Positions 1 to 25,503 of a stretch of DNA of 25,503 nt are shown here, piece after piece. The position numbers and the translations under genes were made by a program. Source of the stretch: Caedibacter taeniospiralis (GTDB lineage: Bacteria; Pseudomonadota; Gammaproteobacteria; Francisellales; Francisellaceae); contig NZ_PGGB02000006.1 of assembly GCF_002803295.2 (NCBI RefSeq), forward strand, positions 65,519-91,021, written 5' to 3'. The stretch's first letter is position 1. Each line of letters starts with the position of its first letter. The notes below the pieces were generated by a model. It was not told the DNA's origin and made no database searches. It was given only the letters and a program-made list of their open reading frames with translations.

Positions 1-204
1 TTAACAGGGGTTGATATTATGACGTTAAGACAACAATGGGAAGAAAAGGCGCAGCAGCAAGGAGCCATGTTAAAGGCACAAGAAACAGCGCGTAATTTAT
101 TTAGCATGAGTTTATCGGATGAACAGGTGGCAAAAGCGACGGGTCTTGATATGGATATCGTGCTGAAATTAAAATACGAAGCTGGTAATAGGACGAAACA
201 TTAG
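1..204 (+). CDS. 3' end of a gene truncated by the window edge; the tail resembles the C-terminus of Rpn/YhgA-like (PD-(D/E)XK) putative transposase family proteins
   Basis: Frame 1 is open from nt 1, with no stop before the listed ATG at 19, so the ORF probably continues upstream. The tail has a charged coil followed by an HTH-like segment, SLSDEQVAKATGLDMDIVLKL. I associate this pattern with Rpn-family C-termini, by memory only. Confidence 0.35.
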   Translation, partial: LTGVDIMTLRQQWEEKAQQQGAMLKAQETARNLFSMSLSDEQVAKATGLDMDIVLKLKYEAGNRTKH

Positions 205-334
205 CCTGAACCCCATAGGGTATATGAGAGGGTTGAAGCGGCGCTACCATCTGAAAATAATCTGTAGTCAATACGCCACTTGAGTGTAGGCTGTGATTAT
301 GTCTTACATCAATTTAAAGAACAGGAAGTGTAAC

Positions 335-622
335 ATGGCTATCTCACGGCAGGAATTAGAACATATCTTGGCGCTTTCCAAATTAAGTGCAAATCAGCAA
401 GAGCTGGTGCGGTTTGAAGAAGATCTTAATCGCATTTTGACTCTGTTTAGTAATATACAATCTGTTGATACAGAAGATGTAAAGCCTATGATCTCACCAT
501 TAACGAACCACGGTATCATGCGCGATGACACGTCGTGCTCTCAGCAACATGAGCATGAGTTTCAGGCAATTGCACCTGAATATCAGGCGCACTATTTTAT
601 CGTTCCTAAAGTGATTGAGTAA
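335..622 (+). CDS. gatC: Asp/Glu-tRNA amidotransferase subunit C
   Basis: A 95-aa ORF starts at ATG 335, preceded by AGGAAG at 323-328. Its size and its position directly upstream of gatA-gatB fit gatC. The GTG at 293 given in the ORF track has no RBS and would add an atypical N-terminal extension. Confidence 0.85.
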   Translation: MAISRQELEHILALSKLSANQQELVRFEEDLNRILTLFSNIQSVDTEDVKPMISPLTNHGIMRDDTSCSQQHEHEFQAIAPEYQAHYFIVPKVIE

Positions 623-636
623 GGGATTTTAACCAT

Positions 637-2088
637 ATGAGTATTTTACAGCAGCTGCGTAACAAGCTCGACAATAGAGAGTTAAGCGCACTCGAGCTGA
701 CACAATCTTATTTAAAGGAAATAAAGTACAAAAACCAGGCTTTAAATGCGTTTATTTCCGTTAATGAAGCTCAGGCGTTAAGCATTGCTAAACGCGCCGA
801 TAAAATCATCAGCGATAAGAAACAGGCACTTTTAACGGGACTGCCTATCGTGCACAAAGATAATCTATGTACGGATGTTTTAACAACAACCTGTGCTTCC
901 AGAATATTAAGCGATTATAAGTCCCCGTTCAACGCCACGGTTGTCGAAAAACTTGCCAGCCAAGACATGATTTTGTTGGGCAAAACTAATATGGATGAAT
1001 TTGGCATGGGTTCAAGCAGCGAAAACAGCTATTTTGGCAGTGTTAAAAATCCCTATGATTTAAGCTGTGTTCCAGGAGGGTCCTCAGGCGGATCAGCGGC
1101 AGCCGTTGCCGCGGGGTTGAGCCCTTTTGCTACAGGAAGTGATACAGGGGGGTCGGTCAGGCAACCTGCAAGCTTTTGTGGGATCACTGGCATGAAGCCA
1201 AGTTATGGGAGCTTATCGCGCTACGGTTTGGTGGCCTATGGCTCGTCATTTGATCAAGTTGGGGTGCTGGCGCACTATGCGATAGATTGCGCTTATTTAT
1301 TACAAGCCATGGCAGGTCAAGATGAGAAAGATGGTACAAGCGTTGGCACGAGTGCAGATTTTTTCACCAGGACGATACAGCAAGACTTGTCAGGCTTATC
1401 GATTGGGATTGATGAAGCACTCATTGCCGATTTATCCGCAAAAGCGCAAAGCTTATTGCAAGATTGTCTTGAGATCTATAAAAAACAGGGCGTCAGAGTT
1501 AAGAGTATCAAGCTACCTGATTTGAAACCTGCCGTGTCAAGTTATTATATTCTGGCTCCTGCTGAGGCAGCAACAAACCTGGCACGCTTTGACGGTGTGC
1601 GTTACGGCTATCGAAGTAAAAAAGCGAATACTCTCGATGAGCTGTACATTAATAGCCGTACCGAGGGTTTTGGAAGAGAAGTCAAACGGCGCATTGTGAT
1701 TGGTAATTATGTATTAGCGGCAAGCCAGTATGAGGCGTATTATCACAAGGCGCAGCAGGTGCGCAGCAAGTTAAAGCAGGATTTAGATCAAATCTATCGG
1801 GAAGTGGATATGATTTTGTTGCCGACAGCAGCGACAACCGCACCTAAGCTTGGTGCTCAAACCGATCCAGTGAGTACCTATTTATCAGATATGTATACCC
1901 TGATTGCTAATTTAACTGGAGCTCCTGCGATTTCTTTTCCAATTGGGATGATCGACCATTTACCCTTTGGAGCGCAATTAATGTCCAAAAACTTTAAGGA
2001 CCACGTCTTGTTACAGGCGGTTAGCGAGTTTCAGCGTAAGACAAATTTCCACCAGCCAAGACAATTATTACAGGGGGGCTGGGCATGA
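637..2088 (+). CDS. gatA: Asp/Glu-tRNA amidotransferase subunit A (amidase signature family)
   Basis: The protein is 483 aa and carries the amidase signature GGSSGGSAAAVAAG...GSDTGGSVRQPASFCG. AAGGGA lies upstream of the ATG. The stop overlaps the gatB start (ATGA at 2085-2088). Confidence 0.95.
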   Translation: MSILQQLRNKLDNRELSALELTQSYLKEIKYKNQALNAFISVNEAQALSIAKRADKIISDKKQALLTGLPIVHKDNLCTDVLTTTCASRILSDYKSPFNATVVEKLASQDMILLGKTNMDEFGMGSSSENSYFGSVKNPYDLSCVPGGSSGGSAAAVAAGLSPFATGSDTGGSVRQPASFCGITGMKPSYGSLSRYGLVAYGSSFDQVGVLAHYAIDCAYLLQAMAGQDEKDGTSVGTSADFFTRTIQQDLSGLSIGIDEALIADLSAKAQSLLQDCLEIYKKQGVRVKSIKLPDLKPAVSSYYILAPAEAATNLARFDGVRYGYRSKKANTLDELYINSRTEGFGREVKRRIVIGNYVLAASQYEAYYHKAQQVRSKLKQDLDQIYREVDMILLPTAATTAPKLGAQTDPVSTYLSDMYTLIANLTGAPAISFPIGMIDHLPFGAQLMSKNFKDHVLLQAVSEFQRKTNFHQPRQLLQGGWA

Positions 2089-3500
2089 GTTATGAGATGG
2101 TCATTGGGCTTGAAGTTCATGTGCAGCTAAAGACCAAAGCAAAAATTTTTTCTAATGCCGCAAGCCTTTATGGGCAGCCTCCAAACACGCAAGTAAGCTT
2201 TGTGGATGTTGCACTACCAGGGACTTTACCTGTGGTTAATAAAAAAGCGATTGAAATGGCGATAAAGTTTGGCGTCGCGGTTGATGCGATGATTTCAAAA
2301 AACAGTTTTTTTGCGCGTAAAAACTATTTTTATCCTGATCTGCCAAAAGGCTATCAAATCAGTCAATCACATAACCCTATTGTGCAAAATGGCAAACTCA
2401 ATATTCAGACAAGTAAAGGGGCAAAAATCATTCGTATTGAAAGGGCGCATCTTGAGGAAGATGCTGGTAAGTCCGTGCATGACTTTATCGGTGAGCAAAC
2501 AGGTCTGGATTATAACCGTGCGGGCACCCCTCTTTTAGAAATCGTGACACATCCTGATTTTCGTAGTGCCGAAGAAGTTGTTTGTTATTTGAAGGACCTG
2601 CATCAAGTCGTCCAGCACTTGGGGATTTGCGATGGTAATATGCAGGAAGGATCGTTTCGCTGTGATGTTAATCTCTCGGTACGCAAAGAAAATGAGTCCT
2701 TAGGCACAAGAGCAGAGTTAAAAAATATCAACTCATTTCGCTTTATCGAAAGTGCGATTCACTACGAGTACCAGCGCCAGGTTAAGCTCCTGGAAAAAGG
2801 CGAAAAAATCACCCAGGAAACGAGGCTTTATGATGCGGATAAAAATGAAACTCGCAGCATGCGCAGCAAGGAAAATGCATTTGACTACCGCTATTTTCCT
2901 GATCCTGACTTATTGCCTATGATGATTTCAACAGAGGAAATAGAGGCGATCAAGGCAGATATGCCAGTGCTGCCAAAGGTGCGTGAGGAGGCCTATGCCA
3001 AAGTCTTAAATGACGATGAAGTAAGCTTTTTAATGGATAATCCAGACGTGGCTGATTACTACGACAGGCTTGCCGCAAGCCTGGCTCCCAGAGTTGCTTA
3101 TAACTGGGTAGCCGTTGAACTCCAGGCATTATTTAATAAAGCGCAAACAGCCTTTAATCCAGATAGTGTGCCCGTGGCAATCGTCCATGAGATTATTCAA
3201 AGTATCGAAAAGGATGAAATTTCTCTAAAATCGGCTAAAGCGGTATTGCAAAGCTATTTTGATAACTCTCAGTCTATCCAGTGGATTATCGATCAGCTTG
3301 GGGTGCGTCAACACAATGATGCAAAATTAGTTGAAGCTCTGGTTGATGAGGTTATGGTTCAAAATCCAACGCAGGTTCAGAATTACCAAGCTGGTAACGT
3401 TAAACTTCTGAGTTTCTTTGTTGGTCAGGTGATGAAAAACAGTAAAGGCAAAGCCAACCCCAAACAAGTGAATGAAGTTTTGATAAAGAAACTAGAGTAG
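2085..3500 (+). CDS. gatB: Asp/Glu-tRNA amidotransferase subunit B
   Basis: The protein is 471 aa. The N-terminus VIGLEVHVQL, the motifs RAHLEEDAGKS and DYNRAGTPLLEIVT, and a YqeY-like C-terminal tail are all typical of GatB. Confidence 0.95.
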   Translation: MSYEMVIGLEVHVQLKTKAKIFSNAASLYGQPPNTQVSFVDVALPGTLPVVNKKAIEMAIKFGVAVDAMISKNSFFARKNYFYPDLPKGYQISQSHNPIVQNGKLNIQTSKGAKIIRIERAHLEEDAGKSVHDFIGEQTGLDYNRAGTPLLEIVTHPDFRSAEEVVCYLKDLHQVVQHLGICDGNMQEGSFRCDVNLSVRKENESLGTRAELKNINSFRFIESAIHYEYQRQVKLLEKGEKITQETRLYDADKNETRSMRSKENAFDYRYFPDPDLLPMMISTEEIEAIKADMPVLPKVREEAYAKVLNDDEVSFLMDNPDVADYYDRLAASLAPRVAYNWVAVELQALFNKAQTAFNPDSVPVAIVHEIIQSIEKDEISLKSAKAVLQSYFDNSQSIQWIIDQLGVRQHNDAKLVEALVDEVMVQNPTQVQNYQAGNVKLLSFFVGQVMKNSKGKANPKQVNEVLIKKLE

Positions 3501-3561
3501 TCTTTAAAAAATCGCAAAGTGCGGAACTCCAGCAAGTGAGCAATGAAATAAAAGAGGTTGA

Positions 3562-5286
<1,725 letters not shown>

Positions 5287-5297
5287 AGAGCAGGGAG

Positions 5298-5537
5298 TTA
5301 TAATTTATCCTGGTCCAAAGGAGGGTTGTTTTTTACGTTTTTTTCGAGAAAATTAATGAAGTCTGCAGTTGAAAGCCTTGTTGTATTTTTGTTTAGCCTG
5401 TAGGTGACTTTAGCAAGTGCTACTCGCTCAGAAACAGCACTCATAATAAACTGATTCATTGAAACACCCTCGGATGCAGCGATCTGTTTTAGATCATCAT
5501 AAATTGAATTAGGTAATCGTAACGCAAAATTAGCCAT
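5298..5537 (-). CDS. Ribbon-helix-helix antitoxin (HicB-C-terminal/Arc-like type), partner of the upstream PIN toxin
   Basis: The protein is 79 aa. The N-terminus FALRLPNSIYDDLKQIAASEGVSMNQFIMSAV is a typical RHH strand-helix-helix. Its start overlaps the PIN gene stop by 8 nt (5530-5537). Confidence 0.7.
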   Translation of the reverse strand: MANFALRLPNSIYDDLKQIAASEGVSMNQFIMSAVSERVALAKVTYRLNKNTTRLSTADFINFLEKNVKNNPPLDQDKL

Positions 5538-5943
5538 GGTTGATCTCCTTTAACACGTTTAAAAATTGCTGGGGTGTGACAACTTCAAGATTGAAACTTT
5601 TTGCACCCTTGAAGTCCTTCACGTTGTGTGTGATAAGATAGTCCGCTGGTGCGTTTATGGCGGCTTCTAAGACCATCTCATCTTTGTCATCACAGCCAGT
5701 GGGGCGGTATCTGTATGCAATGAGTATTTTTTCAGAACAGTCTATGTATGATCGCAAAAATTGATCAATAAAATAATGATCAAACTGTCTTTTTAAAACC
5801 GCTTCATATTCGCATATTAGACTGACAGATATGCACGTTATTACGGTCTCTTGTGCAAGAATAGTGGTCAGTATTTTATAGGATGCCCCATTTTTCGAGT
5901 AGAGTGCACTGTAGACAACATTTGTATCTAAGACTACTTTCAT
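5530..5943 (-). CDS. PIN-domain toxin (TIGR00305-like putative TA toxin)
   Basis: VVLDTNVV provides the first acidic residue, and DDKDEMVLEAAINAPADYLITHNVKDF has the PIN C-terminal acidic pattern. I moved the start to ATG 5943 (MKVVLDTN), which has GGAG 12 nt upstream. The 28-aa extension in the ORF track to 6024 is unsupported. Confidence 0.75.
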   Translation of the reverse strand: MKVVLDTNVVYSALYSKNGASYKILTTILAQETVITCISVSLICEYEAVLKRQFDHYFIDQFLRSYIDCSEKILIAYRYRPTGCDDKDEMVLEAAINAPADYLITHNVKDFKGAKSFNLEVVTPQQFLNVLKEINHG

Positions 5944-6116
5944 TATTTCAGCAGGCTCCTGTTGGGTTTTAATGGGCATTATAGATAAGTTTTCCGTTTG
6001 TTTCAATATTGTATGTAATATCATTCTAGTTTTAACAATGCTTATAAAAATATAAAACGTGGCAAGTGTTTGCAGCTAAATATGTAAAATGATTTTAACC
6101 TTGCAGTAGCAATGGT

Positions 6117-6132
6117 AACATGGCGCCATGTT
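6117..6132. promoter_or_regulatory. Perfect 16-bp palindrome AACATGGCGCCATGTT in the cysS leader/promoter region
   Basis: Read directly from the sequence; it ends 24 nt upstream of the cysS ATG at 6157. Its function is unknown; it could be an operator or a 5' UTR hairpin. Confidence 0.3.
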
Positions 6133-6156
6133 GAGTTTCCAAGCCAAAGCTATCCT

Positions 6157-7551
6157 ATGAGTATTTACTTACATAATTCTTTATCGGGTAAAAAGGAATT
6201 ATTTACCCCTATCACACCAAAAAAATTAAAAATGTATGTCTGTGGTATGACAGTATATGACGACTGCCATATCGGGCATGCGCGTACACAGATCGCTTTT
6301 GATGTGATCGTGCGTTATTTTCGCTTTTGTGGATTTGATGTCACTTACGTACGCAATATTACCGATATTGATGACAAAATCATTAAGCGTGCCAACGACA
6401 ATGGCGAATCAACGGATGCTTTAGTTGAGCGTACGATCAAGAGCATGTATGACGATTTGGACCGATTAAATATTTTGCGACCTGATTTCGATCCTCGAGC
6501 AACTGAAACTATTCCTGAGATGTGCAAAATGATTGAAGTATTGATTAACAAAGGCTTTGCATATGCCGGTGGTAATGGTGATGTCTATTATCGTGTGGAA
6601 AAATTTGAGGGTTACGGTAAGCTCAGTAAGCAAAGCCTGGAACATTTACACATTGGTGCACGAATCGAAAGTAATGAAGATAAACAAAATCCATTGGACT
6701 TTGTGCTCTGGAAAGCTTCAAAACCCCATGAACCAAGCTGGGAGTCTCCCTGGGGCAAGGGACGCCCTGGCTGGCATATTGAATGCTCAGCGATGTCTAA
6801 GAAATTACTGGGGGATCATTTTGACATTCATGCAGGAGGGTCGGATCTAAAATTCCCCCATCATGAAAATGAAGTTGCGCAATCAGAGGCGGCTAATAGC
6901 TGCACTTTTGCCAATTACTGGCTGCATTCGGGAATGGTGCAGGTCAATGAAGAGAAAATGTCAAAGTCACTAAATAACTTTTTTACTATCAAAGAAGTGC
7001 TCGCAGAGTACCATCCTGAAGTCGTGAGATTCTTTCTAATCTCAGGGCAATATCGTAGTGAGATCAACTATTCAAAAGAGAATTTATCCCAGGCAAGGTC
7101 GGCATTAGAGCGTCTGTATACGGCAGTTCGGGGCATTGAGATTGATGAAACAACTACTTTGCCAGAGGATAGGGAAAAGTATATCGATGAGTTTAAAGCT
7201 GCGATGAATAATGACTTTAATACGCCAGAAGCTTTGCCTGTTTTATTCGCTTTGGCTCGGGAAATTAATAAACACCGTCACGATGACATGAATCAAGCGG
7301 CGAGCTATGCCAGGCTTTTATTGATGCTTTCGGGGGTGTTGGGACTTTTACATTGTCCTGTAGAGGAGTATTTTAAGAACAGTGGCGACAGGACTTTGGC
7401 GAATGATGAAATTGATAAGTTAATTGCACAGCGAGTGGCTGCGAAAAAAAACAAAGATTATCGCACGGCTGATGCTATTCGTGAAGAGTTAGCTAAAGCA
7501 GGGATTCTGTTGGAGGATACCCCAACAGGCACTGTGTGGAAAAGAGGATAA
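6157..7551 (+). CDS. cysS: Cysteinyl-tRNA synthetase
   Basis: Class I aaRS motifs HIGH (CHIGHAR) and KMSKS are present, along with the WHIECS zinc/cysteine site. I moved the start to ATG 6157 (MSIYLHNSLSGKKELF), giving 464 aa, which is the typical length. Confidence 0.95.
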   Translation: MSIYLHNSLSGKKELFTPITPKKLKMYVCGMTVYDDCHIGHARTQIAFDVIVRYFRFCGFDVTYVRNITDIDDKIIKRANDNGESTDALVERTIKSMYDDLDRLNILRPDFDPRATETIPEMCKMIEVLINKGFAYAGGNGDVYYRVEKFEGYGKLSKQSLEHLHIGARIESNEDKQNPLDFVLWKASKPHEPSWESPWGKGRPGWHIECSAMSKKLLGDHFDIHAGGSDLKFPHHENEVAQSEAANSCTFANYWLHSGMVQVNEEKMSKSLNNFFTIKEVLAEYHPEVVRFFLISGQYRSEINYSKENLSQARSALERLYTAVRGIEIDETTTLPEDREKYIDEFKAAMNNDFNTPEALPVLFALAREINKHRHDDMNQAASYARLLLMLSGVLGLLHCPVEEYFKNSGDRTLANDEIDKLIAQRVAAKKNKDYRTADAIREELAKAGILLEDTPTGTVWKRG

Positions 7552-7671
7552 AAAAGTAGGCTTAGACAAAATTTCCACCCATTTTTGCAAAGGCGTATGC
7601 AATACGCCCCTACGCAATGCGCCATCATGGGCGAAAATATTGTCATCGCCAAAAAGTAAAAGGGGAATAGC

Positions 7672-8637
7672 ATGAGTGATGTGTTTGGCACAGATGTTAA
7701 TGTTGATGCACTGGCACAGGATTTACATACGATAAGAGATTATTTACGTTGGGCGACAAGTCGTTTTTTAGAAGCTGAGCTTTTTTATGGACATGGTACA
7801 GATTCAGCATGGGATGAAGCCGTACATCTGGTATTGCAAGCGCTTTACCTGCCTTTGGGTATTGATAATCGAATTTTAGATGCGCGATTAACGCATGTTG
7901 AGCGTCAGAAAGTTATTAAATGGGTGTATCGTCGTGTGGTTGATCGTGTGCCTTTGCCCTATCTTACAAAAGCGGCATGGTTTGCGGGGATGAAGTTTTA
8001 TGTTGATCAACGAGTCATTGTTCCACGCTCACCCATAGGCGAGCTTATCAGGAATGAGTTTGAACCATGGGTGAATCATCATAGGGTGAAGCGCGTGCTT
8101 GATTTGTGCACTGGCAGTGGTTGTATTGGTATTGCAGCGGCACATGTATTTGAAGAAGCAGAGGTTGTATTGACTGATATTTCGGAGGATGCCCTAGTGG
8201 TCGCCGATAAAAATATTAAGCTTCATAATTTGGAGAATAGAGTTAAAGCGGTGCATTCAGATTTATTTGATGCACTACCACAAGAGCAGAAATTTGATCT
8301 CATTATCTCAAATCCCCCTTATGTAGATAGCGAGGATCTCGCGTCTATGCCTGAGGAATATCTAAAAGAGCCTGCACTTGCTTTAGGATCTGGCGAGGAT
8401 GGCTTGGATATCACTCGCAGAATTCTTATCGAAGCGATCAATTATTTAAGCGAAGATGGTCTCTTGATTGTTGAGGTCGGAAATAGCCAGCCTGCTTTGC
8501 AGGAAGCATTTCCGAGTGTGCCATTTACCTGGTTAAGTTTTGAGGATGGCGGTGATGGCGTATTTTTACTCACGCAAAAAGAGCTTCTAAGCTATAGGCA
8601 GGAATTTGAATCAGGGTGTAAATATGCCAGGCAATAG
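7672..8637 (+). CDS. prmB: Ribosomal protein L3 glutamine N5-methyltransferase
   Basis: It has the SAM-binding motif [13 protein letters not shown] and the NPPY motif (ISNPPYV). The length is 321 aa. It sits directly upstream of and overlapping aroC, as with prmB(yfcB)-aroC in E. coli. AGGGGA RBS. Confidence 0.85.
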
Positions 8638-9685
8638 TTTGGGACGCCTCTTTAAAGTGACCACCTTTGGCGAAAGTCATGGCGTGGCTTTGGGTGCAAT
8701 TATTGATGGATGCCCTCCTGGGCTTGAATTAAGTGAGAACGACTTGCAAACAGAACTGGATCGACGAAGACCAGGTCAGTCAAAGTTCACCACACAGCGC
8801 AAAGAGCTGGATCAAGTGAAAATTCTCTCGGGTGTGTTTGAAGGAAAAACGACAGGAACCCCCATTGGTTTGATCATTCAAAACACTGATCAGAAGTCAA
8901 AGGATTACGGTGAAATCAAAGATCAGTTTCGCCCGGGACACGCCGATTTTACGTATTTTCATAAATATGGCATTCGTGACTATCGTGGTGGTGGAAGAGC
9001 TTCGGCAAGAGAAACAGCAATGCGCGTGGCAGCAGGCGCGATTGCAAAAAAAATCTTAAAAGAGAAATTTGATAGTGAAATTTTTGCCTATGTTTCACAA
9101 ATAGGTGATATTGAGCTTGGTTTTAAAGATAAAGCTTTTATTGCGCAAAATCCTTTTTTCTGTGCCGACCCAGATAAAGTTCCAGCACTTGAGGAGTTGA
9201 TGCAATCCATTCGTAAACAAGGAGACTCCATTGGCGCTAAAGTCAATCTCGTGGCAAGAAATATTCCTATTGGTTTTGGTGAGCCTGTGTTTGGGCGCTT
9301 AGATGCGGAAATTGCCAAGGCACTCATGAGTATTAATGCGGTGAAAGCCGTAGCAATTGGTGATGGCTTTGAGGTGGTAAAACAAAAGGGTAGCGAGCAT
9401 CGCGATGAGTATATTAAAGGCGAAGGATTTATCAGTAATCATGCAGGTGGTATTTTAGGAGGAATTTCCTCGGGACAAGAAATCTTAGCCAGCATTGCTT
9501 TTAAACCAACCTCAAGTATTTTGATCCCTGGGCGCTCAATTGATATTTATGGAGAAGCCTGTGAAGTCATCACGAAAGGCAGACATGATCCTTGTGTGGG
9601 AATTCGTGGTGTGCCAATTGCTGAAGCGATGCTGGCACTTGTCCTCGTTGATCACTATTTGCAGCATAAGGCGCAGAATTTATAG
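8624..9685 (+). CDS. aroC: Chorismate synthase
   Basis: The N-terminus [20 protein letters not shown] closely parallels the E. coli AroC N-terminus, and [18 protein letters not shown] is present. The protein is 353 aa from ATG 8624. The TTG at 8606 in the ORF track is unlikely to be the start. Confidence 0.95.
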
Positions 9686-9700
9686 TTCGCTCTTGCTGGG

Positions 9701-10762
9701 CTATGAGCGTAAATCTGCTCCAATAGATGCCAGGCGCTTCTTCAGGCTTGGATGTGTTGAAAACATATCCGCCATGCCGCCAGAGGCAAATCTCGCACTT
9801 GCGGGATCATATAAGTAAGAGGCGCGACGCATGCGCTCGTTACTATTGTGCGCATAGCCTTGTGCAGTTTGTGGTTCACTGTGGTTTTGGCTGATTTTAA
9901 TGAGCGCGCTCGCCATGGGCTTGTTATCACGCATTAATTCCACGGCTCCAGCATCAGCCATATATTCACGCGTGCGACTTAAAAACAGCATCATCATGCT
10001 GGTGATAATTGGTAAGATAAAGCGTAAAAGCATAATGACCATGAGAATAATCGCCATCGCATTACCACCACTGTTATTATCGCGGCGACCGCGGTTGCTG
10101 CCGAATAAAGTGGAGTAAAATAAAAACTCAATCATAAACATCAACATATTCGACAGTACGACGGTAAAGAGGTTGAGCTTAATATCCTGGTTGCGAATAT
10201 GCGTTAATTCATGTGCCATCACCGCTTGGAGTTCATCGCGATTTAAGCGATTGGCTAAAGCCCGTGTCACCGCTACCATAGAGGATTTTTCCGAAAACCC
10301 CGAGGCGAACGCATTCATATAGTCAGCTTCGATTAGATAGACCTTTGGCATATAGGGCATACCTGCCGCAATCTTCATCTCTTCGACAACGTTGTAAATT
10401 CTCTGGCACAAAGGATCTGGATCACTGAGGTGAATTTCACGATATTTCGTGCCAGAAAGCATGATTTTATCGTAGCAGCTAAAGGTGGCAGTAAGCCAGA
10501 TAAACGCAATGACGCTTGAAATGATGGTTGCCCATGGGGTGAGTTTTAAGGTTGCAATGAGATAGGCTATGTCACTAAAGCTTAGGCGATAACTGCCATA
10601 GGTCAGCATGACGCCATATTGCTCATAGCGCCACACAAGGTCGATAAAAAAGCCCAGGGCAAAAAATATAATCAGAAAAAATGCGATAACAATATAAGAC
10701 TTTCGGGTATTTTTTTTGACAACTTCGCGCCAGTCAACGCTATTAATATCAATAGCCGCCAT
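9701..10762 (-). CDS. M48-family zinc metalloprotease, HtpX-like, membrane-bound
   Basis: It has HEXXH (HELTHI) and a downstream Glu ligand context (REYMADAGAVE). There are several hydrophobic TM segments and a C-terminal THPSLKKR motif typical of M48/HtpX. Confidence 0.85.
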   Translation of the reverse strand: MAAIDINSVDWREVVKKNTRKSYIVIAFFLIIFFALGFFIDLVWRYEQYGVMLTYGSYRLSFSDIAYLIATLKLTPWATIISSVIAFIWLTATFSCYDKIMLSGTKYREIHLSDPDPLCQRIYNVVEEMKIAAGMPYMPKVYLIEADYMNAFASGFSEKSSMVAVTRALANRLNRDELQAVMAHELTHIRNQDIKLNLFTVVLSNMLMFMIEFLFYSTLFGSNRGRRDNNSGGNAMAIILMVIMLLRFILPIITSMMMLFLSRTREYMADAGAVELMRDNKPMASALIKISQNHSEPQTAQGYAHNSNERMRRASYLYDPASARFASGGMADMFSTHPSLKKRLASIGADLRS

Positions 10763-10765
10763 GGG

Positions 10766-11344
10766 TTATAGCTCAACTCGACTATCTTCTAGCGTTTGGC
10801 GTTTTTCATCACTGACCTGCCAGTAGATGAAGTTCTCATCAAGTTTGCTCTTGAACATGTTGACAACCATTCCTGCAATCATCGATTTTTTGTGTGCATT
10901 ATATTTCTCGATACTGTCGTTAAATGCCTGCTTGGAAAAAGCGAGTTTATTTTCGGTTGAGGTAATTTCCTCTTGTAATTGCATAACGTTCTGATTGGCT
11001 TTTAAATCGGGGTAGTTTTCAAATTGAACGTTTAAACTGCCTGCAATTTTCGAGATCTCATTTTCAGCCGCCATGCGCGTTTCCGCATCCCCCTGTGCTT
11101 TGGCGTGGATTGCCTGGTTTCTTAAGGCTGTGACATCCTTTAAGGTGGTTTGCTCATAGTCCATGTATTTTTTGACGACATTGATCAGTGATTCAAAGAC
11201 TTTGCCGCGTCGATCTAATTGCACATCAATCTGACGTTCAGAGTTTTTAACGGCTTCTATTTCCGCGATCAGGCTGTTGTAAGTCATCAAAACATAAATA
11301 AAGATCAATGCTAAGATGACGACGATAATAATGAGGGCAGTCAT
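10766..11344 (-). CDS. lemA: LemA family membrane protein
   Basis: It has an N-terminal TM helix followed by YNSLIAEIEAVKNSERQIDVQLDRRGKVFESLINVVKKY, the characteristic LemA pattern. It lies 3 nt upstream of the M48 protease gene, which is a widespread gene pair. Confidence 0.9.
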   Translation of the reverse strand: MTALIIIVVILALIFIYVLMTYNSLIAEIEAVKNSERQIDVQLDRRGKVFESLINVVKKYMDYEQTTLKDVTALRNQAIHAKAQGDAETRMAAENEISKIAGSLNVQFENYPDLKANQNVMQLQEEITSTENKLAFSKQAFNDSIEKYNAHKKSMIAGMVVNMFKSKLDENFIYWQVSDEKRQTLEDSRVEL

Positions 11345-11580
11345 GGTATAAACTCCTAAAATAAATTGATTACTAAATTATCAAGCACGCATAATTTGCC
11401 ACGTATGTTGCTGGCATTCAAGTTTAATGTGTTTCATAATGGCGGTATTTTTAAGGTGGTGAGACTATATTTCCGTCCATTACTTGAGTGTGAGTGTGAC
11501 ACTGATTACTCACACCGACACGCTTGGGCAAATTATTTGCACAAGTCCATTGTTAAAATTAACATTTGCGAGTGTAGACT

Positions 11581-12264
11581 ATGTTGGAGTTAGTAACTGT
11601 TGAACCAGGGCGGAAGGCAACGCACGCCGTTATTTGGCTACATGGTTTGGGTGCCGATGGGCATGATTTTGAGGCTATCGTGCCTGAGCTCACGTTACCT
11701 CAAAATGCGGGGATTCGTTTTATCTTCCCACATGCTCCTGTGCAGCCTGTTACCATTAATATGGGAATGAAAATGCGTGCGTGGTATGACATCAAACGCA
11801 TTGATGATATTAGGCGGGATATTGATTGTAAGGGGATTGAAGACTCACTAAGCGCATTGGATGAAATTATTCAAGCAGAGCTTAGTCGCGGGATTGCAGT
11901 TGAAAATATCATCATCGCGGGTTTCTCACAAGGGGGTGCTATTGCAGCTTTAGCTGGGCTTACCATGGCATATAAATTTGCAGGCATTGTATCGTTATCA
12001 ACTTACTTACCTGATTGGGACTACTTTAAGCAAAAACTCACGCTGACAAATAGAAATACGCCATTTTTTATAGGTCATGGTACTGAAGATTCAGTGGTTC
12101 CACTTGCCGCAGGAGAGCTGTTAAATAATACTTTGCAGCAGCAAGGCATTACCACCTGTTTTCATCGCTATACCATGGAGCATAGTGTATGTATGCCAGA
12201 GATTAAGGATATTAGTCGGTTTATTCAATCCTGCTATAGGCTAATCAATGACACTGCCAACTAA
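11581..12264 (+). CDS. Alpha/beta-hydrolase carboxylesterase/phospholipase family protein
   Basis: IWLHGLGADGHDF, the nucleophile elbow GFSQGG, the Asp in GHGTEDSVVP, and the His in MEHSV are all present. At 227 aa it fits the phospholipase/carboxylesterase (esterase YpfH/carboxylesterase 2-like) family. Confidence 0.8.
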   Translation: MLELVTVEPGRKATHAVIWLHGLGADGHDFEAIVPELTLPQNAGIRFIFPHAPVQPVTINMGMKMRAWYDIKRIDDIRRDIDCKGIEDSLSALDEIIQAELSRGIAVENIIIAGFSQGGAIAALAGLTMAYKFAGIVSLSTYLPDWDYFKQKLTLTNRNTPFFIGHGTEDSVVPLAAGELLNNTLQQQGITTCFHRYTMEHSVCMPEIKDISRFIQSCYRLINDTAN

Positions 12265-13165
12265 ACTCACCATTGCTTCGAGGGATAGCAAATTGGCATT
12301 GTGGCAAAGTCACTATGTTAAGGATTTATTAGAAAAAGCGCATCCAGATTTAACTTGTGAAATCATAACCATGAAAACCCAAGGGGATAAAATTCTTGAT
12401 CGTCCGCTCAATGAAATCGGTGGCAAAGCGCTTTTTATGAAAGAGCTTGAAGTGGCCATGGAGGAAGGCAAAGCAGATATTGCCGTGCATTCACTAAAAG
12501 ATGTGCCCTATGAATTGCCAGAGGGTTTTGCTTTGGGGGCATTTTGTGCGCGTGAGAATCCACAAGATGCCTTTGTTTCTAATGATTTTGCTGAGTTAGA
12601 TGACCTGCCAGAGGGTGCGGTTGTGGGGACTTCAAGCTTACGGCGTAAGGCACAGCTTTTAGCCTATCGCCCAGATTTGAAAATGTGCGATTTGCGTGGC
12701 AATGTACAGACTCGTTTAAAAAAACTCGATGATGGGCAGTATGATGCGATTATCCTGGCAGCAGCGGGATTAATTCGTTTAGGTCTACAAGCAAGGATTA
12801 ACAGCTTTATTGATGTAAATATTTCATTACCTGCTGTGGGTCAGGGTATTATTGTGGTTGAATACTTATCTCAAAGCACACAGATCAAAGAGTTATTAAG
12901 TAAAATTGATCATCAGGATGCCAGAGAGTGTGCGTTAGCAGAGCGCAGTTTTAATGAAGCGTTACAGGGCGGTTGTCATGCGCCAATTGCTGCATTTTGT
13001 AGGAAGGAGCAGGATAAGCTGTTATTAACTGCCATGGTAGCAACTGTAAACGGGAAAATGCTTTTGCGTGACCAGTTTATTGGTGAAGATGCAGAAAATT
13101 TAGGAAAGGCATTGGCTGAAAAAATGATTATTCAAGGGGCAAAAAAAATTTTGCAGCAAGTGTAA
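12248..13165 (+). CDS. hemC: Porphobilinogen deaminase (hydroxymethylbilane synthase)
   Basis: LTIASRDSKLALWQ, TQGDKILD and SSLRRKAQL are present, along with the cofactor-binding Cys in GGCHAPIAAF. The protein is 305 aa. Confidence 0.95.
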   Translation: MTLPTKLTIASRDSKLALWQSHYVKDLLEKAHPDLTCEIITMKTQGDKILDRPLNEIGGKALFMKELEVAMEEGKADIAVHSLKDVPYELPEGFALGAFCARENPQDAFVSNDFAELDDLPEGAVVGTSSLRRKAQLLAYRPDLKMCDLRGNVQTRLKKLDDGQYDAIILAAAGLIRLGLQARINSFIDVNISLPAVGQGIIVVEYLSQSTQIKELLSKIDHQDARECALAERSFNEALQGGCHAPIAAFCRKEQDKLLLTAMVATVNGKMLLRDQFIGEDAENLGKALAEKMIIQGAKKILQQV

Positions 13166-13166
13166 A

Positions 13167-13442
13167 TTACATTCCAAAAATACCGGCATGACTGCCAATG
13201 TCTATGAGTGTAATACTGTTACTATCGACTTTGATGTATAAAAGCAGATCATCAGGTTTTAAATGCAGCTCCCTAATCCCTTTTAAATTGCCTTTTAGCT
13301 CATGATCTTTGTATTTCCTGGGAATTGGTTTTTCGCTGATCAGAAGTGCAATAACGATTCTAAGTTCTTGCAGGACAGCTTTATTAGCACGGTATTTTTT
13401 CAGAGACTTAATGAATCGCTTCTTCTGAATGATTTCAAGCAT
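13167..13442 (-). CDS. Type II toxin, RelE/ParE superfamily, YafQ-like mRNA interferase
   Basis: The protein is 91 aa. KYKDHELKGNLKGIRELHLKPDDLLLYIKVD...IDIGSHAGIF matches the YafQ-type pattern (DH-L-G...RE-H--PD-LL-Y...GSH). It overlaps the upstream antitoxin by 8 nt. Confidence 0.8.
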   Translation of the reverse strand: MLEIIQKKRFIKSLKKYRANKAVLQELRIVIALLISEKPIPRKYKDHELKGNLKGIRELHLKPDDLLLYIKVDSNSITLIDIGSHAGIFGM

Positions 13443-13662
13443 TTTTAATTATCTCATCAAGTTCTTTTAAAAAGTTTTCGCCACTACAGTGCACATCACC
13501 ATTTGTCTCTAATAAAGATTTCTCTAGCGGGGAAAGTGTCTTTCTGTAAGCGTCAGCAAGCAATAGTCTGGCATATGAGCTTGTCGATAGTCCTGCTTCT
13601 TTTGCGCTAGCCTGAAGGCTCTTGGCCAAGTTGTCTTCTAACATCACTTGTATTTTCTGCAT
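13435..13662 (-). CDS. Ribbon-helix-helix antitoxin, partner of the YafQ-like toxin
   Basis: KIQVMLEDNLAKSLQASAKEAGLSTSSYARLLLADAY is RHH-like. The preferred start is ATG 13662, preceded by AAGGTG. The ATGATG at 13683 is an alternative start. Confidence 0.65.
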   Translation of the reverse strand: MQKIQVMLEDNLAKSLQASAKEAGLSTSSYARLLLADAYRKTLSPLEKSLLETNGDVHCSGENFLKELDEIIKNA

Positions 13663-13674
13663 AAAATCACCTTT

Positions 13675-13697
13675 AATCATCATGATTCACAATGATT
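13675..13697. promoter_or_regulatory. Candidate TA operator: palindrome AATCAT-C-ATGATT plus a third ATGATT half-site
   Basis: AATCAT at 13675-13680 and ATGATT at 13682-13687 form an inverted repeat, and ATGATT recurs at 13692-13697. The site is immediately upstream of the antitoxin RBS. RHH antitoxins typically autoregulate through such repeats. Confidence 0.3.
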
Positions 13698-13735
13698 AAT
13701 TCTAGCATGCGAATTGCTCACTGTCGTTGAATTTT

Positions 13736-14299
13736 TCAAAGAAAAACTGATTTCTCAACAAAGCGCAAAAGCCCGAAAAAGCTCTCCTGAAAAGGACGCC
13801 TAACATAATCGTGATAAGGTTTTGTGACTAAAATCGGGAAACTGCCTGCTAAAATGCAGGCAAGGCACCCTGTGAGGAGTCTATCATCGATCAGTGCTAA
13901 TTCATGCGATTTACAGTGAGCGATTTCCTGGATCTTAAGTAAACCATCTGGATAGGGCTTTTTTGCCACGCCGTCAATAAAACGAATATTGGGGAAATGT
14001 TGTGCAAAATATTGCGCGCGCGCTACTGTCGGCTTGTTGGAAAGAATAAAGATATTTTGTTCAGGGTATTTTTGGCATAAAAGCTTAAGCCAGGCAAAAA
14101 TGACCTGGTTGGGTAAGGGCTGACCATGGGGAGCCAAAACTCCATCAAAGTCTAAAGCAATATATCGAATTCCGAGTTTTTCGAGCTTGTCAGGGTTTAA
14201 TTGAGTAACGGTTTCAACCTGATGCTTTTTTTGTGCTATGGCTTTGATTTTATTGCGTTGATACCAGCTCATTTTGATCGTAAAACTAACTCTTCCCAT
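13736..14299 (-). CDS. HAD-superfamily IIIA phosphatase (YqeG-like)
   Basis: HAD motif I DxDxx is present in IALDFDGVLAPHG, followed by LSNKP, AKKPYP and IDDRLLTG. The protein is 187 aa. The gene starts 7 nt after the reconstructed rsmI stop. Confidence 0.7.
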   Translation of the reverse strand: MGRVSFTIKMSWYQRNKIKAIAQKKHQVETVTQLNPDKLEKLGIRYIALDFDGVLAPHGQPLPNQVIFAWLKLLCQKYPEQNIFILSNKPTVARAQYFAQHFPNIRFIDGVAKKPYPDGLLKIQEIAHCKSHELALIDDRLLTGCLACILAGSFPILVTKPYHDYVRRPFQESFFGLLRFVEKSVFL

Positions 14300-14306
14300 C
14301 GTGTTG

Positions 14307-14489
14307 CTATTCCTGCTCTTTTTTATATTCTGGATGACTTTCCTGCAGCTTGAGTGCTTTTTTATAAAGCATGTTTTTTTTGCCCTGCATCAGCTCAACT
14401 GCAATGCTCACCGCTTTTTTAATTGGTAGCTCCTGCATGAGTAAAGTCAGTAATCGATTTTCATCGATGGAGGTTGCTTCAGGCTTTTC
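14307..14489 (-). pseudogene. rsmI: C-terminal ~60 codons of rsmI displaced into another reading frame by the A9 run
   Basis: The alternate frame reads EKPEATSIDENRLLTLLMQELPIKKAVSIAVELMQGKKNMLYKKALKLQESHPEYKKEQE*. The ELP-KKA...GKKN-LY--AL pattern matches the conserved RsmI C-terminal helices as I recall them from E. coli RsmI. Confidence 0.6.
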
Positions 14490-15189
14490 CTTTTTTTTTC
14501 CCTTCTATAAGAATGACAAATTCACCTTTAGTCAAGGCAAGGTCTGTGCTAAAGAGCGTTAAAATCTCCGCGGCTGTACCATCCATAAAGCGTTCAAACT
14601 GTTTGGTGAGCTCTTTTGCAACGACAAGTTGGTGATTGGGCAGCGTATCAGCAATGTCATGCAAGGTTGCCACAATGCGATGTGTTGACTCATAAAAGGA
14701 GCTCGTCATCGTGGCGTGTTCAATGCCTTGCAGGATTTTTTTGCGAGCTCCTGATTTAGCGGGAAGAAAACCTCTAAATTGAAAATTATCCGTAGCAAGT
14801 CCTGCAGAGGATAATGCTGTAATCAATGCGCAAGCTCCTGGCAGTGGGACTACTTTGTAACCCTGGGACTTAATGGTTTTGACCAGATGAAAGCCAGGGT
14901 CACTAATCAAAGGAGTTCCCGCATCACTGACCAAAAGCGTAATTTTATGCTCACTCAAGTGCTGAATTAACAGGTCAACTCGTGCTTCTTCATTATGCTC
15001 GTGGCATGAGATAAGCACCGGTGGTTTAATGCCATACTGCTCCAGGAGTTTTCTGGTAACACGTGTGTCTTCAGCAAAAATGACCTCAGCAGCTTTTAAC
15101 GCTTCTAACGCACGCAGAGTGATGTCCTGCAAGTTACCAATGGGTGTGGCAACAACATATAAAACCCCGCGTTCGATTTGGTTTTTCAT
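14479..15189 (-). CDS. rsmI: 16S rRNA (cytidine1402-2'-O)-methyltransferase, N-terminal and catalytic part; frame terminates just after an A9 run
   Basis: GVLYVVATPIGNLQDITLRALEALK, SDAGTPLISDPG and YESTHR indicate a tetrapyrrole-methylase fold typical of RsmI. I moved the start to ATG 15189 (MKNQIERG). The protein ends prematurely as ...ILIEGKKKGKA*. Confidence 0.9.
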   Translation of the reverse strand: MKNQIERGVLYVVATPIGNLQDITLRALEALKAAEVIFAEDTRVTRKLLEQYGIKPPVLISCHEHNEEARVDLLIQHLSEHKITLLVSDAGTPLISDPGFHLVKTIKSQGYKVVPLPGACALITALSSAGLATDNFQFRGFLPAKSGARKKILQGIEHATMTSSFYESTHRIVATLHDIADTLPNHQLVVAKELTKQFERFMDGTAAEILTLFSTDLALTKGEFVILIEGKKKGKA

Positions 15190-15219
15190 AAACTCTTCTA
15201 CATACCTTAATTTGTGTGC

Positions 15220-15244
15220 AAGCATGCTCTAAGATGGCATGCTT
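15220..15244. promoter_or_regulatory. Hairpin/inverted repeat AAGCATGC-N9-GCATGCTT between the AlbA_2-like gene and rsmI
   Basis: This is a perfect 8-bp stem with a 9-nt loop, and each arm contains GCATGC. It lies 31-55 nt upstream of the rsmI ATG and about 50 nt downstream of the preceding stop. No U-tract follows on the minus strand. Confidence 0.3.
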
Positions 15245-15292
15245 CAAGTAAACAGATTGTTGTGTTTATACAGTTCACCTTTATTGCCGCAT

Positions 15293-16663
15293 TCATATAA
15301 CTTTCTCACGTATTTTCCAATAACCTCTTGTGCCGCTAATCCTCTGAATATAACCTGCTTCTCTAAGTTGCTTAATATTTTTTTCGATAGCTGAGGTAGT
15401 TATTGAAAGTATTTTGGATATTTGTGCTGCTGAAATTTTAGGGTTATTTTTCATTTCGGTTAGTATCTTAAATTTAGTATTACCCAACTCATTACCCAAC
15501 TCATTACCCAACTCATTACCCAACTCATTACCCAACTCATTACCTAAGTTGAGTGCTTTGTGCAACTCAAGCAGAATACCTCCAGACCTTTCTGTAATTT
15601 TAGGGCTTGGCATGTATGCACGCTTGCAAGCATCGGCAATTTTCTCAATACCACGTCCCCATGAGTCGATATAACCTGCTCGGTAGCATACTTCCGCGAT
15701 CAAGGGATTGCGAGGGATAGATTCATGGGTTTTAAATAATTGCTCAATGGATAATTCTTCAGGCAATATCCCTGCATTCCATAGTGTCAGATGGCTATCA
15801 TAGACTTTCATCTGCGTCATACTGCCAAGGTAATTACGGTGAACTAGTGCATTTAGTAGCATTTCACGCAGAGCAGTCACAGGATACTCCAGCTCTTCAA
15901 TACGCTTGATCCCTTCAAATCGAACAGGCTTGATCAGAAATTTCTTTTCTAATTGCTCTATTACGTCATACAGTATCTGAATCAGATTGCCTTCACATAC
16001 CTCCTGAAAGCGCAGGTCGACACCTGTTTTGCCGAAACGACCTATTTTTACAAATAGGTTAGGGTAGAACTCGCCAGGGTCTTTACCAAATAAAATGATA
16101 GCTGCACGCGTTATACCATGTCGTGTGATTAAATGTAGTTTTTTTAATACTTCTCTAGGCGTTAATTTGCTTAGATCTGGAAGACGCCCTGCCAAAGCCG
16201 CATCAGACTTAAAACTCGCAATGGTTGCTTCATCAATGTCGTCTAAACTTGCATTTTCCTCAATGGTGCTATCCCATGTTACGCCCATCTTATGCATTAA
16301 AAAATCAGTTAAAGCATTTCCTTTGAGTTCTTGCTTTGTACTTCCTGAGCGCCAGTAGTATGCCCCTCGCAGTGAAATGGGGACGCCTGAGGGTTCAACA
16401 ATAATTTCAAGATATGCTTTTTCTTCCTGAATAAGCAGATTAATTTTTGGCATTAAACCAAGATGGTCACGAATTTTATTCGGTAGCTCTTCCAGAAGCC
16501 TTTTTGCATTTGATAGTCCAATGACTTTTCCATAGTCGTCAACACCAATGTATATTTTTCCACCTTGTGCATTGGCAAAGCCACATATCCATTTTAAATA
16601 CTCATCTTGCCAGGAAGATTTCCATTCAATGTTTTGTGATTCAGAATGCTTAGAGGTTTTCAT
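15293..16663 (-). CDS. AlbA_2 (Schlafen-like divergent AAA) + HATPase_c_4-like + C-terminal winged-HTH protein; putative ATP-dependent nucleic-acid-binding protein of unknown function
   Basis: The N-terminus ESQNIEWKSSW...FANAQGGKIYIGVDDYGKVIGL is the AlbA_2 pattern. LREMLLNALVHRNY...WGRGIEKI is the HATPase_c_4 pattern. The C-terminal KISAAQISKILSITTSAIEKNIKQLREAGYI is HTH-like. The start ATG overlaps the murC stop (ATGA at 16660-16663). Confidence 0.8.
   Translation of the reverse strand: MKTSKHSESQNIEWKSSWQDEYLKWICGFANAQGGKIYIGVDDYGKVIGLSNAKRLLEELPNKIRDHLGLMPKINLLIQEEKAYLEIIVEPSGVPISLRGAYYWRSGSTKQELKGNALTDFLMHKMGVTWDSTIEENASLDDIDEATIASFKSDAALAGRLPDLSKLTPREVLKKLHLITRHGITRAAIILFGKDPGEFYPNLFVKIGRFGKTGVDLRFQEVCEGNLIQILYDVIEQLEKKFLIKPVRFEGIKRIEELEYPVTALREMLLNALVHRNYLGSMTQMKVYDSHLTLWNAGILPEELSIEQLFKTHESIPRNPLIAEVCYRAGYIDSWGRGIEKIADACKRAYMPSPKITERSGGILLELHKALNLGNELGNELGNELGNELGNELGNTKFKILTEMKNNPKISAAQISKILSITTSAIEKNIKQLREAGYIQRISGTRGYWKIREKVI
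15479..15550. repeat. Tandem 12-nt repeat ATTACCCAACTC x5 perfect plus one degenerate copy (9/12)
   Basis: Counted directly from the sequence. It is in frame in the minus-strand CDS and encodes NLGN(ELGN)5, which lies between the HATPase_c_4-like region and the C-terminal HTH. Confidence 0.95.
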
Positions 16664-18045
16664 ACTAATAAGTCAACTAATTTTGCTATGTCTCCTGCTC
16701 CTTGCACGAGTATAACATCATTTTGCGCGACAAGCTTATTGAGTAAGTCGCTCGTTTTTTCATTGGTATCGACATAAAAGCAGTTGTGATGTGACTTTTT
16801 TAATTCATTAAATAGATCAATCGCATGCGCCCCATCTATAGGCGCCTCACTGGCTGAATACGTGCGCATTAAAATCAAGACATCTGAATTTTTTAAGCAA
16901 GCAATAAACTCATTGAATAAATCGCGTGTACGTGTGTAGCGATGCGGTTGATAGACATGTATCAAACGGCGTTTGGGAAACTGGATTTGAATAGCATCTA
17001 AGGTGCTTTGAATTTCAACGGGGTGATGTCCATAGTCATCAATCAGGTCAATATTATGCGTGTTAATTGTGGTCTGATAGTGGTTAAAACGGCGATAAAT
17101 GCCTTTGAAGCTAAGCAAGGCTTTTTTAATAAGGTTTACATCAATGCCAAACTTTAAGCAAAGCGCAATCGCAGCCAGAGCATTTTCTGCATTATGCTTG
17201 CCAGGCAATGGACTTGAGAAATTACGTAGTACTTCATCGCCAAAGAAAATGTCAAAATTTGCACAGACGTCGCTTTGCAGGAAGTTTTTAATGTAAACAT
17301 CCATATCTTGCTGTAAGCCATAATGCAGTGCTTGTGGCTTTTGCATTTTAATTCGTTTGATCAATTGGTAGGCACTGCTGCTATCACTGCCGATAAGAAT
17401 TTCACCGCTTACGTTAGGTTGTGTGGCAAATTTTGCAAAGCTGTAAATAAGAAGATCAATTTGATGCTGATAAGTCTGCATATGATCCAGATCAACATTG
17501 CTGATAATAATGTGTTTCGGGTGGATTTTCAGAAAAGAAGCATCGCTTTCATCTGCTTCGATAATCATATATTGAGAGTCGCTGGCATGGGCATGATGGA
17601 CAAAGTTATTGGCAAGTCCGCCATTGATAAAGCTTGGATTAAGTCCTGCCTCATTCATGATATGTGCGATAAGACTTGTAATCGTGGTTTTACCATGAGT
17701 TCCAGTTATTGCAATAAGCTCAGGATAATCTTCGGCTAAAAACGCCAGAAATTCAGCACGGTGAAAAATCGGAATGTTTTGTGCCAATGCCTTTTGATAT
17801 TCTGGATTATCTTTACTCATGGCGGAGGTGTAAATAATGGCATCAGGATGAGATAAGTGATCTGCATGGTGTCCAATAGCGACTTTGGCGCCAAGCTTCT
17901 GAAGTTTGCGGGTTAAGTCGGAACTTTGAAGATCAGAGCCCGAAACGTGGTAACCTTTTTGTAAAGCAAAAATCGCGAGTGCAGACATCCCCATGCCGCC
18001 GATGCCGATAAAATGATAATGTGGTGTTTTATGGTTAATGGTCAC
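16660..18045 (-). CDS. murC: UDP-N-acetylmuramate--L-alanine ligase
   Basis: HFIGIGGMGMSALA, the Mur ligase P-loop ITGTHGKTTITS, IIEADESDASFL, DDYGHHPVEI and QPHRYTRTRDL align motif-for-motif with E. coli MurC as I recall it (not Mpl). The protein is 461 aa. Confidence 0.9.
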   Translation of the reverse strand: MTINHKTPHYHFIGIGGMGMSALAIFALQKGYHVSGSDLQSSDLTRKLQKLGAKVAIGHHADHLSHPDAIIYTSAMSKDNPEYQKALAQNIPIFHRAEFLAFLAEDYPELIAITGTHGKTTITSLIAHIMNEAGLNPSFINGGLANNFVHHAHASDSQYMIIEADESDASFLKIHPKHIIISNVDLDHMQTYQHQIDLLIYSFAKFATQPNVSGEILIGSDSSSAYQLIKRIKMQKPQALHYGLQQDMDVYIKNFLQSDVCANFDIFFGDEVLRNFSSPLPGKHNAENALAAIALCLKFGIDVNLIKKALLSFKGIYRRFNHYQTTINTHNIDLIDDYGHHPVEIQSTLDAIQIQFPKRRLIHVYQPHRYTRTRDLFNEFIACLKNSDVLILMRTYSASEAPIDGAHAIDLFNELKKSHHNCFYVDTNEKTSDLLNKLVAQNDVILVQGAGDIAKLVDLLV

Positions 18046-18232
18046 AATGGTGATTTACTGCGCTAAATCAATACTTGGCAGTAGTTTAATACAAGTAAAG
18101 GCAAAAATATTGGGGAATTTGGTTTTAATTGGGTTAAGGATTTAGCCATTCTTTACACGTGTGATAGGTGCATATCGAAAATTTAGCAGGTAAAATGCTC
18201 GCTAATGTCAGCGGTTGACTGATTATGGTTTA

Positions 18233-19300
18233 ATGACAAGAAGAATAAAAAATTTTTCTCTTTGGATACTAATTAAATTACTGTCTTTTTTTGCAAAAAG
18301 ATCAAAGAGGAGCAAAGAGCATATATTGGTGTTATCTAATACCGCCATGGGTGATACGCTATGGGCAACCGCGGCGCTGCAATATCTGCACGAAACCTCT
18401 CCCAAGACTCGTGTTACCGTGCTGTCATCTGTGATTGGAGGACAGGCTCTACTTAATAACCCTTACATTTATGAGCTCTGGATTGATCAAAAGTCATTCT
18501 CTGGCAAAGTTAGGAACTTCATTGCTATTTTGCGAACGCCATTCTCTGAGACTTTTAACTTTCACACCTCGAAGCGTTTTATTGCTTATGTTGGATATCT
18601 TGGAAGCCCAGGTAGATATTTTGGTATTTATCCTGAGTGTAAAGCTAGCAGTATTCTAACCGGAGGTATCGATTCACCTGAATTTGAAACCTTACATAAA
18701 ATACACATGAGAATAAGGCTGTTAGCAAAGTATTTAAACCTAAACTTACCCAGTCCAGACAATCAATACTATCTTTCAGTTTATCCGCAACAAAAAGATC
18801 AAGAAAAAGCTAAAGTTTTGATAGGCTATGCTCAAAGTAAAAAATATATATTCATTCAGCCAGGGGCGAGTTTTAAGGAAAAACAATGGCATCCTGATTT
18901 TTTTAGACAGGTAGTCATATGGCTTGACCAAAATGAGTTTTACTGTGTTTTTGCAGGTAATCAAAGAGAATGTGAACTGATAGAAACGATTACTAAAGGT
19001 TGTAAAAATGTACTGAAGCTAGGCAGTCATAACACGGTAATGGAGCTTGCAGCAGTCATTGATCTGTGTGAACTAGTTGTCACCAATGACACTGGTCCTA
19101 TGCATATTGCTGAAGCACTCAATAAAGCCATGCTATGCTTCTTTTGGGAGAATCACGTAATCCCTGCAAAGCCTATTACGAAGAATCGGTTAAAAATCTA
19201 TGAAAGTAAAAAGACTTCAGATTACATCATAGAGCCAGAACCAGAAGAGGTTATTGCTGATATACAAAGCTTTTTAAGCGAGCGGCAAAAGCTTTATTAA
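18233..19300 (+). CDS. Glycosyltransferase family 9 (LPS heptosyltransferase-like)
   Basis: ILVLSNTAMGDTLWATAALQYL and the C-terminal LVVTNDTGPMHIAEAL are hallmark GT9 motifs. I moved the start to ATG 18233; the ORF track start at 18215 is a TTG. Confidence 0.8.
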   Translation: MTRRIKNFSLWILIKLLSFFAKRSKRSKEHILVLSNTAMGDTLWATAALQYLHETSPKTRVTVLSSVIGGQALLNNPYIYELWIDQKSFSGKVRNFIAILRTPFSETFNFHTSKRFIAYVGYLGSPGRYFGIYPECKASSILTGGIDSPEFETLHKIHMRIRLLAKYLNLNLPSPDNQYYLSVYPQQKDQEKAKVLIGYAQSKKYIFIQPGASFKEKQWHPDFFRQVVIWLDQNEFYCVFAGNQRECELIETITKGCKNVLKLGSHNTVMELAAVIDLCELVVTNDTGPMHIAEALNKAMLCFFWENHVIPAKPITKNRLKIYESKKTSDYIIEPEPEEVIADIQSFLSERQKLY

Positions 19301-20326
19301 ACTTTCAATGTGCGTAGACCAGTCTAGTTTCTGTTTACTAATGTAATCATCATCCAGTTGCCATTGTTTTTCTTTGGCTGCTGTCAACGAATTTACAATA
19401 TGATAAGCATTTGGTTGTGCGAGCAACATGCTGTTTTGTGAATTTACCAGCACTTTCGCGCCAACGTTTCCTGATAAGATAACGGGTCTACCGATTTGTA
19501 GTGCTTCAACCACAACTAAGCCAAATGGCTCATAGATTGAGGGGACAAGCACAACATCGGTCGCGGCATAGTATTCTTCAATATTTTCAACGACACCAAA
19601 ATGCTTAGCATTCGCGGGGAGCGGGAGTTTACAGGTTTTACCAAAGATTATTAAATAATAAGGTGTTCCCAGTACTTCAATTGCTTTAATGGCCTCGGGT
19701 ACTCCTTTTCTACTATCTTCTGTTCCTGCTATGAATACGAGGTAAGCATCCTGTGGCAGCCCAAGCTTTGCTCTAAACTCAGCCTTTTTATCACAGCTAG
19801 TGAAGCTGAAATGATTAAGATCAACAGGTGGAAATAGCATCGTGATTTTCGCAGCTACATTCAGTCCATAGCTATTGATTTCATCGACCATTAGTGGTGA
19901 GTGGGCAATAATGCCCTTAGCATTTTTATAGTGCTGTTTCTCAAGAAAAATTTCAATACGATCATAAATGCCATTTTTCTTGCCCATTATGATATTGTGC
20001 TGTTGGTGTGTGCCTCCAACAATGGCAAGGGTCGGGTTAAAAATACGTGCAGTTGAAATATTAGGTGTATTTTGATTTCTGGTTTTTAGAAACACTTTCA
20101 TGGCAAATAAGATATATGTGAGAAAGCGCGGAAATTTACTCAGGATTTTACTTTGGTGAACAGTGATATTTTGATTGTTGGCAAACATTTTACCGTCGTA
20201 CTTCAGACAATAGACATTAATTGTGTAGTAAACGGATAACCGTTCTGCCAGTTCACAAATATAGCGTTCCATGCCGCCACCAAGTTTGATGCTGGGAGTG
20301 ATTATATTTATATTATTTCGCTTCAT
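19274..20326 (-). CDS. Glycosyltransferase family 4 (GT-B, retaining)
   Basis: It has the N-terminal GGGMERYICELAERL and the C-terminal EX7E region PSIYEPFGLVVVEAL. It is the last gene of the minus-strand LPS operon, and its 3' end overlaps the GT9 3' end by 27 nt. Confidence 0.85.
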   Translation of the reverse strand: MKRNNINIITPSIKLGGGMERYICELAERLSVYYTINVYCLKYDGKMFANNQNITVHQSKILSKFPRFLTYILFAMKVFLKTRNQNTPNISTARIFNPTLAIVGGTHQQHNIIMGKKNGIYDRIEIFLEKQHYKNAKGIIAHSPLMVDEINSYGLNVAAKITMLFPPVDLNHFSFTSCDKKAEFRAKLGLPQDAYLVFIAGTEDSRKGVPEAIKAIEVLGTPYYLIIFGKTCKLPLPANAKHFGVVENIEEYYAATDVVLVPSIYEPFGLVVVEALQIGRPVILSGNVGAKVLVNSQNSMLLAQPNAYHIVNSLTAAKEKQWQLDDDYISKQKLDWSTHIESLIKLLPLA

Positions 20327-21620
20327 TTTTTGTCTTGGTTTGAGTCGAGCTGCTTATGCCGATTGTAAGTAGGAGAGCGCAAAATAGGAATAAATTTTTT
20401 GCGGAAGTGTGTTCTACAAGACCCAACACAAAAGTATTTCCAATGATTCCAAAAGCAATAGCTATGGAAAGTACACCTAAAAAAGAGTTGTTGTTAGCTG
20501 TTTTTTTGCAAGCCAATAGAAAGGTAATTACAAACATAGCAAAAAGAACTAAACCGATTATCCCACTTTCATAAAAGACCGCCAAAAACTGTGGCTCGTC
20601 ATGGAAATAACTAAAGACTTTTTGATGGTTTTCAAATTCTTGGCGACCTATAATTTCAGGAGCATGATGGTTAGCTAAAAATTGCTGGTACACTTTATTT
20701 CCATATCCAGTCCCAAAGAGAATGGAGGTATGCTCAAAAAATATAGGTGCTCGAGTTTCGATTATTGCAACTCGTCCTGAGGAAAAGTCGTTACCTAAAA
20801 AACTTTGGTCAACTTTGCCGTGAACTGTAGGGTTAAAATGGTAAATCACGGAGATAGTGGCTACCAAGATAACAGTAACCACCGCTATGAAAAGCAACAT
20901 TTTTTTAACTGAGACAGCCCTGTATGTGTAGATAAGAAACAAAATTAGCTCCGCTGTAATAGTCAAAAATGATCCTCTTCCACCTGATAATATGACAATG
21001 CTATAAATAGCAATGCTTAAAAAAATCACATAATACAAATACCATTTTTGTTTAAATATCGATACCGACGAAAGTAAGCATGGAAAAAGTAATGTTATGG
21101 GGTAAACATAACCGTATCTGAAGGCTAAATAAAGTGGCTCTGGGACGCCCTGAACTAGCAAGGGTGCAAGGTATGACTTAAAGGGCATGATGAGACACAA
21201 CATTGTAAGGGTGACAATCAAAATGATTAATATATTTTTTGCAACATCTTGTTTTAAGATAAAGAGTGTAAATAATGCAATGTATAGAATAATGGCATAG
21301 CGAATGTCTTCATAAACAGCCTGTATTGAATCGCTTCGCATATTGTTGTAGGTAAAAAAATATGAGGAGATAAATAAAAAAAGAACATAGGCTAAAAAAG
21401 TGATGTACAAATTCTTATTCTTTTCCCAGCTTGAGTGCAGAAGGTGTGTTATGTTAGATGTTGAGCCATAAAGTACCAGCACTATTAGTGATAGCGCAAA
21501 TGCACTATAAGCACCTATGGTAAGGAATGCCGTATTGTGATAACTAAAATAACCACAAAACATAAGTAGCAAGAAAAACCAAATTAATAAACTAAAAGCT
21601 GGTTTAATATGTTTTTTCAT
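20313..21620 (-). CDS. O-antigen ligase family (WaaL/Wzy_C-like) polytopic membrane protein
   Basis: It has at least 10 hydrophobic segments. LSGGRGSFLTI and HDEPQFLAVFYESGIIGL match the Wzy_C pattern (H--yL--l-E-GiiG). It is embedded between glycosyltransferase genes. Confidence 0.8.
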   Translation of the reverse strand: MKKHIKPAFSLLIWFFLLLMFCGYFSYHNTAFLTIGAYSAFALSLIVLVLYGSTSNITHLLHSSWEKNKNLYITFLAYVLFLFISSYFFTYNNMRSDSIQAVYEDIRYAIILYIALFTLFILKQDVAKNILIILIVTLTMLCLIMPFKSYLAPLLVQGVPEPLYLAFRYGYVYPITLLFPCLLSSVSIFKQKWYLYYVIFLSIAIYSIVILSGGRGSFLTITAELILFLIYTYRAVSVKKMLLFIAVVTVILVATISVIYHFNPTVHGKVDQSFLGNDFSSGRVAIIETRAPIFFEHTSILFGTGYGNKVYQQFLANHHAPEIIGRQEFENHQKVFSYFHDEPQFLAVFYESGIIGLVLFAMFVITFLLACKKTANNNSFLGVLSIAIAFGIIGNTFVLGLVEHTSAKNLFLFCALLLTIGISSSTQTKTKNEAK

Positions 21621-22735
21621 TGATCTATGATTTCCTTTAGTTTTAGTCGTGCAACTTCTGTGCTAAATTTCATAATTTGATTTTCATCAAAACCGTAAAT
21701 AACTTTCTGATGGAGGAAACTATTAATTGTTTTGGCAAGGGTAGGTGCGTCATTTATTGGAACAAGCCACCTTGTCAAGTTATCTGAAAGAATTTCTCTG
21801 GGACCTGAGGCACAGTCAGTACTGATTATTGGCGTTCCACAAATTAGTGATTCAACTAGTACATTGCCAAAACCTTCAAAATCCGAACTTAAAACAAAAA
21901 CTTCAGCCTGCTTAAACCATGGATAAGGATTCTGGTGAAATGGAATGATATGGATTTTATGACCTTTAGGATGCTTGGCTACCATCTCGGATAATTGTTG
22001 ATTTGGTTGAGTAATCATCACGAGATCAATATCACAAGTAAGCTGTGCAAAAGCCTCCAATAAGATATCTTGTCTTTTTTGCGCAAGATCGAAGCGTGCA
22101 ACATGCAAAATGTAAGGCTGCTTGATCGGTGGTAGATATTCAGAAGCTTTTTCCCTTATGTGGTTAAAATCAAAAAAATTATAGAGAATATGCAGTTTTT
22201 GGGGTTTAACTCTAAATAATTCTGTTAAAGATGTGGCGGCTCCTTGTGATACCGAAATCACATTTCTATTGTTGTAATACTTATAAACTTTGTGCCTAAG
22301 CTTAACTGCCTTTTTTTGAGCCTTAGCTAAGAGGTTTTTATATGGAATTGTGTAGTCAAAATGCAGGTAATAAAATGTTTTTGCCTCTAACTCTCTGTTA
22401 AGCCATGATCTGACGGTTAAAAAGTTAGAAAAAATACACTTGAAGTGGTGGGTTTTATCAAGTCTATGGATTGCGTGAGCATACCATTTCTCGTATAGAT
22501 ATTTAGATCTCAACCAGTTGGGCACTTTGGCATCATGTAAGATAATATCTTCTGGTAGTTCAAATTCAATATTGGTCCTTAAAGTCAATATATGCACGTT
22601 GTAGTCCATAGCGCGAAGCAGGTTGGTCAAGTTTACTAATACACGTTCTGAGCCACCAATAACCAGCGTGTGACTAAGCAGTAAAACGTTCTTTGATGTT
22701 GTAACTTGTGTGGTCAGTGTATTTTGCTTATTCAT
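21617..22735 (-). CDS. Glycosyltransferase family 4
   Basis: It has the N-terminal LVIGGSERVLVNLTNLL and the C-terminal EX7E region SSDFEGFGNVLVESL. There are 4-nt ATGA-type overlaps at both ends. Confidence 0.85.
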   Translation of the reverse strand: MNKQNTLTTQVTTSKNVLLLSHTLVIGGSERVLVNLTNLLRAMDYNVHILTLRTNIEFELPEDIILHDAKVPNWLRSKYLYEKWYAHAIHRLDKTHHFKCIFSNFLTVRSWLNRELEAKTFYYLHFDYTIPYKNLLAKAQKKAVKLRHKVYKYYNNRNVISVSQGAATSLTELFRVKPQKLHILYNFFDFNHIREKASEYLPPIKQPYILHVARFDLAQKRQDILLEAFAQLTCDIDLVMITQPNQQLSEMVAKHPKGHKIHIIPFHQNPYPWFKQAEVFVLSSDFEGFGNVLVESLICGTPIISTDCASGPREILSDNLTRWLVPINDAPTLAKTINSFLHQKVIYGFDENQIMKFSTEVARLKLKEIIDQ

Positions 22736-23574
22736 GGACTAGTTTGGTCTCCAAGAATGCTTTCCATCGCACATTTTCTATTGCTTGTTTTAACCTCATT
22801 CAGTAGTTTAAGATTGCCTTCTTCTTGTGAGCGATCTGCTTCTTTATGCCAAAGATGCAAAACTGCTGTGGCAAAATAGCCTGATTTTCTTCTGATGCCT
22901 TTATTGATGAGGCGAATCATCAAATCAGAGTCTTCATAACCCCAGCCTGAAATTTTTTCTTCAAAGCCGTGCACCGTCAATAAATCTTGCCGCCAAAACG
23001 CCATATTGCAACCTTTGGCCTTTTGCCATGCGCAACAGTGCTTGTATCGCGCTTTACTGGCTAAATTAAACGTAAGTAACGTATGCCAGCGATTAATGTG
23101 TTTTAAAAACCGGTGCCACAGCCAGTACAATAGGCTTTTGGTTGAAACATCAGTTTGGGTGTTAAGGAGATAAGTAGTATATTTACTGTTTAAAAGAACA
23201 CGGTTGCCTGCGACGTAATATTCAGACTCCGCTAATAAGCGATGATTGTGTATGAAGTTTGGTCTAGAAATGCAGTCACCATCAATAAAAATCAGGTAAT
23301 TGCCTGCGGCAGCAGCAATCCCCATATTGCGAGATCTTGATAGGCGAAACCCTTTATCTTCTTGCCATAAATGCTGTAACGGAAATTTTGCTTGAGTTTT
23401 AAACGCGTTGATCATTTCTTTGGTTTCATTAGTCGAACCATCATCAACAATGATCACTTCAAAGTTTTTGTCGGTTTGATTATTTAATGAGGTCAATACA
23501 AGTCGAAGCGCTTCTGGCCAGTTGTAAGTGGAGACAACGACAGAAATAAGCCCCTGGTAAATATTACTTTGCAT
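22732..23574 (-). CDS. Glycosyltransferase family 2 with a galactosyltransferase-like C-terminal segment
   Basis: ISVVVSTYNWPEALRLVLTSLNNQTDKNFEVIIVDDGSTNET, FIDGDC (a DxD-like motif) and GWGYEDSDLMIRL (resembling Glyco_transf_7C) are present. Confidence 0.85.
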   Translation of the reverse strand: MQSNIYQGLISVVVSTYNWPEALRLVLTSLNNQTDKNFEVIIVDDGSTNETKEMINAFKTQAKFPLQHLWQEDKGFRLSRSRNMGIAAAAGNYLIFIDGDCISRPNFIHNHRLLAESEYYVAGNRVLLNSKYTTYLLNTQTDVSTKSLLYWLWHRFLKHINRWHTLLTFNLASKARYKHCCAWQKAKGCNMAFWRQDLLTVHGFEEKISGWGYEDSDLMIRLINKGIRRKSGYFATAVLHLWHKEADRSQEEGNLKLLNEVKTSNRKCAMESILGDQTSP

Positions 23575-24328
23575 TCTGCTGTTTTTCCCACAATTTCACA
23601 TATTTAAAATATGAACCATAGGCAGAAAGCTTGGCAATTAAGTACCCCCTTGAACCATCTAAAAAGCCCAAGCGGAAGATAAATCCACGCAAAAAAGTCC
23701 AGTGTTTATGAAAACAGGCGCTAATGAGTGATGTTTTTTTACTTTTTTGCCACAGAATGGTCGAAGTGCCATCACTGTAGTCGTTCATTTTTTTTAAAGA
23801 ACTGGCAACACTGTCCTGTGAGTGATGAATAAGCTCCCCTGTCAAGCTTCCTGCGTGTTTCTTTGAAACATCCAGTTTGGCATGGACAATATCATGTGTC
23901 CATTGATGTTTTGTGTGATCAAACAGACGGACGATCCAGTCCTTGCCCCAGTCACCATGGCAAATCATCTTACCTAAAAAGAACGACCTGCGATGCATTT
24001 TATAAAAGCTATACCTGGGATGTTCCAGTGCATCCTTAATGGATTTTGCTAACTCGGGAGTAACTTCTTCATCAGCGTCAAGGACAAGTCCCCAGCTCGT
24101 AGTAAGCTTGGAAATACCAAAGTGTTTTTGTGGTCCATCTCCTGGCCAGTGTCTTTCGATGATGTTAGCACCATATCTTCTAGCAATCTCAATCGTTTTA
24201 TCCGTGCTGCCAGAATCCACAACAATGATTTCATCCGCCCATTTAATAGATTCAAGGCAACGCGCGATATTTTTTTCTTCGTTTTTAGTAATAATGACAA
24301 CGCCAAGCGTATTATTGTGTTTGGGCAT
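23564..24328 (-). CDS. Glycosyltransferase family 2 (KdtX/WaaE-like LPS core glycosyltransferase)
   Basis: LGVVIITKNEEKNIARCLESIKWADEIIVVDSGSTDKT and LDADEE (DxD) are present. I chose ATG 24328 as the start. The ORF track start at 24343 is a TTG immediately preceded by an in-frame TGA. Confidence 0.85.
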   Translation of the reverse strand: MPKHNNTLGVVIITKNEEKNIARCLESIKWADEIIVVDSGSTDKTIEIARRYGANIIERHWPGDGPQKHFGISKLTTSWGLVLDADEEVTPELAKSIKDALEHPRYSFYKMHRRSFFLGKMICHGDWGKDWIVRLFDHTKHQWTHDIVHAKLDVSKKHAGSLTGELIHHSQDSVASSLKKMNDYSDGTSTILWQKSKKTSLISACFHKHWTFLRGFIFRLGFLDGSRGYLIAKLSAYGSYFKYVKLWEKQQNAK

Positions 24329-24370
24329 AGAGAATAGTCGCAAATTTCAATGCTGCGCATGATAGCATAT

Positions 24371-24433
24371 TGAATGTTGAATGTTGAATGTTGAATGTTG
24401 AATGTTGAATGTTGAATGTTGAATGTTGAATTC
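24371..24433. repeat. Heptanucleotide microsatellite TGAATGT x8 perfect plus a 5/7 partial copy (ACATTCA/TTCAACA on the minus strand)
   Basis: Counted directly from the sequence. It lies in the 124-nt gap between the halogenase-like gene stop (24453) and the GT2 ATG (24328), and its proximal end is 42 nt from the ATG. Confidence 0.95.
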
Positions 24434-24452
24434 AAAATTGAGACTTAAGCAG

Positions 24453-25503
24453 CTAGTTTGATTGTCCAAGTGTTGTGCACACTTTGGCAAGAAGGCTTAA
24501 TTTGCGTCTGGCATCGGTGGCGTAGTCATTGGTTTCATCCCAGGCGTAACCTGCCAAAATGGCGCAAATTTTTGCTTTAATTTCTTCGGGTTGTCTGTTA
24601 CTGAAAATAATTTGCTGCAGCTCGCCTGTATACCAAGTGCGCACATAGGCCTTAAACGTATTCACTCCTTTTTGTAAAGGTTTGGCGAAGCTTTCTTGCC
24701 AATCAACCTCTTTGCCTTGAAGCTCTAGATCAAGTGTTTCAGCCGCAAGAACTGCAGATTTTAAGGCAAGGGTTACCCCAGATGAGAAAACGGGATCCAG
24801 GAATTCGCCTGCGTTTCCAAGAAGCGCAAAACCCTTACCGTAAAGTGTGCTGACATCCTGGGCGTACCCTGTGATTTTTCGCACGGGGCATGTCAGGCTT
24901 ATGTCTTTTAAGATGGTATACAGATTTGGGGTCTGTTGAATCAGCTCCATGAGTTGGTCTTCGGGGGTTAATTGAGCTTTTGCGAGTAAATGCGGCTCGC
25001 CAACCACGCCGATAGAGTATTTGGTATCGTTAAGTGGGATAAGCCAAAACCATATATCAGCATGTTTTGGATGGACGCTAATAAGGATTTTATTTTGATC
25101 AAAAAGCCGCCGATCAAGTTTCGCACTAATGTGGGTGAAAATAGACATGCGTGGCGGAAATTCACTTGGACGGTTCAGTTTAAGCAGATTAGGTAACACT
25201 CGCGCAAAACCACTGGCATCTAATACAAATCGCGCTTGATAACTATGATGGTTGTTGGTTTCATCACAGGTGATCACTGTATGCAGTTTGTCAGTAAACT
25301 CAAGGTTGGTGACGCGCTGTTGGTAGATGATTGTAGCGCCAAATTCTTGTGCTTTATCGGCTAGTATTTTGTCAAAAATGGCACGCTCCACTTGAAAAGT
25401 GCTGTTAAATCCACCGCCAAATTTCTGGCTAAAATCAAACTCAGTGTAGTGATCATGGTATGCAAAAGCCGCACCATTTTTAAATTGAAAGCCTGCCTCT
25501 TTA
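24453..25503 (-). CDS. FAD-dependent oxidoreductase of the flavin-dependent halogenase/geranylgeranyl-reductase-like family, 5'-truncated by the window edge
   Basis: The frame is open from the window end: upstream of the listed GTG it reads KEAGFQFKNGAAFAYHDHYTEFDFSQKFGGGFNSTFQ. The WxWxIP motif WFWLIP lies at 25035-25052, and FLDPVFSSGV is an FxxPxxSxG motif. The N-terminal GxGxxG lies outside the window. Confidence 0.75.
   Translation of the reverse strand, partial: KEAGFQFKNGAAFAYHDHYTEFDFSQKFGGGFNSTFQVERAIFDKILADKAQEFGATIIYQQRVTNLEFTDKLHTVITCDETNNHHSYQARFVLDASGFARVLPNLLKLNRPSEFPPRMSIFTHISAKLDRRLFDQNKILISVHPKHADIWFWLIPLNDTKYSIGVVGEPHLLAKAQLTPEDQLMELIQQTPNLYTILKDISLTCPVRKITGYAQDVSTLYGKGFALLGNAGEFLDPVFSSGVTLALKSAVLAAETLDLELQGKEVDWQESFAKPLQKGVNTFKAYVRTWYTGELQQIIFSNRQPEEIKAKICAILAGYAWDETNDYATDARRKLSLLAKVCTTLGQSN

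Follow-up and report, generated by a model that had tools for sequence, protein, structure and literature searches.

The LPS operon predicted in Caedibacter taeniospiralis is preceded by a perfect heptanucleotide array, and the same array stands upstream of the orthologous first gene at about 20 more Caedibacter and Cysteiniphilum loci, where its copy number ranges from 3 to 16. This array is a slippage-prone, position-conserved and length-polymorphic repeat that is pure in every locus except one (L202). It is a genuine, conserved and hypervariable repeat located in a predicted promoter, and an effect of its length on LPS expression is plausible. In other words, a known kind of repeat is found in a lineage where none had been described. 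The array was recognized in a stretch of 25,503 nucleotides (hereafter the window), whose operon starts with a gene encoding a protein identical to WP_100550758.1 of C. taeniospiralis. This species, an endosymbiont of Paramecium, belongs to the Fastidiosibacteraceae (order Thiotrichales); the ‘Legionellales-like’ lineage assumed in the original prediction is therefore wrong, the sequence being Francisella-related, and is the single factual error in it.

The operon and its surroundings comprise the following features, with Pfam assignments.

24453..25503, minus strand: Trp_halogenase-like FAD-dependent oxidoreductase, 3′ part, running off the window (PF04820, E 8e-11)
24347..24349, minus strand: in-frame TGA closing the frame of gene 1 upstream of its start (from the sequence)
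23564..24328, minus strand: gene 1, family-2 glycosyltransferase (GT2), 254 aa (PF00535, E 2.6e-21)
22732..23574, minus strand: gene 2, family-2 glycosyltransferase with a Glyco_transf_7C domain, 280 aa, 11-nt overlap with gene 1
21617..22735, minus strand: gene 3, GT4 glycosyltransferase, 372 aa (PF00534/PF13439), 4-nt overlap
20313..21620, minus strand: gene 4, Wzy_C (O-antigen ligase family) membrane protein, 435 aa (PF04932, E 3.9e-13), 4-nt overlap
19274..20326, minus strand: gene 5, GT4 glycosyltransferase, 350 aa, 14-nt overlap
18215-19300, plus strand: GT9 heptosyltransferase-like gene, convergent with gene 5

A Mur-ligase-family gene comes after the GT9 gene (Pfam), and full-length orthologues of the halogenase-like gene have 415 aa in L202 and L206. 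The GT2 start is the ATG at 24328-24326; a start at TTG 24343 was discarded, no gene with that product being on record while the ATG version is. The prediction of five overlapping genes is borne out, with overlaps of 11, 4, 4 and 14 nt, and their reading as an LPS glycosyltransferase/O-antigen-ligase operon is supported by the glycosyltransferases and the Wzy_C protein. Two GT2 genes, two GT4 genes, one Wzy_C gene and an adjacent GT9 gene (all by Pfam) make up the gene content of an LPS core/O-antigen ligase cluster. Homologues of gene 1 at about 50% identity are named (heptosyl)LPS beta-1,4-glucosyltransferase by JGI, and for the five genes no NCBIfam equivalog reached its cut-off. ‘LPS core/ligase-type cluster’ is a fair label for the predicted operon.

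The array itself was delimited with Tandem Repeats Finder (TRF).

24370..24431, minus strand: tandem array (CAACATT) x 8.9 on the coding strand, TTGAATG on the plus strand

It has a period of 7, 8.9 copies, 100% matches and 0 indels. On the minus strand, which is the coding one, the order is the TAG of the halogenase-like gene (24455-24453), 21 nt ending in AATTTTGAA, (TTCAACA)n, TATGCTATCATGCGCAGCATTGAAATTTGCGACTATTCTCT and the GT2 ATG (24328). The array begins 21 nt past the stop of the halogenase-like gene, and the gap to the ATG amounts to 41 nt in TRF coordinates and to 42 nt in the coordinates first given; a perfect 7-bp array between the stop of a same-strand gene and the operon is thus confirmed. 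The two-unit pattern gave 8 matches in the window, against 0.52 expected, and none of 100 shuffles reached 8. A motif search found no isolated copies of the two-unit motif elsewhere in the window, nor did the motif recur in sequence flanking the related loci; within this scope, one locus-specific array is seen. The repeat is perfect and long enough for slipped-strand mispairing, with 8.9 units here and up to 16.4 in orthologues. DNA hairpins as a source of instability were dropped, since no folding as DNA is predicted for either strand (0 to −4.6 kcal/mol, z no stronger than −1.3). About 155 kb of sequence from the family contains just one more long perfect array, a 12-bp one in the window ORF 15293-16663; copy-number variants of it were looked for, but the collection contains neither the exact protein of this ORF nor a relative of at least 90% identity. 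A metagenome scan with CAACATYCAACATYCAACATYCAA returned 120 loci, none of which shares flanks with the window or with the Cysteiniphilum-type locus L002. These loci (median GC 0.57 versus 0.41 for the window, most within long stop-free frames) belong to unrelated organisms and were rejected as a source of further alleles.

Relatives of gene 1 were taken from one genome per species and from public assemblies. Where the genes are arranged as in C. taeniospiralis (halogenase-like gene, array, GT2), the numbers of CAACATT units are as follows.

Window: 8 units
L001: 3 units
L202: 3 units plus one mutated unit (CAAGATT)
L206, L207 and L208 (three metagenomes): 16 units each
L210: 15 units

In Cysteiniphilum the unit is CAACATC, except in C. 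halobium where it is CAACATT.

Cysteiniphilum sp. JM-1: 16.1 copies
C. litorale: 14.1 copies
C. marinum: 13.1 copies
A Cysteiniphilum MAG: 9.3 copies
C. halobium: 7.7 copies
Cysteiniphilum sp. 19S12-1: 5.9 copies
Cysteiniphilum MAG-148: 5.1 copies
Cysteiniphilum L205: 4.1 copies
Cysteiniphilum L217: 3 full units
Cysteiniphilum L216: at least 8 units, plus an N gap

Purity is 100% in all arrays except that of L202 (95% matches). The length differences extend to near-identical genomes: L206 and L210 (16 versus 15 units) differ over 2159 nt by one mismatch and one 7-bp gap, while L216 and L217 (at least 8 versus 3 units) have 0 mismatches over 2265 nt; at 97-98% identity, the window has 8 units versus 3 in L001 and L202. 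Copy number thus varies between related as well as near-identical genomes, which supports the slippage-prone repeat proposed at the outset, and the unit count in related assemblies suggested as a check proved anything but invariant (3 to 16 copies). The observed numbers have no helical-phase preference (n mod 3 is scattered). Assemblies are affected by the repeat, three k=31 Logan contigs stopping after exactly 30 nt of array and one scaffold having an N gap inside it; these breaks are the only, indirect, hints of length change within a clonal population. For the alleles of 3-4 units, which stem from MAG or metagenome assemblies, collapse of the repeat is a possible artefact; this objection does not touch the isolate genomes (5.9-16.1 copies), the 15-versus-16 pair or the k=31 contig L205.

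Both genera keep the array even though flanking coding DNA is only about 73% identical between Caedibacter and Cysteiniphilum, and it was retained through two independent losses or truncations of a neighbouring gene, yhhN (see below). It is absent from Facilibium, Fangia, Fastidiosibacter, two more distant relatives and locus L213. The last has an 81%-identical GT2 gene, the Cysteiniphilum gene order and the same −10 box; the array is therefore dispensable.

The sequence between the upstream gene and the GT2 start was scanned for promoters and aligned between loci, which gave the following features.

24359..24367, minus strand: extended −10 box TGcTATCAT adjoining the array, with TG at 24367-24366 and TATCAT at 24364-24359 (promoter scan, alignment)
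24382..24387, minus strand: weak −35-like TCAACA in the second-to-last repeat unit, 17 nt from the −10 (promoter scan, 9/12 matches)
24431..24439, minus strand: A/T-rich 5′ flank AATTTTGAA, candidate UP-like element (from the sequence)
24461..24490, minus strand: weak promoter-like TTGCCA-18-GACAAT in the end of the upstream gene (promoter scan, 9/12 matches)

Two promoter-like sites are what chance would give (shuffle mean 1.7). The box TnTGnTATnAT is invariant in all seven of the aligned array-to-ATG sequences, from both genera and including the array-less L213, while its flanks diverge. Both the TATCAT hexamer and the TCAACA placed 17 nt away (24387-24382) had been predicted and were found, the −10 being conserved across the two genera. 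The array stops 5 nt upstream of the −10 hexamer and runs upstream through the −35 position of this predicted, sigma-70-like promoter. Since TCAACA recurs every 7 nt, it is found at the same distance from the −10 at any copy number of 2 or more, and it is kept at 17 nt in every allele examined, including those with the junction variants CAA/AAA and the mutated unit of L202. As a separate observation, a transcript from TTGCCA-18-GACAAT, if that site is real, would have the array in its leader.

Changes in spacer length and frameshifting are the commonest repeat mechanisms for LPS genes in Haemophilus and Neisseria. Here, a classical ON/OFF switch would operate through the length of the −35/−10 spacer or through a GT2 frameshift. 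However, the array lies upstream of the −10 and supplies a −35 at each 7-bp step, so the spacer stays at 17 nt whatever the copy number, and the in-frame TGA (24349-24347) and the ATG (24328) put the array outside the coding frame; as predicted, the repeat is not translated into GT2. Such a switch is next to impossible and is refuted by the sequence. What had been put forward was a contingency locus with phase or graded variation: the hypervariable repeat is real and a graded effect is plausible, but ON/OFF switching by the spacer is excluded.

The favoured explanation, given somewhat less than an even chance, is that a hypermutable simple sequence repeat (SSR) in the upstream half of the promoter tunes the LPS-core/O-antigen-ligase-type operon like a rheostat. 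Slipped-strand expansion and contraction would change the length of the array. The operon would be transcribed from the conserved extended −10 promoter (TGcTATCAT) adjoining it, for which the repeat would supply the −35 (TCAACA, 17-nt spacer), and with a −35 recurring every 7 bp the geometry of the core promoter would remain constant across copy numbers. Because the −35/−10 spacing is left unchanged, copy number could act only via upstream DNA or at the RNA level. It would set the content of the region from about −40 to −90, which would consist of additional repeat DNA or else of AATTTTGAA together with the end of the upstream gene. If transcription starts 7 nt past the −10, AATTTTGAA would lie at about −79 to −87 in the window and at about −44 to −52 in the 3-unit allele L001. 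With 3 units, AATTTTGAA and the end of the upstream gene would thus occupy about −44 to −70, the zone in which UP elements are contacted by RNA-polymerase alpha subunits, whereas with 8-16 units both would be moved 35-91 bp further off, with repeat DNA in their place. Contacts of the RNA-polymerase alpha subunits, UP-like contacts or regulator contacts would be tuned in this way, leading to a graded, not ON/OFF, output of the five genes.

This rheostat model is strengthened by several lines of evidence. The array is perfect and non-random, its copy number varies and the extended −10 is invariant; it persists at only about 73% coding identity and through the losses of yhhN; no terminator-like site was found in the window between the upstream gene and the array. 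Experimentally tested precedents also exist in sabA (PMC4081817), nadA (PMC2791445) and hmw1A (PMC8262952). Other points weaken it. The −35/−10 geometry is constant and the copy numbers lack a helical-phase preference; L213 shows that the array is dispensable, and the 3-4-unit alleles could be assembly collapse. In Cysteiniphilum, copy number alters nothing within about 60 bp of the GT2 start site. Finally, promoters with an extended −10 have little need of −35 or UP contacts, and the effect of copy number could therefore be nil.

Action at the RNA level, in the style of hmw1A P2 or uspA2, is an improbable alternative. The array would be part of a long leader or intercistronic spacer, either by read-through from the halogenase-like gene or by transcription from TTGCCA-18-GACAAT, and its length would alter mRNA stability or GT2 translation. 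The missing terminator-like site before the array and the promoter-like site at 24490-24461 agree with this idea, as do two precedents, the heptamer array of hmw1A, which is transcribed in the 5′ UTR with a length inversely related to expression (PMC12721329), and the AGAT repeats in the uspA2 leader (cited in PMC4679880). However, the repeat RNA in the GT2 sense is free of G and unstructured (array −2 kcal/mol; entire intergenic region z +0.79), no hmw-like hairpin is possible, and Rfam gave no family match in the window. Moreover, the match to an upstream promoter is at chance level, and in Cysteiniphilum the opposite-strand yhhN separates the halogenase-like gene from the array, which means that co-transcription is not conserved.

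Another view, which must be considered very improbable, takes each TTCAACA/TCCAACA unit as a half-site for a regulator or nucleoid protein, with occupancy and the resulting repression or activation scaling with copy number. The unit is nearly conserved between the genera (CAACATT versus CAACATC), and a 6-bp inverted copy of the unit end (TTCAAT N17 ATTGAA) brackets the −10 in the window; in addition, NadR binds the nadA TAAA tract itself, with low affinity (PMC2791445). On the other hand, no candidate regulator is known and the two-unit motif has no isolated copies elsewhere in the window. For the Francisella group only one 7-bp promoter element is known, the PigR response element TGCTGTA (PMC4382096); it fits the unit at just 5/7 positions and in the wrong orientation, and a link with it was rejected.

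The arrangement in Cysteiniphilum suggests that the LPS operon may be neither the sole nor the original target of the array. Its order is halogenase-like gene, yhhN (on the opposite strand), array, a spacer of about 55 nt and GT2, with the array beginning about 55 nt upstream of the −10 box. C. taeniospiralis has lost the spacer as well as yhhN, and its array lies directly against the −10 box. Reading the Cysteiniphilum spacer as decayed repeat units was abandoned, since 43-687 of 1000 shuffles aligned as well. Read on the other strand, the same conserved box is TATCAT in Cysteiniphilum (CATCAT in C. halobium), and a promoter-like site TTGACC-16-TATCAT (10/12 matches in L002, 9/12 in L005) points at yhhN, whose ATG is 10-14 nt beyond the far end of the array. 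A transcript from this site would carry the whole array in its leader, because the yhhN ATG lies past it. The yhhN-sense repeat RNA self-pairs via GAUGUU/AAUGUU wobble blocks (−52.5 kcal/mol and z −10.6 in L002; z −4.6 in L005). The promoter scan found no promoter-like site on that strand in the window. As to yhhN itself, it is lost in the window and truncated after codon 19 in L216 and L217, and the array is kept in both cases. The link with LPS is perhaps secondary, given that the Cysteiniphilum array sits in the predicted yhhN leader.

These observations feed a serious rival, namely that the array is a relic or neutral VNTR. Its origin would lie between yhhN and GT2 in a Cysteiniphilum-like ancestor, where it possibly belonged to the yhhN leader; in C. 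taeniospiralis, yhhN and its promoter would have been deleted, and slippage would go on renewing the array with no LPS effect. This is a real possibility, only somewhat less likely than the rheostat model. The site pointing through the array to yhhN in Cysteiniphilum and missing from the window, the strong self-pairing of RNA from the yhhN strand in L002 and L005, and the survival of the array where yhhN is absent or truncated are all consistent with such an origin. So are the indifference of the core-promoter spacing to copy number, a range of 3-16 units that has no visible constraint, and the fact that L213 manages without an array. Furthermore, heptanucleotide repeats are reported to be the commonest long SSR class in many prokaryotic genomes (PMC4679880, citing earlier surveys). 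But a neutral array should decay or contract to loss, yet it is present in every Caedibacter and Cysteiniphilum locus examined, pure except in L202, at about 73% coding identity. It also outlived deletions on both flanks in C. taeniospiralis, landing exactly at the −35 of a conserved −10 box.

A further proposal, rather unlikely as it stands, is a selectively maintained, two-faced contingency element of the Caedibacter/Cysteiniphilum clade. As DNA, the array would set the upstream architecture of the LPS promoter, and as RNA from the opposite direction its G/U strand would form a yhhN-leader hairpin with a length scaling with copy number. If so, one repeat would tune two divergent envelope-related genes and, in the Paramecium endosymbiont, would have been kept for the LPS operon alone; the Francisella-related lineage would thereby gain its first system of surface variation driven by a repeat.

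Most of the known contingency loci driven by repeats belong to a small number of host-restricted pathogens (Haemophilus, Neisseria, Helicobacter, Campylobacter and Mycoplasma). The present locus occurs in an obligate endosymbiont of Paramecium and in Cysteiniphilum, before genes that build the outer LPS. Published genome papers on Cysteiniphilum and C. taeniospiralis mention neither such a repeat nor phase variation, and no paper was found that links the Fastidiosibacteraceae with SSRs; none of the papers found on Cysteiniphilum, Caedibacter or the family mentions the array. The basis of LPS phase variation in the Francisella-related lineage has been described as poorly understood (PMC9763628), and Cysteiniphilum includes emerging human wound pathogens and a candidate coral pathogen (PMC10228398, PMC12771372). 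The array is a good candidate for an expression dial of the cell surface: if copy number tunes the operon as in the rheostat model, it would provide heritable and reversible variation of the surface that hosts, grazers and phages encounter. Whether or not it does so, the array can serve directly as a marker for strain typing, and it is also a known trap in assembly and gene calling, where it causes contig breaks, N gaps and GT2 proteins that are falsely extended.

Promoter-spacer phase variation of the hifA/B, opc or porA type differs in that its repeats lie between the −35 and the −10, and translational frameshifting of the lic/lgt type requires a repeat within the frame, whereas here the array is upstream of both the TGA and the ATG. 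LPS glycosyltransferases are indeed classical targets of repeats, as had been pointed out, and those varied by slippage include lic2A, lgtC and lex2 in H. influenzae and lgtA/C/D in Neisseria (PMC2651432), together with hp0102 of Helicobacter pylori, targeted through a G-repeat by RepG with a graded output (PMC8295292). The likeness ends at the target, however: these repeats are intragenic (PMC2651432) or located in an mRNA leader targeted by an sRNA (PMC8295292), whereas the window array lies beyond the reading frame and is predicted not to be part of the mRNA. The TAACTGA repeats of Beggiatoaceae, Cyanobacteria and Bacteroidetes are also 7-bp intergenic direct repeats near start codons (PMC4679880), but they form dispersed families with hundreds of short sets per genome, unlike the one locus-specific array found across the window and the flanks of related loci.

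Two systems offer models for a graded effect. The T-tract of sabA in H. pylori is promoter-proximal, beside the −35, and leaves the −35/−10 spacing unchanged; by changing how upstream UP-like DNA aligns with the core promoter, it yields a multiphasic output (PMC4081817). The same mechanism is proposed for the window, where the effect is inferred, while that of sabA was shown experimentally; the sabA tract is a homopolymer changing by 1-bp steps, the present array by 7-bp steps. The TAAA tract of nadA in Neisseria meningitidis lies upstream of the core promoter, at about −55 to −85, where its copy number spaces distal and proximal elements and the output is low, medium or high, not ON/OFF (PMC2791445). 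It resembles the Cysteiniphilum layout, in which the array begins about 55 nt upstream of the −10, but has a 4-bp instead of a 7-bp unit and relies on flanking NadR operators, which are defined, and an IHF site; neither sites nor regulators of this sort are known here.

The precedent invoked in the original prediction, hmw1A/hmw2A of non-typeable H. influenzae, stands in part. Its hairpin does not carry over: the hmw array pairs with a G-rich region and is cleaved by RNase III (PMC12721329), whereas the GT2-sense RNA cannot fold (−2 kcal/mol, z +0.79). Other differences are the unrelated sequence of the unit, the target (an adhesin there, an LPS glycosyltransferase/ligase operon here) and the active upstream promoter P2, from which the hmw array is transcribed; its possible counterpart here is a 9/12 match at chance frequency. 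What stands is the architecture. In both cases, a 7-bp unit, (ATCTTTC)n in hmw1A/hmw2A, forms an intergenic array before a surface-structure operon, with a copy number that varies widely between strains, and the unit at the promoter end overlaps the −35, that of P1 in Haemophilus (PMC8262952) and the predicted TCAACA (24387-24382) in the window. The hmw1A/hmw2A array is thus the nearest formal analogue.

The conserved -10 box of the predicted GT2 promoter occurs with and without the heptamer array. In L213 (1530-1686), a relative with a divergent yhhN and a GT2 81% identical, the heptamer array is absent and the same box, here TGcTATGAT, is present. The predicted promoter therefore does not require the array in order to exist. 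In the window, the box and the predicted start site are flanked on both sides by a short inverted repeat, the left arm of which is the end of the array:

Window 24346-24374, minus strand: 6-bp inverted repeat TTCAAT N17 ATTGAA, which appears in the predicted RNA fold.

On its other side, the array adjoins a second gene in Cysteiniphilum, with the following arrangement:

L002 (a 16-unit locus) 3783-3990, also in L005 and other Cysteiniphilum loci: heptamer array between divergent yhhN and a promoter-like site directed toward yhhN.

The yhhN ATG lies 10-14 nt from the array, and the promoter-like site reads TTGACC-16-TATCAT in L002 (10/12 matches) and TTGACC-16-CATCAT in L005 (9/12 matches), its -10 box being common to the GT2 promoter on the opposite strand. 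With transcription from that site, the array would make up most of the predicted yhhN leader in Cysteiniphilum. Strand-dependent folding of the repeat was noted in three regions:

L002 3770-3957, minus strand: folded region.
L005 3846-3910, minus strand: folded region.
Window 24365-24440, plus strand: folded region.

The outcome differs by strand, since the G/U strand self-pairs as RNA, with six pairs per unit that are mostly G-U wobbles (-52.5 kcal/mol and a z of -10.6 for 16 units), whereas the C/A strand is unfolded. Computed as DNA, neither strand of the repeat folds.

Next to the array, yhhN has been lost twice, in C. taeniospiralis and in the lineage of the near-identical pair L216/L217 (window 24432-24452 versus L002 3139-3792; L217 1-210). 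The whole gene is deleted in C. taeniospiralis, leaving the stop of the halogenase-like gene 21 nt from the array, and the changes on either side stop exactly at the array borders. In the L216/L217 lineage, the yhhN sequence is replaced beyond codon 19.

The array also generates artefacts of annotation and assembly. Gene callers read through the stop-free repeat and, depending on copy number modulo 3, give GT2 proteins of 324-343 aa with false N-terminal extensions that contain SNIQHPT repeats:

P0002, P0080, P0083 and P0084, called on L205 (Cysteiniphilum-type), C. marinum, JM-1 and L217: falsely extended GT2 proteins.

Assemblies break in the array. Three k=31 Logan contigs (L204, L209 and L211) run into the repeat for exactly 30 nt, their first 30 nt, and no further, and an N gap interrupts the array in the scaffold L216 (about 120-220); these breaks and the gap bear on the trust to be placed in assembled copy numbers. 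Arrays of CAACAT(C/T), with 3-15 units, are found in at least 120 unrelated metagenome contigs (L082-L201), mostly of high GC and often within long stop-free frames, and the unit is therefore not lineage-specific.

Elsewhere in the window, two other kinds of features were recorded:

Window 5298-6024 and 13167-13683, both on the minus strand: two gene pairs of toxin-antitoxin-like type.
Window 15479-15544, within ORF 15293-16663, minus strand: second tandem array, 5.5 perfect copies of a 12-bp unit.

One pair joins a PIN_3 protein to a small RHH/HicB-like partner, and the other a YafQ-family toxin to an overlapping 82-aa ORF, for which a Pfam search gave no match. The 12-bp array translates to (LGNE)x6, the linker joining the HATPase_c_4 and winged-helix domains of an SLFN_AlbA_2 protein, of which no close relative was found in the sequence collection searched. 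Since homologues in other phyla (71-75% identity) carry 3-4 LGNx units at the corresponding position, a repetitive linker typical of the family has expanded recently in the window ORF.
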